DNA from: Candidatus Poriferisodalaceae bacterium
GTDB lineage: Bacteria > Actinomycetota > Acidimicrobiia > Acidimicrobiales > Poriferisodalaceae
NCBI GenBank assembly: GCA_047618365.1
Contig: JBLHLM010000001.1
Location: forward strand, 9,254-73,253
DNA length: 64,000 nucleotides
Reading direction: 5' to 3'
In this document: positions 1-64,000 of the stretch, one piece after another
Layout of the letters: every line of letters begins with the position of its first letter
Position numbering within the stretch: position 1 is the first letter of the stretch
Notes under the pieces: generated by a model
The model's database searches: none
Seen by the model: the letters and a program-made list of their open reading frames with translations, nothing else
What the model was told of the DNA's origin: nothing
Translations under genes and position numbers: made by a program

Positions 1-549
1 GAGGGTTGCGTCAGCGGGAATGGCAGCGCCAGCGCCAGAAGCGCCGTAGCCGAGACTGGGCGGGATAACGACGACTCGACGGCCACCCTCAGCCATGCCG
101 ACCAGGCCCTGATCGAAGCCGGGAATCACCGCACCCGTGCCGACCGGCACCATAAACGTCGCGTCCCGGTCCCAGCTGTTGTCGAATTCGGTTCCGTCGG
201 TCAAGAGGCCGACATAATGGATTTCGGCGAGGTCACCTTGGGCAGCGGCGAGTCCCGTCCCGACCGTCGTGTCGCTCAGGATCAGATCAGCTGGCTCGCC
301 TGGTTCGGTGATGGTGACCGTTGGTTTGCCAGCATCGTCCGAAGCAGTGACCGGTGCCGAGGCTGCGTCAGTGAGCGTGCCCTGGGGCGAACCCTCGGAT
401 GCTTCGGTGGTGGGTGCCGCTGCTGTTGTTTCCACAGACTGGCTGGTGTAGTTGGACCCGGCCTCGACGGTCTCGTCGCCGTCGGAGTTCGACGAACAGG
501 CAGCGATGAACAGAACAAGGGAGGTTGCTAGAAGCAGGACTCGACGCAT
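1..549 (-). CDS. FKBP-type peptidyl-prolyl cis-trans isomerase, predicted lipoprotein (C-terminus runs off window start)
   Basis: Own minus-strand translation from ATG 549..547 gives MRRVLLLATSLVLFIAACSS (signal peptide plus lipobox Cys). It continues to EIHYVGLLTDGTEFDNSWDRDATFMVPVGTGAVIPGFDQGLVGMAEGGRRVVVIPPSLGYG, an FKBP domain signature. It is absent from the ORF track because no stop lies inside the window. Confidence 0.85.
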   Translation of the reverse strand, partial: MRRVLLLATSLVLFIAACSSNSDGDETVEAGSNYTSQSVETTAAAPTTEASEGSPQGTLTDAASAPVTASDDAGKPTVTITEPGEPADLILSDTTVGTGLAAAQGDLAEIHYVGLLTDGTEFDNSWDRDATFMVPVGTGAVIPGFDQGLVGMAEGGRRVVVIPPSLGYGASGAGAAIPADATL

Positions 550-595
550 TCCGGGCAGAGTACGGGTCGTCCTACCTCTGGCGACGTCGCCTTGG

Positions 596-984
596 TCAGA
601 AGTTGGACTCGCCGGCCTCAATCGCCCAGTCGCCCAGTCGCTCAGCGCCTCGAGCTTGTCCTGGTCGATTGCGTTGAGGAGCTCGATCTGGGCGTCGTTC
701 ATTGTTCCCATCGGCGACACGTACCAGAGACCGTCGTTCTCGACTGTCTTGATGCCGACCTCGGGCGTCCGGCTGAAGATGTTGAGATCTGGAGCGTCGA
801 CGCCGATCGCGTCTCGCATGAGCTCGTCGATTTCGTCGGTGCAGATGCTCTGGGTTTCGCTGTCGCTTTCACTGCTCACCACCAGGATGAAACACTCGGC
901 TTCGTAGGTCACGTCTATGCGGCCGTCGGCCATGACGAGCTCGGCGGTGGCGACGCCATCGATGTAGTCGACTGACGCCGTGAC
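596..984 (-). pseudogene. C-terminal continuation of the 985..2013 protein, cut off by an in-frame TAG and frameshifted by an 8-bp tandem duplication
   Basis: Same codon phase as 985..2013, with high third-position GC. It translates VTASVDYIDGVATAELVMADGRIDVTYEAECFILVVSSESDSETQSICTDEIDELMRDAIGVDAPDLNIFSRTPEVGIKTVENDGLWYVSPMGTMNDAQIELLNAIDQDKLEALSDWA. ENDGLWYVSP parallels ERGGRWFVSL in the upstream part, which looks like a second copy of a module. Deleting one copy of the 8-bp repeat at 623..638 restores SDWAIEAGESNF-stop at 596..598. Confidence 0.5.
623..638. repeat. perfect 8-bp tandem duplication cgcccagt x2
   Basis: Read directly: atCGCCCAGTCGCCCAGTcg. It lies about 25 nt upstream (gene sense) of the stop that the unduplicated frame would use. 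Confidence 0.9.
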
Positions 985-2013
985 CTAGTCGCTGGTGAGG
1001 TTGATGCGACCGCCGTGGATGGTGACCATCGGGCCGCCTCGGTGCTCTTTCGATTCGAGCCCGATTCGGGCGAGCCCGATCTCGACGCCGGATCCAGCGA
1101 GTTCGGCTTCGGCGAACGCCGCTTCAGCATCAGCGATGAACAACGGCGCGTAGTCCTGAAGGGCTTCAGCCTCGTCCGGCGACAGCAACTCGAGCATGCG
1201 GCGAATGTCGAACCTCAGCCCGCTCTGGATCGTCTCCTCGACTGCTGCTTCTGCGGATTCAGCCCCACGAGCCTGGATTCGGTCGTTGAGGTCGGGAAGG
1301 GGGTAGCCGGCCTGCGTTCGGGCAGCTTCGGCAACGGTGTACCAGAGGCTGACGAACCAACGTCCGCCGCGCTCCACCACGATGATGCCTTCTTCGACGT
1401 TGCCGTCCTCAGTGGCGTTCCCGGTCTCAACGACCGGCTCGGGGTCGAGGGTGCCAGCTGGCAAACGGTCTAGGACCAGGCGGCCCAACGGAGCATCGGT
1501 CGCGGTGATGACTACCGTGGTGGTGCCGCCGGTGATCGACACCATCGTCATGTCGTCCCTGATTGGGGAAGCGGCGTAGGTCATGTTTTCGAACTCGAGA
1601 TCGATGCCCGGGATCGCTGACAACTCCCTGTCGAGGTCGAGCACTTCGAGGCGCTGTAACTCACCGATCATGTCCATCACCGGTTCGATCATCGTCTCTC
1701 GCTCGGACGGCAAGAGCAGCTCTGCGGCTGAGATCATGTCCTCGTTGCCGATCGCCGCGATCATTTCGTCGACGGCTTCTTCAGGGCTTGAGGCTCCGCC
1801 ACTGGCGGTGGCGCTGCCTCCTAGAGCGAAGCCGGCGGCGATGGCAGCGACGAGCAGGGCAATCAGCCCGACACCGAGGAGCAAGCGACTCTTCGATCCT
1901 CCTGTTGATGTTGAGGCGGGCCTCCAGCGGCGACCTGGCGACGCCGATCGTAGAGACAATAGCGACGGCTGCTGGCACGAGACACGTTGATGCTGCCAGT
2001 CGCTCGCGGCCAA
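985..2013 (-). CDS. membrane-anchored hypothetical protein (one TM, extracytoplasmic repeated module), apparently truncated by TAG 985..987
   Basis: ORF track 342 aa with TM LLLGVGLIALLVAAIAAGFALGG followed by an acidic soluble domain. High GC3 begins around the TTG at 1884, so the true start may be about 1884. Overlap with 1781..2218 is unresolved. Confidence 0.6.
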   Translation of the reverse strand: MAASDWQHQRVSCQQPSLLSLRSASPGRRWRPASTSTGGSKSRLLLGVGLIALLVAAIAAGFALGGSATASGGASSPEEAVDEMIAAIGNEDMISAAELLLPSERETMIEPVMDMIGELQRLEVLDLDRELSAIPGIDLEFENMTYAASPIRDDMTMVSITGGTTTVVITATDAPLGRLVLDRLPAGTLDPEPVVETGNATEDGNVEEGIIVVERGGRWFVSLWYTVAEAARTQAGYPLPDLNDRIQARGAESAEAAVEETIQSGLRFDIRRMLELLSPDEAEALQDYAPLFIADAEAAFAEAELAGSGVEIGLARIGLESKEHRGGPMVTIHGGRINLTSD

Positions 2014-2218
2014 CGGATGCCAGCACCCACGCCGAGGCCGTCAGCACCGGGATGATGAGGAAACCAATCAACATCCAGTCGACAATCGCTGAGTCGCCGA
2101 CGCCGAGTCGACGTGCGCTCATGGCCCAGGGGAGGAAAAGGTTCGCTGTAAGGGCCACTGACAAGGCAACGGCGACCCACACCCTTGTCGAAACTTTGGT
2201 TTCTGTTGTCCGGGCCAT
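1781..2218 (-). CDS. small integral membrane protein, hypothetical
   Basis: ORF track 1781..2290 trimmed to MARTTETKVSTRVWVAVALSVALTANLF, just downstream of the ilvA stop. About 3 hydrophobic helices. GC3 drops in the last ~100 nt, where the 985..2013 frame takes over, so either an overlap or another frameshift is possible. Confidence 0.4.
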   Translation of the reverse strand: MARTTETKVSTRVWVAVALSVALTANLFLPWAMSARRLGVGDSAIVDWMLIGFLIIPVLTASAWVLASVGRERLAASTCLVPAAVAIVSTIGVARSPLEARLNINRRIEESLAPRCRADCPARRCHRRRLRSRRQRHRQWRSLKP

Positions 2219-2258
2219 CACCTCTTCCAAAGTAGAGAGAGTCTCGACCAGTCGGCCG

Positions 2259-3476
2259 TCAAGTGTTGCGCCCCACTTCGTAGCCGGCATTCGACAGCTG
2301 CTTCACGACACTGTCGGCGTGGTCTCGGTCTCTGGTTTCGATCGCAACCTCGAGCACAGCTCCCTTGGCATCGAGGCCGCTCCACATCCGTTGGTGAATC
2401 ACCTCGACCACGTTGGCGCCAGCGTTTCCGACAATCATCGACACCCGAGCCAACTCGCCGGGGACGTCGCGAAGGCTGATGATCAGGCGGCTCAGCCTGC
2501 CGGTGCGGATGAGGCTGCGCTGCAACACGTTGGAGAGGAGCAGCGAGTCGATGTTGCCGCCGCTCAGGACGAGTGCGACCGTGCGTCCTTGGAACCGATC
2601 GGGGTGTTCGAGGAGCGCAGCGAGGCCCGCCGCTCCGGCGCCCTCACAGACCGTCTTTTCGATCTCGATGAGCAGGGCGACGGCTTCTTCGATCCGGCCC
2701 TCGGACACCAACAACATGTCGTCGACGAGAGCCTTGATGATCGGCATGGTCAACGCTCCAGGCTGAGCGACAGCTATGCCTTCGGCGATGGTCTGGCCGC
2801 CTAGGCTGGAAGGGATATCGCCGTGGAAGTCGTCGGTTGCGCCAGTCCATCGGTCTGCCTGCACGCCAATCACCTCAGTGCCGGGTGCGCGAGCAGCGAT
2901 TGAGGTTGCCATGCCGGCGATGAGTCCGCCGCCGCCGACGGGTACTAGAACGGCGTCGAACTCGGGACCGTCTTCCAGTAGCTCGATGGCGACGGTTCCC
3001 TGGCCGGCGATGACTGCCGGGTCGTCGTAAGGGGCGACGAAGGTGAGGCCTTTCACTTCTTGTATCTCCAAGGCGTGGGCCAAGGCACTCGGAAAGTCTT
3101 CGCCTTCGAGAACAACCTCGGCGCCGAGGGCCATGGTGTTGGCCACCTTCACGTTGGGTGTGAAACGGGGCATAACGATGGTTGCTGGGATGCCCAAACG
3201 TGTTGCGTGGTATGCGACACCCTGGGCATGGTTTCCGGCGCTGACAGCAAGCACCCCAGCCTGTCGTTGCTTCTCGTCGAGCTGCATCAGTCGCCACAGC
3301 GAGCCGCGGTCTTTGAACGAGGCCGTGTATTGGTGGTTCTCGAACTTGAGCCACACTTCGGCGCCAGTGATGGCCGACAGGGTCCGCGAGTGTGTGGTGG
3401 GCGTGCGAACAATCTGATCAGCGATCCCTTTGTGGGCGGCATCGACGTCGGCCGAAACAATCGCCGGCCGACTCAT
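2259..3476 (-). CDS. ilvA: threonine ammonia-lyase (threonine dehydratase), PLP-dependent with C-terminal ACT-like domain
   Basis: Motifs KFENHQYTASFKDRG (PLP Lys), SAGNHAQGVAY and VPVGGGGLIAG. Trimmed to MSRPAIVSADV; its ATG overlaps the upstream stop as ATGA at 3473..3476. Confidence 0.9.
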   Translation of the reverse strand: MSRPAIVSADVDAAHKGIADQIVRTPTTHSRTLSAITGAEVWLKFENHQYTASFKDRGSLWRLMQLDEKQRQAGVLAVSAGNHAQGVAYHATRLGIPATIVMPRFTPNVKVANTMALGAEVVLEGEDFPSALAHALEIQEVKGLTFVAPYDDPAVIAGQGTVAIELLEDGPEFDAVLVPVGGGGLIAGMATSIAARAPGTEVIGVQADRWTGATDDFHGDIPSSLGGQTIAEGIAVAQPGALTMPIIKALVDDMLLVSEGRIEEAVALLIEIEKTVCEGAGAAGLAALLEHPDRFQGRTVALVLSGGNIDSLLLSNVLQRSLIRTGRLSRLIISLRDVPGELARVSMIVGNAGANVVEVIHQRMWSGLDAKGAVLEVAIETRDRDHADSVVKQLSNAGYEVGRNT

Positions 3477-4206
3477 CGGACCAGTTTTCGGATGGCCCGC
3501 AGGTGGTCGCTCGCATGGTTCTTCGTGACGATCACGACGTCGTCGAAGCCGAGCTCGTCGAGCATGGCAAGTCGTTCTCTCGCTTCCCCGGGACTGCATC
3601 GAAGATGCACGGGGCCGGTGGGATCGAACGTGTTGTCGGTTGCTGTGAGATCGACGTCGATGTTGGTGATGACGGCTCGGCTGCCACCGGCAGCTCGGAA
3701 GCGGTTGATGCCGTCTCGCGCATCGGGGAGCGTTGCCTTGGCACCCGAAGCGATCCAGCCATCGTGGTCAGTCGGGAATCTCCAGGGCCCTCATTCGCGA
3801 GCGCAACCTTCAGGTCTGCGAGACCGTCGGCGAAGCGGCGATGACGTTCCTCGAAGGGCACGCCGACGGCGTCGAAGTCAGCTTTGGTGCTGCCAGCGCC
3901 CACGCCGAGCTGCAGGCGATCTCCGGCGATCAGGTGAGTGGTCATGATCCGATGAGCGAGTTCGACAGGTCGTCTGAGCGGCACCTGAAGGATGCACGTT
4001 CCGACGTCCACGGAATCGGTGACGGTGGCAGCGACGGCCAGGGCGATTAGAGGGTCAGGGAGGGCAATGCCGCGACCGATCGCATCGAAGGTCCAGATCG
4101 ATTCGAAACCCTCACCCGCGAGGCGGCGGGAGGCGTCAGCGATCGTGGATCCGACCAACGGGCCACCGCTGGGGTCTGTAAACGGGAGGGATGCACCGAG
4201 TCTCAT
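3473..4206 (-). pseudogene. LLM-class (luciferase-like, F420/flavin-dependent) oxidoreductase carrying a 1-nt frameshift
   Basis: The N-terminal part is from ORF 3532..4227 (MRLGASLPF...QLGVGAGS...). After ...KVALANEG that frame turns into low-complexity sequence. The adjacent frame reads PWRFPTDHDGWIASGAKATLPDARDGINRFRAAGGSRAVITNIDVDLTATDNTFDPTGPVHLRCSPGEARERLAMLDELGFDDVVIVTKNHASDHLRAIRKLVR-stop at 3473..3475. Total length is 734 nt, not a multiple of 3. The switch lies at GGGCCC 3785..3790. Confidence 0.7.
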
Positions 4207-4273
4207 GTGATGAGCGTGCCATGGCATCGGTCGACGCCGCGCCTAGCCGGGCAATCTCGGGCATGATCGTTCA

Positions 4274-5347
4274 GTGACACCTTTGCCGTCTGGACCTGCC
4301 GACATCGATTCCTCGTGGTTGACGTCCGCTCTTGGATTGGACGGCGAAGTCGTCGCCTTCACAGCGCAACAGATAGGTACCGGACAGGTTGGGGCCAACT
4401 TCCGCTATGCGCTGGAATGGTCAGAGTCGACTGAGGAACTGCCAACTTCGGTGGTCGTGAAGCTTGCTTCGCTCGACGCGCAGAGTCGCCAGACCGGCGT
4501 CGACACTCTGACCTATGAGCGAGAGGTTGCGTTCTACCGTGACGTTGCCCACACGGTCGACATCTGTCATCCACACGCATTTCACGTCGACATCGAGTCC
4601 GGCACAGCGAACGTCGTAGTCGTGATGGAGGATCTGGCCCCACGAGAACAAGGCGACCAGCTCGCCGGGTGTTCCGCAGCCCACGCCGAACGCGCCGTGG
4701 TCGAGGCCGCCCGGCTTCATGGACCGAGGTGGGGCGATGAATCCCTCCATGACATCGAGTGGTTGTCGCGGCGCAACGCCGACACCGTTGGAGCTGCAAC
4801 CGAGGGCTTGCAGATGCTGTATCCGATGTTCGTTGAGCGATACGGCGACCGCCTGTCAGCCGAAGCGCGCGAAGCCGGTGACCAGCTCATACCTAGGGTG
4901 CGCGATTGGTTCGAGAATGCCCCACGGGCAACCACCATCACCCACGGCGATTACCGGCTCGACAACATGATGTTCGCCGCCCCGGGCTCTTCGATGGATA
5001 GGCCGCTCGTGATCGTCGATTGGCAGACGCCCGGACACAGCCATGGCGCCAACGACGTTGCGTATTTTCTAGGCGCTGGCATGTTTCCCGCCGATCGGGA
5101 AGCCGTCGACGAACAGATGGTCGAGCGCTACCACTCGGAACTGATCAAATACCCCGCTGCATCGCATGTCACCCTGGCTGAGTGCTGGGAGAACTACCGG
5201 CGATACGCGTACAGCGGATTCCTGATGGCTGTGGGCGCCTCAATCATCGTTGGCCAAACGAATCGCGGCGACGAGATGTTCATGGCGATGGCCAATCGCC
5301 ACGCTGCTCAAGCTCTCCACCTCAACAGCGCGGAAATGATCGGCTGA
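4274..5347 (+). CDS. phosphotransferase family protein (APH/choline-kinase-like fold)
   Basis: Contains ITHGDYRLDNMMF (HxDxxxxN catalytic loop) and IVDWQ. 357 aa, GTG start. Confidence 0.75.
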   Translation: MTPLPSGPADIDSSWLTSALGLDGEVVAFTAQQIGTGQVGANFRYALEWSESTEELPTSVVVKLASLDAQSRQTGVDTLTYEREVAFYRDVAHTVDICHPHAFHVDIESGTANVVVVMEDLAPREQGDQLAGCSAAHAERAVVEAARLHGPRWGDESLHDIEWLSRRNADTVGAATEGLQMLYPMFVERYGDRLSAEAREAGDQLIPRVRDWFENAPRATTITHGDYRLDNMMFAAPGSSMDRPLVIVDWQTPGHSHGANDVAYFLGAGMFPADREAVDEQMVERYHSELIKYPAASHVTLAECWENYRRYAYSGFLMAVGASIIVGQTNRGDEMFMAMANRHAAQALHLNSAEMIG

Positions 5348-5370
5348 AACCTAGGAGCTCTGGCCTCGCG

Positions 5371-6552
5371 CTAGGCCCAGGGCACGCCTTCGTAGGGATC
5401 GCGCACCAGCTTGCGAGCGACGACCATACGATGCACTTCGTCGGGCCCGTCGTAGAGGCGGGCGTAGCGCGCTTCGCGATACATGAACTCGAGCGGCGTA
5501 TCGCTCGTGACGCCCATCGCGCCGTGCACCTGAATGGCTCGGTCGATCACGTTGTGGAGCATGCGGGCTCCGTAAAACTTGATGAGGCTGATCTCTGTCC
5601 GAGCTTCGCTACCGCTGTCGATGGCTCGGGCGGCGTCGAGGGTCATCATCCGACACGCCTGAATCTCAGCTGCCGATTCGGCGATCATGGCCTGAATATC
5701 GCCCTTGTCCGCCAGGTAGCTACCATGGGCAAAACGAGTCTTGGCCCGTTCACACATGAGTTCGAAGGCTCGCTCGGCCTGGCCCAACCAGCGCATGCAA
5801 TGGAAAATTCTTCCCGGGCCCAGCCGCTTTTGGGCTATGTGGAACCCTTGGCCTCGATCGCCGAGCAGATTCTCGTAGGGCACACGAACGTCGTTGTAGT
5901 TCACTTCACAGTGATTGCCGCCGGTGTGTCCCATCGTCGGCACTACCCGGACGATGTCGTAACCGGCGGTGTCAGTGGGGACGATGATGGAGCTGAACTT
6001 GGCGTGCTTCTCGGCGTCGTGTTCGGTGATCGCGAAGACCGTGGTGAACGCGGCCTTGTTGGCGCCCGACGTGAACCACTTGTGGCCGTTGATCACCCAT
6101 TCGTCTCCGTCGAGTATCGCCGAAGCCTGCATGAGAGTTGGGTCTGACCCAGCGACCTCGGGTTCGGTGAGACCCACCGAGGGGTAGATGTCTCCAGCGA
6201 CGAGGGGAGTGAGGAAGCGGTTGCGTTGCTCATCGCTGGCGTAGAGATGCAGCATGATCGAATCCTGCATCGAGAGGCTGCCGACTGCCCATTGGCCCCA
6301 ATGGGATCGGCCGATGACTTCGTTGAGGTACACGAAGTCCATGAACGGCAGGCCGCCTCCACCGATCTCGGCAGGGTGGCCAAGGGCCCAGAGTCCAGCT
6401 TCTTTGCCGAGTCGTTTCAGGTCGGCAGCGGTGCTTTCGCTCGTCTCGTCCTCACGCATGAGAACGGGCTCAGTTGGGATGACAACGTCGTTGACGAACG
6501 ATCGCATTCTGTCTTTGAGTTCGCGAAGTTCCGGTGACAGCTGATCGACCAT
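5371..6552 (-). CDS. acyl-CoA dehydrogenase family protein
   Basis: LTEPEVAGSDP, INGHKWFTSGA and a C-terminal YDGPDEVH helix region. Trimmed to MVDQLSPELRELK. Confidence 0.9.
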   Translation of the reverse strand: MVDQLSPELRELKDRMRSFVNDVVIPTEPVLMREDETSESTAADLKRLGKEAGLWALGHPAEIGGGGLPFMDFVYLNEVIGRSHWGQWAVGSLSMQDSIMLHLYASDEQRNRFLTPLVAGDIYPSVGLTEPEVAGSDPTLMQASAILDGDEWVINGHKWFTSGANKAAFTTVFAITEHDAEKHAKFSSIIVPTDTAGYDIVRVVPTMGHTGGNHCEVNYNDVRVPYENLLGDRGQGFHIAQKRLGPGRIFHCMRWLGQAERAFELMCERAKTRFAHGSYLADKGDIQAMIAESAAEIQACRMMTLDAARAIDSGSEARTEISLIKFYGARMLHNVIDRAIQVHGAMGVTSDTPLEFMYREARYARLYDGPDEVHRMVVARKLVRDPYEGVPWA

Positions 6553-6638
6553 TGTTTCCCCCGGTAGTCGTGAAGATCGGTTGTATCCCCGCAGGAAGTC
6601 TTGCAGCTCTGGCCCTACGCTGGCACCAGGGGGCAAAG

Positions 6639-7733
6639 ATGAACGCACGCGCAGCTGTTTTGTACGCACCACGGGACCTACAAGTTGAGTCCTTCGAGGT
6701 GCCCGATGTGGGAGTCGACGATGCGATCCTCAGGGTCGAAGCCTGCGGTTTGTGCGGGACCGATCACGAGCTGTACACCGGCTCGATGTCGGCTCCGTAT
6801 CCGATCATTCCGGGTCACGAATCCGTGGGCATCATCGAAGACATCGGGCCAGAGGCAGCCGAGCGATGGGGAGTTTCGGTCGGTGATCGAGTCGCCCTTG
6901 AGTGCTGGCAATCGTGCCGGGTGTGCGAAGCATGTGTCGCAGGGAAGTATCGACGCTGCAGCGAACACGGACAGACCGACATCTACGGGCTGAAGTCCTC
7001 TGCCACTCGTCCCGCTCTCTTCGGGGGTTATGCGACCCATCACTATCTCTCACCCGACTCGCTGGTCCTGCCGGTTCCCGACGTGCTTGATCCGGTCGAG
7101 GCAACGCTATTCAATCCGCTTGGTGCTGGCATCAAGTGGGGGGTTGAAGTCCCAGGGACCGGACCAGGCGACATCGTTGCGGTCCTGGGCCCGGGCATCA
7201 GAGGATTGTGCGCGGTCGCCGCAGCCAAGGAGGCCGGGGCCGACTTTGTCATGGTGACCGGCTACGGCGACCGAGACCACCCACGGCTCGAACTTGCCTC
7301 TGCTTTCGGTGCCGACCTCGTCGTCGACGTGGCGACGAACGATCTTGCAAAGGAGCTGCGAGCCGCCACGGGGGGTCGGCTCGCCGATGTGGTCGTCGAC
7401 GTCACCGCCAACGCGCCAGCCGCGTTCGGGCAGGCTGTTCGTGTGGCCGCCGTTGGCGCTCGTCTGGTGTTCGCTGGGGTGCGAGGTTCGCGCGAGACGC
7501 CTGGCTTGAATCCTGACGCCATCATGTACAAAGAACTCACGATTATGGGCACCCTGGGAGTTGATGCCCCGGTGTACCGCCAAGCCCTCGAGCTGCTCGC
7601 CACCCGCAAGTTCCCGTTCGATCTGCTGACCCGAAGGGTCGTCGGCCTTGAGGAGGCAGGCGACCTTCTCAACTCGATGGCTGGGAACAGTTCGGAGCCT
7701 CCGCCGGTGCACGGTGTGATTGTCCCGGCCTGA
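6639..7733 (+). CDS. zinc-dependent alcohol dehydrogenase (MDR family)
   Basis: EACGLCGTDHE, PGHESVG, CxxCxxCxxxxxxxC structural zinc loop (CRVCEACVAGKYRRC) and GPGIRGL Rossmann motif. AGGGGG lies 5 nt before the ATG at 6639. Confidence 0.9.
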   Translation: MNARAAVLYAPRDLQVESFEVPDVGVDDAILRVEACGLCGTDHELYTGSMSAPYPIIPGHESVGIIEDIGPEAAERWGVSVGDRVALECWQSCRVCEACVAGKYRRCSEHGQTDIYGLKSSATRPALFGGYATHHYLSPDSLVLPVPDVLDPVEATLFNPLGAGIKWGVEVPGTGPGDIVAVLGPGIRGLCAVAAAKEAGADFVMVTGYGDRDHPRLELASAFGADLVVDVATNDLAKELRAATGGRLADVVVDVTANAPAAFGQAVRVAAVGARLVFAGVRGSRETPGLNPDAIMYKELTIMGTLGVDAPVYRQALELLATRKFPFDLLTRRVVGLEEAGDLLNSMAGNSSEPPPVHGVIVPA

Positions 7734-7750
7734 CTCAAGCGGTCCTCTCG

Positions 7751-8728
7751 TCAGGTTCTCGCCAACCGCCTTCGGATGCCACGTCGACCCTGGCCGGCAA
7801 ACGCTCGGATTCTCGAGATCGATTGCGAGATGGTTCGTCGGGTCAACTCTGTGCGTTGGCGCGACGCGGTGTTCTCGTTTTGGAACGTGAACCCGAAGGA
7901 CGTTGTGACGTAGCCACCCGAAAGCACTCGGAGATGTTGGACGGAATAGGGCGGCCGGTCGACCAGGGCGTTGTCCGGATCGTCGCCCAAGTTGTAGGTC
8001 GTCGTGTTGGCGTACCCGGCGCGGCGAGCCTTCACCGAAAACTCTTCGAGGTCTGATTGGCGATACAGCACCACGGGCCCGAGATCGATGGTGTCGGTTG
8101 TCGAGCTCACGTTGAACTCGGTCGTGTGTACACCAACGCCATCTGGGGCGAGACAGCTCAGAGACTCGCGCACGAACTGGAGTCCTGCATCGAGGCTTCC
8201 GAGGTGCTCGAAGGCGCACGACGACCAGACTGCGTCGAACCCTCGAAGCCGCAGCGGAACCGAACGCATGTCAACCGGGGTGAACGTGACTCGCCGTTCG
8301 AGCTCATCACGCGGGCACAGGTTGAACATGTCGAGCATGTCTGCGTTTGCAGCGTGTTGATCTGAGGAGTCCCAGAAGTCGGTCTCGCTCGCGGTCGCTG
8401 GGAGGTCAGTCGCGGTGATGTTGTGTCCCTGTGACGCAAACCAACCGACGATGGGTTCACGGCCGACACCGAAACCCAACATGTTCATGGGGCGGTTGAG
8501 GCGGATCGCCTGCTGCTCCAGAACTTCGCAGATGTAAGCCCACTCCCAGACCTTGCGGTTCGGGCCGCCGCCAGCACCCAACCGGTGGACCCACTTGTCG
8601 AACACAGGCTCCGTGATCTGTTCCATCGTGCACGGCTGGCTGATCGGCGAGGCAAGGCGGGCCACCGGTCCGGAGGCCTTTACACCTGCGGCGAAATCCA
8701 ACACCCGTTGATCGAAGTCCAGCGGCAT
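7751..8728 (-). CDS. class I SAM-dependent methyltransferase (probable)
   Basis: ORF track 325 aa. MLGFGVGREP (motif I-like), FDAVWSSCAFEHL and LAPDGVGVHT are typical of Methyltransf_11/23-type proteins. Confidence 0.6.
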   Translation of the reverse strand: MPLDFDQRVLDFAAGVKASGPVARLASPISQPCTMEQITEPVFDKWVHRLGAGGGPNRKVWEWAYICEVLEQQAIRLNRPMNMLGFGVGREPIVGWFASQGHNITATDLPATASETDFWDSSDQHAANADMLDMFNLCPRDELERRVTFTPVDMRSVPLRLRGFDAVWSSCAFEHLGSLDAGLQFVRESLSCLAPDGVGVHTTEFNVSSTTDTIDLGPVVLYRQSDLEEFSVKARRAGYANTTTYNLGDDPDNALVDRPPYSVQHLRVLSGGYVTTSFGFTFQNENTASRQRTELTRRTISQSISRIRAFAGQGRRGIRRRLART

Positions 8729-8741
8729 GAGGTGTGAGACT

Positions 8742-8767
8742 AACTGTCCGTATCAACTGTCCGTATC
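8742..8767. repeat. perfect 13-bp tandem duplication aactgtccgtatc x2 spanning the stop of 8753..9400
   Basis: Read directly: tAACTGTCCGTATCAACTGTCCGTATCaataatg. Confidence 0.9.
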
Positions 8768-9400
8768 AATAATGCCCATCACGTCGAGGCCTGTTGGACC
8801 GTCGCTGCCTGGCGTTGGGATCTCGACGACGGTCTCGTCGATGTTGTCGTATTCGAGCTTCAAGGCTCTGCTCATCGTGGCGTGCATCGCATAGGTACAG
8901 GTCACGTAAGTAAATTCGAGTATCTCTACATCGGAAAAGTGGCGGTGGAGTTCATCGAAGAGGGCGTCCGGAGTGCGGCCGTTCTGGAGGCTCAGACAAT
9001 CGGCGTACGCGAGCAGCGCCCGATCGGCCGGTTCCCAGCAGTCGGCGATCGACCAGTTCGGCACAGCTTGGACTTGTTCCTCAGTAAACCCGGCGTCGCG
9101 TGCTGCTTTGCAGTGTTGGCTGAACACGAAGCGACTTCCGACGTTCCATCCAATCCGCAGCTGGCCGAGCTCGCGGTGAAACGCAGACAGCTCGCGGTCA
9201 GACGATCGATAGAACTGGAATCCTGCGGTGGTGTGGTCGAATGCATCGGGGACCAGGGCAAAGACGGTCCACCAATCACCCGGCGTTCCTGTAGCGGTAC
9301 CCGGCTCAGCGACCGGGTCTCGGTCTCCGAAGATGGAGCCATAGACGGCCTGGGCGAACGGATGGGCGTCGGTGCTGCTGACTTGACCAAGTCGAGGCAT
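8753..9400 (-). CDS. carboxymuconolactone decarboxylase (AhpD-like) family protein
   Basis: ELGQLRIGWNVGSRFVFSQHCKAARDAGFTEEQVQAV resembles the CMD-family core helix pair. Trimmed to MPRLGQV. Confidence 0.65.
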   Translation of the reverse strand: MPRLGQVSSTDAHPFAQAVYGSIFGDRDPVAEPGTATGTPGDWWTVFALVPDAFDHTTAGFQFYRSSDRELSAFHRELGQLRIGWNVGSRFVFSQHCKAARDAGFTEEQVQAVPNWSIADCWEPADRALLAYADCLSLQNGRTPDALFDELHRHFSDVEILEFTYVTCTYAMHATMSRALKLEYDNIDETVVEIPTPGSDGPTGLDVMGIIDTDS

Positions 9401-9480
9401 GTTTGCTCCATGTTTCGTGTGGCGTGAACCGCAGGCTACGGCGCGGGTAGTTTCCACGAGGACCGAACCACAGGGGAAAC

Positions 9481-11034
9481 ATGACACACGAAGAGAAGGT
9501 CGCAGACCTCCACCGACGTGCGGAGATCATTCGCACCGAGATGGGAGGCGCCGACAAGGTCGCCAAGATGGCCGCCGAAGGCGATCGAACCGTTCGCGAA
9601 CACATCGACGGGTTCGTCGATGACGGTACGTTCCGTGAGATCGGCACGTTCAGCCGATCGCTTCGTCCAGAGCTTCGGGACTCCACGCCTGGCGATGGCA
9701 AGATTGGCGGCCACGGCAACGTCGATGGCCGGCCCGTTGCAGTGTTCGGCGACGACATCACAGTTCTGCGCGGCTCGAGCTCCATCGTGGGCACCCGTAA
9801 AGAAGGCCGCCTCTTCGACCGCGCCCTGGCCATGGGAATACCGATTGTTCACTTTGGTGAGACCGGTGGCGGGCGAATCCCCGATCTCATGGGCTCCGAA
9901 GGCATCTCCGAACCAGGCGAACTTTTCGACATGGCACGGCGCCGTCATCAGGTGCCGATGGCGACGGTCATCACCGGCCAGTCGTTCGGTGGATCGTCGT
10001 TTGTGTCGGCGTTGTCCGACTATGTCGTGATGGTCCGAGGGTCGTGCCTGGCGGTGACTTCGCCGAAGGTGTTCGAGATCGCAACGGGTGAGGTGATCTC
10101 GTTCGAAGACGTTGGCGGCGTCGACGTACATGCCAAGAAGACGGGCCAGATCGACCTTGGGGTCGATACCGACGAAGAGGCATACGAGGCCGTTCGAGCC
10201 TGGCTTTCGTATCTCCCGAGCAATGCCTGGGAGCAAGCTCCACGGGTTGAATCGACAGGAAACCTGGACCCCGATCCTGGCATTGCTGAGATCGTGCCCA
10301 CCCGCCGGACCCGCGGTTACGACATGCGCACGCTCGTGGCCCGCATCATGGATCCCGACACGGTTCTGGAGCTGCAGCCCGCATATGCGAGGAACGTCGT
10401 GTGTGCGATGGCTCGGCTCGACGGACACTCGGTGGGAGTTGTTGCCAACAACCCCATGTTCCAGGCCGGCACCCTCGATCCCCAGGCGTGCCACAAGATC
10501 ATTCGCATGTTGACCGTGTGCGACTCGTTCAACATCCCCGTCATCTTCCTCGTGGATGTTCCCGGTTTCATGGTGGGCGAGCGGGTCGAACACGACCTGA
10601 TGTTGCATTGGGGCATGCGGATGATGCAGGCCATGCAGAATGCAACAACACCGACGCTCACGGTCTGCATCCGCAAGGCCTTTGGGCTCGCGTGGCAAGC
10701 AATGAACGGCAGCCTGATGCCGTCTCACGGCGTGTACTGCTGGCCAGGTGCTGAGATTGGTTTCATGGACCCCGAGGTTGGGGTCAACGTCGCGTTCGGA
10801 TCGAAGCTGGCACGTATCAGCGACCCCGACGAACGAGAAGCCGAACGGGTGCGTCTGGTTCAGGAAGTTGGCGAGGCCACCGATCCGTATACAGCCGCTG
10901 GAACCATGCGCATCGACGAAATGATCGACCCGGCCGACACACGCCGGATCCTTGCATCCGATCTCAACATGTTGTCGAACCGACGTGTGCCTGGCCCCGA
11001 GGAGCGTGCCCTCAGCTACTGGCCGAGCTGCTGA
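9481..11034 (+). CDS. acyl-CoA carboxylase carboxyltransferase (beta) subunit
   Basis: 517 aa with two crotonase-like CT halves, e.g. GGRIPDLMG and NIPVIFLVDVPGFMVG, typical of PccB/AccD5-type proteins. Confidence 0.85.
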   Translation: MTHEEKVADLHRRAEIIRTEMGGADKVAKMAAEGDRTVREHIDGFVDDGTFREIGTFSRSLRPELRDSTPGDGKIGGHGNVDGRPVAVFGDDITVLRGSSSIVGTRKEGRLFDRALAMGIPIVHFGETGGGRIPDLMGSEGISEPGELFDMARRRHQVPMATVITGQSFGGSSFVSALSDYVVMVRGSCLAVTSPKVFEIATGEVISFEDVGGVDVHAKKTGQIDLGVDTDEEAYEAVRAWLSYLPSNAWEQAPRVESTGNLDPDPGIAEIVPTRRTRGYDMRTLVARIMDPDTVLELQPAYARNVVCAMARLDGHSVGVVANNPMFQAGTLDPQACHKIIRMLTVCDSFNIPVIFLVDVPGFMVGERVEHDLMLHWGMRMMQAMQNATTPTLTVCIRKAFGLAWQAMNGSLMPSHGVYCWPGAEIGFMDPEVGVNVAFGSKLARISDPDEREAERVRLVQEVGEATDPYTAAGTMRIDEMIDPADTRRILASDLNMLSNRRVPGPEERALSYWPSC

Positions 11035-11081
11035 CGCTTGGCGCGGCGGCAGGGGGCACAGCGTCGTGCTACACCAGACCC

Positions 11082-12164
11082 ATGAGAGCAGCGGTTTTGC
11101 GTTCTGGTCAGATGGTGGTCGACGAGGTAGCGGCGCCGGTGCCTGGCCCCGGTCAATTGCTCGGGCGGGTGATGGCGTGCGGCATCTGCGGCTCCGATCT
11201 TCACGCCGTAGAACACGGCGACCTGATGGTTGCGCAGCAGAAAAAGGGCGGGGTCGGGGGGTTGAGTTTTGACCTTGACCGCGACGTGGTCATGGGGCAC
11301 GAATTCTGTGTCGAAGTGCTCGAGCTCGGCCCAGGCGCTACCGGCAGGTTGTCTGAGGGAGATCTGGTTACTTCGATCCCAATGGCCATTCATAGCGGCC
11401 GCCCAGTCGCCGTTGGATTCGCCAACGATCTTCCCGGCGGTTACGGCGAACTTCTGATCTTGAGTGAGATGCTCGCGTTGCCGGTTCCCAACGGCCTTGC
11501 TCCAGAACTGGCAGCAATGACGGAACCCATGGCCGTAGGCCGCCACGCGGTGGAGAAGGCCAATGCAACCAAGGATGACGTCGTCTTGGTGGTCGGGTGT
11601 GGTCCGGTCGGTCTCGCGGTGATCGCTGCATTGAAGCAGAAGGGCCTTGGCCCGATCATCGCCGCCGATTTCTCTCCCCGACACCGAGCGTTGGCTGAAG
11701 CTCTTGGTGCCGACGAGATCATCGATCCTTCCGACCAGTCGCCCTATGACCGCTGGCAGGACGTTGCTTGGCCCGACGATGCCGACCGCGACGATCCGAT
11801 GATTCGTATAACGGGCCCCCATCCACGCCCCGGTCTGATCTTTGAGTGTGTCGGCGTGCCCGGTGTGCTCGATGCCGTTATGGAAGGCGCGATGCGAGAC
11901 ACCCGAGTCGTGGTGGTCGGGGTATGTATGCAGCAAGACCTCATCCGCCCGCTCACCGGCATTGGTAAGGAACTGAACCTGCAGTTTGTGCTGGGCTATA
12001 GCGCGCCCGAGTTCGCTGACACTCTGCGAGGAATTGCTGAAGGCGAACTCGCGGTCGAGCAGATGATCACGGGTCGGGTTGGCGTTGATGGGGTTCCCCA
12101 AGCTTTCCGAGACCTGGCTGACCCAGAAGCCCACGCCAAAATCATCGTTGAACCCTGGCGTTAG
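11082..12164 (+). CDS. zinc-dependent alcohol dehydrogenase (MDR family)
   Basis: ACGICGSDLH, GHEFCVEV and VVGCGPVGL. Confidence 0.85.
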   Translation: MRAAVLRSGQMVVDEVAAPVPGPGQLLGRVMACGICGSDLHAVEHGDLMVAQQKKGGVGGLSFDLDRDVVMGHEFCVEVLELGPGATGRLSEGDLVTSIPMAIHSGRPVAVGFANDLPGGYGELLILSEMLALPVPNGLAPELAAMTEPMAVGRHAVEKANATKDDVVLVVGCGPVGLAVIAALKQKGLGPIIAADFSPRHRALAEALGADEIIDPSDQSPYDRWQDVAWPDDADRDDPMIRITGPHPRPGLIFECVGVPGVLDAVMEGAMRDTRVVVVGVCMQQDLIRPLTGIGKELNLQFVLGYSAPEFADTLRGIAEGELAVEQMITGRVGVDGVPQAFRDLADPEAHAKIIVEPWR

Positions 12165-13069
12165 CCGGTGGGGTGGTACTCCCACGGTTCGCGCGGCAGC
12201 CTTGAGCGATCGAACACAGCTGCCACGTCGTGAAGCTCATCGATGTGGGCGACTTCGGCGAGCCCGAGGCTGCGAAGCATGGTGTTGAGTACATCGAGCG
12301 GCGTTTCGCCGAGGGCGATGCGATCGGCCATGGTCACTGCTCCGAATCTTTTTGCCAACCGACGGCCGTCGCTCGCGACAACCAATGGAACATGGGCGTA
12401 CTCGGGCACTGTGAGATTGAGCAGCCTTGTGAGATGCACCTGTCGCGGTGTCGACGGCAGCAGATCGTCGCCTCTGACCACCTGGGTCACGCCCTGGGCG
12501 TCGTCGTCGATGACGACCACAAGGTTGTACGCGGGTGTGCCGTCGCCACGACGCAGCACGACGTCGTCCACCACGCCGGTGTAGTCGCCGAGTTGTAGAT
12601 CGGGCACAGTGACCACCGCTTCATCGGCACGCAGTCTCAACGCCGGAGGTCGGCCGGTGGCGGCCCGGTCTGACCGTTCGCTGGCGGTCAGGCTGCGACA
12701 TGTTCCCGGGTAAGCGCCGTCGGGGAGATGCGTGTGTGGGGCAGTCGGCGCTTCGCGAATCTCGCGCCGGCTGCAGAAACACTCATAGGTATGTCCGTCA
12801 CCTATCAGGTTGGACAGAACGTCGGCGTACACCTCGAGCCGATCGCTTTGCGACATGGCTTCGCCATCCCACGTGAGCCCGAGCAGGTCGAAGTCGCGAA
12901 GTTGAGACTCGCGAAACTCCGGTTTTGAGGTGATGTCGAGATCCTCGAACCGCCAGAGGAACCTTCCTCCGGTCGATCGAGCGAACAGCCACGCGAGTAA
13001 GCCGGTCCGGAGATTCCCGATGTGGAGGTCGCCTGTCGGGCTTGGCGCCCAGCGGCCAGTCATCGTCAC
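12161..13069 (-). CDS. gluQ: tRNA glutamyl-Q(34) synthetase (GluQRS)
   Basis: RWAPSPTGDLHIGNLRT (HIGH motif), a CxC...C zinc cluster region (YECFCSRREI...YPGTC) and a truncated GluRS catalytic domain of ~300 aa. Convergent 4-nt overlap with 11082..12164. Confidence 0.85.
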   Translation of the reverse strand: MTMTGRWAPSPTGDLHIGNLRTGLLAWLFARSTGGRFLWRFEDLDITSKPEFRESQLRDFDLLGLTWDGEAMSQSDRLEVYADVLSNLIGDGHTYECFCSRREIREAPTAPHTHLPDGAYPGTCRSLTASERSDRAATGRPPALRLRADEAVVTVPDLQLGDYTGVVDDVVLRRGDGTPAYNLVVVIDDDAQGVTQVVRGDDLLPSTPRQVHLTRLLNLTVPEYAHVPLVVASDGRRLAKRFGAVTMADRIALGETPLDVLNTMLRSLGLAEVAHIDELHDVAAVFDRSRLPREPWEYHPTG

Positions 13070-13074
13070 GTGCG

Positions 13075-14301
13075 TCAGGTTAGGTCGGGCGGCCTTCGTT
13101 CGACGTTCTCGGCGAGCATCTTGATGCCCTCGACGCAGCGTTGCATATTCGCCAGGTGCTCCTCTTGGCGCCGAGCCAGGATGCGGGCTTGTTTGTCGGG
13201 CATTGTTTCAATTGCTGTCGTCAGTCCTGACGGACCTGGTCCGAGGCGAACCGTCTGGCGTAGGCGACAGCGCTGACCGTGGAGGACGTCGATTTCGTAG
13301 CGCCACCGAGCAGCTGCGTCGGCTTCGGACTCGCCTACAGCCCAACCGAACCGCAGTTCGGGTTCGTGTTCTGTGATTGTCGACGTCGTCTGCCAGTCGC
13401 CGATGGCTGGATGCTGATTGGTGCCGACGAACTGAACTCCTGCAGCGGGTGCATCGAACCCCTCGACGAATTCTGCTCCTTGGAACTCTTCAGAGAATCG
13501 CGCCGAGATGTTGATGTCGTTAATGAGATCCCAGACGGCACTGGCCGATGCATCGACGTCGATCTCCACGCTGGCCCCTGGGCCCTCCGACATCGATCGA
13601 GCCTCAGAGTCGTTCCGCTGTTCGTAGGTTCGGCCCCAGCCGTCGAAGTAGGCGATTTCGGCAGCCCTGCGACGGGGAACAGCGGCGTAGTCGGTTCCTT
13701 TGGACCAGGCCACGGGCAACAGAGCGATCGGCGTGACATCGTCGGGGATGTCGAGCAGGTCGCGCAGGTCGTCTTCCTTCTGGAGGATCGCCGAAGTCCA
13801 GGCCGTGGCTAAACCTCTGCCCCGCGCTGCGAGGCAGAAACTCCAGGCTGATTGGATCACCGAATCGAAAAGGCCAGGCTTCTTGCTGTTGTCATGGCGT
13901 CCCCAAATGCACGGGATAACAATCGCCGGGACGTCTGCCAGGCGCTCGGCTAGATGAGCGGCTGAACGCATGGTGGGGGCGTTCGGGTTGTCGCTGCCTT
14001 CGAGCTGGTCGCGAGCTTCGACCATCCAGCGGCCTGCCGCCTCCATGTAGAGATCAGCGATCGCCTGCTTCTGGCCAGGCTCGCGGATGATTAACCACCT
14101 GCGGCTGGATTGGTTGCCGCCGCCCGGTGCTTGTTCGGCAAGATCGATGCAGTCGAGGATCAGCTCATTGTCGAGCTCTCGATCGAGGTCGAGCCGTAGT
14201 CGGACCGAGCGAGTGGTAGAGAGCACTCCGTCGAGTGACGCCAGATCGATCGAGGCCGCGTCATAGCGGTCTGGCACGTGGGCGTTCAGGGGCGTCATCA
14301 T
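13075..14301 (-). CDS. nitroreductase-family domain fused to a C-terminal SRPBCC (START/polyketide-cyclase-like) domain
   Basis: N-terminal half: TTRSVRLRLD...APGGGNQSSRRWLIIREP is nitroreductase-like. C-terminal ~150 aa: VEIDVDASASAVWDLINDINISARFSEEF...RFGWAV...RWRYEI is SRPBCC-like. Confidence 0.7.
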   Translation of the reverse strand: MMTPLNAHVPDRYDAASIDLASLDGVLSTTRSVRLRLDLDRELDNELILDCIDLAEQAPGGGNQSSRRWLIIREPGQKQAIADLYMEAAGRWMVEARDQLEGSDNPNAPTMRSAAHLAERLADVPAIVIPCIWGRHDNSKKPGLFDSVIQSAWSFCLAARGRGLATAWTSAILQKEDDLRDLLDIPDDVTPIALLPVAWSKGTDYAAVPRRRAAEIAYFDGWGRTYEQRNDSEARSMSEGPGASVEIDVDASASAVWDLINDINISARFSEEFQGAEFVEGFDAPAAGVQFVGTNQHPAIGDWQTTSTITEHEPELRFGWAVGESEADAAARWRYEIDVLHGQRCRLRQTVRLGPGPSGLTTAIETMPDKQARILARRQEEHLANMQRCVEGIKMLAENVERRPPDLT

Positions 14302-14341
14302 GGATTCATTAGAGCAGAGCCCGCAGTCAACGTGCCCTACG

Positions 14342-15535
14342 ATGACCGGGGTGACCCAGCGAATCCCGTATCTGAACGCCCGACTTCAAGGCTTCGGCGC
14401 CACGATTTTCGCCGAGATGTCGGCGTTGGCCCTGCGCACCGGCGCGGTGAACCTCGGACAGGGTTTCCCCGACACCGACGGGCCGGTTGAGGTCGCGGAC
14501 GCAGCAGTCGAGGCAATCAGGTCTGGTCTGGGCAATCAGTACCCACCTGGCATCGGCGTGGCACCACTTCGTGAGGCCATTACCGAACACCAGAAGCGGT
14601 TCTACGACCTCACCTACGACCCAGATACCGAAGTGCTCGTTACCGCTGGAGCCAGCGAAGCCTTGGCCGCGACGATCCTCGCCCTGTGCGAGACCGGCGA
14701 CGAAGTGGTGACCTTCGAGCCCTGGTACGACCTGTACGGCGCGGCGATCTCTATGGCAGGGGCAGTCAAGAAGGTCGTCACCCTTCGCCCCCCAAATTAT
14801 GCGTTCGATGAGGAAGAGTTTCTTCGAGCCATCACTCCGAAGACTCGCCTGATTCTTCTCAACACCCCGCACAACCCCACGGGCAAAGTGTTCAGCCGTG
14901 CCGAGATGGACTTCATCGCCAAGGTCGCTATCGAGCGTGACCTGATCGTGGTGACCGATGAGGTGTACGAACACCTGGTGTTCGACGGCCAACACATTCC
15001 TATGGCGTCGCTCCCTGGAATGAGAGACCGCACGATCACCATCTCGTCCGGTGGCAAGACGTTCTCGTTCACTGGTTGGAAGATCGGCTGGGTCTGCGCT
15101 TCTCCAGAACTCACGGCGGCAGTTCGAACAGCAAAGCAGTTCTTGACGTACGTGAGTGGCGGGCCATTCCAGTTCGCTATTGCCGCTGGGCTGCGCCTCG
15201 GCGACGACTACTACGAGGGCTTCGTCGACGACATGCGGGCGAAACGTGATCGGCTCTCCGCAGGGTTGCGCAGCGCGGGTTTTGAAGTGTTCGAGCCTGC
15301 GGGCACCTACTTCGTGACCACAGACATCACCCCGTTCGGAACCGATGACGGGCTTGAGTTCTGCTGGTCGCTGCCGGAGAAGGTGGGTGTAGTGGCCGTG
15401 CCGAACGTGGTGTTCTACGACAACAAGGACGAGGGAAAACGGCTGGTGCGGTTCACGTTCTGCAAGCAGTTCGCCGTGCTAGACGAAGCCGTCGAACGGC
15501 TGCAGGGTCTTCAGAAACGAGGTTTGCAGAAATAG
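14342..15535 (+). CDS. pyridoxal-phosphate-dependent aminotransferase, class I/II (DapC/kynurenine-aminotransferase-like)
   Basis: NLGQGFPDTDGP, NTPHNPTGKVF and SSGGKTFSFTGWKIGW (PLP lysine). Confidence 0.85.
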   Translation: MTGVTQRIPYLNARLQGFGATIFAEMSALALRTGAVNLGQGFPDTDGPVEVADAAVEAIRSGLGNQYPPGIGVAPLREAITEHQKRFYDLTYDPDTEVLVTAGASEALAATILALCETGDEVVTFEPWYDLYGAAISMAGAVKKVVTLRPPNYAFDEEEFLRAITPKTRLILLNTPHNPTGKVFSRAEMDFIAKVAIERDLIVVTDEVYEHLVFDGQHIPMASLPGMRDRTITISSGGKTFSFTGWKIGWVCASPELTAAVRTAKQFLTYVSGGPFQFAIAAGLRLGDDYYEGFVDDMRAKRDRLSAGLRSAGFEVFEPAGTYFVTTDITPFGTDDGLEFCWSLPEKVGVVAVPNVVFYDNKDEGKRLVRFTFCKQFAVLDEAVERLQGLQKRGLQK

Positions 15536-15542
15536 TGGCTTG

Positions 15543-16376
15543 TCAGCCTCCGGCGATCATCCCTACAGCGATCAGGGCTAAGCCGAGACCGATCAGCTTT
15601 GGTCGATCCAGCCGCTCCTGAAGCACCATGCGGGCGAGGATCACGGTCATCACCGGGTACAGGCTGCTCAGCACAGCCACTGGCGCTAGCGAGCCATGTT
15701 CGAGAGCGAAGAGGAACAGGACGTTTGCCGCGGTGTCGAACACGCCTGAGGCGACGATCGTGGCGTAGGCCTCGGATGGCACCACGCTTGTTTTGGTGAG
15801 CAACGCCGCAATCGCCAGGGTGAGCACGGCAAACACCCGCGCCGCGAACACGGGCCATGGCGCAGCAGCTTCGGCCGTTTCGCTCATGATGACCAGAAAC
15901 AGCCCGAACCCGACACCGGCAGCGATGGCCTCGCCGACGACTTCGCCGGTGATCTGGCGGTCTGTCGTTAGGCGGGGCTCCTTGCTGATCATCGCTATCG
16001 ATGCCAGACCGAGAAGTAGACCAATCGACAGGACCAGGCTCGGCCGTTCACTGTTGATAATGCTCCAGCCAGCGGGCACAACCGCCGACATGAGAGCGGT
16101 CAGCGGGGCGACCACTGCCATTGGGCCGCGGGCAAGGCCCCGGTACAACAAGACGAGGCCCATGAGGCCCGCAGCTCCTGCGGTCGCTCCAATGAGCATG
16201 TCTCGCCAGGCGAACTCAGCTCCGAAAAACGGCATCGCGAGGCCGAGCCCGATCGCCCCGATGAGCTGGACTCCAACGGCCACCTGCATGGTTGATTGGC
16301 GTTTCGAGGCCATGCCACCCAGAAAGTCGCCGGTGCCCCACGAGGCCGACGTGAGGATGGCGAGCAGGATGGCCAT
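15543..16376 (-). CDS. EamA/DMT-family transporter
   Basis: 277 aa, about 10 hydrophobic helices. N-terminus ILLAILTSASWGTGDFLGG is typical of EamA repeats. Confidence 0.8.
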   Translation of the reverse strand: MAILLAILTSASWGTGDFLGGMASKRQSTMQVAVGVQLIGAIGLGLAMPFFGAEFAWRDMLIGATAGAAGLMGLVLLYRGLARGPMAVVAPLTALMSAVVPAGWSIINSERPSLVLSIGLLLGLASIAMISKEPRLTTDRQITGEVVGEAIAAGVGFGLFLVIMSETAEAAAPWPVFAARVFAVLTLAIAALLTKTSVVPSEAYATIVASGVFDTAANVLFLFALEHGSLAPVAVLSSLYPVMTVILARMVLQERLDRPKLIGLGLALIAVGMIAGG

Positions 16377-16450
16377 GTGGTGCCCACGCTACCGGGGCTA
16401 AGGTTCGACTCGACGACCGTTCGGACGGCGAGAATGATGGGGAAATTCTG

Positions 16451-17239
16451 ATGCCCAACACGATGATGGAAACCTGGGCCGCTGGCGGCGAAACCCTCGG
16501 TACGTGGCTATCGATGCCGACCACTCACGCCGCTGAGATCTGCGCGCGAACCGGGTTCGACTATGTATGCGTGGACATGCAGCACGGTTGTGCCGACTAT
16601 CAGATCGCCGTCGCGATGATTCAGGCGATCGAACTTGGGGGCAAGGGCACGCCGATCATCCGGGCGCCATGGAACGAGCCAGGCATCATTGGCCGCATGT
16701 TGGATGCTGGCGCCCGCGGCGTCATCATCCCGATGGTCAACTCGCCCGAAGAGGCCCAGGCGGCCGTGAACGCAGTGAAGTACCCGCCGATCGGCGCACG
16801 CAGCTTCGGCCCGATCATGATTGGTGCCCGTGAAGGCGCCGGCTACTTCGACCGGGCCAACGACATCACCGCTTGTATCCCGATGATTGAAACCAAGCAG
16901 GCAGTCGAGTCTCTCGACGAGATCCTCTCGATCGAAGGCATCGACGCGGTGTATGTCGGTCCCGCCGATCTCTCGATCAGCTACGGCTACGGCCCTGGTT
17001 ACAGCGAGGACAACCCCGGCTACCGCGACACCCTTGAGACCATCGTCGGCAAATGCACCGACGCTGGAATCCCCGCCGGGATCCACTCCACGTCATCACT
17101 CGCCGCCGATCGCCGAGACAAGGGTTTCCGGATGCAAACCGTCTCCGGCGATGCAGTGGCGGTTGGCGTCCACAGCGCACGCGATTTGAAGACAGCACGG
17201 GAGGGCGGCGCCGGCGACGGCAGCTCCCGCATCTACTGA
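16451..17239 (+). CDS. HpcH/HpaI-family aldolase
   Basis: FDYVCVDMQHG, IIRAPWNEPGIIGRMLDAGARGVIIPMV, YPPIGARSFGP and DAVYVGPADL. Confidence 0.8.
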   Translation: MPNTMMETWAAGGETLGTWLSMPTTHAAEICARTGFDYVCVDMQHGCADYQIAVAMIQAIELGGKGTPIIRAPWNEPGIIGRMLDAGARGVIIPMVNSPEEAQAAVNAVKYPPIGARSFGPIMIGAREGAGYFDRANDITACIPMIETKQAVESLDEILSIEGIDAVYVGPADLSISYGYGPGYSEDNPGYRDTLETIVGKCTDAGIPAGIHSTSSLAADRRDKGFRMQTVSGDAVAVGVHSARDLKTAREGGAGDGSSRIY

Positions 17240-17254
17240 TTCCAGGGGAAAACC

Positions 17255-18064
17255 TTGGCAATTACCGATCACCTCCGCAGCAACGTTGTCGACCAATACG
17301 AAGCCGACGGGGCAGTGATGCTCCCCGGGGTCGTCTCGTCTGACTGGCTCGCCAGGGTCGACGCGGCCATCGAACGCGACATTGTCAACCCAGGGCCCTT
17401 CTTTCATGGCTACCAAGTCGACGGGGGCACCTTTCACGGCAACCTTCGTTTGTGGGAGAACGACCCGGAGTTCGCTGCCTACTGTTTCGAGTCGCCGCTT
17501 CCGGCCTTGGCGGCTGAGCTGTTACGAGCGGAAGAAGTCCGCATTCTCTACGACCAGCTATTCGTGAAGGAAGCAGCAACTGCCGCTCCCACCAGATGGC
17601 ACAACGACCAGCCGTACTGGCCGGTTCGAGGTTGGCAGGTCATGTCGTTCTGGTTGGCGCTCGACGAGGTGACCCTTGACTCGGGTGCCCTCGAGTTCGT
17701 CGCTGGCTCCCACAAGTGGGATCGATGGTTCCAGCCTGAGCCGTTCGGCCCAGGGCAGACCTCCTACACCCATAACGCCAACTATGAAGACATGCTTGAT
17801 ATCGAGGCCGAGCGCGACAAACACCGGATCTTGTCGTGGGACATGCAACCAGGCGACGTCATAGCGTTCCACGCCATGGCGGTACACGGAGCTGGTCCGA
17901 ATTTTCGCGCCGATCGCCGCCGACGGGGTTACACGGTTCGTTACATCGGCGAAGGCGCGACCTATCTCTATGAGGACGGAATGGCCGCACCGTTGGCGAT
18001 CCCTGAGTTGGAGAACGGCCAGCCCTACAGCACAGACCGCACTCCTGTGGTGTGGCCTCGCTAA
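17255..18064 (+). CDS. phytanoyl-CoA dioxygenase (PhyH) family Fe(II)/2-oxoglutarate oxygenase
   Basis: TRWHNDQPYW (HxD), AGSHKW and AFHAMAVHGAGPN. Confidence 0.75.
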   Translation: MAITDHLRSNVVDQYEADGAVMLPGVVSSDWLARVDAAIERDIVNPGPFFHGYQVDGGTFHGNLRLWENDPEFAAYCFESPLPALAAELLRAEEVRILYDQLFVKEAATAAPTRWHNDQPYWPVRGWQVMSFWLALDEVTLDSGALEFVAGSHKWDRWFQPEPFGPGQTSYTHNANYEDMLDIEAERDKHRILSWDMQPGDVIAFHAMAVHGAGPNFRADRRRRGYTVRYIGEGATYLYEDGMAAPLAIPELENGQPYSTDRTPVVWPR

Positions 18065-18234
18065 TTCTCTAGAGGTCCAGTGTTCAGCAGTCGTGAGACC
18101 TTCCGCGGGGCGATAGCTCTGAAGCTGTCTTCGACCAGTTCACCTATTTCGGTCCAGTCGGTGTTGTCATCAAACACCGATCCAGCCGCGATTGCCGACG
18201 TAGGACTCCACCGAGCCGAGCGATCGGGGCTCAT
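18061..18234 (-). CDS. 57-aa ORF resembling only the C-terminal end of MmcQ/YjbR-type proteins (possible remnant)
   Basis: Own translation: MSPDRSARWSPTSAIAAGSVFDDNTDWTEIGELVEDSFRAIAPRKVSRLLNTGPLEN. The DW.E..EL...S(F/Y)...AP(K/R)K tail is recalled from that family. The ATG lies 3 nt after the stop of 18238..19215. Below the ORF-track size cutoff. Confidence 0.3.
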   Translation of the reverse strand: MSPDRSARWSPTSAIAAGSVFDDNTDWTEIGELVEDSFRAIAPRKVSRLLNTGPLEN

Positions 18235-18237
18235 GAG

Positions 18238-19215
18238 TCAGTTGCCCTCGACGTCGGAACCCGAAATGTTCAGCATGTCCTCAACGAGTTCCTGCACGTT
18301 GAGCGCCTCGCGGAACGTAGCGATTCCGTGCGGCTGTCCCTCCAGCATCAGGCTGAGCTGATCGAGCTGGGCTGCAAACGCCGCTGACGCGAGGGCCTGG
18401 CTATCGGCTGCGAACACATCCGTCCAGCCGCCACCGTCGGTGCGGTGTAGGTGATACCAGTCCCAGATCCGCATCGATCCTTCTGTGCCTCGCACGGTGA
18501 AATCGATGACGTCAGGCCCATCTCCGCCGCTGGTACCGATCATTACGACCGGGGTATCGGTGGCGTCGAAACGTGCGGTGGCTGAATCCTCCGACAGCGT
18601 TCCGCCTGGGCCATCAGGGAAGTGGACGTCCGCGGTCCGCAAGGTCAATGGTCCAAGGGCTCGTCCGGCGACGAAGAGGAAATGGGAAAGCACCTCGCGA
18701 ATCCAGCCGCCTTGGGCGCGAGTGGTCAACCACTGAGCTCTGGTGTGCCAAGCACGCGGCCACTTGGCGAAGTGGAGCCTGATATCGCCGCGAAGCACGT
18801 CGCCGAGATTTCGGGCCGCGACTGAAGCCTGGAGTTCGGTGGCCGAGGGCGCAGCGCTGAAGACGAAGTTCACACCCGCTGGAAGTCCGCTCGTCTCCAC
18901 GGCGGCGACGAGGGTTCGGCTCTCATCGAGATCGATACCCAGCGGCTTTTCGCAGAAGATCGCTGTGTTGGCGGTGAGGCAGTCCTGCACATATTGGCGG
19001 TGGAACAGTGGGGGAACCGCGATGTAGACCACGTCCGCGAGCGCGATGACTTCGGCGGCGTTGGCAGCGATCGTGACGTCTTGGGCGTGCTCAAGACAGG
19101 CTTCTGGGTCGGCGTCCCAGGCGGCGACCAACTCGAACTCGGGGTGCAATGTGAACTGCTCAACGAACCGAGCGCCAACTGTGCCGAGGCCGATGATGCC
19201 AACGCGATGTGTCAT
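18238..19215 (-). CDS. Gfo/Idh/MocA-family oxidoreductase
   Basis: Trimmed to MTHRVGIIGLGTVGARF (Rossmann). CEKPL motif present. Confidence 0.8.
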   Translation of the reverse strand: MTHRVGIIGLGTVGARFVEQFTLHPEFELVAAWDADPEACLEHAQDVTIAANAAEVIALADVVYIAVPPLFHRQYVQDCLTANTAIFCEKPLGIDLDESRTLVAAVETSGLPAGVNFVFSAAPSATELQASVAARNLGDVLRGDIRLHFAKWPRAWHTRAQWLTTRAQGGWIREVLSHFLFVAGRALGPLTLRTADVHFPDGPGGTLSEDSATARFDATDTPVVMIGTSGGDGPDVIDFTVRGTEGSMRIWDWYHLHRTDGGGWTDVFAADSQALASAAFAAQLDQLSLMLEGQPHGIATFREALNVQELVEDMLNISGSDVEGN

Positions 19216-19350
19216 GGGTGCGAGTCTGGCATCAGTCCGGTTGAGCCCTGGTTTTACCGCGTCATTCGAACGCTCCCGACGAGAAGTTTCGACCATCGTG
19301 GTGAACAACCGTTGGGTCCGGGGCGTTGACACTGCGTGGCCAACTTGACC

Positions 19351-20317
19351 TCAGACCATCTTGGTCTGGCGCCCTGCGGACGGCTCGTTTCGGGTGACCC
19401 AGTAGAACAAGATCGCCGAACCGGCGACCAGAAGCGCCGCCGCCCGAAAGGCGGTGGCGTTGCTGCTGTTGTCAGCAAGCCATCCGAGGAGTGGCGGTCC
19501 GAGGATGAAGCCGACGTCGCCGGCGGATCGATAGGCAGCGACGCATTTGCCTCTGACATGTGGTGGAGCGATATCGGCGACGAACGCTGCCGGTGCGGGC
19601 CCGGCTGTTCCAGTCCCAATTGTCATCACGAGGTTGCCGGCGATGAACAAGGCGCTGCCCGTGCTCTGGGCGATCAGCAGGGTGCCGATTCCAGCGGTGA
19701 CTCCCGAGAACACGATCACGGCCCTGCGCCCGAGCCGGTCCGACCCACGCGCTGCTGGCATCAGGGTGAAGAGGGTAAGGACGCCAGTCAGCGTGAAAAG
19801 GCTGCCGAGCGTCGCTTCACCCCAGTTCAGTCGCGGACCTGCGGAGTACAGAGAAACGAGTGTTCCTCGGGTGCCCGCTCTGGTCATGAAGATGGTTGCC
19901 GTCACTAGGGCTAGCGCTCCGAATCGTTTGGAGAGGATGAAACCTCGGAGGGCGCCTGCGGCCGGAATTCCGTTCGCTTCCGTCTGGGCGGGCGATGTCG
20001 ATGAGGTAGATCAGGGCCCCACTCATGTAGAGCGCTGAGTCAGCGCCCGCGACGAAACGCCACAGCAGCAGGGTCCAGATGTTGGCTGCGAAGCCTGAAC
20101 CGATCATCCCGGCCGGAAAGTTCAGCATCAGGCGAGCGAGAGCGAACACCGACAGCATGAAGCCGGCCGCCGCAGCACCGACTCCGAACTCGGCTGCGTA
20201 GCGAGGAATCAGCGGGCAGACGACGCCCTGGCCGGCCATGACCAGCAACGTTGCTCCGCACAACACGAGCAGGTGTTCAGGTTCGCCTAGGCGAGTCATC
20301 CAGTCAGGTCGTTGCAC
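19351..20317 (-). pseudogene. MFS transporter split into two overlapping frames (frameshift near 19986..19993), also shorter than a normal 12-TM MFS
   Basis: ORFs 19817..20317 (LIPRYAAEFGVGAAAAGFMLSVFAL...YLIDIA) and 19351..19905 (GSDRLGRRAVIV..., FVADIAPPHVRGK...GFILGPPLLGWL) are both MFS-like but lie in different frames. After DIA the first frame becomes RPDGSERNSGRRRPPRF. The other frame is open from 20010 downstream. Confidence 0.6.
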
Positions 20318-20426
20318 TGGTCCTTGCTGGCACTCGCTCCCCGTTCACCCTGGGTTGTCCGCCAGCTTTGATCTAACAGGGAGTCTGTGGGGTGACTACT
20401 CTGCTGGTGGGAAGTAGGGGATCATC

Positions 20427-21575
20427 ATGGAAGTTGACCATCCGATCATCTCGGCCGATTCGCACATTGCCGAAGCGCCGAACACTTACACGGACTACAT
20501 CGACCCGAAGTGGCGCCACATTGCGCCACACGTCGTCGAGACTGAAGACAAGGGCGATATTTACGTCATCGACGGCATGAAGCGCACCATCAACATGGGC
20601 CTCATCGCAGCCGCCGGGCAGCAGGCGCACGAACTGAACCCAAAGGCCAAGTGGGCCGACATCCCGCGTAGCGGCTGGGACTCCGATTACCGCCTCGCTG
20701 ACCAGGACAAGGACGGCGTGTCGGCCGAGGTGATCTATCCCTCCGTTGGCATGGTGCTCTGCAACCATCCCGACGCCGACTACAAGAAGGCGACGATGGA
20801 CGCCTACAACCGTTGGATCAGCGACTACTGCTCGGTCGACACCGATCGGTTGCTCGCCATTGGACAGACTCCACTCCGTTCAGTCCAAGAAGGCATCAAC
20901 GACATCACCGCGATGAAAGAAGCTGGCCTACGCGGGGTCATGATGCCCGGCGATCCCGCCACCGACTTCGACTATGACGATCCACAGTGGGATCCGTTCT
21001 GGCAGACCGCAATCGATCTCGACTTCCCCTTGTCATGGCACATCCTCACCACACGCGATTCCGGCCGCCCACGCGGCCCCAAGGCCAACGCGTTCATGAC
21101 CATCATCCGGGCCAATCAAGACATCATGGGCACCCTGGTATTCGGTGGCGTGTTCGAGCGTCACCCGGAGCTGCGTGTCGTGTGTGTCGAGGCCGACGCT
21201 GGCTGGGTTCCTCACTTCATGTACCGCATGGATCACGCCTACAACCGACACCGTTACTGGCTCCCACCAGGCCAGGAGCTGTCGAAGCTGCCGAGTGAGT
21301 ACTTCAGCGAGAACATCTACACAACGTTCCAAGACGACTGGGTCGCGTTTAAGATGGTCAACGACATGAACCACAAGCGGTTGCTGTGGGCTAACGACTT
21401 CCCTCACAGCGACAGCACGTGGCCCTGGAGCCAGGAACTGCTCGACGAGCACGCTGCGAACCTAACGCCCGAGCAGAGCCTCGACATCCTCTGCAACAAC
21501 GTCGCTGATCTTTACAAGATTGATCTCAGCAAGATTCCGGTCGGCGGGGACCTTCTAGCGGCTGGCGCAGTCTGA
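20427..21575 (+). CDS. amidohydrolase-2 family metal-dependent hydrolase (ACMSD-like)
   Basis: IISADSHIAEAP, GVSAEVIYPS and LWANDFPHSDSTWP. Confidence 0.8.
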   Translation: MEVDHPIISADSHIAEAPNTYTDYIDPKWRHIAPHVVETEDKGDIYVIDGMKRTINMGLIAAAGQQAHELNPKAKWADIPRSGWDSDYRLADQDKDGVSAEVIYPSVGMVLCNHPDADYKKATMDAYNRWISDYCSVDTDRLLAIGQTPLRSVQEGINDITAMKEAGLRGVMMPGDPATDFDYDDPQWDPFWQTAIDLDFPLSWHILTTRDSGRPRGPKANAFMTIIRANQDIMGTLVFGGVFERHPELRVVCVEADAGWVPHFMYRMDHAYNRHRYWLPPGQELSKLPSEYFSENIYTTFQDDWVAFKMVNDMNHKRLLWANDFPHSDSTWPWSQELLDEHAANLTPEQSLDILCNNVADLYKIDLSKIPVGGDLLAAGAV

Positions 21576-21578
21576 ACC

Positions 21579-22373
21579 ATGCCCGCATAACAAAGCCACG
21601 AAGTCGACTACGAGGTCTTCGGCGACGATCTGCAATACGTCGAGATCGAACTCGACACGGGTGAGACAGTCATCGGCGAGGGCGGAACAATGATGTTCCT
21701 CGAAGATGGCATCACCTTCGAAACCAAGATGGGCGACGGTTCACAACCCGACTACGGCATCTGGGGCAAGCTCAAATCGGCTGGCAAGCGGGCCATCACT
21801 GGTGAGTCGATTTTCCTGACCCACTTCACGAACTCCGAAAACCCGGGCAAGGTTCGGGCCGGATTCGCGGCCTACTATCCCGGCAAGATTATCCCGATCG
21901 ACCTCGATGAGATCGGTGGCGAAATCATCGTGTAGAGCGATGGGTTCCTCTGTGCAGCCATGGGAATCAAGCTCGACATTGCGTTCCAACGCAAGATCGG
22001 AGCTGGCTTCTTCGGCGGTGAGGGCTTCATTGTTCAGCGCATCACGGGTGTCGGCAAGGTCTTCCTGCACACTGGCGGCTCGATCAAGGCCATGTACCTC
22101 AACAACGAGAAGGTCAGGGTCGATACTGGCTGCCTCGTCGCTCTGCAGCCTTAGCTGCAGTGCGACATCGAGCGAGCCGGCAACTTGAAGTCGATGGTCT
22201 TCGGTGGCGAAAGTTTGTTCCTTGAGACGATCCGGGGCACCGGTTGGGTCTGGTTGCAGTTCCTGCCGTTCTCGCGGGTGGTGGATCGGGTCATGTCGAG
22301 CGGATCGTTCGGCAAGACCGACGGCGAAAGCTCGGTACTTGGCGGCGTTGCCAACCTCTTCGAACGCAGCTGA
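21579..22373 (+). pseudogene. AIM24/TIGR00266 (DUF124) family gene interrupted by three in-frame stop codons
   Basis: One frame reads [51 protein letters not shown]...[16 protein letters not shown]...[121 protein letters not shown]... The stops are TAA 21588-21590, TAG 21933-21935 and TAG 22152-22154. Track ORFs 21690, 21960 and 22185 share this frame. Confidence 0.8.
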
Positions 22374-22428
22374 TCTCTTCGCCAGCGAAGCCAGCCCTGA
22401 GCTCGCTGGGTTGTGACCTGAATCCGGG

Positions 22429-23460
22429 TCAACCGGCGGTGGGGTCGACCAGGATCTTTACTGCCGTTGAGCGTTTGTTGGCGAGGTCGTCGACGGCGCC
22501 GGCGAGCCCATCGAGGGTGACGGTTCCTTGGTGTAGCGGTGCCACTTGGAGACGGCCGTCGTAGACCATGTCGGCGACGATCTTCATCTCGTCGAGCGAG
22601 AACACGATCGATGTGTCGACCGAGATCTCCTTCGTCATCCATTTCATCGGGGAGATGCTGGCGTCACCACCAGTGACCCCGACGATGCACACCGAGCCTC
22701 CGTAGCGAACCATGTCAGCAGCCTGCTGGATCGTCTGGGGAATGCCCGCACAGTCGAACGCGATGTCGGCCCGAAGGTCGCCCGCAGTTGACCGGATGGC
22801 TTCCTGGGCTGGTGGTCCAGGCTCGACGGCGACATCGGCTCCAAGCGAAACGGCCAGTGCTCGTCGAGCCTCGTCGGGCTCGACCACGATGACGTGACCA
22901 GCCCCCGCGATCCGGGCGCATTGGGCGGTGAAGAGCCCGATTGGACCTGCGCCGAGAACGACAACTACGTCACCCACCCGGAGCTTGCTGCGCCTCACCG
23001 CGTGCATCGCCACGCTGGCGGGTTCGATCAGCGCGGCGTCATCGAAGGGCATGTCGGATTGGATCGAGATGCAGCGCTCGCCGCGCAGCTTCATCATCGG
23101 AGCAAAGCCGCCCCACTTCGGGGTGAGGTCACCCCAGTAGTGGCGTTTTGCTGTTCGGCAGTAGGTCGGGAGATCCGCCCGGCACTCGGGGCAGGCACCG
23201 CATCCCGGAGCGAGCCCGCCGGTGACGAGGTCGCCCTCGCTCACGTTGGTCACGTCCTTACCGGCCATCGCGACGTGCCCGACCCATTCGTGTCCGCAGA
23301 CCCCTGACGCGTATGCCCACCCTTCGACGTAGGCATGAACGTCGCTGCCGCAGATTCCACAACGCTGCACTTCGACCACCACCTCATCATCGTCGGGAGT
23401 CGGGTCGTCGAACTCCTTGAGTTCGAGCGTTCCCTTGCCGGTGATAAGTCCTGCGCGCAT
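22429..23460 (-). CDS. zinc-dependent alcohol/threonine-dehydrogenase-like MDR oxidoreductase
   Basis: Trimmed to MRAGLITGKG. RCGICGSDVH, CGHEWVG, CGACPECRADLPTYC and VLGAGPIGL. Confidence 0.85.
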   Translation of the reverse strand: MRAGLITGKGTLELKEFDDPTPDDDEVVVEVQRCGICGSDVHAYVEGWAYASGVCGHEWVGHVAMAGKDVTNVSEGDLVTGGLAPGCGACPECRADLPTYCRTAKRHYWGDLTPKWGGFAPMMKLRGERCISIQSDMPFDDAALIEPASVAMHAVRRSKLRVGDVVVVLGAGPIGLFTAQCARIAGAGHVIVVEPDEARRALAVSLGADVAVEPGPPAQEAIRSTAGDLRADIAFDCAGIPQTIQQAADMVRYGGSVCIVGVTGGDASISPMKWMTKEISVDTSIVFSLDEMKIVADMVYDGRLQVAPLHQGTVTLDGLAGAVDDLANKRSTAVKILVDPTAG

Positions 23461-23537
23461 GTGTCCCCCTGGCGACCCGCTGTCTGAGCTGGGCTGGCGA
23501 TAAGTAGGCACTCAGCATGGACTAGAACCGGAGGTTG

Positions 23538-23858
23538 ATGCTGCGTCGATTCTCACCAGACCTTCCCGAAGTGACCTTGCTTCCGGAACAAGCGCTTCCG
23601 GAACAAGCGCTTCCGGAACAAGCCGACCTGCCGTCCGCGCTTCCGGAGACGGAGCGCCGTCGGTGGCGACGGCGAATCTTTGCGACTGCGGTAGTTGTGA
23701 TCCTTGGTGCCTCGCTCACGAGCGCCCTCCTTGTCGACCGTACGAGCGATCTGTCGCACCGCCAGACTGGGCTCGAGACCGACCCGACACCGGCGTTGAC
23801 GCCTGCTGGTGTTCCCGAAGGAGTTGTCGGTTCGTTCACGGGGAGAAACGGCGGCTGA
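23538..23858 (+). CDS. small bitopic membrane protein with LPEQA x3 N-terminal repeat, hypothetical
   Basis: MLRRFSPDLPEVTLLPEQALPEQALPEQADLPSALPETERRRWRRR, then TM IFATAVVVILGASLTSALLV, then a Pro/Thr-rich tail. GGAGG at 23530-23534. First gene of the + strand operon ending at 25484. Confidence 0.5.
   Translation: MLRRFSPDLPEVTLLPEQALPEQALPEQADLPSALPETERRRWRRRIFATAVVVILGASLTSALLVDRTSDLSHRQTGLETDPTPALTPAGVPEGVVGSFTGRNGG
23579..23623 (+). repeat. three perfect in-frame 15-bp tandem repeats gcttccggaacaagc (encode LPEQA)
   Basis: Read directly. A degenerate partial copy (gcttccgga) follows at 23639. Confidence 0.9.
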
Positions 23859-23885
23859 GATCGTCGGCAGTAGAGTCAGAGTTCG

Positions 23886-24935
23886 ATGAGCCTTCGGTCT
23901 TCCCGCCTCAACGCTGACAGTTTTGCCGAGCTCCAGGAGCTCTATCACTCGCGTGGATGGACCGACGGCTTGCCGATCGTGCCGCCGACCCCGGATGCGG
24001 TGCAGGGCTGTCTCGACTGGGCGATGCTGCCTGCCGATCATCTCGTCGGGATCGAGCCAGTCCGGGCCAGGGCGATCACCGCCGAGAAGCTTGCGATCAA
24101 CGCTGTCATGGCTGGCTGTCTGCCGATGCACTTCCCGGTAGTGGTCACCGCGATGACGGCGATGCTTCAGGAAGAGTTCTTGCTTCATGGCGCGACCGCG
24201 TCCACCGGCGGTTGCGCGGTGCTGTTGATCGTCAACGGACCGGTCCGTCGCGAACTTGGGATGACCACTGACTTCAATGTGCTCGGCAACTCCGACCGGG
24301 CATCGGCTGCCATTGGCCGAGCGATCCGCCTGGCGCTGATCAACGTGCTCGATGTTCGGCCAGGCGAGATCGATCGCTCGACCCTCGGTCATCCTGGGAA
24401 GTTCAGTTACTGCGTGGCCGAGGACGAAGAAGGATCGCCGTGGGAATCTCTCGCGACCGAACGCCTCGGTGACCCCTATGTATCGGCGGTGACCGCCATT
24501 GCGTCCATGGCACCCCGCCAGATCATGAACGAGTGGACGACCGATCCGCGAGAGATCTGCGAAACCGTCGCTGCGGAGATGCGAGCGAACCAGCTCAACT
24601 ACTCGATCTGGGCCGGCAACTACACGGTGATCCTGCCGCCCCAGCTGAGAGCATCGTTCATCACTGCAGGGTGGTCGAAGGCCGACATCCAAGAATGTGT
24701 GTTCGAGCGGGCTCGCGTCAAGCGAGGTCAGTGGGCCGAAGTCGGCAAGGGTTCTGTAGTGAAAGACCGAGCGGAGCGGGAGTACGCAGCGCTGGGTTCG
24801 CCCGATGATCTGATGATCGTCGCCGCAGGGGGACCGGCTGGCGGATTCGCCTCGGTGATCCCGCCATGGTTGGGAACGAAGAGTCGAGCCTCGACGGTTG
24901 CAGTCGGGGCCTGTGTCGATTGCGAGGTGTCATAG
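23886..24935 (+). CDS. conserved-looking protein of unknown function with C-terminal CxxC, directly abutting the selenoprotein gene
   Basis: 349 aa with globular composition and high GC3, e.g. GWTDGLPIVPPT and HGATASTGGCAVLLIVNGP. It ends GACVDCEVS. Stop TAG 24933-24935 is immediately followed by ATG 24936. Confidence 0.7.
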   Translation: MSLRSSRLNADSFAELQELYHSRGWTDGLPIVPPTPDAVQGCLDWAMLPADHLVGIEPVRARAITAEKLAINAVMAGCLPMHFPVVVTAMTAMLQEEFLLHGATASTGGCAVLLIVNGPVRRELGMTTDFNVLGNSDRASAAIGRAIRLALINVLDVRPGEIDRSTLGHPGKFSYCVAEDEEGSPWESLATERLGDPYVSAVTAIASMAPRQIMNEWTTDPREICETVAAEMRANQLNYSIWAGNYTVILPPQLRASFITAGWSKADIQECVFERARVKRGQWAEVGKGSVVKDRAEREYAALGSPDDLMIVAAGGPAGGFASVIPPWLGTKSRASTVAVGACVDCEVS

Positions 24936-25484
24936 ATGTCTAGGCAGGCAATGTCTGAGTCCGGTTGGGTCGTGCTTGACCCGAGTCATGAGGATCGCAA
25001 GGTTGGTAGCGAGCCAGCCCCCAGGCTGGCGACGCTCGCTGGCACGACTGTTGGGGTGATTTCGAACGGCAAGGAGAACACCCGCCCGTTCTACGACCAC
25101 GTCGAGCGCATCTTGCGTGAGCAGCACCAGGTCGCCGAAGTGGTCCGACGCATCAAAGGCAACTACAGCGCGCCTGCTGAGGACGAGCTGATGGCCGAGG
25201 CCATGGGGTGGGATGCAGTGCTCAGCGGGGTAGGTGATTGAGGCAGTTGCTCGTCGTGCAGTTTGCACGACGCTGTGATTGCGGACCGCCAAGGTGTGCC
25301 CGCTGTGTCGGTCATGACGACCGCCTTTGTTGATGCTGCCGAGGCGATGGCGCGGGTTCAGGGTGTGCCCGATCACCCCTTCGCCATCATTGAACATCCG
25401 ATCTCGAGCGCCGACGAGGAAGGGCTGATTGCCCGTGCGCAGGCTGCCGTGGACCGGATTGTTGAGGTTCTCGTTCTCGCATAA
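24936..25484 (+). CDS. UGSC-motif selenoprotein (in-frame TGA 25239..25241 read as selenocysteine), function unknown
   Basis: Track ORFs 24936..25241 and 25263..25484 are in the same frame, with no stop other than the TGA. Read-through gives ...WDAVLSGVGD-U-GSCSSCSLHDAVIADRQGVPAVSVMTTAFVDAAEAMARVQGVPDHPFAIIEHPISSADEEGL..., 182 codons. A SECIS-like hairpin follows the TGA. Confidence 0.75.
25252..25272 (+). promoter_or_regulatory. SECIS-like stem-loop (8-bp perfect stem, AGUUU loop) 10 nt downstream of the in-frame UGA
   Basis: CGTCGTGC-agttt-GCACGACG read directly. The loop starts 19 nt after the UGA, which is within the spacing I recall for bacterial SECIS elements. Confidence 0.6.
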
Positions 25485-25485
25485 A

Positions 25486-25547
25486 CCAGAACTGCTCCGG
25501 CTACCCAGGCGAGAAGCCAGAACTGCTCCGGCTACCCAGGCGAGAAG
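25486..25547. repeat. perfect 31-bp tandem duplication ccagaactgctccggctacccaggcgagaag x2 covering the lrp 3' end and stop
   Basis: Read directly. Copy 2 (25517..25547) contains the last codons and the TAG (25532-25534) of the Lrp gene. Copy 1 fills the gap to the selenoprotein stop (25482-25484). Confidence 0.9.
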
Positions 25548-26065
25548 ATGGTGTAGTCGAGCGGAAGTGCTGTGGTTCGTTTCAGTTCTTCCATGACGAA
25601 CACCGAACGCACGTCGTATAGATCCACCCGATCGATGAGGCGTTTGTAGAAGTTGTCGTAGGCCGAGATGTCCGGCACGACGACCCGCAACATGTAGTCG
25701 GTCTCGCCGCTGGTGCGGGTTGCTTCAACAATCTCCGGAAAGTCGGAGATGGCGGCCTGGAACCCGGCGAGCCACCGAGCCGAGTGGTCGTTAGTGCGGA
25801 TCTGGACCAGCGCCGTCACATCGAGGTTCAGTGCGCTGGGCTCCAGAAGAGCAACCCTGCGGCTAATGATTCCGGTCTTCTCAAGGTTCTGCACTCGGCG
25901 CCAGCACGGCGTGGCGGTCAATCCGACGCGCTCGCCGAGCTCGCGCGCGGACATCGAGGCGTCCTCTTGGAGCAATTGCAGAATTTCCCGATCAACTAAG
26001 TCCACATTGGAATAATATGGCAAGGCTGGGTCGAAAGTCGAGATGATTTTCGCCGAACCGAACAA
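25532..26065 (-). CDS. Lrp/AsnC-family transcriptional regulator
   Basis: DREILQLLQEDASMSARELGERVGLTATPCWRRVQNLEKTGII (HTH) plus an AsnC-type ligand domain. The start is uncertain (TTG 26065 or an internal GTG). Confidence 0.85.
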   Translation of the reverse strand: MFGSAKIISTFDPALPYYSNVDLVDREILQLLQEDASMSARELGERVGLTATPCWRRVQNLEKTGIISRRVALLEPSALNLDVTALVQIRTNDHSARWLAGFQAAISDFPEIVEATRTSGETDYMLRVVVPDISAYDNFYKRLIDRVDLYDVRSVFVMEELKRTTALPLDYTIFSPG

Positions 26066-26091
26066 AACCTCGCGAAGATAACAAACACGTT

Positions 26092-26361
26092 GTGCGCGGT
26101 TCTCTCTACGGTGGAGGTATGGGCATTCAGCAGCGTTTCACCCAGCACCCAGCTTCGGTCGACGAGACCTACCTTGAGCACTTCAAGGTGGCGTCGGGCA
26201 TCGGCCGCGAGCTGGTCTCCGCCGGATTTGCCTGCATGATGCACGCGTTCGTGCCGTCAATGTGCGAGACGACCGGAAGCACGAAGATCAATGAACTGCA
26301 CGCTCGTATTGCGGGCCGCGGTGACAATGCTGCTTCGTCGGAGCTTCGCCAAGTCGGCTGA
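26092..26361 (+). CDS. small conserved hypothetical protein, divergent from the Lrp gene
   Basis: MGIQQRFTQHPASVDETYLEHFKVASGIGRELVSAGFACMMHAFVPSMCETTGS. I recall similar small proteins (a DUF6356-like family) but cannot verify this. The start is either 26092 (GTG) or 26119 (ATG). Confidence 0.45.
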   Translation: MRGSLYGGGMGIQQRFTQHPASVDETYLEHFKVASGIGRELVSAGFACMMHAFVPSMCETTGSTKINELHARIAGRGDNAASSELRQVG

Positions 26362-26365
26362 GCGC

Positions 26366-26839
26366 TTATCGGGCTGACGGTCGCAGGAATGTGATGTCGA
26401 AGTGGCGAGAGGTCAACTTCCAGCCGTCGCCCGTTCTGACGAAACGATCGTGATACTCGCCGACATACTTCGGATTATCGGCAGGTGCGGGCAACTCTGC
26501 TGTTCCGCTCGGTGAGTCGTGGCGGTAGTTGACGAGGTAGCTGACCCCGGTGGCATCTTCTCCTTCGACGGTGATCACCACGTTCGTGCAGAGATGGCGT
26601 GACTGGCGTCGGGTGACTGTTTGGCGCCGCGTAAATCCTGCTCGGATCTCGTCCTTGCCGATCATGTTCACTTCGGCCGAGGTCCACTCGCCATCGTCGG
26701 TGAACAAGTCGGCTATGGCTGGGGCGTCCCCGAAATCAACGAGGTGGCAATAGACGGAAACGATCCGTTCGCACGCGCGTTCGTCGAGCATGCGCTGCAG
26801 GTCATCGGGTGCAGGTGTGTCACTCATAGTTCGAATCAT
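26366..26839 (-). CDS. SnoaL-like / nuclear transport factor 2 family protein
   Basis: IVSVYCHLVDFGDAPAIADLFTDDGEWTS...RHLCTNVVI...DRFVRTGDGWKLTSRHF. Confidence 0.7.
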   Translation of the reverse strand: MIRTMSDTPAPDDLQRMLDERACERIVSVYCHLVDFGDAPAIADLFTDDGEWTSAEVNMIGKDEIRAGFTRRQTVTRRQSRHLCTNVVITVEGEDATGVSYLVNYRHDSPSGTAELPAPADNPKYVGEYHDRFVRTGDGWKLTSRHFDITFLRPSAR

Positions 26840-26914
26840 GACACCCCTGTATTAGTGGGACACCCCCGGACTATGTTCAGGATCTCACCCCCCCGATCTC
26901 ACAGGAGACTCGTC

Positions 26915-27469
26915 TTGTCTACCCAGCCGCTCCAAATGGCCTGCGCCGCCACCCGCGAAACCCTCACCAACATCAAGGCCGATCAGATGAGCGCCGCGAC
27001 ACCTTGTGCATCTTGGGACGTTGCTGGTTTGGTCAACCACATCGTTGGCGCCCAGAACTTCTTCCTGGCAGGTCTGACCGGCATGCCTCCGGGCGAAGAG
27101 GTCGACTATGCCGCTGGCGACTATGTCGCAGAGTTCGATGCCGCCAGCGCCAAGCTGCTCGAAGCCTTCGGTGCCGAAGGTGCCCTTGAGAAGACGTACA
27201 CTCTTCCGTTCGGCGAAATGCCCGGAGCGGCATTTATGGGCCTCGCCGCCACCGATACCTTCCAGCACGGCTGGGACGTTGCCAAGGCCACCGGCCAGAG
27301 CACCGACCTCAACCCCGAGCTTGCCGCCGGCATCCTCGCCCAGTCCCGCGCCGCGATTCAGGACTCTTTCCGCGGTCCTGAAGGCGCTCCGTTCGGTTCC
27401 GAACAGCAGGCTCCAGAAGGCGCCACCAACGCTGATCAGCTCGCCGCCTTCCTCGGTCGCACTGTCTGA
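26915..27469 (+). CDS. DinB/mycothiol-maleylpyruvate-isomerase-N-terminal-like (TIGR03086-type) metal-binding protein
   Basis: AATPCASWDVAGLVNHIVGAQNFF and DTFQHGWDVAKATGQ. Trimmed to the TTG at 26915, which lies 7 nt after AGGAG. The upstream part of the track ORF is antisense to 26366..26839. Confidence 0.8.
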   Translation: MSTQPLQMACAATRETLTNIKADQMSAATPCASWDVAGLVNHIVGAQNFFLAGLTGMPPGEEVDYAAGDYVAEFDAASAKLLEAFGAEGALEKTYTLPFGEMPGAAFMGLAATDTFQHGWDVAKATGQSTDLNPELAAGILAQSRAAIQDSFRGPEGAPFGSEQQAPEGATNADQLAAFLGRTV

Positions 27470-27518
27470 GGAGGCACTGTCTGAGGAGGCACTGTCTAAG
27501 TAGGCACTGTTTGAGCTC
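27459..27518 (+). repeat. 15-bp tandem repeat x4 (2 perfect, 2 degenerate), each copy carrying a stop codon in the frame of 26915..27469
   Basis: gcactgtctgaggag / gcactgtctgaggag / gcactgtctaagtag / gcactgtttgagctc. The stops are at 27467, 27482, 27497 and 27512. Confidence 0.9.
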
Positions 27519-27535
27519 TGGCTCTCTGCAATTTG

Positions 27536-27570
27536 GCGCGGGAAACGACATCAGGTGTTGTTTCCCGCGC
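27536..27570 (+). terminator. strong hairpin (15-bp stem incl. one G-U, 5-nt loop) followed by gggttcgtttt; probable bidirectional terminator
   Basis: GCGCGGGAAACGACA-tcagg-TGTTGTTTCCCGCGC read directly. It lies between the convergent 26915..27469 (+) and the MFS remnant (-), whose stop sits in the loop. Confidence 0.55.
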
Positions 27571-27811
27571 TGGGTTCGTTTTGGAGACGGATGAGGGCGT
27601 AGGGCAGAGCGGCGATCGAGAGCAAGATTGCTGCGATGATGAGTGCTGTTGGCACGGTCGTGAACTCGGCGACGAGGCCAAGAGCCACCCCGCCGCCAAC
27701 CTGGCCCATTGCCTCGGCCTGACCACGGAATGAGATGACGGTCGCCCTGACCTTCGATTTGGCGTGACGGTTGGTGATACTGAGAGGGACCCGATTGCTG
27801 TACCACCTGGC
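27551..27811 (-). pseudogene. C-terminal remnant (~86 codons) of an MFS transporter
   Basis: Own translation: ...WYSNRVPLSITNRHAKSKVRATVISFRGQAEAMGQVGGGVALGLVAEFTTVPTALIIAAILLSIAALPYALIRLQNEPSAGNNT-stop. The frame is closed by TGA at 27812-27814, and no N-terminal part lies upstream. Confidence 0.55.
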
Positions 27812-28136
27812 TCAACTCACGGGTCTCAGCTCAGCGACCTCTGGCCGGGAACTCTCGCTGGCCAGGCGGACCAGGCCCCGAGCCTCAAGTCGAACCGCTA
27901 CGGCACCACAGCATCAGGCGAGTTTGTTTCGGAAGCGGGCGAGTTCTCCGGGTTGACCCTCGCCGACACGCACGGATGCTCCGCATCGCAGATCATCGAG
28001 GCTGCCGGACTCGGATTTGGTCACGAACGGTTCGGCCTCAGCCGAAGCACCCTGCTCGATTGGGCCGCGACTTGACCCTGCCGCCGCCCACCCCGCTGTT
28101 CGCCGAGGGTGGGCAGCGCCAGGGTAGGTTCCACCT

Positions 28137-28775
28137 GTGGCTGCTGCTGGACTTGAAGATCGACCCGACGGACTGTTGGCGTGTAGATGGGGCGGCGGCT
28201 ACGAGGACTACACCACATACCACGATGAGGAGTGGGGAGTCCCTGTTTCGAGCGACACCCGTCTCTACGAGAAGATGTGTCTCGAAGGCTTCCAGTCGGG
28301 GCTCTCCTGGCTGACGATTCTTCGCAAGCGAGAAAATTTCCGAGCAGCGTTCGCTGACTTCGACTTCGAGAAGGTGGCTGTGTTCGGCTCGGGCGACGTG
28401 GAACGCCTGGTCCTCGACGCAGGCATCATCCGTCATCGAGGCAAGATCGAAGCGACGATCAACAACGCCCAGGCCGCCATCGAAACCGTCGATGAATACG
28501 GCAGCCTGGCCGCGTTCTTCTGGAGCTTCGAACCCGATGATGCCGACCGGCCAAAGGTCATGGATCACGAAGCGCTGATGGCGATGGCTACGACCCCAGC
28601 ATCGACAGCTATGAGCAAGGCCCTGAAAAAGTTGGGCTGGAAGTTCGTCGGCCCGACGACCTGTTACGCCCTGATGCAGGCAGACGGAATCGTCAATGAC
28701 CACCTCGACGACTGCTTTCGCCGCCCGGTCATTGAGAACCTACGGGCGAAACTCGCACGCCCGGGCTCGACCTAG
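28137..28775 (+). CDS. tag: DNA-3-methyladenine glycosylase I
   Basis: CRWGGG..YTTYHDEEWGVP, LEGFQSGLSWLTILRKRENFR, IIRHRGKI and GPTTCYALMQADGIVNDH. Confidence 0.9.
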   Translation: MAAAGLEDRPDGLLACRWGGGYEDYTTYHDEEWGVPVSSDTRLYEKMCLEGFQSGLSWLTILRKRENFRAAFADFDFEKVAVFGSGDVERLVLDAGIIRHRGKIEATINNAQAAIETVDEYGSLAAFFWSFEPDDADRPKVMDHEALMAMATTPASTAMSKALKKLGWKFVGPTTCYALMQADGIVNDHLDDCFRRPVIENLRAKLARPGST

Positions 28776-28909
28776 GGGTGTTCCCAGCGCTGGTGGGTGT
28801 CACACCACTTGTGTTTGCCGTGTTCGGCGCAGCTGGGGCGCGGCGGGCGTCCGTTGGCGCCGCCGCCTTTGGGAGTGGTGCGTCCTGGTTTGCCTTTGGT
28901 GCGACTCAT
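28772..28909 (-). CDS. 45-aa basic Cys/His-containing small ORF, hypothetical
   Basis: Own trimming of ORF 28772..29032: MSRTKGKPGRTTPKGGGANGRPPRPSCAEHGKHKWCDTHQRWEHP. High GC3. The stop overlaps the tag stop within the palindrome CCTAGG. No family recognised. Confidence 0.3.
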   Translation of the reverse strand: MSRTKGKPGRTTPKGGGANGRPPRPSCAEHGKHKWCDTHQRWEHP

Positions 28910-28988
28910 GTTCCTATTCTCTCGTGAGTTGCCGTTGTCGACAACTCGTTGGAACGAAGCGGTGCCCATCGCCCTACGATCGGCGCTC

Positions 28989-29447
28989 ATGAACGAGCCA
29001 GTGCCCAAAACTGATCCGGTGCCCATCGACATGGACCGAAGCGGAGTCGATCGTTGTTTCGGCTGTGGTCAAGACAATGAAGACGGGCTTCGTCTGGTTT
29101 TCTCCCAGTACGAAGATGGAACGGTGGAGGCCCGGCACCAGACCGCCTCGCACCACTGTGGTTTGGACACTGTCGTGCACGGCGGCATCCAGGCCACGAT
29201 CCTCGACGAGGTGATGGGCGTCGCAGCCCAGATGAGCCTTCCCGACGATGCCAACGACATGGCCTGTGTCACCGCTGAGATGCACCTGACCTATCGCCGC
29301 CCCGTGCCAATGGACGAAGAGGTTGTGGCGACGGCACGGGTTGTCCGGATCGATGGTCGCGACTTCCACGTCGAAGGTGCGATCAGCGCCCCCGACGGAA
29401 CAGAGCTGACAGGGGCCGTGTCCCGCTGGCGGCAACTCCGGGTCTAG
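28989..29447 (+). CDS. PaaI-family (hotdog fold) thioesterase
   Basis: Trimmed to MNEPVPKTD. CFGCGQDNEDGLRLVF and HGGIQATILDEVMG. Confidence 0.7.
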   Translation: MNEPVPKTDPVPIDMDRSGVDRCFGCGQDNEDGLRLVFSQYEDGTVEARHQTASHHCGLDTVVHGGIQATILDEVMGVAAQMSLPDDANDMACVTAEMHLTYRRPVPMDEEVVATARVVRIDGRDFHVEGAISAPDGTELTGAVSRWRQLRV

Positions 29448-29531
29448 ACGACCGCGGCGCTCCGCTGAGCATCGGCCTACTCTCTCCGTAAGAGCTGCTG
29501 GCTCTACGGGCAACAACCAGGGGGAACACGA

Positions 29532-29885
29532 ATGACGCTCACCGAAGCGACAACATTGCACGATCTGATGAGGTACGTCGATACCGAGTCAGTCGATTGG
29601 AAGCCCATCGATCCTGGCTCGCGTTTCCGGACCCTGCACTCCAACAAAGAAACGGGCGAGAGAATCCTGATGGTTCAATGGGATGCGGGCTACACCTTGC
29701 CGTTCCGTGACGAGCACAGCTACGACGAGTTCATCTACATCCTGTCGGGCACATTCGTTGATCAGCACCGGTCGTCGGGACCAGGAACCTTCATCCAGAA
29801 CGAGCCTGGATCGTGGCATCAGCCCACTACTCCCGACGGTTGCACTTTCATGGTGGTCATCTCACCTCGACACAACGAGGCATAA
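29532..29885 (+). CDS. cupin-domain protein (ChrR-like cupin)
   Basis: 117 aa with RILMVQWDAGYTLPFRDEHSYDEFIYILSGTF...PGSWH. Confidence 0.6.
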   Translation: MTLTEATTLHDLMRYVDTESVDWKPIDPGSRFRTLHSNKETGERILMVQWDAGYTLPFRDEHSYDEFIYILSGTFVDQHRSSGPGTFIQNEPGSWHQPTTPDGCTFMVVISPRHNEA

Positions 29886-29893
29886 GCCCACGT

Positions 29894-30832
29894 TTAGCGG
29901 GCGGACTTCGACTGTTCGACCCAGCTGGCGTAGAACTCGGGGTCGTAGGCTCCTTCAGGGTTCTTGCGAACCATGTCGTCGATCACCAGAGCGTCTTCGC
30001 CGACAAGAATTCGCCATTCGTCGTGTTTCACCGCATCGAGAATGATCGTCGCCGCCTGTGCCGCGCTGGTTGGGGCGCGTTCTTTGAAGTTCTCGCCGCG
30101 ACGCTCCAACCGAGCCATCAAGTCCTCGTCACTGAACTCACTGGCATCGCGGCCCGCTTGGGCGTAACGCTCCCTGAGACTGTCAGCGTTGTCGATGCCG
30201 AGGAGCCTGTCGGAGTTTTCGGTGATCGACGTACCGATGTGCCCCGGCATGACTACCGACGCCCGCAAGTGAGGCGCATTCTGGGCGAAATCGGTGATGA
30301 GTGCCTCGGTGAAGCCCTTCACCGCGAACTTGGCCGCGCTGTATGAGGTGTGGGGCATGCCCGGTCCGAGCGATGCGAAGAAGCCGTTGATCGAGCTGGT
30401 GTTCACGACCTGTCCAACGTCGGCGGCCAGAAGCGCCGGAAGGAAGGCGAGGGTGTTGTAATACACGCCGTACCAGCAGACGTTGAAGACCTTTTCCCAC
30501 TGCTCGCGGTCGACGTCGATGATGGTGCCGCCTCCGCCGATGCCAGCGTTGTTGAACAGCAAATTCACGTGAGGCCGCCAGTCGGCGACCGCGACGGCGA
30601 AGGCTGTGACCTGATCCTCGTCGGACACGTCAGCGATGTGGGTCAGTAACTCGCCAGGATTGGACGCAGCGAGCAAAGCCGTCTCGTCGAGGTTGGTCTG
30701 GATGACGTCGCATGTTGCGACATCGCAACCGTCGGCAGTGAGCTGCAGCACCAGGTCGCGCCCCATGCCTGTGCCGCCCCCAGTGACTGCGGCTACACGT
30801 CCGCCGAACCCATTCTCGAATCGTCCTGTCAT
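29894..30832 (-). CDS. SDR-family oxidoreductase
   Basis: Trimmed to MTGRFENGFGGRVAAVTGGGTGMGR. NNAGIGG and YSAAKFAVKG. The ATG overlaps the upstream stop (ATGA 30829..30832). Confidence 0.85.
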   Translation of the reverse strand: MTGRFENGFGGRVAAVTGGGTGMGRDLVLQLTADGCDVATCDVIQTNLDETALLAASNPGELLTHIADVSDEDQVTAFAVAVADWRPHVNLLFNNAGIGGGGTIIDVDREQWEKVFNVCWYGVYYNTLAFLPALLAADVGQVVNTSSINGFFASLGPGMPHTSYSAAKFAVKGFTEALITDFAQNAPHLRASVVMPGHIGTSITENSDRLLGIDNADSLRERYAQAGRDASEFSDEDLMARLERRGENFKERAPTSAAQAATIILDAVKHDEWRILVGEDALVIDDMVRKNPEGAYDPEFYASWVEQSKSAR

Positions 30833-31440
30833 CTGCTTCGTACCTCTCGGTGGGTGAGGGAGTGACGCTGATCTAACTCGATGATCCGCGACTCGGTCAC
30901 GATGTGGGTCATCGGGATGTCGTGGGGTTCCGACGGCAGAGCGTCGAACAGCAACCGATCCACGGTAATGCCGATGCGTGGTCGGTCGCTTGGGATGCGG
31001 CTCAAAAGCTCGTCGTAGTAGCCGCGACCGTGGCCGAGGCGCACGCCGGATTGGTCGAACGCCATGCCAGGCACGAGTGTCGCCGAGATGTGATGCGGTG
31101 GCAGGTCCATCGCATCGTCGACCGGCTGAGCGAATCCATACCGATGCTGCTCCATCGCCCCGATCGCAGGGTGAATGGTGAGGGGGCCTTCGTCTGGAGT
31201 GCGGGTCGTTGCGAATCGTTGCCAGCCCAACTCGTCGGCAGCATCTTCGAGAGCTGCCTCGCCCGGCATCGATCGGTAGAAAAGGATGAGGCCGGGAATG
31301 CCCTTGACCAACTTCACGACATTGGCGACCAGCGCTGCCGTCGTTGGAGCATCCACAGGTTTGGCGGTAGCTCGCAGATATGCCCGCCATTCCTTCTTCT
31401 CGGCACCTGATGGCGGAATCGCCACTGCGTCGTTAACCAA
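30829..31440 (-). CDS. 5-formyltetrahydrofolate cyclo-ligase
   Basis: LILFYRSMPGE, LVPGMAFDQSGVRLGHGRGYYDELL and HDIPMTHIVTE. The TTG start is uncertain. Confidence 0.8.
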   Translation of the reverse strand: MVNDAVAIPPSGAEKKEWRAYLRATAKPVDAPTTAALVANVVKLVKGIPGLILFYRSMPGEAALEDAADELGWQRFATTRTPDEGPLTIHPAIGAMEQHRYGFAQPVDDAMDLPPHHISATLVPGMAFDQSGVRLGHGRGYYDELLSRIPSDRPRIGITVDRLLFDALPSEPHDIPMTHIVTESRIIELDQRHSLTHREVRSR

Positions 31441-32425
31441 CTAGCGCCCGCTGTTCTTGGGTCAGCGTGGGAACGCGCGGGAGCACGTATTCGTCGCGCA
31501 TCGGTGATGCGAGCACCGGTGGGAACCGGTCGGCATCGATGAAGACGTCACTCCAGTTGGTGGTCGACGTTCGTTTCTCCACGGCTGCTCGGCGTTGTTT
31601 GATCGTCTCGGGGTTCGAACGGGCCTTCGGCATCATGCAGATGAGACTGGCGGCACGCAGCAATTCTGAGTTCGCGGATTGGTTGCCAGTGCCGGGGCTC
31701 GAACAATGGACGGTGCGGGAGTCCCACAAGAACAGGTCGCCAGCTTCGATGTGACACATGATCGGTGGGGTGTCCGCTAGCTGGGGGTCGTCGGCTGGGA
31801 ATCGAAAGTGGTCGATCGAGCTGTCGATGCGCGCCAACCGCTCCGGGTACAGATCGGGAATCGACTCGAACATTCGATGTGATCCGGGGATCACGATGTT
31901 CCCGCCGTCCTCTAGCGACGACGGCAGCAACGACACCAGGCCCTGGACGCAGTGAAAGCCGGGCCGGCCGATTGGATGCTGGTCGAGGTGCAGCCACGAG
32001 GCGCCTCGGTTGGTGCGCCATTCGGGATCGACCGACGTCGGCCGCCACAGAGCCATGCCATCGAAGCTGGCCAGTAGGTCGTCGTCGCCCCACACCGCTG
32101 CAAATGTTTGCTTCACCGCTGGCACCGAACGGATGAACCATTGCGCTTCGCTGTGTCCGATGCCCTGGCTCGGGATGATTCCGCCATGCACGGCGGTGGG
32201 CCAGCGATCATCACCCCAAGTCGTGGGGTCGTTCCGGTCGATGCAGGTGCCGAGACCTTCGAGAAAGTCCCAGGTGAGGCCGAGCGCGTGCTGCGACTGT
32301 TCAGCGGTCAGGGCGTTGGCGATGACGACAAATCCCTGCTCCTCGAGGTGGTCCAGGATCTCCTGGGACCCGGCATGGAAGCGGGGGACGTGGGTGTAAG
32401 CCGGACCGACAGGAGTCGCACCCAT
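31433..32425 (-). CDS. phytanoyl-CoA dioxygenase (PhyH)-like Fe(II)/2-oxoglutarate oxygenase
   Basis: Trimmed to MGATPVGPAY. WLHLDQHP, IPGSH and LWDSRTVHCS. Confidence 0.65.
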   Translation of the reverse strand: MGATPVGPAYTHVPRFHAGSQEILDHLEEQGFVVIANALTAEQSQHALGLTWDFLEGLGTCIDRNDPTTWGDDRWPTAVHGGIIPSQGIGHSEAQWFIRSVPAVKQTFAAVWGDDDLLASFDGMALWRPTSVDPEWRTNRGASWLHLDQHPIGRPGFHCVQGLVSLLPSSLEDGGNIVIPGSHRMFESIPDLYPERLARIDSSIDHFRFPADDPQLADTPPIMCHIEAGDLFLWDSRTVHCSSPGTGNQSANSELLRAASLICMMPKARSNPETIKQRRAAVEKRTSTTNWSDVFIDADRFPPVLASPMRDEYVLPRVPTLTQEQRALVG

Positions 32426-33183
32426 CAGAAACCTCGGACCCGGTTGAACTCGTGTTGTGTAACTCCGTGACGAGCAACGACGGTGTAGCACTGTCCACTC
32501 GCATCAGTCAGCGCCGCGTCGACTTGGGCCTCGGCGATGGCACTCGGTTGCACGAAGATGTCGCTATTCGCATCTTCGCCGAGCTTCGTCATCGGCGTTG
32601 CAACCCCGCCTGGGCAGATCGCGTTGACAGTGATGTTGTCGTCGCGAAGGTTCGCTGCGAGGGCGCGCACGTAGCCAACTACGGCATGTTTGGAAGCCAC
32701 GTAGTAGGGATCGGCCGAGTAGTCGATGATCCCTGCGATGGATGCAGTGGCAACGATGCCGCCTCCGCCCCGAGTACGCATGGCCGGGATTGCTGCGTTC
32801 ATGGTGTACACGACGCCATCGACGTTCACGGCCATCACCGCCCTGTAACGGTCGAGCCCAGCGGCGATTGGATCCCAGGTGGCGCCAGAGAACTGTTCTT
32901 CGATGTCGCGACCCAAGATGCCGGCGTTGCAGAACGCGTAGTCGAGCCCGCCAAAGGACTCGGTGCACCTCGCCACCAGCGCAGCGCAGGCATCGACGTC
33001 AGTGACATCGGTGCGCTGGTACGTGGCACCGGTCTCTGTAGCGAGCGCTACACCAGCATCATCGTTCAGGTCACCGAAGACGACGTCTGCGCCACGTGAC
33101 CGAAGCAGGCGCACAATTTCGGCGCCGATGCCCGATGCCCCACCTGTGACGATCGCCGCCGTTCCGTCCAAATCATTGCTCAT
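32425..33183 (-). CDS. SDR-family oxidoreductase
   Basis: AAIVTGGASGIGAE, CNAGI, YVASKHAVVGY and NAICPG. Confidence 0.9.
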   Translation of the reverse strand: MSNDLDGTAAIVTGGASGIGAEIVRLLRSRGADVVFGDLNDDAGVALATETGATYQRTDVTDVDACAALVARCTESFGGLDYAFCNAGILGRDIEEQFSGATWDPIAAGLDRYRAVMAVNVDGVVYTMNAAIPAMRTRGGGGIVATASIAGIIDYSADPYYVASKHAVVGYVRALAANLRDDNITVNAICPGGVATPMTKLGEDANSDIFVQPSAIAEAQVDAALTDASGQCYTVVARHGVTQHEFNRVRGF

Positions 33184-33198
33184 GCGCCAAAAGCTACC

Positions 33199-33918
33199 TC
33201 AGAAGGTCAGCAGATCTGCTGGGCCGCGCAGGTGATGCATCTCGTTGAGCGACAGCACTACCCGTCGGTCGTGTCGGGCGAGCACGCGGTGGATTGACGC
33301 GTGGGCTGGTCGGTAGAACATGTCTGCGTGAAGACCAAGGAAGTCGGCGAGGTAGGCGTTGATCACCCCGCCGTGGCAGGCGACGACGACCGTTTCGGCA
33401 GGATGATGGGCGATGATTCCCTCGATGGCGTTGGCGGTCCTGCGCCTGAAATCGATGCTCGACTCGGTGTGCGGGTATGCCTCCCACCGACGTTGGAGGG
33501 CGAATCGGTGTCGGGCTCCGTTGAGTTCGCGTTCAGTCATGACGTCGATCGGGCGTTGGTGTGGCTCGAGTTCGCCGAACATATGGATCTCGGCAAGAGA
33601 TTCCATGACCTCGACGTCTAGGCCGTGCCGCTCAGCGACTGCGATGCCGGTCCTGTGTGCTCGCTGAAGTTGTGATGAGTAGACGGCCGCGATGTTGTCG
33701 TTGGCCAGCGATTCGCCGGCAGCATGCGCCTGCCGCTCGCCGAGATCGGTAAGCGGGGGATCGCGCCAATCTTCGATTGCCGCATCGATATCGGGGAAGT
33801 TTTGCTGCCCGTGACGAACGAGGATCAGCTCAGTGCGCTTCGGGTCGTTCGTGATGAACGCCCGGTCAATTGGGGTACGGGGGTTGTCATCGCCCTCGGA
33901 GTCATCAGATTTCGGCAC
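33199..33918 (-). CDS. histidine phosphatase (phosphoglycerate-mutase-like) family protein
   Basis: LILVRHGQ (RHG motif), SSQLQRAHRT and VVACHGGVI. Confidence 0.8.
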   Translation of the reverse strand: MPKSDDSEGDDNPRTPIDRAFITNDPKRTELILVRHGQQNFPDIDAAIEDWRDPPLTDLGERQAHAAGESLANDNIAAVYSSQLQRAHRTGIAVAERHGLDVEVMESLAEIHMFGELEPHQRPIDVMTERELNGARHRFALQRRWEAYPHTESSIDFRRRTANAIEGIIAHHPAETVVVACHGGVINAYLADFLGLHADMFYRPAHASIHRVLARHDRRVVLSLNEMHHLRGPADLLTF

Positions 33919-33978
33919 GGAGTTGAGACTACGCCCGTCAGCCGCCCGGGCCGCCGTGATTCATTACGGTTGCTCACC

Positions 33979-35043
33979 ATGCTCCTCCCTCACACTCGGA
34001 AGTTCAGCGGATCTAAGACTCGGCGTATCGGCGCAGGTTTCTTGGTACTAGCGCTGCCGCTCGGGGCGTGCGGAGGAGGAGGAAATGACGCTGAAACCGA
34101 ACCGACGGTTACGGCCGAAGACGCCTCTGTCACGACCCTGGCTGTTGAGGAACCCGTGTCCTCAAGCACGACTTCGGCCAGCGCGACAGCAGCGCCGGAG
34201 CCTGGCGCGGGCTCGATCTCCGCGTTGGGAAATGGAAACTGGGACGGTGGCGACTTTGTGGCACTGGTCGACGCTCGTATGGATGAGATCGCGCTGACGT
34301 TTGGCCAACCCGCCACTCCGTCGGCGCTTGCGCCGCTCTTTGCCCTGCCTGGTGACTTCCCGTACCCAGCTGGCGACGTGCTTGGTGTCTTCCACTCATT
34401 TGACCTCGATCAGCGCAGCGACGAAATCGATATAACCGAGGAACGCATCATTGGCGTCGACGGAGACCCGAGCGCTGCGGCCCTCGACTCGTTGGCGGCG
34501 GTCGTGGAAGCCGACGTCGACGGACGCTGGCGGCGAGTGTCATCGCAGCGCGACTCTTTCACCAACGATCTCTACACAGCTGAGGCGCTTGATGGGGTCT
34601 CCAGCAAGGACCGACTGGTCATCACTGGAACCGAAGCTCCCGACCCAGGCGAGTCCCCGCTTCGGTTTGAATTCGAAGCGGCACCCACCGAGATCCCGGT
34701 GCCGGCGTGGGCCGCGGGACTGCCAATCCTCGAAGGCGGCACGCTCTCGAGCGTGCGTGAGGGCCGCGGCGTAGTGGAGGACTTTGGCTCGGTCGCTCAA
34801 GACGGCTCGATCTCGATTCGCTACGACTACCCCGTTGATCGTTATGAGGAACTCGAAGAATTCCTGGCAAGCGGAGTGGTCGCCGACGCCGGCTTCACAT
34901 ACGAAGACACTCCGTTCAGTAACTTCAATATCCGGATCGACGTCTCCAACGGCGCCTGGGAGGGCACGGTGGGTGTCGGCGAGCTGACGGTGAATAGCAA
35001 ACTCGCTGCGTATCAACTCATCTGGAGACTCACCCGTCCATAA
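33979..35043 (+). CDS. secreted lipoprotein, hypothetical
   Basis: Trimmed to MLLPHTRKFSGSKTRRIGAGFLVLALPLGACGGGG (lipobox), followed by a Ser/Thr/Ala-rich linker and an acidic globular domain. Confidence 0.65.
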   Translation: MLLPHTRKFSGSKTRRIGAGFLVLALPLGACGGGGNDAETEPTVTAEDASVTTLAVEEPVSSSTTSASATAAPEPGAGSISALGNGNWDGGDFVALVDARMDEIALTFGQPATPSALAPLFALPGDFPYPAGDVLGVFHSFDLDQRSDEIDITEERIIGVDGDPSAAALDSLAAVVEADVDGRWRRVSSQRDSFTNDLYTAEALDGVSSKDRLVITGTEAPDPGESPLRFEFEAAPTEIPVPAWAAGLPILEGGTLSSVREGRGVVEDFGSVAQDGSISIRYDYPVDRYEELEEFLASGVVADAGFTYEDTPFSNFNIRIDVSNGAWEGTVGVGELTVNSKLAAYQLIWRLTRP

Positions 35044-35051
35044 AACGCCCG

Positions 35052-36245
35052 TCAGCCGCCTGAGACCCTCGCTTCGGCAGCGGCGCTGAGCCGGATGTGT
35101 TCGTCGGGGTTGATCAACCAGTTCTCGGGTAGTGACACCTTGCGTGGTCCGCCGCTGTGGCTGCGCTTCACCCGTACACCTTCAGGCGGCAGACGAACGT
35201 CTGGGTCGAGGGTGCTCAGGATCGTCGTGAGCTGGTCCATCGAATCGACCATCGAGAGTTCGCGGCGCACGTCTCGACCGACCGGATAACCAGCGAGGTA
35301 CCAGCCGGAGTGTTTGCGGAACCGACGCACAATTTTCTGCTCGTCGCGGTTGGTGTCGGCGTAGAAGTCGACGAGGCGCTGGCAATGATCGATCATCACT
35401 TCGGTCACTGTGGACAGTGGTACGAGCGGGTCGGTGGGTTCGTTGCCGGAGAAAACGTCGGCCAGGTCACGGAACAACCATGGGCGCCCCAAACATCCGC
35501 GGCCGACGACGACGCCAGCGCATCCGGTGGAGCGCATCATTCGCATAGCGTCGAATGCTTCCCAGATGTCGCCGTTGCCAAACACCGGTATGTCGACTGC
35601 CTCGACCAGTTCGCCAATGGCGGACCAATCGGCGTGCCCGCTGTAGAGCTCGCGGACCGTGCGCCCGTGCAGAGCCAGAGCAACAACGCCCTCGTCCTGT
35701 GCGATGCGACCCGTCTCGAGGAACGTCAGGTGGTCGTCATCGATGCCCTTGCGGAACTTGATCGTGACCGGGATGTCTCCGGCTGTTTGAACCGCAGCGT
35801 GAATGACCTCGCGCAGCAAGCGGCGTTTGGCGGGAAGTGCGCCGCCACCACCCTGGCGGGTGACCTTGGGTGCTGGGCAACCGAAGTTCATGTCGATGTG
35901 GTCGACGCGACCCTCGCCAACCAGACGCTCGACCGCAGCACGGGTGTAGAGCGGGTCGGTCGTGTAGAGCTGAATGCTGCGAGGCGATTCGGTTGGTCCG
36001 AATTCGGCGAGCTTCCAGGTGTTCTCGTTGTTCTCGACCAGAGCCCTGGCAGTGATCATCTGGTTCACGTACAGACCTGCGCCGAACTGACTGCACAGGG
36101 CACGGAACGGCCAGTCGGTCACGCCTGCCATTGGGGCGAGAATGACTGGAATTGGAAGGTCGATCGGGCCGATGCTGACGGGAGCGAACTCGCCCGGCGC
36201 GGCGGGAGCGATGCCCTCGTTCATCGGGCTGCGGTAGCTGCTCAT
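35052..36245 (-). CDS. dus: tRNA-dihydrouridine synthase
   Basis: LAPMAGVTDWPFR, DMNFGCPAPKV, KFRKG, ALHGRT and GNGDI. Confidence 0.9.
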   Translation of the reverse strand: MSSYRSPMNEGIAPAAPGEFAPVSIGPIDLPIPVILAPMAGVTDWPFRALCSQFGAGLYVNQMITARALVENNENTWKLAEFGPTESPRSIQLYTTDPLYTRAAVERLVGEGRVDHIDMNFGCPAPKVTRQGGGGALPAKRRLLREVIHAAVQTAGDIPVTIKFRKGIDDDHLTFLETGRIAQDEGVVALALHGRTVRELYSGHADWSAIGELVEAVDIPVFGNGDIWEAFDAMRMMRSTGCAGVVVGRGCLGRPWLFRDLADVFSGNEPTDPLVPLSTVTEVMIDHCQRLVDFYADTNRDEQKIVRRFRKHSGWYLAGYPVGRDVRRELSMVDSMDQLTTILSTLDPDVRLPPEGVRVKRSHSGGPRKVSLPENWLINPDEHIRLSAAAEARVSGG

Positions 36246-36835
36246 GAACCGACCCGTGTAACTGGTGTAACAAGTAGATCGACGCCAAGGCTCCGGAGTA
36301 GGGCTGTCGTCTGAGCGAGTGGCAGGCCGGCGACGTTGCTGTAGCTGCCGTCGATCGACTCTACGAACACACCACCTGCGCCCTGGATGCCGTATGCACC
36401 GGCCTTGTCGCTGTGTTCGCCTGTGGAGAGGTACCAGTCAATGTCGTCGTTGCTGAGTTCGGCAAACGTGACCTTGGTGGTGACGGTTTCGCTGGTGATC
36501 CTGCCGTTCATTGCGACAGCCACGGCGGTGTGCACCCGGTGAGTTCGACCGCTCAACGAACGCAACATGCGCCGCGCCGCAGCGTTGTCGACGGGCTTGC
36601 CGAGAATCGCTGTGTCGAGGGCTACAGATGTGTCGGCGGCAACAACAACTTCCGACGAGGTGGCATCCACCGCTTGTGCCTTGCGGCGGGCGATGCGGTC
36701 GACGTAACTCTCCGGGTGTTCGGCCGGCCGAGGCGATTCGTCAACGTTGGGTACGCGGACGGTGTATTCGAGCCCGAGCTGGTCAAAGAAATCGCGTCGG
36801 CGAGGGGAGCCGGAGGCGAGCACGAGGGGAGACAT
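36242..36835 (-). CDS. maf: Maf-like nucleoside triphosphate pyrophosphatase
   Basis: Trimmed to MSPLVLASGSPRRRD. ADTSV, KAGAYGIQG. ATGA overlap with dus at 36242..36245. Confidence 0.9.
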   Translation of the reverse strand: MSPLVLASGSPRRRDFFDQLGLEYTVRVPNVDESPRPAEHPESYVDRIARRKAQAVDATSSEVVVAADTSVALDTAILGKPVDNAAARRMLRSLSGRTHRVHTAVAVAMNGRITSETVTTKVTFAELSNDDIDWYLSTGEHSDKAGAYGIQGAGGVFVESIDGSYSNVAGLPLAQTTALLRSLGVDLLVTPVTRVGS

Positions 36836-36964
36836 CCCTCCAGTCTGTCGAAAGTCTGGGGCAAGGGCACGCTCAGGCCGCACGAGATTCACCCTCAAAC
36901 TACCCTTGGGCGCAGCGGCGGATGGAGTTACATCTGCTAGCAGATGAGTCTTCGGGGAGAAATC

Positions 36965-38692
36965 ATGCACGATGTAGTCATTAGGGGCGGCCGAGTTGTT
37001 GACGGCACAGGTGCTGCTGAACGGCTCGCTGATGTCGCAATTGACGACGGAGTCATCACCGCGATTGGGTCAGATGTTGGTGAGGGCCGCAGAGTCATCG
37101 ATGCTGAGGGTTTGCTCGTCACTCCTGGTTTTGTCGACGTCCATACCCACTACGACGGCCAGGCGACGTGGGATCCCGAGCTCGCACCCAGTTCGCTCCA
37201 TGGCGTGACGACGACCGTCTTCGGGAACTGCGGCGTCGGTTTCGCTCCAGCACGGCCTGACGAGCACGAGTGGTTGATCCAGCTGATGGAGGGTGTCGAA
37301 GACATCCCTGGCGCCGCGTTGTCCGAAGGCATTACGTGGAACTGGGAAACGTTTCCTGAGTATCTCGACGCGCTCGAAGGTTTGCCTCGGGTGATGGACA
37401 TCGCCACTCAGGTGCCTCACGGCGCAGTCCGGGCCTACGTAATGGGCGATCGGGGTGCGCGCAACGAGCCTGCGACTGAAGAGGATTTGGCCGCGATGGC
37501 CAAGATCGTCGAAGAGGGCATTCGGGCAGGGGCACTCGGGTTTACGTCATCTCGGACGAAGCTGCACCGGGCCCTCGACGGTGAGGCGGTTCCGGGCACG
37601 TTCGCTGGCGCTGATGAGATGGTTGCGATGGGTCGAGCCGTCGCCGACGCTGGTGGCGGAGTTGTCGAAGTCGCTTCTGACATTGGGCTCGGCGGCCTTG
37701 AGGGCCAATTTGGCGACGACGTTGATTGGATGCGGGAGCTGGCTGCCAACCACGGCCTTACCGTCACATATGCGTTGACCCAGTCCGATGCCCACCCTGA
37801 CCAATGGCGAGAGCTGCTCGACATGTCCTCGGCACCGATTGATGGTGATGGTCGAGTCATCGCCCAAATTGCCGGCAGGCCCGCCGGTCTGTTGTTCGGC
37901 CTGCGAACCTCACTTCATCCGTTCAAGATGCACCCGACGTTTGTTGCTCTCACCGAGCAACACGAGGGCGACGCGCTGTTGGCCGAATTGGCCAAGCCCG
38001 AAGTGAAGGCGGCGATCCTCGCCGAGACCACTGGGTTCACGGGTCGCTTCAACCATGACGTAGCCCACGGATTCCACAAGATGTATCCGCTCATCGACGA
38101 CCTCACCTACGAACCCGACAGTGTCGACAGTGTCGCCGGGCGCGCCGAGGCAGCAGACATTGATCCTTACGAACTCACCTACGACACCCTCTTCTCGGGA
38201 GACGGCCAGGGGCTGATCTTCTTTCCCCTCACCGACTTCAGTGAAGGTTCACTCAACTCGACCTACGAACGACTCCAGCACCATGGGGCGTTCTGGAGCC
38301 TCTCCGACGGTGGCGCCCACTGCCGCCTGATTTGTGATGCTTCGACGTCGACCTACCTACTCGCCTATTGGGCGCGTGATCGGGTCAAAGGCCCACAGTT
38401 GACCATCGAAGAGGCAGTGAAGCTGATGACCCACGACACTGCCGAGGTCTACGGGTTGCTCGGCGATCGCGGCACGCTCGAAGTCGGTAAACGTGCCGAC
38501 ATCAACGTCATCGATCACGCCGCCTTGGCGTTGAAGCCGCCGAAGATGATCAACGACCTGCCCGCTGACGCGCCGCGCCTCATGCAAGAGTCGGTGGGAT
38601 ACAGAGCCACGATCGTCGCCGGCGAGATCGTTCGTGAGAACGACGAATTCACGGGCGCCCGCCCAGGTCGCCTCGTCCGCGGCCGCCGCTAA
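36965..38692 (+). CDS. N-acyl-D-amino-acid deacylase (D-aminoacylase) family amidohydrolase
   Basis: [27 protein letters not shown], and SDGGAHC near the C-terminus. Confidence 0.8.
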
Positions 38693-38722
38693 CAAGCTAT
38701 TAACAAATAGGAGAAAATCTCA

Positions 38723-39520
38723 GTGAATCGATTTGATGGCAAGGTCGCGCTCGTTACCGGTGGAGCCTCAGGCATCGGGGCTGCCACTGTGCGCCGCCTC
38801 GTCGATGAGGGCGCCAAGGTCATGATCGCTGACGTCAACGGTGAAGGCGCCGAACTGCTCGCCACCGAACTCGGTGCCAATACCGACGCGGTGCAGGTCG
38901 ATGTCACCGACTCCGACGCGGTAGATGCCATGACGGTCGGCACGGTGGAGAAGTTCGGTCGCCTGGACGTGGTGTTCAACAACGCTGGCATCAGCTCGGT
39001 CGGCAGGGTCGATGAACTCAGCAACGAACACTGGGACCGGGTGATGGCGGTCGACGTCAGCTCGGTGTTCTACGGATGTCGAGCGGCCATTCCAATCATG
39101 CGGGAGCAGGGTGGTGGCGCCATCGTCAACACTGCGTCGATCTCCGGTCTCTTCGGCGATTGGGGACTTCCGGCGTACAACGCGGCCAAGGGTGCTGTGA
39201 TGAACTTCACCAAAGCCATGGCCGCGGACCACGCACGCGACGGCATCCGCATCAACGCCGTGTGCCCTGGAGGCATCGAGACGGGAATGACCGCCTCGAT
39301 CGTCACCAGCAAGCGAGCCCAAGTCGAGTACTCCCGTCTGGTACCGCAAGCTCGGATGGGTTTGCCAGAAGAAATCGCGTCGGCCGTTGCTTTCCTGGCC
39401 AGCGACGATGCCTCGTACGTCACCGGCCACGGTTTGGTGGTTGACGGTGGAGTTACCGCCACCACGGGGCAGCCGAACTTCACCGCGCTCGCCGAGCGCT
39501 GGTGGGACTCATTGGCCTGA
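38723..39520 (+). CDS. SDR-family oxidoreductase
   Basis: ALVTGGASGIGAA, NNAGI, YNAAKGAV and NAVCPG. AGGAG lies 8 nt before the GTG. Confidence 0.9.
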   Translation: MNRFDGKVALVTGGASGIGAATVRRLVDEGAKVMIADVNGEGAELLATELGANTDAVQVDVTDSDAVDAMTVGTVEKFGRLDVVFNNAGISSVGRVDELSNEHWDRVMAVDVSSVFYGCRAAIPIMREQGGGAIVNTASISGLFGDWGLPAYNAAKGAVMNFTKAMAADHARDGIRINAVCPGGIETGMTASIVTSKRAQVEYSRLVPQARMGLPEEIASAVAFLASDDASYVTGHGLVVDGGVTATTGQPNFTALAERWWDSLA

Positions 39521-39588
39521 TCTGGCTCATTCCGAGCCTGATCCGGGAGTGAACAGGTATCTGGGCGCGGGGCTGCGACACTGTTGCG

Positions 39589-40737
39589 ATGCCCTCCGAC
39601 GACACCTGGTCGCGCCTGCGTGATCTTGAAACGGAACTGACCGGCGACGGCCCGCCACAGCCGGGTCTGAAGGGCACGACGGCGGCTGCACGCGCCATCA
39701 CGCAGCCTCCAGCGACTCCGCAGAAGGACCCGACAGCCCCACCGGGTTCCAAATCGGAGCCAAGGATTAAGCGGCAGCGAACACCGCGAGGGACGAAGAG
39801 CGGGCCCCGCCGGCTGGTGCGTCCCGCTGTCGTAATCCTTCTGATCGTGATCATCCTGGGTATTGCCGGTTTTGGCTACGGCCGCTGGCGACTGGGGCAG
39901 ATCGAACGAGTTGATCTTGACGAGGTGCTCGCCCCCGTATCTGCGGGCGGTCCCACCTGGCTCGTCGTCGGCTCCGACTCACGCGAGGGCATCGACCCCA
40001 ATCGGCCCGATGCCGGTGGCTTGCTCGGCGAAGTGGTGGCCGGCCAGCGCGCGGACGCGATCATCCTTGTTCGGGATATCCCTGGCCAGGGCATCCGTAT
40101 GTTGTCGCTGCCTCGAGATCTGTGGATCGATCCCGCTGGGCCCGACAACGCTGGCCGAATCAATGCGGCCCTCAATCGTGGAGCGGCCGATCTGGTCGAG
40201 CTCATCAGCATCCAGCTCGGTATCCCGATTCACCACTACGCCGAGGTGGACCTGGCCGGGCTCGATGACGTGGTCGACGCCGTAGGTGGGGTGACGCTCG
40301 ACATTCCATATCCGGGATACGACGATTCGCTCGGTCTGCGAATCGGTCAAGCCGGGCCGGTCACTCTCGACGGAGCGACGGCCCTCGCGTACGTACGAAC
40401 GCGGCGCTGGGTTGAGCTCATCGATGGGGTCGAGACCCCAGATGGCACTGGTGATCTCGGTAGAACCCTGCGACAGCAAGGGTTCCTGCGAGCGCTCGGC
40501 GCGAAGGTCGCCTCGCTGCGCAACCCGTTGGCGGTGAATTCTGCGATGTCCGGAATTGCTGACTCTGTCCGACTCGACGGGGGAGCCGGAATGGGCGACC
40601 TGATCGGTTTCGCTCGCATGATCCAAAACGCCGAGCAGGCCGAGCCTTTGCCGGTACGAGGCCACGTCACCGATGGCGGAGCTTCTGTCTTGGTGATGGA
40701 GCCTGGCGCCGAGACCATCCTCGATCTGTATCGCTAG
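39589..40737 (+). CDS. LCP (LytR-CpsA-Psr) family cell-envelope phosphotransferase
   Basis: Basic cytoplasmic tail, one TM, then VVGSDSR, RADAIILV, LSLPRDLW and ALAYVRTRR. Confidence 0.85.
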   Translation: MPSDDTWSRLRDLETELTGDGPPQPGLKGTTAAARAITQPPATPQKDPTAPPGSKSEPRIKRQRTPRGTKSGPRRLVRPAVVILLIVIILGIAGFGYGRWRLGQIERVDLDEVLAPVSAGGPTWLVVGSDSREGIDPNRPDAGGLLGEVVAGQRADAIILVRDIPGQGIRMLSLPRDLWIDPAGPDNAGRINAALNRGAADLVELISIQLGIPIHHYAEVDLAGLDDVVDAVGGVTLDIPYPGYDDSLGLRIGQAGPVTLDGATALAYVRTRRWVELIDGVETPDGTGDLGRTLRQQGFLRALGAKVASLRNPLAVNSAMSGIADSVRLDGGAGMGDLIGFARMIQNAEQAEPLPVRGHVTDGGASVLVMEPGAETILDLYR

Positions 40738-40754
40738 CGGTTTCGTCGACTCGG

Positions 40755-41696
40755 CTATCGCACTGTTTCGCCGGCGAGGTCGAGTACCTCGGCGGCGACA
40801 AGCTCGTAGCTATCCCAGGCTGATCGATAGCCGCCTGCGGGGTCGGTTACAGCGTCACGAATTGGGATGTCGGCGAACGGGCTGTACGCATCGAGGATCA
40901 CGTGCTCACAACCGAGGCTCTCCAGCAGGTGGAGATCGCCGTGAACCTGTTCGAGCGTGCCGTGGCCCATGAAACGTTCGGCCTCGTCGACCGGCTGATC
41001 CGTCAAGTGAAACATGATCCGGGGGCACACGGGCGGGGTGGGCTTGCCTGCTCGCTCAGCCTCCGCAGCCAGTCGGGGTAGGCCTTTATCGCGTAGCCAG
41101 GTGGGTCGGAGCCGGATTGGGTGCCAGTTGGCGTCGAACTTCACCGTTCGGCGAAGGGCAGCGTCGCTGCTGCCGCCGACCCAGATCGGGACTGGTTCCT
41201 GGAGAGGTCGCGGAGCTGTATCGACATCGACGCAAGTGAGAAACTGGCTGTCGTGCGAAAGTAGTGGTTCAGTCCAATGCTTGGTGATGACGTCGAGGTA
41301 GTCGTCGGTCATGGCTCCACGACGGTGGTACGGAACGTCGAGCGCGGCGAATTCCTGCTGAGCCCAGCCGACGCCGACCCCGAAGATGAGTCGTCCGCCA
41401 GACAGCTGGTCGATGTTGGCGTAGGACCGTGCCAACTCCAAAGGGTTGCGATAGGGCACGATCGTCACTGTGGTGCCGATCTGGATGTTGGTTGTCACAC
41501 CAGCGAGCCAGCCGAGCATCGATAGCGGCTCGTAGAACGGTGCCGGGTAGTTGGCCGAAACGTCGGGGGTGATCGCGAGGTGATCCGACGTCAGCAGGCT
41601 GTGGTAGCCGAGCCGTTCAGTGAGCTCGACCCAGCCCAGCAGCACGTCGGGCCGAGCGGACGGCCCGAAGTTGATGAGGTTGATTCCGACCTTCAT
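40755..41696 (-). CDS. LLM-class F420/flavin-dependent oxidoreductase
   Basis: Trimmed to MKVGINLINFG. GRLIFGVGVGW and PIWVGGSS. ATGA overlap with the upstream SDR. Confidence 0.8.
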   Translation of the reverse strand: MKVGINLINFGPSARPDVLLGWVELTERLGYHSLLTSDHLAITPDVSANYPAPFYEPLSMLGWLAGVTTNIQIGTTVTIVPYRNPLELARSYANIDQLSGGRLIFGVGVGWAQQEFAALDVPYHRRGAMTDDYLDVITKHWTEPLLSHDSQFLTCVDVDTAPRPLQEPVPIWVGGSSDAALRRTVKFDANWHPIRLRPTWLRDKGLPRLAAEAERAGKPTPPVCPRIMFHLTDQPVDEAERFMGHGTLEQVHGDLHLLESLGCEHVILDAYSPFADIPIRDAVTDPAGGYRSAWDSYELVAAEVLDLAGETVR

Positions 41697-42406
41697 GCCA
41701 TGACTTCCGGCTCGCACGTCATCAGCAGCTCTGCGACGTGAGCGGTGTTGGGCAAGCGCAGCAGGGTGGCCAAGGTTGTGGCGAGGTCGCTGGGCTGAAT
41801 CATCGTCGAGGCATCGGGTCCGAACTCCGCCGTCATGTCCGTCGCTACATAGCCGGGGCAGACCGCCATGGTCCGGATGCCGTCGTCCCAGGTTGCATGA
41901 CGGGTCGCGTGGGTGAGCGCCATCGTGGCGTGTTTGGTCATTGCATAGCCGGGGGCAAAGAGACCCTTCACCCGCTTGCCTGACATCGAAACCACGTTCA
42001 CAATCCGACCGGTCCCCGTGTCCCTCAAATGGGGGAGCGTCAGCTGGATCATGCGCAACGGGGCTTTGACGTTGACGGACCACATCGCGTCGAGGGCGGC
42101 GTCGTCCAACTCAACCAACGAGGCGGTATCGGCGATGCCGGCGTTGTTGATCAGCACGTCGATGCGGCCGTGCGCCGACAATGTCGCCTCGACCCACGCA
42201 CCTTCGGTCGTCCGGTCCTCGGTGTCGTAGCGATGCCGAGAGACGCGGTCTGACCCAAGTTCTTCCGTCGCCGCTGTGAGTGCAGCGACGTCGCGCCCTC
42301 CGAGGCTGACCGTCCAGCCCTCGCCATGCAGGGTTTCGGCGAGTGCCAGCCCTATGCCCCGATTGGCGCCCGTGATCATCACGACTCGTCCAGTGGTGTC
42401 CAGCAT
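41693..42406 (-). CDS. SDR-family oxidoreductase
   Basis: Trimmed to MLDTTGRVVMITGANRGIG. NNAGI and YAMTKHA. Confidence 0.85.
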   Translation of the reverse strand: MLDTTGRVVMITGANRGIGLALAETLHGEGWTVSLGGRDVAALTAATEELGSDRVSRHRYDTEDRTTEGAWVEATLSAHGRIDVLINNAGIADTASLVELDDAALDAMWSVNVKAPLRMIQLTLPHLRDTGTGRIVNVVSMSGKRVKGLFAPGYAMTKHATMALTHATRHATWDDGIRTMAVCPGYVATDMTAEFGPDASTMIQPSDLATTLATLLRLPNTAHVAELLMTCEPEVMA

Positions 42407-42477
42407 TTCCTGATCCTCCTGAGAAGCAGCTCGCTGCATCGGGTTCGCGTTTCGAACGGCGAGTAGATTCTGCCGTC

Positions 42478-44127
42478 GTGGAATTCAATCTTGCACAAGT
42501 AATCGACGCCATCGCCGCCGCCCAACCCGAGCGGGTCGCAATGGTCCACGATCGACGGGAGCACACCTTCCCAGAGTTCGTTGATCGTTACCGCCGTCTG
42601 GGGTCAGTGATCGCTGCCGCTGGCCTCGGGTGTGGGACTGAACGCTCTGAGTTGGCCGGTCACGAGACGGGCCAGAGCCATATAGCTCTCTATCTCAACA
42701 ACGGACCCGAGTATCTCGAAGCCATGTTGGGGGCATGGGCCTCACGGACCGCATCGTTCAACGTCAATCATCGTTACGTCGCTGACGAACTCCGGTACCT
42801 CTTCAATGATTCGGGCGCGAAGGCCGTCATCTATCACTCTTGCTACGCCCCAACACTGGCCGAAGTGTTGCCCGACCTAACCGAGATCGAACTCCTGATC
42901 CAAGTTGCCGACGACTCAGGGAACGCCCTATTGCCCGGAGCGATCGACTATCACGACGCCGTCGCGGCGGCAGAGCCGATCGATCTCTCCGGTTGCTTGC
43001 CAGATGACCTCTACATCCTCTACACCGGTGGCACGACAGGCATGCCGAAGGGTGTGCTGTGGCGCCAGGCCGACTTCTTCGTAGGAGCCCTTGGTGGATC
43101 GAATCGCCGAGAGGGCCGCGACTTCGAGTCGATGGAAGAAGTGGTCGCCGCTGCGAGTCGGCGGGAGATCCGCTGGCTCACCTCTGCGCCATTCATGCAC
43201 GGCGCGGCCCAATGGATAGCGCTGCAGGCGCTCACCATGGGCCACACCGTTGTGTTGCCCGACATCGGCGACCGATACGACCCGAAGTCGGTGCTCGAAG
43301 TCTGCGATCGGGAGAACGTTCAGTACCTGCAGATTGTCGGCGACGCGTTTGCTCGTCCCTTGCTCGACGCGCTCGCCGCTGGCGCACCGATCCCTGCCGC
43401 GTTGGAGACGATCATCAGTGGTGGCGCTGTTTTGCACGCCGAGGTGAAAACCCAGCTGCAAGAAGGCTTCGGCGTCACTATTCGAGATTCGATCGGCTCC
43501 AGTGAGACCGGAGTTCAAGGGAGCAACGTCAGCGCTGGGGCAAAGGCGAGCACGGGCGATTTCGAGCCGAGTCCCGGCTCGACAGTGGTGAACGAAACGT
43601 TTGATGCAGTCCACGCGCCGGGCCACGAAGGCATCGGCTGGTTCGCCATGGGTGGGCGAGTACCGCTCGGGTATCTGGGCGACGGTGAGAAGACGGTCCG
43701 TACCTTCCCAGTGATTGACGGGTCTCGAATGGCAGTGCCAGGCGACCGCGCCCGACTGTTGACCGATGGCCGAATCGAGGTGCTCGGCCGCGACTCGGTC
43801 ACGATCAACTCTGGCGGAGAGAAGATATTTGCCGAGGAGGTCGAGAACGCGGTGAAGACCCACCCAGCGGTCTATGACGCGGTCGTCTGCGGTCGTCCCA
43901 GCGAACGATGGGGCAGCGAGGTAGTTGCCATCGTCCAGATGACAGACGGTCACTCGTTCGACGAACGCGCAATCATCGATGCTTGCGATGGAATTCTCGC
44001 ACGTTACAAGTGGCCGAAAGCCGTAGTCTGTGTCGATCGGGTTGTCCGCAGTCCGGCCGGCAAGCCGGACTACCGTTGGGCCAAAGAAACCGCCCAGTCA
44101 GCCGCAGGCGCGGAGAGGGCTTCGTGA
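42478..44127 (+). CDS. acyl-CoA synthetase (AMP-forming adenylate-forming enzyme)
   Basis: YTGGTTGMPKGV, GDRARLLTDGRIEVLGRDS and SGGEKIFAEEVE. Confidence 0.85.
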   Translation: MEFNLAQVIDAIAAAQPERVAMVHDRREHTFPEFVDRYRRLGSVIAAAGLGCGTERSELAGHETGQSHIALYLNNGPEYLEAMLGAWASRTASFNVNHRYVADELRYLFNDSGAKAVIYHSCYAPTLAEVLPDLTEIELLIQVADDSGNALLPGAIDYHDAVAAAEPIDLSGCLPDDLYILYTGGTTGMPKGVLWRQADFFVGALGGSNRREGRDFESMEEVVAAASRREIRWLTSAPFMHGAAQWIALQALTMGHTVVLPDIGDRYDPKSVLEVCDRENVQYLQIVGDAFARPLLDALAAGAPIPAALETIISGGAVLHAEVKTQLQEGFGVTIRDSIGSSETGVQGSNVSAGAKASTGDFEPSPGSTVVNETFDAVHAPGHEGIGWFAMGGRVPLGYLGDGEKTVRTFPVIDGSRMAVPGDRARLLTDGRIEVLGRDSVTINSGGEKIFAEEVENAVKTHPAVYDAVVCGRPSERWGSEVVAIVQMTDGHSFDERAIIDACDGILARYKWPKAVVCVDRVVRSPAGKPDYRWAKETAQSAAGAERAS

Positions 44128-45443
44128 CCACCACTGAACCAGTACCTGACGGCGCCCCGCCCATGACGCCCGACGCCGCAACGCCTATGACGGCAGATGA
44201 GCGTGAGGTGGTGCAAAAGCGCACCGTCCGGGTTCTCCAGGGTGGAGTAGTGCCGGGCGGCATGGCAATGACGTGTGCCTTCGCTGCGGCAGCGCTTGCT
44301 GGTGAGGACATGACCGGTAGCAAGGCATGGGGTGTGATCGCCGGCGTGGCGTTGTCGATCGGTGGCACGATTGCGACGATTCCGCTGGCCCAGATCATGA
44401 GTCGGCGCGGTCGTCGGCCGGGTTTGCGGGGTGGCTATCTCACTGGACTTGTTGGCGGCCTCTTTGCTTTCGTAGCTATCGCGACCGGCTTCTTTCCGTT
44501 CCTGCTCATCGGCATGCTGATGGTCGGCGCCGGGCAGTCGAGCAACCTGGCGGCTCGCTATGCCGGAGCCGATCTAGCGGCCGATACGAATCGAGCGTCA
44601 GCCATCGGCAACGTGATGTGGGGTGGCACGGTTGGCTCGGTGCTGGGGCCGATTTTCAGTCTCTCGGTCGCTAGTCCGCTCTTCGAGGCGATTGGTTTCA
44701 AGGAATACGCCGGTTCATACGCTGCGTCGTTCCTGCTGTTCATCATCGCTGCGGTTGTCATCCACAAGTACCTCCGGCCAGACCCGCTGCACGTGGCCGG
44801 CGGAGACGGCAAGGTGCCAACAATCCGTCCTCCAGCAATGTCGGACCTGCGATTCATAGCGTCGAACTATCGACCGTTCCTTGCGGTGTCAGGTATGGGG
44901 CTTGGGCAGGCCGTCATGGTGGGAATAATGGCGGTCACCTCACTCCACCTTCGTGACGGTGTCGAGTCCGAGAACATGATCCCGTTCGTCATTTCGTTGC
45001 ACATCGTTGGGATGTATGCGTTCTCGCCCTACGCAGGGAAACTGGTTGATCGCATCGGCCCCAACGTCGTCATCGCTCTCGGAGCGATTCAGTTGCTGAT
45101 CGGTGCCGAGGTCGCCTCCCACACCGAGGCACAACACGCCATGGGCCACTTCGTTGGGTTGTTCCTCGTCGGCACAGGTTGGAGTTTCGCGGTGGTGGCC
45201 GGCAGCGCGTTGCTCACATCGTCAACTCCGCTGGAGAAGCGAGTCGGGGTGCAGGCAACCGCTGACTTCATCATGACCCTGACAGGCGCCGCCGCCGGAA
45301 TCACTTCGGGCATCATCGTCGAGTCCCGTAGCTATGAAGATCTGTCGCATTGGGCTGGATTCCTCGCCATCGCGCTGATCGTCCTAGCGCTCGTCGGAGT
45401 TGTGCGGGCTCTGCGCCTTCGCCAGGAGATATCCGTCGACTGA
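44124..45443 (+). CDS. MFS transporter
   Basis: Trimmed to the GTG in the GTGA overlap with the upstream stop. MSRRGRRPGL (motif A-like). About 12 hydrophobic segments. Confidence 0.8.
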   Translation: MTTTEPVPDGAPPMTPDAATPMTADEREVVQKRTVRVLQGGVVPGGMAMTCAFAAAALAGEDMTGSKAWGVIAGVALSIGGTIATIPLAQIMSRRGRRPGLRGGYLTGLVGGLFAFVAIATGFFPFLLIGMLMVGAGQSSNLAARYAGADLAADTNRASAIGNVMWGGTVGSVLGPIFSLSVASPLFEAIGFKEYAGSYAASFLLFIIAAVVIHKYLRPDPLHVAGGDGKVPTIRPPAMSDLRFIASNYRPFLAVSGMGLGQAVMVGIMAVTSLHLRDGVESENMIPFVISLHIVGMYAFSPYAGKLVDRIGPNVVIALGAIQLLIGAEVASHTEAQHAMGHFVGLFLVGTGWSFAVVAGSALLTSSTPLEKRVGVQATADFIMTLTGAAAGITSGIIVESRSYEDLSHWAGFLAIALIVLALVGVVRALRLRQEISVD

Positions 45444-45490
45444 GGCTGGGATGGGCAAGACTGGTCGTCTCGAACTGATCGGAGCCTGTC

Positions 45491-45973
45491 ATGGCGTTTC
45501 ATCACGTTGCCTTCGCCACCAAGGACCTGGAAGCGACTCACCACTTCTACGAGGATCTGATGGGGTTCCCGCTTGTCCACAGCGAGCTGGAAGACCATGG
45601 CGGCGGGATTTGGATGAAGCACGTCTTCTACGACACCGGAAACAGTGAGTGCATCGCCTTCTTCGCGTTTGAAGGGATCGGCGAGCAGCCCGACTACAAG
45701 ACCGACCTGGCCGAGTCCGTCGGGGTGCCTGTGTGGGTGAACCATTGTGCGTTCGACGCTACCGAGCAGATGCAGGCCGATCTCAAAACACGCATGTCCG
45801 CCGACAGCATCGAGCCGCTGATGGAACTCGATCACGGATGGTGCCATTCGCTGTACTACGTCGACCCCAACGGGATCATGGTCGAGTTCTGCCGCGACAA
45901 TCCTGGGTTCGAACCCGACCCAGCAGGTGCCCTCGCACGCTTGCGTCAAGCCGTCGGCGGGTCGGCGAGCTGA
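45491..45973 (+). CDS. VOC (glyoxalase/bleomycin-resistance/dioxygenase) family protein
   Basis: FHHVAFATKDLEATHHFYEDLMGF and HSLYYVDPNGIMVEF. Confidence 0.8.
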   Translation: MAFHHVAFATKDLEATHHFYEDLMGFPLVHSELEDHGGGIWMKHVFYDTGNSECIAFFAFEGIGEQPDYKTDLAESVGVPVWVNHCAFDATEQMQADLKTRMSADSIEPLMELDHGWCHSLYYVDPNGIMVEFCRDNPGFEPDPAGALARLRQAVGGSAS

Positions 45974-45977
45974 TCTT

Positions 45978-47108
45978 GTGACTGACGCAACTCCGTCGAC
46001 CCGGGTCGAGTTCGTTGGTCTTCCATCGCCAGTCGTAGGGCGAGCTGGCGCCGGTGGACACCCGTGCCAAGGCCTCTACCACCGCCCCGCTCACGGCGAG
46101 CCCTCTACTGCTTTCATCGCCACCCACTACAACGTCGACTTCTCCGAGCACTACCTGGCCTCGTACATGGCTGAGCGTGGATTCGGATTCCTCGGCTGGA
46201 ACACCCGTTTCCGCGGCGGTGAAATGTACTTCCTGCTCGACCACGCCATCGCCGAGATCGCCGTCGGGGTGCGTTGGCTGCGGGAGGTGGCCAAGGTCGA
46301 CCGAGTAGTGCTCCTCGGAAACTCGGGCGGTGGCTCTTTAATGGCCGCCTACCAATCGCAGGCTGTGTCGCCTGATCTGCTGCCTGACTTCGGGCGGTCA
46401 TCGGTGCTGCCAGCGGCGATGGATGTCCCTGAATGTGATCTGTACATCTCCTTGGCCGCCCATCCAGGGCGACCGGACGTCCTCACCGGCTGGCTCGATC
46501 CGTCGGTAACGGATGAATTCAACCCTGTCGCGACTGACGTCGCACTCGATCCCTTCAACCCCGATAACGGGCCGCCGTTCTCGCAACAATTCCTCGACCG
46601 CTATCGCTCCGCTCAGCTCGACAGGAATGCACGAATCACACAATGGTGCAAGGACGAACTCGCTCGGCTGTCTCAAGTCGGGGTGCGAGATCGGCTGTTC
46701 ACAACGTCACGGCTATGGGCCGATCCCCGCATGATCGATCCAACTCTTGAGCCGTCGAATCGACCCACGCCATCCTGCTATCTGGGCGATCCTCAGGTCG
46801 CTAACGCCGGCATCTATGGCGTTGGCACGGTCAGCTCGCTGCGCACATGGTTGTCCATGTGGAGTTTGGAAGAATCGCAATGCCGCGGAGTGCCTCATCT
46901 GAACAAGGTGACCGTGCCGTCGCTCGTTATCGATGCCGACGCTGATAGTGGTGTATTCCCGAGCGATACAGCGTCAATTGTTGGAGCGTTGGCAGCCGCG
47001 GATCTCTCGACTCACACGGTCTCCGCCGATCACTATCTTCGAGAACCAACTGGTGCCCGGACAGAAGCAGCGGACCTCATTGCGGAATGGGTCTCTGCCC
47101 GAAACTGA
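45978..47108 (+). CDS. alpha/beta-fold hydrolase
   Basis: VVLLGNSGGGSL (nucleophile elbow). The GTG at 45978 lies just after the VOC gene stop. Confidence 0.65.
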   Translation: MTDATPSTRVEFVGLPSPVVGRAGAGGHPCQGLYHRPAHGEPSTAFIATHYNVDFSEHYLASYMAERGFGFLGWNTRFRGGEMYFLLDHAIAEIAVGVRWLREVAKVDRVVLLGNSGGGSLMAAYQSQAVSPDLLPDFGRSSVLPAAMDVPECDLYISLAAHPGRPDVLTGWLDPSVTDEFNPVATDVALDPFNPDNGPPFSQQFLDRYRSAQLDRNARITQWCKDELARLSQVGVRDRLFTTSRLWADPRMIDPTLEPSNRPTPSCYLGDPQVANAGIYGVGTVSSLRTWLSMWSLEESQCRGVPHLNKVTVPSLVIDADADSGVFPSDTASIVGALAAADLSTHTVSADHYLREPTGARTEAADLIAEWVSARN

Positions 47109-47164
47109 GAAATAGACCAACGCTCACCCGAGCTATATGGCGTGAAGTCTGAGAGACTCCGGGC

Positions 47165-48382
47165 GTGCGCCGGTTGTACTTGCTGGCCGCAGTGGCGATG
47201 GCAGGCGTGAGTGCTGTCTTTGCCCTGCTCGCCGAACTCGAAAAACAATTTGATCTGTCAACGACCAGCCTTGGCTGGATTGCTGGCAGCGCCTTCTTAG
47301 CCGCTCTGGTAACTCAGCTGTGGTTGGCGCGTTACGCCGATCGTGGGCACGCAACCACCCTGTTGCGGCTCGGCACGTTAATCGCTGCAGCCGGTCTCAT
47401 ATGGTTCGGCGCCTCGACCCAAACGTGGCAGTTTGTTGCGGCACGGGCTCTGTTGGGTGCCGGCGTCGGCATGATCATCCCGCCCGCACGAAGGGCGATC
47501 GTCTTGACCTCGGGAGACTCTACGGGCGAGCGGCTGGGGGCGTTCTACGCCGCATATTTGGCTGGGTTTGTATTCGGTCCTCCGGTTGCCAGCGCTCTCA
47601 CGGTGCTCACCGACGATGTTCGTGTCCCGTTTCTTGTGTTTGGCATCGGTACCGTCGCAGTATTCTTTTCGTTGATCGGACTCGAACTGCCCGAATCTCA
47701 GCGCGGCGACGCGCCGACCGATGCCGAGAGTCGCCGAGTGATTCGGCGACTCCTTCGCTCCCGAGCGTTTGTGGCATCGCTGCTCATTATCGTGTCGTTC
47801 CGCTACTCAATCGGCGTGTTCGAACCCCTGTGGGCGACCCACCTCGACGATCTCGGGGCCTCAACATTGCTGATTGGGGTCTCGCTCACCTTCTTCGCTT
47901 TACCGATGCTTATCGTCGCCCGGCCCGCTGGTCGGCTCTCCGACCGTTACAACCCTCGAGTGGTGTCGTTACTTGCAGCTGCAGCCACGGTGCCGATGAT
48001 GGCTGTATACGGGTACGCGGGTGTCGTATGGATCATCTTTCTCGTGGCTGTGCCGCACGGGCTCATGGAGGCCATTCTCTCGCCTGGGTCTCAAGCAGCG
48101 ATCGCGGAAGCAACCGCAGATGACGATGCAGCGTCAGCCCAAGGGCTTGCAGAGGCGGGCGGCTCCGCTGCATCGGCCATTGGCGCATTCACTGCACCAG
48201 CGATCTTTGAGGCTCTTGGTGCCGGACCTGCGTGGCTCATCGCTGCCGGCGTCATGTCATTGCTGCTGACGTGCAGTTACTTCGTCTGCCGGCCAGGCCG
48301 ATTGAACGACAAGGCCGAGAAGGGCGAGCGAGGACAGCTCGACTTACGACAGTTGTCAGCGCGCGAGGGGCCAGCCGAGTAG
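47165..48382 (+). CDS. MFS transporter
   Basis: 405 aa with LARYADRGHATTLL (motif A-like) and about 12 TM. Confidence 0.8.
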   Translation: MRRLYLLAAVAMAGVSAVFALLAELEKQFDLSTTSLGWIAGSAFLAALVTQLWLARYADRGHATTLLRLGTLIAAAGLIWFGASTQTWQFVAARALLGAGVGMIIPPARRAIVLTSGDSTGERLGAFYAAYLAGFVFGPPVASALTVLTDDVRVPFLVFGIGTVAVFFSLIGLELPESQRGDAPTDAESRRVIRRLLRSRAFVASLLIIVSFRYSIGVFEPLWATHLDDLGASTLLIGVSLTFFALPMLIVARPAGRLSDRYNPRVVSLLAAAATVPMMAVYGYAGVVWIIFLVAVPHGLMEAILSPGSQAAIAEATADDDAASAQGLAEAGGSAASAIGAFTAPAIFEALGAGPAWLIAAGVMSLLLTCSYFVCRPGRLNDKAEKGERGQLDLRQLSAREGPAE

Positions 48383-48396
48383 GTCGCCCAAGTCGG

Positions 48397-49212
48397 TTAC
48401 CCAAGCAGTTCGTCGAACCCAGCTTCCATCTCAGGGTGAGATGTGGGCACGTGCGTCAGGCGACTCAGCCAGCTGGCCGTGACATAGTCCGCCATGATGG
48501 CGCCGCTGTCGGTGTCGGCCGGCAACTCGAGGGTGTCGCCCCATTCCATTTCCACCGTGAACGCTTCTTCATGCCCGGGCCGAGGGACCAGTTTCACTGA
48601 GCCGACCGTGCGCGGCGGAAGCATTGCAACATCGGTGTAACGCCATCCTTTGATTTCGTCCAGCGGCACATTCGGAACGTTGAGGTTGAGCACATATGGC
48701 TCTTCGGGCGGGCTGGCAATGAGCTGGCCGACCGCGTTGCTGGCGACCGTTGCGGCTGTCTCCCACATCTGGTCGGCGAGAAGGTCGTCCCAGGCTTGGC
48801 CTTCTACCCCGAAGTTGGCAACAGATTGGCTCACCGCGACCCCACTGACGCCCCCGTTGCGGGCGGTGATACAAGCCCCAATCGTGCCTGAGTGGTAGAC
48901 CGCGCGGCCGACGTTCGCACCGGGATTGATGCCTGAAACCACAAGGTCGATAGGGCCAAATGCGCCCATGCGACCAAACATTGCGCAGAGTCCGGGAGCG
49001 CCTTCGACTGACCACGACTCATCGATGCCATCGATGTGTCGCTTGTGGACATCAGGTTTGATGAGGTGAAGCGGGCCGAGGGCTGCTCCCGCTCCGGAGT
49101 ATTCGCTATCGGGGGCAACAATGACCACGTCGCCGTGTTCCCGCATCGATCGTGCCAGCACGTGCAGGCCAATCGAGTCGATTCCGTCGTCGTTTGTCAC
49201 CATGATGCGCAT
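48397..49212 (-). CDS. surE: 5'/3'-nucleotidase SurE
   Basis: Trimmed to MRIMVTNDDGIDS. SGINPGANVG and YSGTIGA. Confidence 0.9.
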   Translation of the reverse strand: MRIMVTNDDGIDSIGLHVLARSMREHGDVVIVAPDSEYSGAGAALGPLHLIKPDVHKRHIDGIDESWSVEGAPGLCAMFGRMGAFGPIDLVVSGINPGANVGRAVYHSGTIGACITARNGGVSGVAVSQSVANFGVEGQAWDDLLADQMWETAATVASNAVGQLIASPPEEPYVLNLNVPNVPLDEIKGWRYTDVAMLPPRTVGSVKLVPRPGHEEAFTVEMEWGDTLELPADTDSGAIMADYVTASWLSRLTHVPTSHPEMEAGFDELLG

Positions 49213-49291
49213 CGAAGCGAAGCTATCGACTCGTCCTCTGCCATGCGCGTCTGGCAGTCTGTGGCCTGTGACCTCGACCAAAACTGTCTCG

Positions 49292-50011
49292 ATGATCCAC
49301 ACCTCTGACGTTCACATTGGTTGGACTCGTGGCGACGGCGCTGAGCACCTCGAGGTGTGCTTGTGCCCGGTCCAAGGTGTTGTCGACGCCGTTCGAGAAC
49401 ACGATGCCGATCTGCTGCTTGTGGCCGGAGATCTCTTTGACCACGCTCGGCTCAGTAACGAGGTGATCGGCAAAACGCTTGAGGTGTTGGCTTCGGCCGG
49501 CGTGCCAGTTGTCATCATCCCGGGCAATCACGACGTGCTGGACGGGACGTCCCTGTGGCATCGGGCGGCCGCCGAGGTTGCGGCTTCAGGGGTGGTGCTC
49601 CTCGATGACCCCGAGGGCTCTCAAGTTGAGCTGCTCGACGGGGCCCTGTCGATCTGGTGTCAGGCCATGGAAGAACACCATCCCGAGTACCAACCACTCC
49701 GTGGAGTTCCGGCCCGGCCTGATTCTGGCTGGTGGGTCGTTGCCGGCCATGGCCACCATGAGGAGCCAGCGTCAGGGTCGTACCGATCTTCGCCGATCAC
49801 ACCCGACGAGGTTGCATCGTCGGGTGCCGATTACGTGGCACTAGGCCACTGGCACATTCGAACTGACGTGTCAGCAGGCGATGTTCCCGCTTGGTACCCG
49901 GGCGCACCGATGGGTTCGGTCACGAGCGGGACAGCCAACCTCACTACGTTCGGGCCCGACGGCGTCGTGATCGAACACGTGTCGGTGACCGCACCAGCAC
50001 AAGGCTGCTAA
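49292..50011 (+). CDS. metallophosphoesterase (calcineurin-like)
   Basis: MIHTSDVHIG, AGDLFD, IPGNHD and LGHWH. A start at the GTG 49268 is also possible. Confidence 0.8.
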   Translation: MIHTSDVHIGWTRGDGAEHLEVCLCPVQGVVDAVREHDADLLLVAGDLFDHARLSNEVIGKTLEVLASAGVPVVIIPGNHDVLDGTSLWHRAAAEVAASGVVLLDDPEGSQVELLDGALSIWCQAMEEHHPEYQPLRGVPARPDSGWWVVAGHGHHEEPASGSYRSSPITPDEVASSGADYVALGHWHIRTDVSAGDVPAWYPGAPMGSVTSGTANLTTFGPDGVVIEHVSVTAPAQGC

Positions 50012-50034
50012 CGCCATCCTCGACTGGGCCGTTG

Positions 50035-51978
50035 TCAGGACTGGCCTGCTCGCTCGAGCCGGCCGCTCACGGTTTCGTACTCCGAAGTGAGTCGGGCCGC
50101 TTCGTTCTTGGCAGCGTCGTACCGCGTGGTGAGGTCACGGATCAGATTGGGTGAGGCATAGGTGTCCGGATCCGCCATCTGAGCTTGGAGATCAGCGACC
50201 ACCGATTCGGCGTTTTCCCAGTCGCTCTCGGCCTTCTTCAGCTGCTTGCGGAGGTCCTTGGTGGCGGAATGATTTTTGTTGCGATGCTCGGCTGCGACCC
50301 GACGATCGTTCTTGCGGCCCGGCTCGGCACCGGCCTCACGCTTTGGCTTGAGGGCTCGATCTGCTTCCTTGGCCGCTGGCTTCTGCCCGGGGGTGAGGAT
50401 GGACTCGTTGACACCCTCGTGCCACACCGCCATACCGTCGCGGACCTCGACGAGAGCGTCAGCAACATTGCGAATGAGATGCCGGTCGTGAGTCACGAGC
50501 AGAACTGTTCCCGGGTATACCTGCAGCGCATCTTCGAGAAGGTCGCAGCTGGGCAGATCCAGGTGGTTCGTGGGCTCATCGAGAATCAGCAGATTCACTG
50601 GGTTGCACATGGTCTGAGCGAGAGCGAGACGGGTACGTTCGCCGCCTGATAGATCCCGGATGTGTCGGTCGACGGTGTCGGCGCGGAATCCGAAGCCGCC
50701 GAGAATGGTGCGCAGGTTACGCATTCCCTGATCGCCAACGTTGCGTTTGAACTCGCCGAGCACGGTCTGATCGGGGTCCATGACCTCGGTGAGGTGCTGG
50801 GCGAAGGTTGCATGATCGACGTTGTTGCCAATGGTGACGGTGCCGGTCGTGGGCGCCAGGTCACCCAGGATCATCTTCAACAGGGTGGTCTTGCCAGCAC
50901 CATTCGGGCCAATGAGGGCGATCTTGCGACCCCGCTCAACTATCAGATCGACAGCCCCGAGTACCTCTACGCCGTCGTAGCCAACGCTGGCATTCTCGAT
51001 CTCGGCGACGATACGCGACGAACGCTGCGGTTCTGGGAACTCGAATCGAGCCTGGAGTTCCTTGCGGGTCGGCGGCTTGATGAGCTCGATCTTCTCCATG
51101 GCCTTGATCCGGCTCTGGACCTGGCGGGCCTTGGTGGCCTTGTAACGGAACCGCTCGATGAACTGCTCAGCATGAGCCATCTTGCGCTGTTGCTGGGCGG
51201 CCATGGCCTCTATCTGGGCGAGGCGTTCCTCGCGAGCAAGCACGAAGTCAGCGAAACCGCCGACATACTCCTGGCTGCTTTGCCCGTCGAGCTCGATCAC
51301 TCGGTTGGCGACCGAGTCGATGAAGTCACGGTCATGACTCACGAACAGCAATGAGCCATTCCAATCGGCAAGTCGCTGTTCCAGCCAGGCAACTGAGTCG
51401 ACATCGAGGTGGTTGGTGGGCTCATCGAGGATCAAGACGTCGGGGTCTGACAACAGCAGGCGGGCGAGCGACACACGCATACGCCAGCCACCGGAGAGTT
51501 CCTTTACCTGGCGCTGGGCAGCGTCGCCAGCGAAACCAAGGCCGTTGAGCACGCGGTGGGCCTCGGCCTCGATTGCGTAGCCGCCGAGCTGCTCGAACGA
51601 GGATTGGGCTTCGCCGTAGCGAGCGAGGATCTTGTCGTAGTTCGGATCATCGGTGTCGCCGAGTCGAGCTTCGAGCTCGCTGAGCTGCTTGGCCATCTTG
51701 TTGATGCGGCCGGCGCCCTCGAGCGTCACCTCGAGAACGGTTCCCTCCAGCTCGTCATCGAGCTCCTGGGGGAGGTAGCCGATGACCATGTCCTTTGGCC
51801 GGTGGATGACACCAGCGTCGGATTCCTGTATGCCGAGAAGGATCTCGATGAGCGTCGTTTTGCCCATTCCGTTCCCGCCAACGAGCGCGATCTTGCGACC
51901 AGCCGAGAGCTGGATGGTCACGTCACGGAAGAGGGTCCGGGGCCCATGCGCTTTGGTTAGTCCGGAGGCGGTCAACAC
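50035..51978 (-). CDS. ABC-F family ATPase (Uup-like, with C-terminal coiled-coil extension)
   Basis: Two ABC cassettes (GGNGMGKTT, GPNGAGKTT, LSGGWRMR, LSGGERTR), no TM, and a Lys/Glu-rich tail. Confidence 0.9.
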   Translation of the reverse strand: MLTASGLTKAHGPRTLFRDVTIQLSAGRKIALVGGNGMGKTTLIEILLGIQESDAGVIHRPKDMVIGYLPQELDDELEGTVLEVTLEGAGRINKMAKQLSELEARLGDTDDPNYDKILARYGEAQSSFEQLGGYAIEAEAHRVLNGLGFAGDAAQRQVKELSGGWRMRVSLARLLLSDPDVLILDEPTNHLDVDSVAWLEQRLADWNGSLLFVSHDRDFIDSVANRVIELDGQSSQEYVGGFADFVLAREERLAQIEAMAAQQQRKMAHAEQFIERFRYKATKARQVQSRIKAMEKIELIKPPTRKELQARFEFPEPQRSSRIVAEIENASVGYDGVEVLGAVDLIVERGRKIALIGPNGAGKTTLLKMILGDLAPTTGTVTIGNNVDHATFAQHLTEVMDPDQTVLGEFKRNVGDQGMRNLRTILGGFGFRADTVDRHIRDLSGGERTRLALAQTMCNPVNLLILDEPTNHLDLPSCDLLEDALQVYPGTVLLVTHDRHLIRNVADALVEVRDGMAVWHEGVNESILTPGQKPAAKEADRALKPKREAGAEPGRKNDRRVAAEHRNKNHSATKDLRKQLKKAESDWENAESVVADLQAQMADPDTYASPNLIRDLTTRYDAAKNEAARLTSEYETVSGRLERAGQS

Positions 51979-52448
51979 GGGGAACGAGGCTACCGGCGAC
52001 TACTCACGACGGTGTGTGGCGGATGCAACACTGTTGGCTATGGATCTGTGGGCGACCGGCAATCACGACGCTAGCGAGGTTCTCTGTCGTGTTGCTGATC
52101 CTGCCCAGCTGAAGACGTCGCAAGTGAACGCGATGGTCAAGGGTTGCGACAACTATGTGCTCGGTGGATCGCTAGCTGGGCTCGTGGCCCAAAGTTCGGT
52201 AGTTGCCGGACGCGCTGATGCCTGGCGCGACCGAACGGCCGAATAGGTGGCGGCGACGGGCTGGGGTGTGTCTTGTGCCCTGGTAACTGCTGAGGGAGAT
52301 GCCGCGATGGGGGACCAACTAGCCGTCTCCTTGCTCGACGAGATCGAGTCGAGGATCACAACTCGACCGAACCGTGTTGGCACGAGATGCACCAGTTCGT
52401 CATCTGCGCTGGTCTCCGTGACCCGCTCCGCCATCGGGCCCGGAAGGG

Positions 52449-53309
52449 CTAACGCCCGAGGCGGCTGTTTACCTGGTTGATGTAGTCGAGGTGAGCTTCG
52501 GTGCTGTCGAGGCCCATATTCATGGTGACAACGGTGGCGTGGGTTCCACCCGCTTCTTCCCACCGCTCGGCCCATTCGACCGCAGCATCGGCTGAGCGCG
52601 CGCCTGTCATCATGAACTCCAAGCCGAACGTTGACTGGTCGCGGTCGTTCTGAGCCAGGAGCTCCTTCATTTGAGCGAGGTGGCTGAATGCCGCTTCGTC
52701 GGTGCCGGCAAAGATGAACCCATCGCCGAGACGTGCCCCGCGCCGGAACGCTGGCGGGCTGAACCCACCGACCCACAGCGGGATCTGTCGCTTCGGAGCT
52801 GGGAGGGAGTTGCCGCGTTCGACCCTGTCGAAATCGCCTGTCCAGTCGAGTACTTCGCCGGTCCATAGCCGGCGCAGGTATTCGATCTGTTCGTCACAAC
52901 GTTTGCCTCGAGTCGCGAAGTCCTGACCGAGGGCGTCGTATTCGACGTGGTTCCAACCGGTGCCGACCCCCATACGGAAACGCTCGCCGCTGAACAAATC
53001 GACGCCTGCTGCCTGCTTGGCGACGAGAGCGGTCTGGCGCTGGGGGAGGATGATGACCCCAGTAACGAGTTCGATTCGTGTCGTGATGGCGGCCACATGG
53101 CTGAACAACACGAAGGGATCGTGGAACGGATGTTGTTCGTTGTACGGACCCATCAGCTTCGGATCGCGGTCGGCGTGCACTGCTCCGACAACGTGGTCGT
53201 ACGCGAGGAGGTGGTCGAAGCCGAGCTCCTCCGTGGCGAGGGCAATCTGGCGAACTGAGTCGGGATCGCCGTTCAGTTCGATCTGCGGATATACAACTCC
53301 AATTTTCAT
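52449..53309 (-). CDS. LLM-class F420-dependent oxidoreductase
   Basis: MKIGVVYPQ, FRMGVGTGWN and PLWVGG. Confidence 0.8.
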   Translation of the reverse strand: MKIGVVYPQIELNGDPDSVRQIALATEELGFDHLLAYDHVVGAVHADRDPKLMGPYNEQHPFHDPFVLFSHVAAITTRIELVTGVIILPQRQTALVAKQAAGVDLFSGERFRMGVGTGWNHVEYDALGQDFATRGKRCDEQIEYLRRLWTGEVLDWTGDFDRVERGNSLPAPKRQIPLWVGGFSPPAFRRGARLGDGFIFAGTDEAAFSHLAQMKELLAQNDRDQSTFGLEFMMTGARSADAAVEWAERWEEAGGTHATVVTMNMGLDSTEAHLDYINQVNSRLGR

Positions 53310-53386
53310 GACGTGCCGATCTTCATGTTGGGCGAGGCCGACAAACTAACCCTGGTGAGGTGGACCCGCATGAGAACATCTGCTTT

Positions 53387-53436
53387 TGGCGCCTCAGGAT
53401 TTGGTTCTGACCCAATCTGAGGGCTCCGGTTCGGAT
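53387..53436. repeat. copy A of a ~50-bp dispersed direct repeat (intergenic)
   Basis: tggcgcctcaggatttggttctgacccaatctgagggctccggttcggat versus copy B tggcgcctcacgatttggctttggccgaatttgagggctccggttcggat. By-eye alignment gives about 80-85 percent identity, with a 19-nt identical core tgagggctccggttcggat. Confidence 0.8.
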
Positions 53437-53479
53437 TTGGCGGTGGGACTAGATTGCGAGCGGACTGGGAGATAGAGAC

Positions 53480-53968
53480 ATGGCGAGTTTTGAAACGTTG
53501 GTCGACGAGGCAACTGTTGTTGCCAACCTGTTGAAGGAACGCGGCGAGTCGATTGCAGTGTGTGAATCGTCGACTGGTGGCTTGCTCGCCGCCGCGTTGA
53601 CGGCAGTGCCAGGCGCGTCGGCCTACATGATTGGCGGAGCGGTTGTTTATACGATGGACGCCCGACAAGCGCTGCTGTCGAATGGACCCCGGCCGCCGAA
53701 GGGTATGCGTGGTGCCACTGAAGAATTCGCGGTCTGGGAAGCCACCGCAATTCGTGAGGTCGCCGGCACGACTTGGGGTATTGGCGAGACAGGCGCTACT
53801 GGTCCAACGGGCAATCCCTACGGCGATCCTGCTGGCCACGGCTGGTGCGCGGTGTCGGGCCCAATCGAAGCCACCCGCCAGATCCTCACCGGCGTATCCG
53901 ATCGCACAGGAAACATGTACGCCTTCGTGTCCTCAGCCCTCGCCACCCTGGGCAGCGCCTTCACCTGA
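53480..53968 (+). CDS. CinA-family protein (nicotinamide-nucleotide amidohydrolase PncC-like domain)
   Basis: IAVCESSTGGLLAAALT, GASAYMIGGAVVY, and GETGATGP. Confidence 0.8.
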   Translation: MASFETLVDEATVVANLLKERGESIAVCESSTGGLLAAALTAVPGASAYMIGGAVVYTMDARQALLSNGPRPPKGMRGATEEFAVWEATAIREVAGTTWGIGETGATGPTGNPYGDPAGHGWCAVSGPIEATRQILTGVSDRTGNMYAFVSSALATLGSAFT

Positions 53969-54035
53969 GACCGTTACCCGATCCTTGCGGCGAGTTGAGA
54001 GCGTCAGCGAGCAACTCGGTAAGTGACGAGGAGCG

Positions 54036-55349
54036 TCAGCGAGGAGGAACGACTGGCGCCTCACGATTTGGCTTTGGCCGAATTTGAGGGCTCCGGTTCG
54101 GATGGGTGGGTGCACCGACGATTGCGCTGGCCACAAGTCCTGCGATCGGGACGGAGATCAGGACGAACATCGTGGTTCGGTACGACCCGGTGAGGTCTTT
54201 GCCGAACGACACCATGATTGGCCCGACGGCGGATGCGGCTACGCCGATCGATGAGGCGACTCCACGGATGGCGCCGGCGTGGGTCACTCCGAACCACTTG
54301 GGGTAATAGGCGGAGAAGACACCACGAGCGGCTCCGCCGGCAAGGCCGGTGAGCACGCCATACACCACGGCGTTGAAACCGGGTGTCACTCGTTCGAGCC
54401 AGAGCATGGCAGCGGCCAACGTCAGCATCGAGAAGGGTTGCAGTATTCGGGAGCTGACACCGTCGGTCATCCATGAGACGGCAAAGCTGGTGGCGAACGT
54501 GGCGACCATCTGGGGAACGAAGACCAGCGCTGCCTCGCTTTTGGTGAGGCCCTGGCCTTCCATGATCGTGAAGTGGTGAAAGGTCAATCCCGTGATGAGC
54601 GCGCCCGTCGCGAACATCACGAGGGCAAGCGACCAAAAGGCCAGCGTGCGAACCGACTCGGCAACGGTGAAGTCGAACGCGGTCCGAGAAGGTGCGTCGT
54701 GGGCAAGAGCTATGCCGTCGGGTTCCTGGCCAATGCTTCCAGGTCGGTCGACAATCAGGAACCACGACATCGGGGCAACAATGACGAACACGAAACTCGC
54801 TACAACCACCCAAGCCAGTCGCCACCCAAACGTGTCGATCGCTTGTGTGAGAGCGAGCGGAGCGAGAGCCATGAGCCCGGCTGACAGCGTCATTACCCAT
54901 GCGAGGGCGTAGCCGCGGCGGACGTCGAACCACAGGGCGATGCCTGTGGTGCCAGCCAACGAGAGGGAACCCTGTCCAAACATCCGGATTCCGGCGAACG
55001 CCAACCCAAGGGTGAACACGCCTTGGACCGCACCGGTCAGCGCAACGGCTGAGGAGAACACGCACGCGATCACGAACATCGATCGACGCACGCCAAACAC
55101 GTCGATCCAGCGCCCGATGAAGGGCAACGCCACAGCTCCAGACAGTGTTCCAACCATGTAGGCCAGGCCGACGCTGTTGTCGGTGAGGTTGAGATCGGTC
55201 TTGAAGCTGTCGAGATAGGCCGATACGCCGATGGTCTGCCCAGGCGCTGTGAGGGTGATGGCGATGCCGCACCACACAGCCATCCACCACCCGTAGAACG
55301 GCTTGTCCCCGCCTTGCAGGCGAGTGGCCGCTGGACTCGGGAGTCTCAC
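54036..55349 (-). CDS. MFS transporter (oxalate/formate-antiporter-like)
   Basis: 437 aa with GRWIDVFGVRRS (motif A-like) and 12 TM pattern. GTGA overlap with the upstream stop at 55346..55349. Confidence 0.8.
   Translation of the reverse strand: MRLPSPAATRLQGGDKPFYGWWMAVWCGIAITLTAPGQTIGVSAYLDSFKTDLNLTDNSVGLAYMVGTLSGAVALPFIGRWIDVFGVRRSMFVIACVFSSAVALTGAVQGVFTLGLAFAGIRMFGQGSLSLAGTTGIALWFDVRRGYALAWVMTLSAGLMALAPLALTQAIDTFGWRLAWVVVASFVFVIVAPMSWFLIVDRPGSIGQEPDGIALAHDAPSRTAFDFTVAESVRTLAFWSLALVMFATGALITGLTFHHFTIMEGQGLTKSEAALVFVPQMVATFATSFAVSWMTDGVSSRILQPFSMLTLAAAMLWLERVTPGFNAVVYGVLTGLAGGAARGVFSAYYPKWFGVTHAGAIRGVASSIGVAASAVGPIMVSFGKDLTGSYRTTMFVLISVPIAGLVASAIVGAPTHPNRSPQIRPKPNREAPVVPPR
54054..54103. 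repeat. copy B of the ~50-bp dispersed repeat (inside the 3' end of MFS gene 54036..55349)
   Basis: See copy A. Same orientation, 667 bp apart. Confidence 0.8.
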
Positions 55350-56113
55350 GAGAGGCGCACGTCAGCCCGTCCCAGGGAGCCGGCATCGTTGATGGCGTGT
55401 TGTTCGCGCGCGAGCGGCGCGATTCCGGTGCAGGTGCCGGTCGATACGAGGCTGCCCGCTGGAAGTTCATGACCCCTCGAGATGAGGTGGTTGATCAGCC
55501 AGGCGAGGGCAATGTATGGCCCGCCTAAGACGTCGACACCGGTGCCAGATGCGGTGACTTCGCCGTCGATCATCGAGGTGCACGTGGCTGTCGTCAGATC
55601 GTGCGTTGGCGGGTCGAGGGGGACACCGGTCACCAAGGCAGCGTGAAGTGAGCCATCAGCCACTATGAGGGCTGGCGGAATGTCGAGGTTTGCGTCGAAG
55701 CGGCTGCAAACGAGCTCGATTGCAGGGATCACCGCGTCGACCAGCGCGCGGGCCCTCTTGACGTCGAACGGATCGCTTCCAGGCAGCACGGCGGTTTTGG
55801 TGCGCAACACGATCTCGCACTCTGCGCCGAGGTCGTGGGGGTAGGAGTCGCGCTCGAGAGTCGTTCCCGATTCGAACAGTGAGTTGGCAAAGATCGGCCC
55901 AGAGATGGGCGCTCGGAGACCGAGGCGTTCCTGCATCGCCGTAGACGTGGCGCCGATTTTCCAGCCCACGACCGGCGAGTCGATGAGGTTGATCAGCTGA
56001 TCCTGAACTGCGTACGCCTCAGCGGCCGATCCGGGCACTGGGCTGCTCTCCGCTGCAACTGTTTCTCCCGCGATGCGGGCATGGGCGAGAGAGATCTGGA
56101 GCGGAAGCGGCAC
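55346..56113 (-). CDS. 2-keto-4-pentenoate hydratase / FAH-family hydratase-decarboxylase
   Basis: AYAVQDQL...GWKIGATS, ECEIV and STGTCTG. Confidence 0.75.
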   Translation of the reverse strand: MPLPLQISLAHARIAGETVAAESSPVPGSAAEAYAVQDQLINLIDSPVVGWKIGATSTAMQERLGLRAPISGPIFANSLFESGTTLERDSYPHDLGAECEIVLRTKTAVLPGSDPFDVKRARALVDAVIPAIELVCSRFDANLDIPPALIVADGSLHAALVTGVPLDPPTHDLTTATCTSMIDGEVTASGTGVDVLGGPYIALAWLINHLISRGHELPAGSLVSTGTCTGIAPLAREQHAINDAGSLGRADVRLS

Positions 56114-56124
56114 GAGAGGCGACG

Positions 56125-56526
56125 CTACCGGCCTCGGCGACGAAGCTCGTCGATCTCACGGCGATCTCGTTTGGTTGGCCGACCCGCGCCGCGCTCACGG
56201 CGGCCGGGATCGACGCCGGGTACCGGCCCAACGGCGAAGAATGGATCGGATGGTTCGGGCGGGGGACTGTGGTCGACGTAACACTCGGCGGCGATCGCAG
56301 CGCCGACTCGCTTCTCAATCAGGCGAGTCACCTCGTAGATTCGCAGGCCAACGCCGCCGCGAATCTGTACCCGATCGCCCACCTTGAGTTTGGTGGCTGG
56401 CTTCGCTGGATCGTCGTTGACACGAACCTTGCCGGAGGTGCACGAATCGTTGGCGGCCGTGCGTGTCTTGGCAGCCCGCACAGCCCACAACCATTTGTCG
56501 ACTCGTACGGTTCCCGGATCGCTCAT
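56125..56526 (-). CDS. RNA-binding S4-domain protein (HslR/Hsp15-like)
   Basis: RVDKWLWAVRAAKTRTAANDSCTSGKVRVND plus a basic tail. Confidence 0.8.
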   Translation of the reverse strand: MSDPGTVRVDKWLWAVRAAKTRTAANDSCTSGKVRVNDDPAKPATKLKVGDRVQIRGGVGLRIYEVTRLIEKRVGAAIAAECYVDHSPPPEPSDPFFAVGPVPGVDPGRRERGAGRPTKRDRREIDELRRRGR

Positions 56527-57632
56527 AGCAGGGCCTGCAAACTGGAGATGAGGTCGGCCTCGGAGGCTGGTCTGTCGGATCGGTACCCCTTTACCCGGGC
56601 AAACCGGAGGGCAACGCCGCCCCGATACCTGGTCGAGCGCTGCACCCCATCGATCGCGATTTCGACGACCTGCACCGGGTGGACCTCGACGACGTGATGT
56701 TCGTGAAGGGTGTCCGGGGCGACTGCCAGTTCAGTGAACCGTTCGGTCTGCCAACGCAACGTCTCGTCGATCAAGTCTTCTCCACCTACGTGTAGAACGT
56801 CGAAGAACCACGGCGCTAGTCGGGCAGCGTCTTCGCCGCCCCCGCCGATGACCTCGCCGTCGAGCACAAGGGTGTTGGGTTCCAAGGCTTGCACGATGTT
56901 TACGATGTCGGGCACCCGGCTGGTGACATTGTTGAGGTTGCGGGTGAAAACCCGGACCCCCGAGCCGGACTTGTGGACCTGAATTCGGATGCCGTCGAGC
57001 TTCCACTCGACCGACGATTCGCCGAGGGCTTCGACTGCATCAGCCACCAACTCAGCGGTTGACGCCAGCATTGGCTGGACGCCTCGACCGACGCGAAGGC
57101 CAATCGCAGAGAGAGCGTCTGAGCCGCCGAAGAGCGCCGACCGGGCGGTGAGGCCGAGGTCGCCGCTCAACATCGCTGCTCGCCTGGTGAGGGCTGCAGG
57201 CGTGCCCGCTGCTTTGGCGACAGCATCGGTGGCCAGGCCGGCGAGAGCTCCCTGACGCAACTCGCCAACAATGAGGCGACCCAAGTGTTCCTGCTCGCCC
57301 GCTGTGGCCTTCGCGAAGAGTCGATGAAGTTGCCCGGAGCGATCGGCCTGCGAGCCGGGACCGTTGGTGGCCTGCAACGCCGAGATTGCTGCGTCGAGTT
57401 CAGTGACCGTGATCGACGGCTCCAGAGCTGGTTCCGAATCGATGGCGGTGACAGCGGCCCAGCCCGACCCGATGGCCCCCTGGCGGAGATGGCCAGTGAG
57501 AAAACCGATCAGGGGAACAATGTCGTCTGGCGCGGCCTTGCGCAGCAGCGCGGCTAACAAGACCGTCTTGTCGCCGCGTTTGAACGTGGCACCGACCTGG
57601 GCAACCGTTTCGGTGACCTGGGCCAGCAACAT
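56523..57632 (-). CDS. ATP-dependent DNA ligase, LigB-like, with internal in-frame deletions (probably non-catalytic)
   Basis: Trimmed to MLLAQVTETVAQ, 7 nt after the upstream stop. EWKLDGIRIQVHK (motif I), LVLDGEVI (III), WFFDVLHVGG (IIIa) and ALRFARVKGYRSD (VI) are present. Nothing resembles motif IV (EG..K) or motif V (W.K.K). Only 369 aa, versus ~500 aa that I recall for mycobacterial LigB. Confidence 0.7.
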   Translation of the reverse strand: MLLAQVTETVAQVGATFKRGDKTVLLAALLRKAAPDDIVPLIGFLTGHLRQGAIGSGWAAVTAIDSEPALEPSITVTELDAAISALQATNGPGSQADRSGQLHRLFAKATAGEQEHLGRLIVGELRQGALAGLATDAVAKAAGTPAALTRRAAMLSGDLGLTARSALFGGSDALSAIGLRVGRGVQPMLASTAELVADAVEALGESSVEWKLDGIRIQVHKSGSGVRVFTRNLNNVTSRVPDIVNIVQALEPNTLVLDGEVIGGGGEDAARLAPWFFDVLHVGGEDLIDETLRWQTERFTELAVAPDTLHEHHVVEVHPVQVVEIAIDGVQRSTRYRGGVALRFARVKGYRSDRPASEADLISSLQALL

Positions 57633-57639
57633 CTGCTGA

Positions 57640-58557
57640 TCAGTCGACTTGGCTGGCGACGTCGGCCATGAAGGCCCGAAGTGAGTCGAGTCGTCCCGGG
57701 ACTCCGCCGCGAGCGACAGGGTCGAGCAGGATGTGCTGGATACCGGCTTCTTGCATTTGGCCGATGGTGTCGAGCATTTGTTCGACGCTGCCGCCAACCG
57801 ACTTCTTCGGTTCCATCGCGGAGCCAGGGTCGAGATACACCCGCAACGACAGCGTGATCTCGTCGCGGTCGCGACCGATGGCATCGCACTCGTCTTGGAT
57901 CGCAGCCCACTCGTCCTTCACGACGTCGAGCGGCTGGAACGCGGCGTGGAAACCGTGACCGAAACGGGCGGTGCGCTTGAACGCAGCCTTGCTGGCCCCG
58001 CCGACCCACACCGGTACCGGATCCTGCACTGGTTTCGGGAAGAAGCCGACCTCGGGGAACTGGTAGAAGTCGCCGTCGTAGCTCGGCGTTTCGTCCTTAA
58101 AAAGGGTCTCGAATATTTCGAGTTGTTCGTCTGAGCGTCTGCCGCGCTGATCCCATGGCATACCCAAGACTTCGGCTTCTTCCTGCATCCATCCAACGCC
58201 AACACCCAGAATCAGACGCCCGTTCGACAAGACGTCGATGGTCGCCAGCTGCTTCGCTGTAACCACTGGCAGTCGGTAAGGGAGGATGAGCACCGTGATT
58301 CCGAGACGAAGGTTCTCTGTGCACGCGGCCACGAACTGCAACGTGCCCAGCGGGTCGAGCCAGCCCATGTCCGGTGTTGCCGGGAACGATCCGTCGTCGG
58401 TGTACGGATACTTCGACTCCACATCAGCCGGCCAGCACACGTGATCGCTGGTCCAGCCGTCGGTAAAGCCGAGCCGATCGACCTCTTGGCTGAATTCGAT
58501 TAATGACTCTCGGCTCACAGTGCGGCCGAGATGCGGTAGATGTACGCCCCAATCCAT
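57640..58557 (-). CDS. LLM-class F420-dependent oxidoreductase
   Basis: GRLILGVGVGW, PVWVGGAS, and a luciferase-like TIM-barrel pattern. Confidence 0.8.
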   Translation of the reverse strand: MDWGVHLPHLGRTVSRESLIEFSQEVDRLGFTDGWTSDHVCWPADVESKYPYTDDGSFPATPDMGWLDPLGTLQFVAACTENLRLGITVLILPYRLPVVTAKQLATIDVLSNGRLILGVGVGWMQEEAEVLGMPWDQRGRRSDEQLEIFETLFKDETPSYDGDFYQFPEVGFFPKPVQDPVPVWVGGASKAAFKRTARFGHGFHAAFQPLDVVKDEWAAIQDECDAIGRDRDEITLSLRVYLDPGSAMEPKKSVGGSVEQMLDTIGQMQEAGIQHILLDPVARGGVPGRLDSLRAFMADVASQVD

Positions 58558-58645
58558 CCCTGAAACCTAAACGGTTTCGTAGGCTCAGTGCAGATGTGAC
58601 ATGTGGCCCGCGACTTTGCGGAGCCCGCGGCGTGTACCCCTAGTG

Positions 58646-59323
58646 ATGAAAGATGCTCCCGTGTTGACCCGGTGGGTAACGATTTGTGCACTTTTTGTGT
58701 TGGCCGGGTGCGCCCGGATCGACGAAGTCCTTTATCCAGAAGAGGAAGTTGTCGAGGCCGTTGTTGAGGAGGAAGTTCCCTCTGACCTTGACGATGGAGT
58801 CGTCCCCGTCACCGTTGCACCGACCGACCTAGGTGGTTGCGGCGGGATGTGTGAGCACGGTCAAGTGGTCTGGGATCTCTCACTTGCGTCGACGACCTTT
58901 GACGTCGACGTTCTGGCTGAGTCACTTGGAATGGAGCCGGGGGCCTTCGTCAGGTCTGCTGCTGGGCTGCCTTTACTCGGCTGTATCGACTTTGGCCCGG
59001 CGGAGGAGCGTGAAACCGATTCAGCGGTTGGAGAAGACGGAGTCCGCCACGTGCTCCTCACCTACTCACGCCCGAACCTCGCGTCCCGCCTGCTGCGCTC
59101 GGCCGCAGCAGTTGTGGCTGTCGATGGGGAGCGCCTCGCGGACTGCAGCTCAGGTGGGCGCACAATCCGACGTCTCGTCGAACTCGGCGACAGCGGTTAC
59201 CAGATCGTTGTGACCGAGGCTGGTGGCGGCGGAAGCTCCTTTGCCGTGACGGTCGTCATCCGCCAGGTCGACACGTTGCGGGTTTTGGTGTCGATCGAGC
59301 GCGACTTGAGTTCGATTCGCTGA
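58646..59323 (+). CDS. secreted lipoprotein, hypothetical
   Basis: Trimmed to MKDAPVLTRWVTICALFVLAGCARID (lipobox LAGC). Confidence 0.6.
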   Translation: MKDAPVLTRWVTICALFVLAGCARIDEVLYPEEEVVEAVVEEEVPSDLDDGVVPVTVAPTDLGGCGGMCEHGQVVWDLSLASTTFDVDVLAESLGMEPGAFVRSAAGLPLLGCIDFGPAEERETDSAVGEDGVRHVLLTYSRPNLASRLLRSAAAVVAVDGERLADCSSGGRTIRRLVELGDSGYQIVVTEAGGGGSSFAVTVVIRQVDTLRVLVSIERDLSSIR

Positions 59324-59325
59324 CT

Positions 59326-60510
59326 TCAGTCGGCCTGGGCTGCAGCTGCGTCGGCGAGTAGTGCCCGCGAGATCACGAGCTTCTGAATCTCGCTCGTGCC
59401 TTCACCGATGATCATGAGCGGAGCGTCGCGGTAGTAGCGCTCGACTGGATATTCGGTGCTGAACCCGTTGCCTCCATGGATCCGCATGGCGTCGAGCGCC
59501 AGCTCGCTGGCGGTCTCAGAGGCGAACAGTTTCGCCATACCAGCAGCCAGATCGACTCGTTCGCCTGCATCGGCCTTGCGGGCAGCTTCGTAGGTCAGGA
59601 GTTTTGCCGCTTCGAGTTTCGTCGCCATTTCGGCGAGTTTGAAGGCAATTGCCTGGTGCTGCGAAATCGGTTTGCCGAATGCTTCTCGCTGTTGGGCGTA
59701 CGACAGCGCAGCGTCGAAGGCTGCCTGGGCCACCCCGACGCCGCGGGCAGCGACGTTGATGCGGCCAAGCTCAAGCGCAGCGAGAGCCCATCGCAATCCA
59801 TTGCCGATGCCCTCTTCGCCGCCCAGGACTCGATCGGCGGACACACGGTGGTCGACGTAGGACATCTCGACTGTTTCCAGGCCGCGATAGCCGAGTTTGT
59901 CGATCTTGGGACTGATCGAGATGCCTCCGCTGCCGTCTGGCCCTGGTTCCTTGTCGATGAGGAAACAGGTGATGCCGCTCGATCCCGAGGAGTCGCCTTC
60001 GGGCACCCGAGCCAAAAGGGCAACGATGCCGGCCTTGATTCCGTTGGTCACCCACATCTTCGTGCCGTTGATCACGAATTCGTCGCCGTCGCGTTCGGCC
60101 TTGCAGCGCAGCGCACCTGCGTCGGACCCACTGTCGGGTTCCGACAACGAGAAGCAGCCGCGGAGATCCCCGGACGCCATGGCAGCCAGCGCGCCGGACT
60201 GCTGCTCGGCGGTTCCGAATCGGGTGATGAGCTTGGCGCAGATTAGATGACTGTTGATGACCCCGGCGAGTGACATCCAACCGCGGGAGATCTCGGCAAT
60301 CACCCGCGCATAGGTCATGTTGTCGAGCCCGAGGCCGTCGTGCTCCTCGGGGATGGTGGCTCCGAACAGGCCGAACTCGGCCATCTGGGCCACCATTGCT
60401 TCCGGGTATTCGTCCGGCAGATCGAACGTCGCGGCGTTCGGTGCGACCTCATCATCGACCCATCTCGCGAGGGTCGCGATCATCTCGTTGGCGACATCAA
60501 TGTCAGTCAT
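59326..60510 (-). CDS. acyl-CoA dehydrogenase
   Basis: Trimmed to MTDIDVANE. LSEPDSGSDAG, INGTKMWVTNG, and IIGEGTSEIQ. Confidence 0.9.
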   Translation of the reverse strand: MTDIDVANEMIATLARWVDDEVAPNAATFDLPDEYPEAMVAQMAEFGLFGATIPEEHDGLGLDNMTYARVIAEISRGWMSLAGVINSHLICAKLITRFGTAEQQSGALAAMASGDLRGCFSLSEPDSGSDAGALRCKAERDGDEFVINGTKMWVTNGIKAGIVALLARVPEGDSSGSSGITCFLIDKEPGPDGSGGISISPKIDKLGYRGLETVEMSYVDHRVSADRVLGGEEGIGNGLRWALAALELGRINVAARGVGVAQAAFDAALSYAQQREAFGKPISQHQAIAFKLAEMATKLEAAKLLTYEAARKADAGERVDLAAGMAKLFASETASELALDAMRIHGGNGFSTEYPVERYYRDAPLMIIGEGTSEIQKLVISRALLADAAAAQAD

Positions 60511-60581
60511 TCGGCACAACTCTCGCTAGCGGCTCCAGCATTTCCTACTATCGCAACGTCCGCACGTGTAGAGGAGTCGAC

Positions 60582-61631
60582 ATGAAAATCTCAATGGTGC
60601 TGGGTACCGGAACCAGTCTCAACCCGGCCAGCCTTGCTCAGCAGGCCCAGGACCTAGAGCGCGCAGGCGTCGACCTGGTCTGGGGTGGGGAGATCTACGG
60701 CTTCGACCTTGTCTCGACACTTGCTTACCTGGCGGGCAAAACCGAACACATGGAGCTGATGACTGGCATCTTGCCGATCTACTCCCGTTCGCCAGCGCTG
60801 CTCGCTCAGACAGCAGCGACCATCGACACCTTGAGCGAAGGGCGGTTTGTTCTCGGTCTTGGGAGTTCGGGCCCTCAGGTCATCGAGGGCTGGCACGGCG
60901 TTCCGTTCAACAAGCCGATTGGCATGACCCGCGATGTGATCGAGATCTGCCGCAAGGTGTGGTCCGGCGACAAGGTCGTGCACGATGGCAAGGTGTTCAG
61001 CCTGCCCCTTCCCGAAGGCGAGGGCACTGGACTGGGCAAACCGCTGAAGCTGATGTGTAAGCCTCTCCGTCAGGACATCCCGATTGCGGTTGCAGCGATC
61101 GGCCCCAAGAATGTTGAACTCGCTGCCGAATCGGCGAACATCTGGCAGCCGATTCACTTCGTGCCAGACAAGTTCAACCAGGTCTGGGGCGAGAGCCTCG
61201 CAGCCGGCAAGGCGAAGCGTTCGGCCGATCTTGGCGATCTGAAGATCATCGCCGGCGGCACGGTCGCCCTCGGCAGCGGCCCCGCTGTTGATGCCGCCCG
61301 CAAAGGGGTGCGTGACAACGTCGGTTTCTACGTAGGTGGCATGGGCGCCCGCGACAAGAACTTCTACAACGACCTCTTCAAGCGCTACGGCTACGTCGAC
61401 GAAGCCATCGCCATTCAGGATCTCTTCCTCAGCGGCAAACGCGAAGAGGCCATGGCGGCGGTGCCCGACGAATACATCGATCTCGCTAGCCTCACGGGCG
61501 ACGAGGGACGAGTACGAGAGCGCATCGAGGTCTACAAGGAAGTTGGTGTCAGCTACCTGAACATCGACATTCCGCACAGCACCGAAAATCCACTCCAGGT
61601 CATCGAAAAGATCAAGGCTTGGGCTGAATAG
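60582..61631 (+). CDS. LLM-class F420-dependent oxidoreductase
   Basis: Trimmed to MKISMVLGTG after the GAGGAG RBS. GRFVLGLGSSGPQVIEGWHG. Confidence 0.8.
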   Translation: MKISMVLGTGTSLNPASLAQQAQDLERAGVDLVWGGEIYGFDLVSTLAYLAGKTEHMELMTGILPIYSRSPALLAQTAATIDTLSEGRFVLGLGSSGPQVIEGWHGVPFNKPIGMTRDVIEICRKVWSGDKVVHDGKVFSLPLPEGEGTGLGKPLKLMCKPLRQDIPIAVAAIGPKNVELAAESANIWQPIHFVPDKFNQVWGESLAAGKAKRSADLGDLKIIAGGTVALGSGPAVDAARKGVRDNVGFYVGGMGARDKNFYNDLFKRYGYVDEAIAIQDLFLSGKREEAMAAVPDEYIDLASLTGDEGRVRERIEVYKEVGVSYLNIDIPHSTENPLQVIEKIKAWAE

Positions 61632-61699
61632 ATTCGGCTCTGAATAAATTTGGGCGAATCCCTCAAGTTTCACCAAAGAGCGTGTCGATCATCCTCTTA

Positions 61700-61726
61700 A
61701 CGTGAGAGACCATACCGGTCTCACGT
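61700..61726. promoter_or_regulatory. imperfect palindrome upstream of flp (possible operator or RNA hairpin)
   Basis: ACGTGAGagACC-atacc-GGTCTCACGT read directly, 17 nt before the flp ATG. Confidence 0.25.
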
Positions 61727-61743
61727 AAAAAGGGGATCGTCAA

Positions 61744-61917
61744 ATGACTGACAAGGTTCTTGCGAAACTGATCGAGATCAACGCTGCAGCCGATAATGAA
61801 GAGGGCGGTGTAGCAGCAGAGTATGGCGTCATCATCGCCGGGGTTGCCGTTGTAGTAGCAATCGCTGCGGCAACCCTGGGCGGGCGCATCGGGGCTCTCT
61901 TCGATTCTGTTCTGTGA
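61744..61917 (+). CDS. flp: Flp-family type IVb pilin (57 aa)
   Basis: Own translation: MTDKVLAKLIEINAAADNEEGGVAAEYGVIIAGVAVVVAIAAATLGGRIGALFDSVL. G/xxxxEYG Flp processing motif plus a hydrophobic helix. AGGGGA RBS. Below the ORF-track size cutoff. Confidence 0.8.
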   Translation: MTDKVLAKLIEINAAADNEEGGVAAEYGVIIAGVAVVVAIAAATLGGRIGALFDSVL

Positions 61918-62342
61918 CGCGGCGTCCACGGGAGCAGGTCCGGACAGACGCCAGGCGCTGCTCCCGCGGTCATGCTTTCCGTGATCGCCGAGACCAGAGC
62001 GGCGCTGCCGCGGTCGAGATGGCGATCATTCTTCCTGTTCTTGTCCTGCTGATGTTTGGCATCGTCGAGTTCGGGTTGGCGTTTAACCGCCTGCAAGGGG
62101 TCCACGCTGCAGCCCGCGAAGGGGCCAGAGTCGGCGCCGTCTCCCCAGGGGACGAGTGTGCCCGAGCACTGAGTGCGCTCGACGGCCTAGGGGTTTCAGC
62201 GGTCACCTGCACCGTTGAGGAGTCATGTCCCGGCGACCGAGCAGTGGTCGTCATTGGTGCCACCGAAGAGGTGAGTATCCCAATGCTCGGCGATCGTTCA
62301 GTGTCGCTGAGTGGACGAGGTGAATTTCGATGCGAGCTATGA
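61914..62342 (+). CDS. tadE: TadE-like pilus assembly (pseudopilin) protein
   Basis: GAAAVEMAIILPVLVLLMFGIVEFG is a TadE N-terminal motif. GTGA overlap with the flp stop; the start is uncertain. Confidence 0.7.
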   Translation: MTRRPREQVRTDARRCSRGHAFRDRRDQSGAAAVEMAIILPVLVLLMFGIVEFGLAFNRLQGVHAAAREGARVGAVSPGDECARALSALDGLGVSAVTCTVEESCPGDRAVVVIGATEEVSIPMLGDRSVSLSGRGEFRCEL

Positions 62343-63283
62343 GGCACCGTGATGACAAGGGCGCAGTCAGCGTCGTTATGTCCCTGTGCCTCGTAGTTCT
62401 TTTTGGCGCCGCTGCGTTAGTGATCGATGGGGGGCAAATTTGGACTGCCCGCCGCCAGCTCATAACGGCGACGGACGCCGCTGCTCTGGCCGAAGCTCAG
62501 GAGTACGCATCTAGCGCTGTTGGCTGCGCAGGGCTCGGCGTCGACTTTGTTGATTCGAACTATTCGGGTGCCGAAGACGTGACATGTACGCGGACCGGTT
62601 CGGGAACATCGGGAACGGTAACCGTCTCGGCATCGGTGACTGTTAGTCATCAACTCGCAGCGATTCTGGGACGGAACTCTACAGTTGTCGAGTCTTCCAG
62701 TACGGCTTCATTTGGTGCAGCTTCGGCCGTATCGGGCCTTCGGCCGCTCGGATTATGCAACGGGAGCAATGGCTTTTTGGCATGGCAGGCCTCGGGTCAC
62801 TCCACCACACAGGTCTTCAGAATTTCGTATGGCAAGGACGACATCTCGGCTTGCGGTGGCGCCGCGGTTCCAGGCAACTGGGCAATCATCGATTTCAACG
62901 GCGGGAGCAACTCCAACCAAGAGACCACGGACTGGATCGAGAACGGGTATGGCGGCACCGTCGAGGCTGGCACTTGGTACGAGGGCGATCCTGGAGCGTT
63001 TTCGAACAGCGTGGGAGTCAGCGGACTCATCGGCGAGACGATCTTTCTGCCGGTGTTCGACGCAGCTCAGGGAAACGGCGCCAACGCGCAGCTACACATA
63101 GCCGGTTTCGTGTCGGTCGTGGTTTATGACGTCAAGGCCAACGGGGACGCTGCCGATAGATATCTCGACCTCCAGTTTGTGAGTGCTGTGGCCCCGGGTC
63201 GGTGCTGCGAAGGAGGCGCCCTCGACACCGGAGCGTTCGCGATCGGGTTGTGTCGGGCAGACGACGAAGGAGATTGTCCGTGA
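62330..63283 (+). CDS. TadG-like / Tad_N-domain pilus assembly protein
   Basis: DDKGAVSVVMSLCLVVLFGAAALVIDGG is a TadG-type N-terminus, followed by a secreted Gly/Ser-rich domain. Confidence 0.65.
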   Translation: MRAMRHRDDKGAVSVVMSLCLVVLFGAAALVIDGGQIWTARRQLITATDAAALAEAQEYASSAVGCAGLGVDFVDSNYSGAEDVTCTRTGSGTSGTVTVSASVTVSHQLAAILGRNSTVVESSSTASFGAASAVSGLRPLGLCNGSNGFLAWQASGHSTTQVFRISYGKDDISACGGAAVPGNWAIIDFNGGSNSNQETTDWIENGYGGTVEAGTWYEGDPGAFSNSVGVSGLIGETIFLPVFDAAQGNGANAQLHIAGFVSVVVYDVKANGDAADRYLDLQFVSAVAPGRCCEGGALDTGAFAIGLCRADDEGDCP

Positions 63284-64000
63284 AACGTAGGCTCGCAGGC
63301 ATCATCGCAGCGATTGTGATGGCCCTCGTCGGAACGACGCTGGTTGCATCGTTCGTGAAGAACGCTGAGGCCAGGGCGCTTGCTGGCGAGGAGCTTGTGG
63401 AGGTGCTGGTTGTTGTCGACGAAGTCGCAGCCGGAACCGATGCTTCTGCTGTGGAAGAGCTGGTTCGCACTGAACTGGTCCCAGTGAAGGTGCGTGCTCA
63501 GAATGCTCTGCACGACCTCACTGAGGTCGAGGGTCTCGTCACCGAGATCCGACTTGAGCCCGGTGAACAGCTGGTTTCGACTCGGTTCGTCGAGCCAGAC
63601 CTCCTGACAGCAGCGAGATTCGCCGTGCCCGACGGCTTACTCGAGGTCACGTTGGCCCTCGATCCCCAGCGGGCAGTCGGCGGCACCCTCCTGCCTGGTG
63701 ACTCCGTGGCGGTTGCTCTTTCGTTCGAACCGTTCGATATCGGGGCGCCTCCCGGAGCCGACCCTGAGGTTCCCGAAACCGTGATTGTCGACGGAACGCG
63801 GCTCGTCGGCGACGCCAAAACCCCAAATAGCACCGGCTTGATACTCAACGGCGTGTTGGTCACCAACGTTCAGCTGGAGGAACTACCTGCGATAGAGGTG
63901 GGTGAATCCGGAGTTGAGGGACGCCAACGCGCCATCGCTCCGACTGGCAACCTGCTCATCACCTTGGCGGTATCTCCCGCCAATGTCGCGCGTTTGGTGT
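63280..64000 (+). CDS. cpaB: Flp pilus assembly protein CpaB/RcpC (3' end runs off the window)
   Basis: Own translation from the GTG at 63280 (GAAGGAG RBS, GTGA overlap): VKRRLAGIIAAIVMALVGTTLVASFVKNAEARAL...VPVKVRAQNALHDLTEVEGLVT...LLPGDSVAV. This is CpaB-like architecture in a tad context. Confidence 0.7.
   Translation, partial: MKRRLAGIIAAIVMALVGTTLVASFVKNAEARALAGEELVEVLVVVDEVAAGTDASAVEELVRTELVPVKVRAQNALHDLTEVEGLVTEIRLEPGEQLVSTRFVEPDLLTAARFAVPDGLLEVTLALDPQRAVGGTLLPGDSVAVALSFEPFDIGAPPGADPEVPETVIVDGTRLVGDAKTPNSTGLILNGVLVTNVQLEELPAIEVGESGVEGRQRAIAPTGNLLITLAVSPANVARLV

Follow-up and report, generated by a model that had tools for sequence, protein, structure and literature searches.

A marine Acidimicrobiales population carries an AIM24-family gene of full length that is interrupted by three in-frame nonsense codons, and this gene is very probably a genuine, non-functional pseudogene of the ordinary kind, decaying under normal GC-to-AT pressure. 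The gene lies in a 64,000-nucleotide stretch, here called the window (G000:C1:9254-73253), of a metagenome-assembled genome (MAG) of 1.645 Mb in 61 contigs that is 57.8% complete, with 0.06% contamination and 61.8% GC. An earlier note on this DNA had called three nonsense codons an odd way for a gene to die, and had offered very recent inactivation, a C-to-T-biased mutational process, or read-through as explanations. The gene structure that it described is borne out below, and each of these explanations is judged improbable.

Gene structure and the three stop codons

The gene can be read in one frame to a natural TGA terminator, with internal stops at codons 4, 119 and 192 only (Table 1). With X placed at the stops, the read-through product matched positions 1-203 of the 205-position Pfam AIM24 profile (PF01987) with an E value of 5e-62, and scored 98.4 bits against NCBIfam TIGR00266, just above the cut-off of 96.6; the AIM24 profile had this single match across the source assembly. 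At 58% completeness of the MAG, a second copy of the gene could lie in the part that is missing. At 795 nt the gene is identical in length to six intact relatives (264 codons), and there is therefore no net indel in the window's copy. Translation, profile matches and the relatives' length all agree with the earlier description of a full-length, single-frame AIM24-type gene with no frameshift and no other stops. As a gene remnant it belongs to the family both by its full-length profile match and by orthology in length and neighborhood; as a functional protein it does not, the reading frame being interrupted three times. Translation from the conserved ATG would yield Met-Pro-Ala only.

Table 1. 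Features of the AIM24 locus, in window coordinates.
Feature	Position	Strand	Remarks
MFS transporter pseudogene	19363..20299	-	Residues 8-132 of relatives align in one frame, 192-405 in another
Amidohydro_2 gene (PF04909), intact, 382 aa	20427..21575	+	Stop 3 nt before AIM24 start
AIM24/DUF124 (TIGR00266) pseudogene	21579..22373	+	264 codons, three internal nonsense codons
TAA, codon 4	21588..21590	+	Gln (CAG or CAA) in 3/6 close relatives, including the two nearest
TAG, codon 119	21933..21935	+	Column is Gln in all homologues compared
TAG, codon 192	22152..22154	+	Close relatives all have Gln; more distant ones Ser, Thr or Gly
Zn-dependent alcohol dehydrogenase family gene	22429..23511	-	Between AIM24 and the 349-aa gene
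349-aa protein gene and UGSC selenoprotein gene	23886..25484	+	In relatives directly 3' of AIM24, or of Amidohydro_2 where AIM24 is gone

Relatives were retrieved via the intact upstream gene and proved to be marine Acidimicrobiales MAGs, among them MedAcidi-G3, Tara Oceans bins, 'Ca. Microthrix' UBA bins and the sponge-associated Ca. Poriferisodalis. The nearest AIM24 homologues share 75-80% DNA identity and 77-83% protein identity with the window's copy. Like the TIGR00266/AIM24 proteins of Acidimicrobiia (P0001-P0006), the window's copy spans 264 codons and is flanked by Amidohydro_2 upstream and the 349-aa/UGSC pair downstream; it also has the same start as the nearest of these relatives (MPAQ...). 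No stop interrupts the 24 homologues in synteny or the six closest proteins, whereas the window's copy has three, and it carries replacements at residues that are otherwise invariant. Disabling lesions that these orthologues lack mark the window's copy as a pseudogene.

Comparison with orthologues, which the earlier note had proposed, revealed that none shares the stops, and it points to Gln codons as ancestral. At codons 119 and 192, 6/6 of the closest intact homologues have Gln (CAG, with CAA once), and the codon-119 column is invariant Gln over ten homologues from related genomes, in line with the earlier note, which had proposed CAG to TAG at this site. At codon 4 the two nearest homologues, which begin MPAQN..., have Gln; the three close relatives without Gln have Lys, Asn or Glu. 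Surviving Gln codons in the window's AIM24 gene have drifted from CAG towards CAA. A C-to-T origin from Gln codons fits all three AIM24 stops, at least as judged by the codons of the closest relatives. The same origin had been suggested for a further TAG at 985-987 on the minus strand, in a gene for a two-module membrane protein; this part of the claim did not stand, as the best homologue (G014, 47% identity) has Tyr opposite this TAG, and a C-to-T change at CAG is therefore not indicated there.

Internal-stop pseudogenes in low-coverage genomes are often assembly artefacts (PMC11017572), and the source is a 58%-complete MAG, so that consensus errors or a strain chimaera masking an intact gene had to be considered. 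We located population copies via an exact 81-aa ORF fragment ending at the second stop. At least 10 contigs encode this fragment, and we compared five of them, three from JGI metagenome assemblies (3300060905, 3300060880 and 3300060879) and two from Logan assemblies of SRA runs (SRR28416802 and SRR28416798), together representing five samples and two assembly pipelines. They were 99.93-100% identical to the window across 1.1-6.2 kb, and in 5/5 the 795 nt of AIM24 were identical, with all three stops present. Three of the contigs have two SNPs elsewhere, and the five are therefore separate assemblies. A scan of JGI metagenome contigs for an exact pattern around stop 2 gave no match. Errors would also have to be reconciled with ~36 further lineage-specific changes in AIM24, yet the adjacent gene looks normal. 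The stops are largely established as real in the DNA, on the basis of these five assemblies, and the consensus errors that the earlier note had allowed for have next to no probability left to them.

Mutation spectrum and traces of further decay

At nucleotide sites that are invariant in five relatives, the window's AIM24 gene has 36 specific changes. GC>AT changes outnumber AT>GC changes by 27 to 3; on the coding strand there are 12 C>T and 10 G>A changes, and the two strands are therefore equally affected. Neither the TC (5'-T) nor the CpG context is enriched among the AIM24 changes (p = 0.55 and 0.85, respectively). The intact Amidohydro_2 gene upstream has the same GC>AT excess (36 versus 5), and GC3 in both genes is 0.77-0.79, compared with 0.87-0.93 in most close relatives. 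The same bias in an intact neighbor, together with the lowered GC3, points to a lineage-wide AT drift and not to a gene-specific process; the lowered GC3 across both genes indicates that this drift is probably genome-wide. GC-to-AT is the usual direction of bacterial mutation. A similar GC3 drift has occurred independently in the lineage of homologue P0005 (L154/L155).

The earlier note had seen little other visible decay in the gene, which proved too generous. Eight more distant homologues supplied the majority residues, from which the window's AIM24 departs uniquely 18 times and its nearest relative 5 times (binomial p = 0.011); among the replacements at otherwise invariant positions are P>T, D>V, G>S, A>E, S>F and Y>C. 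The 36 nucleotide changes fall 13/9/14 at the three codon positions, and 21 are non-synonymous; in the same taxa, the lineage-specific changes of Amidohydro_2, which served as an intact and constrained control, fall 14/4/32. In a matched four-taxon set this shift has a Fisher p of 0.11-0.15, which alone is not significant. By a mixture estimate, unconstrained evolution accounts for about half of the changes on the terminal branch of AIM24, corresponding to ~4% neutral divergence, or ~30 substitutions over the gene. In one of the intact AIM24 homologues, P0004 (L157:1647-2441, GCA_046766215.1), 9/11 unique nucleotide changes are non-synonymous, D>Y and G>V at conserved positions among them; either relaxed constraint or poor contig quality may lie behind this.

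These data bear on two of the proposed explanations. The gene could have been inactivated so recently that no appreciable neutral evolution has followed, its extra replacements being normal divergence. The lack of indels, the 83% identity to relatives that persists, the codon-position shift that falls short of significance by itself, and the nearest relative's own departures at 9/120 otherwise invariant columns all speak for such a history; against it, three separate stops would have had to reach fixation, every recovered population contig has them fixed, conserved columns have been hit well beyond the level seen in the nearest relative, and the mixture estimate assigns about half of the changes on this branch to a neutral phase. 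We regard very recent inactivation as unlikely. Targeted or episodic cytosine deamination of this gene, by a deaminase toxin, through lost uracil repair or in association with transcription, is more doubtful still and in our judgment very unlikely. It would account for the C>T changes at all three stops and for the 22/36 lineage-specific changes that are C>T or G>A; however, the balance between the strands, the absence of a context motif and the identical bias in the intact upstream gene, with its lowered GC3, are not what a process directed at AIM24 would leave behind. Nor does it suit the other in-frame stops in the genome, which align to Tyr (at 985, for instance), Trp, Gly, Leu and Ser besides Gln.

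Ordinary decay has next to be judged by whether it can produce three nonsense codons and no indel. Under the observed spectrum, ~3.3-4% of mutations in the relatives' intact AIM24 genes are nonsense, and 36-45% of these arise at Gln codons; the genome-wide expectation is that about half of new stops are TAG. Indels are ~ten-fold rarer than substitutions (PMC6054270). Calculated post hoc for a gene that was picked for looking odd, and assuming ~30 neutral substitutions, ~1.2 stops are expected and the probability of three or more is ~0.12, that of all three lying at Gln codons is ~0.05-0.09, and that of finding no indel is ~0.05 at an indel ratio of 1:10, with ~3 expected, or ~0.2 at 1:20. Three nonsense codons without an indel are thus mildly unlikely, not anomalous.

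We suggest the following course for the ordinary pseudogene that we favor. Selection on AIM24 would have been relaxed once the gene was dispensable; the lineage's GC-to-AT pressure would then have made TAA or TAG out of three Gln codons, in whatever order and over whatever span, and altered several conserved residues, and indels have so far spared the gene. With translation presumably ending after three residues, the AIM24 protein would not be made. The expected end point would be deletion of the remnant, which is the state of 18 related species at the same locus. With ordinary nonsense pseudogenes formed under GC-to-AT pressure, the class surveyed by tools such as Pseudofinder (PMC9336565) and treated in PMC6054270, AIM24 shares disabling mutations in a recognizable gene, as well as signs of relaxed constraint, AT drift and the eventual deletion that is seen in relatives. 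It differs in having nonsense codons only, whereas pseudogene sets from reductive genomes average several indels each (696 indels in 151 pseudogenes; PMC6054270).

Genetic code, read-through and lesions across the genome

The genome uses the standard code. Among 732 long ORFs, TGA is the terminator in 445, TAG in 191 and TAA in 96, and ~23/24 ABC ATPase domains are open. An alternative code, with TGA as Gly or TAG as Gln, was considered and was ruled out by this terminator usage and by the intact majority of genes. Reassignment of TAG or TAA is likewise at odds with the ~14 credible in-frame stops in roughly 600-1000 aligned genes. The search for suppressor tRNAs that the earlier note had proposed found no amber or ochre suppressor (CUA or UUA) among 24 ARAGORN tRNAs from this 58%-complete genome; a tRNA-Sec (UCA) was found. 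Two of the ARAGORN calls in G000 were odd, a tRNA-Asp with anticodon ATC and a permuted tmRNA with the tag AGAQLSHSYCPPEWA; both may be false positives.

Could AIM24 nevertheless still be functional, with a near-cognate tRNA-Gln reading UAA and UAG and restoring Gln three times? All three stops lie at ancestral Gln positions, frame and length are perfectly kept, and a suppressor tRNA could lie in the missing part of the incomplete MAG. Against this stand the homologues, which without exception have sense codons at the three sites; the use of both TAA and TAG, each a normal terminator here; the 0/24 tRNAs that are suppressors; the conserved residues that have been replaced; and the dispensability of AIM24 in 18 relatives. 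If three stops in a row had to be read through at natural efficiencies, hardly any protein would result. We therefore consider a still functional AIM24 highly improbable, and the suggestion of condition-dependent read-through or suppression lacks support on the same grounds. The known form of programmed read-through, exemplified by the in-frame UGA/SECIS selenoprotein 2.5 kb downstream, resembles AIM24 in placing in-frame stops within a conserved frame. In contrast to programmed recoding, the AIM24 stops are not conserved in homologues, are of two types and were found with neither a recoding element nor a suppressor tRNA, and the relatives' residue is Gln, not Cys or Sec; at all three sites the relatives' codons are sense codons, mostly for Gln. 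Useful reading of UAA and UAG by tRNA-Gln or by an undetected suppressor would, if true, explain the perfectly kept frame and length; we give very little credence to it, or to its milder form, a lineage with an unusually low indel-to-substitution ratio in which genes die by nonsense and are then cleanly deleted.

The earlier note had also called for a genome-wide spectrum of nonsense changes. When all ORFs of the complete relative G009 were compared with the source genome by tblastn, the naive count was 140 in-frame stops versus 33 frameshifts. This apparent nonsense excess was rejected, as most of the stops lay in conserved out-of-frame translations upstream of true starts. A six-frame coding test was then applied, in which an event was kept only where the aligned frame outranked the other five on each side; this filter passes 73% of true coding positions. 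There remained 14 stops in ~12 genes (TAG 9, TGA 4, TAA 1) and 6 frameshifts, and the stops align to Gln, Ser, Leu, Phe, Gly, Glu, Tyr, Ala, Met and Trp. This is not a nonsense-dominated genome: its pseudogene load is, as far as these alignments indicate, ordinary, at a few per cent and with lesions of both kinds. Unfiltered tblastn surveys in GC-rich genomes (here 62% GC) overcount in-frame stops ~ten-fold, because out-of-frame upstream translations align well and only one genome is stop-free there. A codon log-odds scan for stops flanked by coding signal yielded 72 candidates, mostly gene junctions or antisense frames, and was not used. Outside the window, an ABC ATPase domain at G000:C9:36003-36456 has a TGA at the Walker A Gly (VV*ENGAGKS) and more TGA and TAG codons downstream, and is another candidate for a multi-nonsense pseudogene.

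The locus across related species

The conserved gene order is MFS (on the minus strand), Amidohydro_2, AIM24, the 349-aa protein and the UGSC selenoprotein. AIM24 is present at this locus in 24 related species, in each as a single HSP with no stops, and is cleanly absent in 18. Where it is absent, the junction from the Amidohydro_2 stop to the start of the 349-aa gene measures 9-12 nt (15 species) or is an AT-rich 86-87 nt (3 species). In a tree of the two flanking proteins the window falls in a well-supported clade (SH-aLRT 99), which holds the 86-87-nt AIM24-less group as well as AIM24-bearing groups. AIM24 has therefore been lost completely at least once among near kin, and the window's copy is the sole broken intermediate seen among the compared loci.

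Two neighbors of AIM24 in the window also depart from this order or state. The MFS transporter gene, 1.3 kb upstream, is broken by a frameshift and a deletion, with ~60 residues missing, and is called as fragments of 136 aa and 160 aa in the population contigs; indels are therefore not lacking in this genome. On the other side, the Zn-dependent alcohol dehydrogenase gene interrupts an otherwise co-directional cluster and is absent at this position from all relatives examined; among NCBIfam models, scyllo-inosose 3-dehydrogenase matches it best, though far under the cut-off.

The earlier note had held that indels and other decay among relatives would mark an old, ordinary pseudogene. Part of that picture is present, in the indel-broken MFS neighbor and in the relatives that have deleted AIM24, but no relative's AIM24 copy is broken. 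One locus thus presents three states, intact in 24 species, nonsense-riddled here and cleanly excised in 18. The case carries little weight as a discovery; it clearly illustrates ongoing gene loss in marine Acidimicrobiales. Since some species keep AIM24 and others have lost it, the Amidohydro_2, 349-aa and UGSC genes do not have it as an obligatory partner, and this narrows the functional hypotheses for that conserved cluster.

Another disrupted gene was observed in a relative, on the JGI 3300010883 contig L155: a DegT/DnrJ/EryC1 aminotransferase gene at L155:6630-7618 is split into fragments of 84, 95 and 101 aa and is likely a pseudogene. IS110 and IS240 transposase genes lie near these fragments.

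What the first reader, a model, noticed from the sequence alone, without database searches (positions are those of the whole stretch)
23538..25484. Compact three-gene operon around the selenoprotein: candidate uncharacterised thiol/selenol redox module
Three + strand genes are packed together.
- The first is a small bitopic membrane protein with an acidic LPEQA x3 N-terminus, RRRWRRR and one TM.
- The second is a 349-aa protein I cannot assign to any family. It ends in GACVDCEVS (a C-terminal CxxC).
- The third is the U-G-S-C-S-S-C selenoprotein.

The stop of gene 2 (TAG 24933-24935) directly abuts the ATG of the selenoprotein, which implies coupled translation and probably a complex. A CxxC tail next to a UxxC centre suggests an electron or thiol relay. 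Weak recollection only: the segment after U (E/D..G[IV]P.V......HP[IL]) resembles the Sec region of GrdB/PrdB-type reductase subunits. An Lrp-family regulator lies convergently just downstream.
Basis: inference. Interest (0 to 1): 0.7.

Follow-up and report, generated by a model that had tools for sequence, protein, structure and literature searches.

The report
UGSC selenoprotein with its obligate partner
A known but function-less selenoprotein (UGSC family) sits next to a 349-residue protein of an uncatalogued family that accompanies it, or is fused to it, across bacteria and archaea, so the two most likely form one thiol/selenol-dependent reductase whose substrate is still unknown.

Summary
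Gene 3 (24936-25484, TGA at 25239) belongs to the known UGSC (seleno)protein family, whose function is unknown. A SECIS hairpin follows the TGA and keeps its pairing through compensatory changes in 72 sequences.

Gene 2 (23886-24935) has no Pfam, NCBIfam or PDB match, yet its family is large: 4581 clusters at 50% identity.

The pairing is strongly conserved.
- About 68 of 80 species-level loci carry UGSC next to a gene 2 relative on the same strand.
- 6 of 6 loci found from the UGSC side carry a gene 2 relative immediately downstream.
- Fusions occur in both orders.

The only other domains fused to gene 2 relatives are thioredoxin-like (AhpC/TSA) and ferredoxin:thioredoxin-reductase domains. 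In the contigs I could read, those fusions still had UGSC adjacent.

The best reading is a two-protein Sec/Cys reductase that is regenerated by a thioredoxin-type donor.

- Gene 1 occurs only in this organism and is not part of the module.
- The C-terminal CxxC tail is clade-specific (6 of 119 representatives).
- UGSC is predicted to be flavodoxin-like, not thioredoxin-fold.

The resemblance to PrdB is real but weak (E about 1e-3, Sec aligned on Sec). A UGSC fusion to an unnamed domain was reported in 2008. Interest is moderate to high.

The parts
23886..24935 (+). Partner gene (349 aa) of an uncatalogued family. Conserved motifs are WTDGLPxxPPT, NAVMAG-C78, NGP, GRAxR145 and (Y/F)xx-C176-xAE179xE. 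The flexible C-terminal GACVDCEVS tail is specific to one clade.
   Evidence: 4581 clusters at 50% identity; C78 in 137 of 141, C176 in 133 of 147, R145 in 150 of 150. No Pfam, NCBIfam or PDB match. AF2 model has pLDDT 82 and pTM 0.83; the 160-171 loop and the 342-349 tail are below pLDDT 50.
24936..25484 (+). UGSC-family selenoprotein, 182 aa with Sec at residue 102. An alternative start is ATG 24951.
   Evidence: Pfam PF24696 scores 173 bits and NCBIfam NF041046 scores 128.5 bits against a cutoff of 125. The frame stays open through the TGA. Public gene calls split it into two ORFs at the TGA.
25239..25241 (+). In-frame TGA read as selenocysteine (U of D-U-G-S-C).
   Evidence: The same position is TGA in all but one of the roughly 68 adjacent UGSC genes from other species and Cys in Nakamurella. 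It is Cys in 120 full-length homologues.
25252..25272 (+). SECIS-type hairpin: CGUCGUGCA-GUU-UGCACGACG, starting 10 nt after the UGA. The conserved core is 25254-25260 pairing with 25264-25270, with a GUN loop.
   Evidence: MFE is -28.1 kcal/mol, z = -2.46. Across 72 sequences the seven upper pairs are paired in 63-72 of 72. Both-sided changes occur: CG to GC (5), UA to GU/AU (12), GC to AU (2). Sliding the partner columns drops pairing from 74% to 24-47%.
24923..24928 (+). GAGGTG Shine-Dalgarno-like motif for the UGSC gene, lying inside the 3' end of the partner gene.
   Evidence: Read directly. It is 7 nt upstream of ATG 24936. This is inference only.
23535..23858 (+). Lineage-specific small ORF ('gene 1', 107 aa, one predicted TM). 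It is not part of the conserved module and its coding status is uncertain.
   Evidence: Homologues were found only in contigs of the same organism (L001-L004) and none beside gene 2 in the 80 other loci. The only family hit is CU044_5270 at E 0.009, far below its cutoff.
23579..23623 (+). Perfect 15-bp x3 tandem repeat, GCTTCCGGAACAAGC, containing the palindrome TTCCGGAA. It is the DNA basis of 'LPEQA x3'.
25532..26065 (-). Convergent Lrp/AsnC-family regulator. This is context only and is not conserved with the module beyond the closest relatives.
20427..21575 (+). Amidohydro_2 (PF04909) gene. In the closest other-species loci (L005, L006) its orthologue ends 12 nt before the partner gene. It is the most recurrent neighbour, though still a minority one.
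22429..23511 (-). Divergent Zn-dependent alcohol dehydrogenase-family gene (context).
   Evidence: A Zn-ADH plus Amidohydro_2 pair also lies upstream of the module in Solwaraspora.

Best explanation
Genes 2 and 3 encode the two subunits of one thiol/selenol-dependent reductase.

- The 349-aa protein is the substrate-specific subunit. It carries two near-invariant cysteines: Cys78, placed just before a helix, and Cys176, followed by an acidic AExE motif.
- The UGSC protein is a flavodoxin-like alpha/beta domain. It supplies a Sec-Gly-Ser-Cys centre at the N-terminus of its third helix.
- Each turnover leaves a selenenylsulfide or disulfide bond. A thioredoxin-type donor reduces it again.
- In the clade that includes this window, the disordered C-terminal CxDC tail of the partner may act as an extra swinging relay.
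- The UGA is decoded as Sec through a SECIS hairpin that lies inside the codons for SCSSCSLHD.

Shown here: family membership of UGSC, Sec decoding signals, obligate pairing, fusions, and the fold class of UGSC.

Inferred: physical complex, direction of electron flow, and the roles of Cys78 and Cys176.

Unknown: the substrate. The variable catabolic neighbours (amidohydrolase_2, dehydrogenases, CoA-transferases, transporters) suggest a small organic molecule in aerobic heterotrophs.
For: Pairing:
- In the 80 best species-level loci holding a gene 2 relative, about 68 have a UGSC ORF on the same strand. Most lie within -30 to +50 nt, and a few lie upstream or are fused. Only 4 loci with ample flanks lack one.
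- In 6 of 6 loci reached from the UGSC side (Microbacterium, Thermocatellispora, Solwaraspora, two haloarchaea, one metagenome), a gene 2 homologue (E 4e-45 to 2e-65) starts within 14 nt or overlaps.
- No third gene is conserved; the commonest neighbour occurs in at most 8 of 80 loci.

Fusions:
- 23 of 51 long family members carry a UGSC domain, at either end. ORFs break exactly at the Sec codon.
- The only other fused domains are AhpC-TSA/Redoxin (6), Thioredoxin_8 (2) and FeThRed_B (2).
- In all three fusions with readable context, a Sec-UGSC gene is still adjacent. These redox domains are therefore a third, regenerating component.
- A TrxR-Trx fusion gene lies divergently next to the pair in Microbacterium.

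Conserved residues: C78 97%, C176 90%, D27, R145 and E179 at or above 98%.

UGSC model: pLDDT 93, five beta-alpha units, with Sec at the start of helix 3.

Sec decoding: conserved hairpin with compensatory changes.

Likeness to PrdB around Sec. In PrdAB a Sec subunit works with a substrate-binding subunit and is regenerated by an electron-transfer protein (PMC11229817).
Against: - There is no direct evidence of a complex or of any activity.
- The partner's fold has no convincing solved relative (best TM 0.29-0.34), so nothing is known about its chemistry.
- Model coordinates could not be inspected, so it is unknown whether Cys78 and Cys176 lie close together or face UGSC.
- Four loci have a stand-alone gene 2 relative.
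- One UGSC-fusion representative (P0195) has lost the Cys/Sec motif entirely. At least some members therefore cannot use this centre.
- Neighbourhoods are too variable to name a pathway.
Confidence: 0.6

Rival explanations
1. The pair is a true analogue of the Stickland selenoprotein-B reductases (PrdA/PrdB, GrdE/GrdB). The partner would carry an electrophilic cofactor, such as a pyruvoyl group formed by self-cleavage at a conserved Cys, that binds an amine substrate. The Sec of UGSC would attack the substrate carbon and cleave a C-N or C-X bond, and Cys105 would resolve the selenoether.
For: - A PrdB sequence, validated at 424 bits on TIGR04483, hits the UGSC HMM at E 4.3e-4 over residues 137-176.
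- hhalign of the UGSC profile against 60 real PrdB sequences gives E 6.6e-4. U-G-S-C aligns on U-G-T-C, and the E..G(V/I)P strand sits at the same offset.
- Both systems pair a small Sec subunit with a larger subunit and need an external reductant (PMC11229817).
- Near-invariant Cys residues exist in the partner.
Against: - hhalign probability is only 21-27%, and the confident stretch is about 50 residues.
- No UGSC member hits Pfam GRDB even at E up to 10.
- The partner shows no match to PrdA/GrdE-type models in Pfam or NCBIfam.
- No PrdH-like maturation gene is conserved next to the pair.
- The hosts are mostly aerobic heterotrophs, not Stickland fermenters (organism names; inference).
Confidence: 0.15
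2. The Cys/Sec-rich motifs (UGSCSSC plus the CxDC tail) bind or traffic a metal, a metalloid or selenium/sulfur, rather than catalysing reduction of an organic substrate.
For: - A UxxCxxC motif next to a CxxC tail resembles metal-binding sites.
- In all 27 loci where the tail and UGSC are both present, UGSC has the third Cys.
Against: - The tail is absent from about 95% of representative clusters.
- The third Cys is absent from most Cys-form homologues. Its codon is constrained by SECIS pairing.
- No metal-resistance or transport genes recur nearby.
- The fused domains are disulfide reductases, not metallochaperones.
Confidence: 0.1
3. This is a three-gene operon in which the small membrane protein (gene 1) anchors the complex.
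For: - The ORF is on the same strand, 27 nt upstream of gene 2, with a GGAGG motif before its start.
- Public pipelines called it as a gene.
Against: - It is absent from all 80 loci of other species.
- In the closest relatives an amidohydrolase gene ends 12 nt before gene 2.
- The acidic repeat is a perfect 15-bp x3 DNA duplication.
- Its codon-position GC pattern is atypical for this stretch.
Confidence: 0.05
4. The TGA is a genuine stop. Gene 3 is then either two small unrelated ORFs or a pseudogene, and its adjacency to gene 2 is incidental.
For: Public gene calls split it into ORFs of 96-101 aa and 62-69 aa. No tRNA-Sec or sel genes were seen in this 64-kb window.
Against: - The sequence stays in frame and is conserved on both sides of the TGA in about 67 species.
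- Homologues have Cys at the same column.
- The hairpin shows compensatory changes.
- One Pfam model spans residues 13-180 across the TGA.
Confidence: 0.02

Closest known systems
UGSC family (seleno)protein (Pfam PF24696, NCBIfam NF041046; 'UGSC-containing protein' of Zhang & Gladyshev, PMC1976440 and PMC2398784)
   Same: Gene 3 is a full member. It scores above both curated cut-offs and has the D-U-G-S-C motif, a length of about 180 aa, and a TGA followed by a SECIS hairpin. The 2008 paper already noted a fusion of UGSC to an unnamed conserved domain, 'Unknown_1'.
   Different: - The literature held here lists the family as of unknown function. It calls the family 'likely Trx-like fold', whereas the model built here is flavodoxin/Rossmann-like.
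- I found no description of the near-obligate partner family, of its size, or of the three-component variants.
- I could not check whether 'Unknown_1' is the gene 2 family, because that figure is held only as an image.
Selenoprotein B of D-proline and glycine/sarcosine/betaine reductases (PrdB, GrdB/F/H; TIGR04483, TIGR01918, Pfam PF07355)
   Same: - Both have a U-G-(S/T)-C centre following a beta-strand at the start of a helix.
- An acidic residue and G-(V/I)-P sit at identical offsets.
- Both work (by inference for UGSC) with a larger partner subunit and an external reductant.
- Weak profile similarity exists, with Sec aligned on Sec.
   Different: - No family-level HMM match in either direction reaches a curated threshold.
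- The partner is unrelated in sequence to PrdA/GrdE.
- No pyruvoyl maturation factor is conserved nearby.
- Hosts and neighbours point to aerobic catabolism, not Stickland fermentation.
Thioredoxin-dependent reductases with fused or dedicated redox partners (for example Msr-Trx fusions, or the C-terminal Cys-pair tail of class Ia ribonucleotide reductase; this comparison rests on my own knowledge)
   Same: A catalytic domain with conserved Cys residues is accompanied by, or fused to, Trx-fold or FTR-type reductant domains. In this clade a disordered C-terminal Cys pair could shuttle electrons.
   Different: The catalytic domain is of an unknown fold family. An additional, invariant Sec/Cys flavodoxin-like subunit stands between the reductant and the enzyme.
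Class I (Fe-S) fumarate hydratase alpha subunit, and Toblerone-fold cyclic amide hydrolases
   Same: These are the best Foldseek hits of the gene 2 model (E 3e-4 to 1e-2).
   Different: TM-scores are only 0.21-0.34 with rmsd of 12-16 Å. There is no sequence similarity, no three-Cys cluster motif and no internal repeat. I do not treat these as a relationship.

Membership tests
UGSC family (seleno)protein (PF24696 / NF041046) | Score above the curated HMM cut-offs over the whole domain | tested here: met
   Pfam gives 173 bits (cutoff 25) over residues 13-180. NCBIfam gives 128.5 bits (cutoff 125).
UGSC family (seleno)protein (PF24696 / NF041046) | [U/C]-G-S-C motif at the conserved position | tested here: met
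   The window has GVGD-U-GSC. D101, U/C102, G103, S104 and C105 are invariant in 72 sequences.
Bacterial selenoprotein gene (UGA plus SECIS) | Stem-loop shortly downstream of the UGA with G/U in the apical loop, conserved in orthologues | tested here: met
   The hairpin starts 10 nt after the UGA and has a GUN loop. Its seven upper pairs are kept in 63-72 of 72 sequences, with both-sided changes at three pairs. No Rfam model matched.
Bacterial selenoprotein gene (UGA plus SECIS) | Sec machinery (selA, selB, selD, tRNA-Sec) in the same genome | not testable with these tools
   Only a 64-kb window is available. It holds no tRNA, and I did not search it for sel genes.
Selenoprotein B (PrdB/GrdB; TIGR01918, PF07355) | Family HMM match | tested here: not met
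   None of 32 UGSC members hits PF07355 at E up to 10. No Grd/Prd model appears for gene 3 in NCBIfam.
Selenoprotein B (PrdB/GrdB; TIGR01918, PF07355) | UxxC centre in the same local structural context | tested here: inconclusive
   hhalign gives E 6.6e-4 and probability 27%, with Sec on Sec. The reverse HMM hit is E 4.3e-4. No solved PrdB/GrdB structure appeared among the fold matches.
Selenoprotein B (PrdB/GrdB; TIGR01918, PF07355) | Partner is a PrdA/GrdE-type pyruvoyl proprotein | tested here: not met
   Gene 2 and 55 relatives have no Pfam or NCBIfam hit of any kind. Self-cleavage itself is not testable here.
Thioredoxin-fold oxidoreductases | Trx fold (mixed sheet, beta-alpha-beta-alpha-beta-beta-alpha) with CxxC at a helix N-terminus | tested here: not met
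   The model of a 56%-identical homologue has five consecutive beta-alpha units. Its best fold matches are flavodoxin/Rossmann-like, with TM up to 0.5. Only the 'redox motif at a helix N-terminus' feature is shared.
Class I fumarate hydratase / Toblerone-fold hydrolases (for gene 2) | Global fold match | tested here: not met
   Best TM is 0.29/0.34 with rmsd 15.8 Å. The profile finds nothing against PDB sequences.

The most novel reading that the evidence does not exclude
UGSC and its partner would be the two halves of a previously unrecognised, widespread class of Sec-dependent reductase. Hosts include marine, soil and haloarchaeal organisms and are mostly aerobic.

The selenoprotein would be a very distant offshoot of the Stickland selenoprotein-B lineage. 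The substrate-binding subunit would have a fold without a solved relative. Thioredoxin, a fused TlpA-like domain or a fused ferredoxin:thioredoxin-reductase domain would feed the enzyme.

This would give a function to one of the most abundant orphan selenoprotein families of ocean metagenomes.
Probability: 0.3. Interest if true: 0.8.

Novelty: new variant of a known kind. Interest (0 to 1): 0.6.

Why it matters
[quoted passage not shown] A 2026 review still lists them among selenoproteins whose functions are largely uncharacterised (PMC13188914).

UGSC almost never travels without one particular 350-residue protein. Thioredoxin-type domains are also bolted onto that protein. An orphan selenoprotein therefore becomes a defined two-component (sometimes three-component) enzyme candidate with named residues to mutate.

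Cys-form pairs occur in cultured Microbacterium, Agromyces, Solwaraspora and haloarchaea. Sec-form pairs occur in cultured Sheuella amnicola, and UGSC itself was reported in Hyphomonas neptunium. The question is therefore directly testable.

The SECIS analysis also carries a general caution. Residues just after Sec (U+6, U+8, U+9) co-vary because their codons pair in the RNA stem. A 'UxxCxxC' motif in Sec forms therefore need not be a protein-level requirement.

Tried and rejected
- Pfam and NCBIfam scans of gene 2 and of 55 diverse relatives at relaxed E-values found nothing.
- A gene 2 profile against PDB sequences found nothing. Foldseek of the gene 2 model against PDB gave only TM 0.21-0.34 hits, which I rejected as a relationship.
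- Self-comparison of the gene 2 profile found no internal repeat.
- The UGSC profile against PDB sequences, and against Pfam at E up to 10, gave no GRDB or Trx match. Foldseek of the UGSC model gave only generic Rossmann/flavodoxin-like matches.
I used a 56%-identical Cys-form homologue as proxy.
- A single-sequence search for UGSC homologues returned only 10 hits because Sec forms are truncated in databases. The profile search worked.
- The lower SECIS stem predicted for the window alone is not conserved, with about 40-50% pairing.
- I looked for a conserved third gene or pathway around the module and found none above 8 of 80 loci. A list of immediate operon mates was too noisy to use.
- I could not check whether the 2008 'Unknown_1' domain equals gene 2, because the figure is held as an image.
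- One AhpC/TSA-fusion contig was too short to show its neighbours.
- No Rfam family and no tRNA were found in the window. No sigma-70-like promoter or convincing terminator lies inside the unit.
Full report
**What is in the sequence**

The three + strand ORFs exist as described.
Its product has LPEQA x3, RRRWRRR and one hydrophobic segment.
- Gene 2 runs from 23886 to 24935. It is 349 aa long and ends in GACVDCEVS.
- Gene 3 starts at ATG 24936, directly after the TAG of gene 2. It stays open to 25484 if TGA 25239-25241 is read through, giving GVGD-U-GSCSSCSLHD.
- A second in-frame ATG at 24951 is the start used by one public gene call. The gap between genes 2 and 3 is therefore 0 or 15 nt.
- A convergent Lrp/AsnC regulator (25532-26065) and a divergent Zn-ADH-family gene (22429-23511) flank the unit.
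- An identical copy of gene 2 is annotated 'hypothetical protein' in a Candidatus Poriferisodalaceae (Acidimicrobiia) MAG.

**Gene 3 belongs to a known family**

It matches Pfam PF24696 (UGSC, 173 bits) and NCBIfam NF041046 (UGSC family (seleno)protein, 128.5 bits against a cutoff of 125). The family was named in 2007-2008 as a selenoprotein of unknown function. It was one of the most abundant in ocean metagenomes (PMC1976440, PMC2398784). A 2026 review still groups it with selenoproteins of largely uncharacterised function (PMC13188914).

**Sec decoding is well supported**

- The hairpin CGUCGUGCA-GUU-UGCACGACG begins 10 nt after the UGA. Its MFE is -28.1 kcal/mol and z is -2.46.
- I aligned 72 distinct UGA-downstream segments from other species. 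The seven upper pairs are formed in 63-72 of 72 sequences.
- Both-sided changes occur: CG to GC in 5 sequences, UA to GU/AU in 12, and GC to AU in 2.
- Sliding the partner columns by 1-3 positions drops pairing from 74% to 24-47%.
- The lower stem predicted for the window alone is not conserved.
- The stem is made of the codons for residues U+4 to U+10. Cys to Gly at U+6 goes with His to Leu at U+9. Cys to Trp at U+6 goes with Leu to Ile at U+8.
- Cys-form homologues need no SECIS, and most lack the U+6 Cys. Their consensus is GDCGSCSAxxVxDG. The invariant protein motif is therefore D-[U/C]-G-S-C, not UGSCSSC.

**Gene 2 belongs to a large family without a curated model**

- It has more than 7700 hits in the word-indexed search, all unnamed or 'hypothetical'. 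An exhaustive HMMER scan finds 4581 clusters at 50% identity.
- Neither gene 2 nor 55 diverse relatives match any Pfam-A or NCBIfam model. A profile finds nothing among PDB sequences.
- The AlphaFold model is confident (pLDDT 82, pTM 0.83). Its low-confidence parts are the conserved 160-171 loop and the last eight residues, which form the CxDC tail.
- Foldseek against PDB gives only weak matches: class I fumarate hydratase alpha subunit (E 3e-4, TM 0.29/0.34) and Toblerone-fold hydrolases (TM about 0.22). I do not accept these as a fold assignment. No internal repeat is detectable.
- Among 150 representative clusters, the conservation is: D27 in 133/134, G77 in 141/141, C78 in 137/141, G118 in 148/148, R145 in 150/150, C176 in 133/147, E179 in 145/147 and W186 in 142/147.
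- A C-terminal CxxC occurs in only 6 of 119 representatives.

**The pairing is the main result**

- A scan of one genome per species found at least 597 genomes encoding a relative. I examined the 80 best loci. They span Actinomycetota, Alpha-, Beta- and Gammaproteobacteria, Chloroflexota, Methylomirabilota, Acidobacteriota, Myxococcota and SAR324.
- About 68 of the 80 have a UGSC ORF on the same strand. Usually its projected start is -30 to +50 nt from the gene 2 stop. In a few loci it lies upstream or is fused in frame.
- All but one of these UGSC genes have TGA at the U position. Nakamurella has Cys.
- A UGSC HMM finds none in 10 loci. Six of those end too close to the gene. Four (L027, L029, L038, L082) have a truly stand-alone gene 2 relative.
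- From the other side, six UGSC Cys-form genes were all followed by a gene 2 homologue, overlapping or within 14 nt (E 4e-45 to 2e-65). These came from Microbacterium, Thermocatellispora, Solwaraspora, Salinigranum, Natronorubrum and one metagenome.
- No third gene is conserved. The commonest neighbours (SDR, MFS, amidohydrolase_2, LysR, CoA-transferase III, HpcH aldolase, amidase) each occur in at most 8 of 80 loci.

**Fusions**

- Representatives of the gene 2 family include three kinds of UGSC fusion:
  - UGSC(Cys)-gene 2 fusions, such as P0266;
  - gene 2-UGSC fusions whose ORF ends exactly at the Sec position, such as P0161 and P0140;
  - ORFs that begin just after the Sec codon and run into the gene 2 domain, about ten cases.
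- A Pfam scan of 51 long members found UGSC in 23, AhpC-TSA/Redoxin in 6, Thioredoxin_8 in 2 and FeThRed_B in 2, and nothing else.
- The thioredoxin-like and FTR-type domains do not replace UGSC. In the three fusions whose context could be read, a Sec-UGSC gene is directly adjacent.
- In Microbacterium a TrxR-Trx fusion gene lies divergently next to the pair.
- The picture is a constant core (partner plus UGSC) with interchangeable disulfide-reducing feeders.

**UGSC fold and the PrdB lead**

- The tool would not accept the window's own protein with U written as C. I modelled a homologue that is 56% identical, P0270.
- The model has pLDDT 93.4 and five consecutive beta-alpha units. The Sec/Cys sits at the start of helix 3.
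- Fold matches are generic flavodoxin/Rossmann-like domains, with TM up to 0.5. The earlier suggestion of a thioredoxin-like fold (PMC2398784) is not supported.
It scores 424 bits on TIGR04483 (cutoff 300) and is 78-90% identical to 80 real PrdB loci.
- That PrdB sequence also hits the UGSC HMM at E 4.3e-4, over residues 137-176.
- hhalign of the UGSC profile against a profile of 60 real PrdB sequences gives E 6.6e-4 and probability 27%. U-G-S-C aligns on U-G-T-C, and E..G(V/I)P sits at the same offset.
- This is a real but weak local likeness. It falls short of family membership, because no UGSC member hits Pfam GRDB.

**Gene 1 and the tail**

- Gene 1 has homologues only in contigs of the same organism.
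- In the nearest other species (L005, L006; 77% identity), an amidohydrolase_2 gene ends 12 nt before gene 2. That gene is orthologous to window 20427-21575.
- In the window, about 2.3 kb separate the two. This stretch holds three AIM24 fragments, the Zn-ADH gene and gene 1.
- The LPEQA repeat is a perfect 15-bp x3 tandem repeat.
- I therefore treat gene 1 as lineage-specific and of doubtful coding status.
- The G(A/V)CxDC tail occurs in about 31 of the 80 closest loci. Wherever UGSC is also present (27 loci), UGSC has the U+6 Cys. Phylogeny and the SECIS constraint confound this correlation.

**Interpretation**

The most economical reading is a two-subunit reductase.
- The partner provides substrate binding and Cys78/Cys176.
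- UGSC provides the U-x-x-C centre.
- A thioredoxin-type donor (free, fused TlpA-like, or fused FTR-like) re-reduces the oxidised enzyme.

I cannot decide whether Sec acts on the substrate, as in PrdB (PMC11229817), or on a partner disulfide. I could not read model coordinates or run a complex prediction. The substrate is unknown.

It needs correcting on the number of genes, on the generality of the CxxC tail and on the fold.

**Novelty**

- The selenoprotein family is known.
- A fusion to an unnamed domain was noted in 2008.
- The held literature does not describe the partner family, its near-obligate linkage across two domains of life, the three-component variants, or the coupling between SECIS pairing and residues after Sec.

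Noticed in passing
window 23579-23623, 25486-25547, 27459-27515: The only three tandem repeats found in the whole 64-kb window all lie within 4 kb of each other, around the module. They are 15 bp x3 (perfect), 31 bp x2 (perfect) and 15 bp x3.8 (90% matches). The first contains the palindrome TTCCGGAA and sits in the divergent region between the Zn-ADH gene and gene 2, so it might be an operator array rather than coding sequence.
   Followed up: partly
window 25486-25547: The perfect 31-bp duplication begins 2 nt after the UGSC stop. Its second copy covers the last codons and the stop codon of the convergent lrp gene, so it duplicates the 3' end of lrp.
   Followed up: no
window 21690-22373 (+) and about 19351-20299 (-): An AIM24-family gene is broken into three consecutive ORFs (81, 64 and 59-62 aa). 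An MFS transporter gene is split into two ORFs (136 and 160 aa) in the public gene calls of the identical contig. These are probably pseudogenes, which suggests local gene decay or rearrangement between the amidohydrolase gene and the module.
   Followed up: no
A6 alignment (UGA-downstream segments of L005-L084); window 25252-25272: Amino acids at U+6, U+8 and U+9 of UGSC proteins co-vary because their codons base-pair in the SECIS stem. The observed combinations are Cys/Leu/His, Gly/Val/Leu and Trp/Ile/His. This is a clear case of an RNA structure shaping a protein motif.
   Followed up: yes
L042, L055, L067, L069, L070, L074, L075, L081; proteins P0125, P0132, P0155, P0156, P0184, P0189: Several genomes carry two or three copies of the gene 2/UGSC pair within a few kb. 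About 710-aa proteins consisting of two tandem gene 2 domains also exist. The family therefore expands by paralogy, as substrate-specific enzyme families do.
   Followed up: no
L086 6694-7536 and L168 5700-6539 (haloarchaea): In both haloarchaeal loci the pair is followed by a DUF6282 gene. It is surrounded by organic-acid catabolism genes (PrpD/MmgE, aconitase-like, CoA-transferase III, acyl-CoA dehydrogenase, TctABC transporter). This is a possible lead to the substrate class.
   Followed up: no
L085 6658-6921 (Microbacterium sediminicola): A small 87-aa ORF overlaps the end of the gene 2 homologue. Its size is similar to PrdH, the 92-residue factor needed for PrdA maturation (PMC11229817). 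No similarity was tested, and no such ORF follows the pair in the window.
   Followed up: no
L009-L028 versus the window: Gene 2 proteins of Alpha- and Gammaproteobacteria, Myxococcota and SAR116 are 63-71% identical to this Acidimicrobiia protein. That is closer than some other Acidimicrobiia copies (about 40%), which suggests horizontal transfer of the cassette among marine bacteria.
   Followed up: no
protein P0195: One UGSC-gene 2 fusion has lost the redox motif altogether (AADIGAAMSW instead of GDCGSC) while keeping the rest of the UGSC domain. The UGSC domain may therefore also have a structural role.
   Followed up: no

Follow-up and report, generated by a model that had tools for sequence, protein, structure and literature searches.

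A predicted UGSC-family selenoprotein gene and its conserved partner gene in a Candidatus Poriferisodalaceae genome

Gene organization and the in-frame UGA

We analyzed a contiguous stretch of 64,000 nucleotides (64 kb, referred to below as the window) from the genome of a Candidatus Poriferisodalaceae bacterium, a family that we take to be placed in the Acidimicrobiia. The original prediction for this DNA, made from the sequence alone, described a high-GC actinobacterial-type genome, in agreement with the 61.9% GC of the window and with the assigned host; the protein encoded next to the predicted gene is 100% identical to an NCBI entry from a Candidatus Poriferisodalaceae MAG. It also proposed that two neighboring ORFs form one selenoprotein gene interrupted by a UGA codon. 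The upstream ORF (24936-25241) closes at TGA 25239-25241, the frame stays open for 21 nt more up to a TTG codon at 25263, and the downstream ORF (25263-25484) continues in the same frame to TAA 25482-25484; all of these coordinates were predicted correctly. The absence of a Shine-Dalgarno sequence ahead of TTG 25263 was also noted correctly: this codon falls within a hairpin, and a GAGG is found instead 8 nt before the ATG at 24936. Read-through of the TGA gives a product that contains the segment ...GVGD-U-GSCSSCSLHD.... The features of the locus are as follows.

23886..24935, + strand: partner gene, 349 aa, no Pfam or NCBIfam match; its TAG stop codon abuts the UGSC start codon
24924..24927, + strand: Shine-Dalgarno-like GAGG, read from the sequence; lies before the UGSC ATG and within the 3' end of the partner gene
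24936..25484, + strand: predicted UGSC-family selenoprotein gene, 182 codons, with UGA (Sec) as codon 102 and the TAA stop at 25482-25484; PF24696 and NF041046 matches
25239..25241, + strand: in-frame UGA, the predicted U of U-G-S-C; TGA kept in orthologues, position aligned with Cys in Cys forms
25243..25282, + strand: predicted bacterial SECIS element, from its fold, the bSECIS constraints, conservation and frozen synonymous sites
25243-25250/25275-25282, + strand: predicted SECIS lower stem, from the fold
25252-25259/25265-25272, + strand: predicted SECIS upper stem, cgtcgtgc/gcacgacg, perfect over 8 bp
25260-25264, + strand: predicted SECIS apical loop A-G-U-U-U; A25260 and U25264 can pair, which gives 9 bp around GUU

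TGA is the usual stop in 12 of the 20 window genes checked (19 of the 20 with a Pfam match) and the commonest ordinary stop, and the codon is therefore used without global reassignment. Thirteen in-frame TGAs in the window have coding-like frames on both sides. Among these, TGA 25239-25241 is followed by much the strongest fold (-27.5, the next being -19.5) and is the only one in a Cys-rich context; no other convincing candidate for an in-frame-TGA gene was found in the 64-kb window. We concluded that 24936-25484 is very probably a single UGSC-family selenoprotein gene in this actinobacterial genome.

Membership in the UGSC family

For comparison with family models, the read-through product was used as query with U written as C. 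It matched PF24696 (UGSC) with an E-value of 7.8e-51 and 173 bits (cut-off 25) over profile positions 2-171 of 172, and NF041046 (UGSC family (seleno)protein) with 128.5 bits (cut-off 125) over positions 2-146 of 147. Both alignments run straight across the UGA, which bears out the proposal that an intact UGSC selenoprotein gene had been split by the ORF track. In the Global Ocean Sampling (GOS) metagenome data the UGSC-containing protein is among the most abundant predicted selenoprotein families, with 255 Sec and 21 Cys forms, and is commoner in aquatic samples of non-marine origin (PMC2398784). Hyphomonas neptunium has a member of the family (PMC1976440), and a 2026 review lists UGSC among the selenoprotein families with largely uncharacterized functions (PMC13188914). 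The original prediction had described UGSC as a functionally uncharacterized selenoprotein family that metagenome surveys had brought to light, and these three papers show that it was right.

The window gene shares with this family (NF041046/PF24696, for example H. neptunium ABI76733.1) the position of the motif, the Sec/Cys pair, and a SECIS directly after the UGA. We found no essential difference, except that the host here is a sponge-associated-type actinobacterial MAG. The gene is another, ordinary member and not a discovery, since the family has been described since 2005-2008 and a curated NCBI model already names such proteins. The selenoprotein call matters mainly for annotation: the gene is mis-split despite that curated model. 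In the literature searched there was no experiment on the UGSC family, which is described there as a selenoprotein of unknown function, and no link between Poriferisodalaceae and selenocysteine.

Homologues in the databases fall into two classes, entries of ∼100 aa and full-length proteins with C-G-S-C. Six of the ∼100-aa homologues stop exactly at ...GVGD, and entries of this class are gene calls cut at the same TGA; in every public contig examined the gene is split into two 'hypothetical proteins'. The full-length homologues carry an invariant Cys opposite the U position, as anticipated for at least some of them, and G100, D101, C/U102, G103, S104, and C105 are invariant in 53 aligned members. 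No homologue genuinely ends at the TGA; the conserved frame continues in every locus examined. The TGA, the frame and the conserved C-terminal part of ∼80 aa are kept in all syntenic contigs (52-80% protein identity), in line with the expectation that the downstream frame would be conserved, and loci L001-L013, which were found via a protein search and not with a TGA-containing pattern, keep the TGA. The predicted U-x-x-C motif thus holds as part of the invariant G-D-C/U-G-S-C, whereas the 'second Cys pair' proposed along with it is not general to the family: most Cys-form homologues have Trp in place of the third Cys (C108), and of these Sec/Cys positions only U/C102 and C105 are invariant in the family.

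The predicted SECIS element

The apical loop of the hairpin is spaced 18 nt from the UGA. The minimum free energy (MFE) is -24.4 to -28.1 kcal/mol, with z = -2.46 against shuffled sequences at -28.1. Perfect 8-bp hairpins with loops of 3-7 nt occur only 20 times in the 64-kb window, and ∼0.008 such hairpins are expected by chance within 25 nt of a given TGA. The published bSECIS model asks for an upper stem 4-16 bp long that carries an apical loop of 3-9 nt, a UGA-loop spacing of 16-37 nt, and an MFE of -7.5 kcal/mol or lower (PMC13188914). It also asks for G in the first two loop positions, usually in the form N1-G-[G/U]-N-N2 with N1 and N2 paired (PMC13188914). With its 8 bp, AGUUU loop, 18-nt spacing and stability, the window hairpin agrees with all of these constraints; the perfect stem at 25252-25272, which had been picked out as lying where a bacterial SECIS should be, was confirmed on every point.

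Like the consensus bacterial SECIS (bSECISearch; E. coli fdhF), this predicted element is a stem-loop 3' of the UGA within the ORF, with a stable fold, a spacing of 18 nt, and a small apical loop that has G followed by U among its first positions. In contrast to the consensus, the hairpin sequence is family-specific; the codons of the conserved peptide S-C-S-L/V-H-D make up its apex, and protein and RNA constraints therefore overlap.

To follow the hairpin in orthologues we used a metagenome scan with the pattern G-V-G-D-TGA-G-S-C-S-S-C. It gave at least 120 stretches, which were reduced to 112 distinct 60-mers after the TGA; codon usage was read from 117 distinct segments of the same scan, in which the TGA is present by construction of the pattern. 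Among the matches listed, the hairpin is present in 112/112 distinct orthologous sequences, the conservation that had been proposed as a check on the prediction. The loop pattern fits bSECIS in 111/112 of these listed sequences, the MFE is -7.9 or lower in 112/112, and the 7 core pairs are retained essentially throughout the 112, with one exception. Pair 18-30 joins the third position of a Ser codon to that of a His codon; it is GC in 81, GU in 25, AU in 6, and unpaired in none of the 112 sequences listed.

The synonymous sites of the loop and stem hardly vary among the listed matches. The loop codon Ser+7 is AGT in 117/117 segments, whereas AGC is preferred elsewhere in the same genes. Ser+5 is TCG in 111 and TCA in 6, Cys+6 is TGC in 115 and TGT in 2, and Leu+8 is TTG or CTG only. 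By comparison, equally conserved 4- or 6-fold codons elsewhere in these segments use about 3 effective codons. We concluded that, as judged from the frozen synonymous sites and from pair 18-30 never being unpaired, the predicted SECIS is under RNA-level selection beyond the protein requirement. The covariation score was reached by 35 of 500 shuffles, which is a weak test on a near-invariant helix; with so little variation in the hairpin, formal covariation is weak, and we relied on the synonymous sites instead.

A set of distant Cys forms from 49 genomes was found with a Cys-codon search pattern (at most 39% identity, no Sec forms). In the same register these keep a mean of 4.7 of the 9 pairs vs 8.05 in Sec forms. 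Haloarchaeal and Actinophytocola Cys forms keep 8 of the 9, which reflects the self-complementarity inherent in the codons that spell S-S-W..H-D. Coding for S-S-C/W...H-D accounts for part of the stem. An identical hairpin is found in two close Cys forms (TGT), most simply explained by recent Sec-to-Cys changes. The C108 codon supplies two pairs of the predicted SECIS stem, and the residue may therefore be constrained by the SECIS RNA.

Sec-decoding genes

The 64-kb window contains no tRNA detectable by ARAGORN and no Rfam match. The genes selA, selB, and selD were not found in it; its 20 largest ORFs carry unrelated Pfam domains or none. The 10 kb past the right end of the window hold a Tad pilus locus followed by PNPOx, Crp, CHAD, and Ppx genes, and no sel genes. 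A scan for the SelD active-site motif across all loci gave no match. One of the metagenome contigs (L079) encodes a tRNA-Sec (ARAGORN; Rfam RF01852, 72.9 bits) 2.7 kb from its Sec-form UGSC gene.

Decoding of the UGA

The reading of UGA 25239-25241 as selenocysteine is supported by the family match across the UGA, the pairing of Sec and Cys at this position, the conservation of TGA and frame, and the RNA-level selection that the hairpin appears to be under. In the proposed mechanism, a ribosome would reach the UGA, and the hairpin at 25243-25282, in the role of a bacterial SECIS, would recruit SelB-GTP-Sec-tRNA(Sec); selenocysteine would be inserted, and translation would go on to TAA 25482. 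We infer the action of SelB and tRNA(Sec) on the UGSC mRNA from what is established for bacterial Sec decoding. Taken on its own, Sec recoding at this UGA is very likely, in our estimate at least as likely as the single-gene assignment.

The UGA could also be read through without selenium, by a near-cognate or suppressor tRNA that inserts Trp or Cys, with the hairpin either slowing the ribosome or reflecting codon choice. Some archaeal Cys forms do keep most of the stem, and to our knowledge Sec decoding is not expected in the archaea with these forms. The loop, however, is under selection as well as the stem (AGT in every segment among the matches listed, against the local preference for AGC) and has its G-U at the positions that bSECIS requires. 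In addition, TGA serves as a normal stop in the window, a tRNA-Sec shares a contig with one Sec-form gene, and UGSC is accepted as a selenoprotein family and has strong SECIS predictions (PMC2398784, PMC13188914). We consider selenium-free read-through highly improbable.

Least probable of all is that the TGA is a genuine stop in a split or decaying gene, leaving an N-terminal fragment of 101 aa, alone or together with a 73-aa C-terminal fragment started separately at TTG 25263: the gene calls of all public contigs examined take this form and the Sec machinery was not seen in the window, but the same TGA with an intact, conserved downstream frame recurs in more than 110 distinct sequences of wide GC and divergence, the family HMMs match straight over it, the TTG has no Shine-Dalgarno sequence and lies within the hairpin, and the codons G-S-C-S-S-C-S between the TGA and the TTG are kept in nearly every sequence among the matches listed and, being the signature motif of the family, must therefore be translated.

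A conserved partner gene

The gene directly upstream of the predicted selenoprotein gene encodes a 349-aa protein that has no family match in Pfam or NCBIfam; 45 homologues searched at a Pfam E-value of 1 or lower gave nothing consistent. The GAGG of the UGSC gene within the 3' end of the partner gene suggests that the two are probably translationally coupled. A partner homologue adjoins UGSC in 86 of the 89 Sec-form loci with room upstream and in 49/49 Cys-form genome loci. The paired loci come from actinomycetes, proteobacteria, haloarchaea, and Methanobacterium and show both gene orders, and no third gene is co-conserved across them besides UGSC and the partner. We concluded that the 349-aa protein is the obligate partner of UGSC. 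Stop-free stretches upstream of UGSC in some Sec-form loci were considered as possible fusions and rejected as out-of-frame high-GC artefacts. A UGSC/Unknown_1 fusion was noted in 2008 (PMC2398784), and Unknown_1 of that fusion is probably the 349-aa partner.

The partner family is large, with more than 7700 matches in one search; a profile search gave 5337 cluster representatives (50% identity) at E ≤ 1e-3 and 1281 at 1e-30. This large unannotated family deserves a name and a substrate. Its sole family-invariant Cys is C78 in the motif NAVMAGCLP, kept in 117 of the 118 partners aligned; the other invariant residues among these are D27, T35, T107, R145, N153, D163, K172, and E179. A C-terminal C-V-D-C is found in the Sec-linked subfamily only and is absent from Cys-linked partners. 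An AF2 model of the partner reached a pLDDT of 83.9. The cyanuric acid hydrolase ('Toblerone') fold was its best Foldseek match (E 7e-4), but with a TM-score of 0.22 it was not accepted as an assignment.

Natural fusions of the partner

We scanned 20 multi-domain partner representatives with Pfam and found the following arrangements.

Partner preceded by a complete UGSC domain: 4 (P0366, P0368, P0372, P0392)
Partner preceded by the C-terminal half of UGSC (gene call of a Sec form that starts past the TGA): 3 (P0300, P0303, P0307)
Partner followed by the N-terminal half of UGSC ending ...IGD at the Sec position (cut at the TGA): 2 (P0267, P0279)
Redoxin/AhpC-TSA with CxxC, then partner: 5 (P0301, P0333, P0357, P0375, P0382)
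Ferredoxin-thioredoxin-reductase catalytic domain (FeThRed_B), then partner: 1 (P0306)
Extra part without Pfam match: 5 (P0251, P0265, P0266, P0330, P0339)

The UGSC-partner fusion P0366 has lost the CGSC motif. Fusions of an enzyme to its reductant are a pattern seen where a catalytic Cys needs a dedicated disulfide reductant. As in enzymes fused to Trx-, Grx- or Prx-type domains, the partner is found joined to a UGSC, Redoxin/AhpC-TSA or FTR catalytic domain; the difference is that the putative catalytic domain here belongs to a family without a Pfam model or a convincing structural relative.

Predicted fold of the UGSC protein

Structure prediction was carried out on the Cys form P0001, which is 56% identical to the product of the window gene (AF2, 54 aligned sequences, pLDDT 94.4). 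The model consists of five strictly alternating beta-alpha units and is flavodoxin/Rossmann-like. The best PDB matches among the top 50 from Foldseek are likewise flavodoxin/Rossmann-like proteins (lumazine synthase, REC, SIS, RpiB) with TM-scores of 0.49 or lower; sequence searches of the PDB with UGSC and with the partner gave nothing significant. It was proposed in 2008 that UGSC has a 'likely Trx-like fold' (PMC2398784). The alternating beta-alpha model and its Rossmann-like matches leave this proposal without support: the top 50 Foldseek matches include no protein with a thioredoxin fold, and there is no Trx-type Pfam match at E ≤ 1. In the model the Sec-equivalent C94 lies between strand 86-92 (strand 3) and helix 95-110, at the N-terminus of the helix, with the invariant Cys one turn on. 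The modeled U-G-S-C geometry suits a selenenylsulfide or selenol-thiol redox couple.

A possible two-subunit enzyme

We propose that UGSC would serve as the dedicated redox subunit of the adjacent 349-aa protein. The invariant Cys of the partner would be oxidized, or held in a mixed disulfide, during catalysis, and the U-x-x-C module would reduce it. Elsewhere in the partner family a fused Redoxin (thioredoxin-fold) or ferredoxin-thioredoxin-reductase domain would take over the reducing role of UGSC. Three observations point to a two-subunit enzyme: the genes are paired, fusions occur in either order, and classical disulfide-reductant domains can stand in the place of UGSC. The catalytic Cys would reside in the partner and the U-x-x-C reductant module in UGSC; on this gene pairing and domain swapping we rate the model as somewhat better than an even chance, with the loss of CGSC from fusion P0366 counting against it. 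We lean to the same slight degree toward UGSC being an interchangeable selenol/thiol redox subunit of a very large Cys-dependent family (NAVxAGC) of bacteria and archaea, rather than a free-standing 'Trx-like' selenoprotein; part of the Sec-form signature S-S-C-S-L-H-D, which has Cys where Cys forms have Trp, would then be imposed by the SECIS RNA and not by catalysis.

An unlikely alternative to a selenenylsulfide relay is that U/C-x-x-C(-x-x-C) and the partner cysteines bind a metal or an Fe-S cluster. In the Sec-type subfamily, three Sec/Cys residues lie close together and the partner has an extra C-terminal CxxC; fusion P0266 carries a CxxC domain without Pfam match that is NifU-like by inspection only; and the FeThRed_B domain fused in P0306 is an Fe-S protein. 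Across the family, however, only U/C102, C105, and partner C78 are invariant, the third Cys being mostly Trp in Cys forms and the C-terminal CxxC being absent from Cys-linked partners. The commonest alternative fusion is, moreover, the Redoxin/AhpC-TSA domain with its CxxC, a disulfide-exchange module.

In the literature searched there was no report of UGSC as a redox subunit of its partner, and the functional link between the two proteins may be new. The pairing provides a functional handle, namely a testable two-subunit model for an abundant environmental selenoprotein family. If the model is true, the long-standing 'unknown function' of UGSC comes down to the question of which substrate the partner enzyme acts on.

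GrdB/PrdB (PF07355) offer a comparison, as an analogy only. None of the 53 UGSC members matches PF07355 at E ≤ 1 and no GrdB/PrdB structure is among the top 50 Foldseek matches; the partner, in contrast to that system, has no Pfam match of any kind and nothing pointing to a pyruvoyl proenzyme. GrdB/PrdB and UGSC are both U-x-x-C selenoproteins (GOS table, PMC2398784), and UGSC likewise seems to act together with a second, larger protein from a neighboring gene, in this case the 349-aa partner.

Codon constraints around the UGA

At the Asp codon immediately preceding the UGA (window 25236-25238 and its orthologous positions), 91 of 117 distinct metagenomic Sec-form segments use GAT and 26 use GAC; the remaining Asp codons in these genes show the opposite preference, for GAC. 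This GAT bias may be due to sequence context, with the U before UGA influencing either Sec decoding or termination. The third Cys of U-G-S-C-S-S-C (Cys+6, codon TGC, window 25257-25259) is Cys in all Sec forms; most Cys forms of UGSC carry Trp (TGG) at this position. Because TGC contributes two SECIS stem pairs and TGG would break both, the Cys+6 residue may be set by the SECIS RNA instead of by catalysis.

Cys forms retaining the hairpin or most of its stem

The hairpin, or most of its stem, is also kept in homologues with Cys in place of Sec:

L187:465 and L188:228, TGT (Cys) replacing TGA in two close homologues
L017, L020, L022, L024 (haloarchaea) and L019, L021 (Actinophytocola), Cys-form UGSC genes with 8-9/9 stem pairs

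In L187 and L188 the codon is TGT, yet the SECIS hairpin (TCA TCG TGC AGT CTG CAC GAC) is identical; the two genes look as if Sec had been replaced by Cys very recently, or as if they were strain variants. The haloarchaeal and Actinophytocola genes, which encode S-S-W-[TS]-[MLI]-[HR]-D, have 8-9 of 9 pairs in the stem register (TCGTCGTGG...CACGACG). The archaeal carriers in this group would not be expected to decode Sec. The stem pairs in these genes may be left over from a Sec ancestor, or they may simply follow from codon choice.

tRNA-Sec near a UGSC gene

Only three tRNAs were detected across the 188 loci taken together. One of them, on a contig from a soil metagenome, is a tRNA-Sec 2.7 kb away from a UGSC gene of the Sec form:

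L079:7-102, tRNA-Sec gene (Rfam RF01852, 72.9 bits)

Partner family

The gene upstream of UGSC encodes a protein of a family that no Pfam or NCBIfam model covers:

23886-24935 (+), partner ORF, 349 aa

The family is very large, with 5337 clusters at 50% identity in a profile search (examples P0251-P0396), and a single Cys, C78, is invariant in it. Its members occur as stand-alone proteins, as tandem duplicates (∼715 aa), and as fusions to UGSC, Redoxin/AhpC-TSA, FeThRed_B, or a small CxxC domain lacking a Pfam match. In the UGSC-partner fusion P0366 the CGSC motif is gone from the UGSC domain (...DIGAAMSW...), while the partner domain retains the invariant Cys. The P0366 UGSC domain is a degenerate module, and the fusion may count against the redox role being obligatory.

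Tandem repeats around the locus

25486-25547, perfect 31-nt tandem duplication, two copies, unit CCAGAACTGCTCCGGCTACCCAGGCGAGAAG
23579-23623, 15-nt tandem repeat, 3.0 copies, GCTTCCGGAACAAGC
27459-27515, 15-nt tandem repeat, 3.8 copies, GCACTGTCTGAGGAG

The 31-nt duplication separates the UGSC gene from the AsnC/Lrp gene that converges on it. Metagenome contigs L063 and L064 lack the duplication but are identical in other respects. The 15-nt repeats flank the UGSC locus on both sides.
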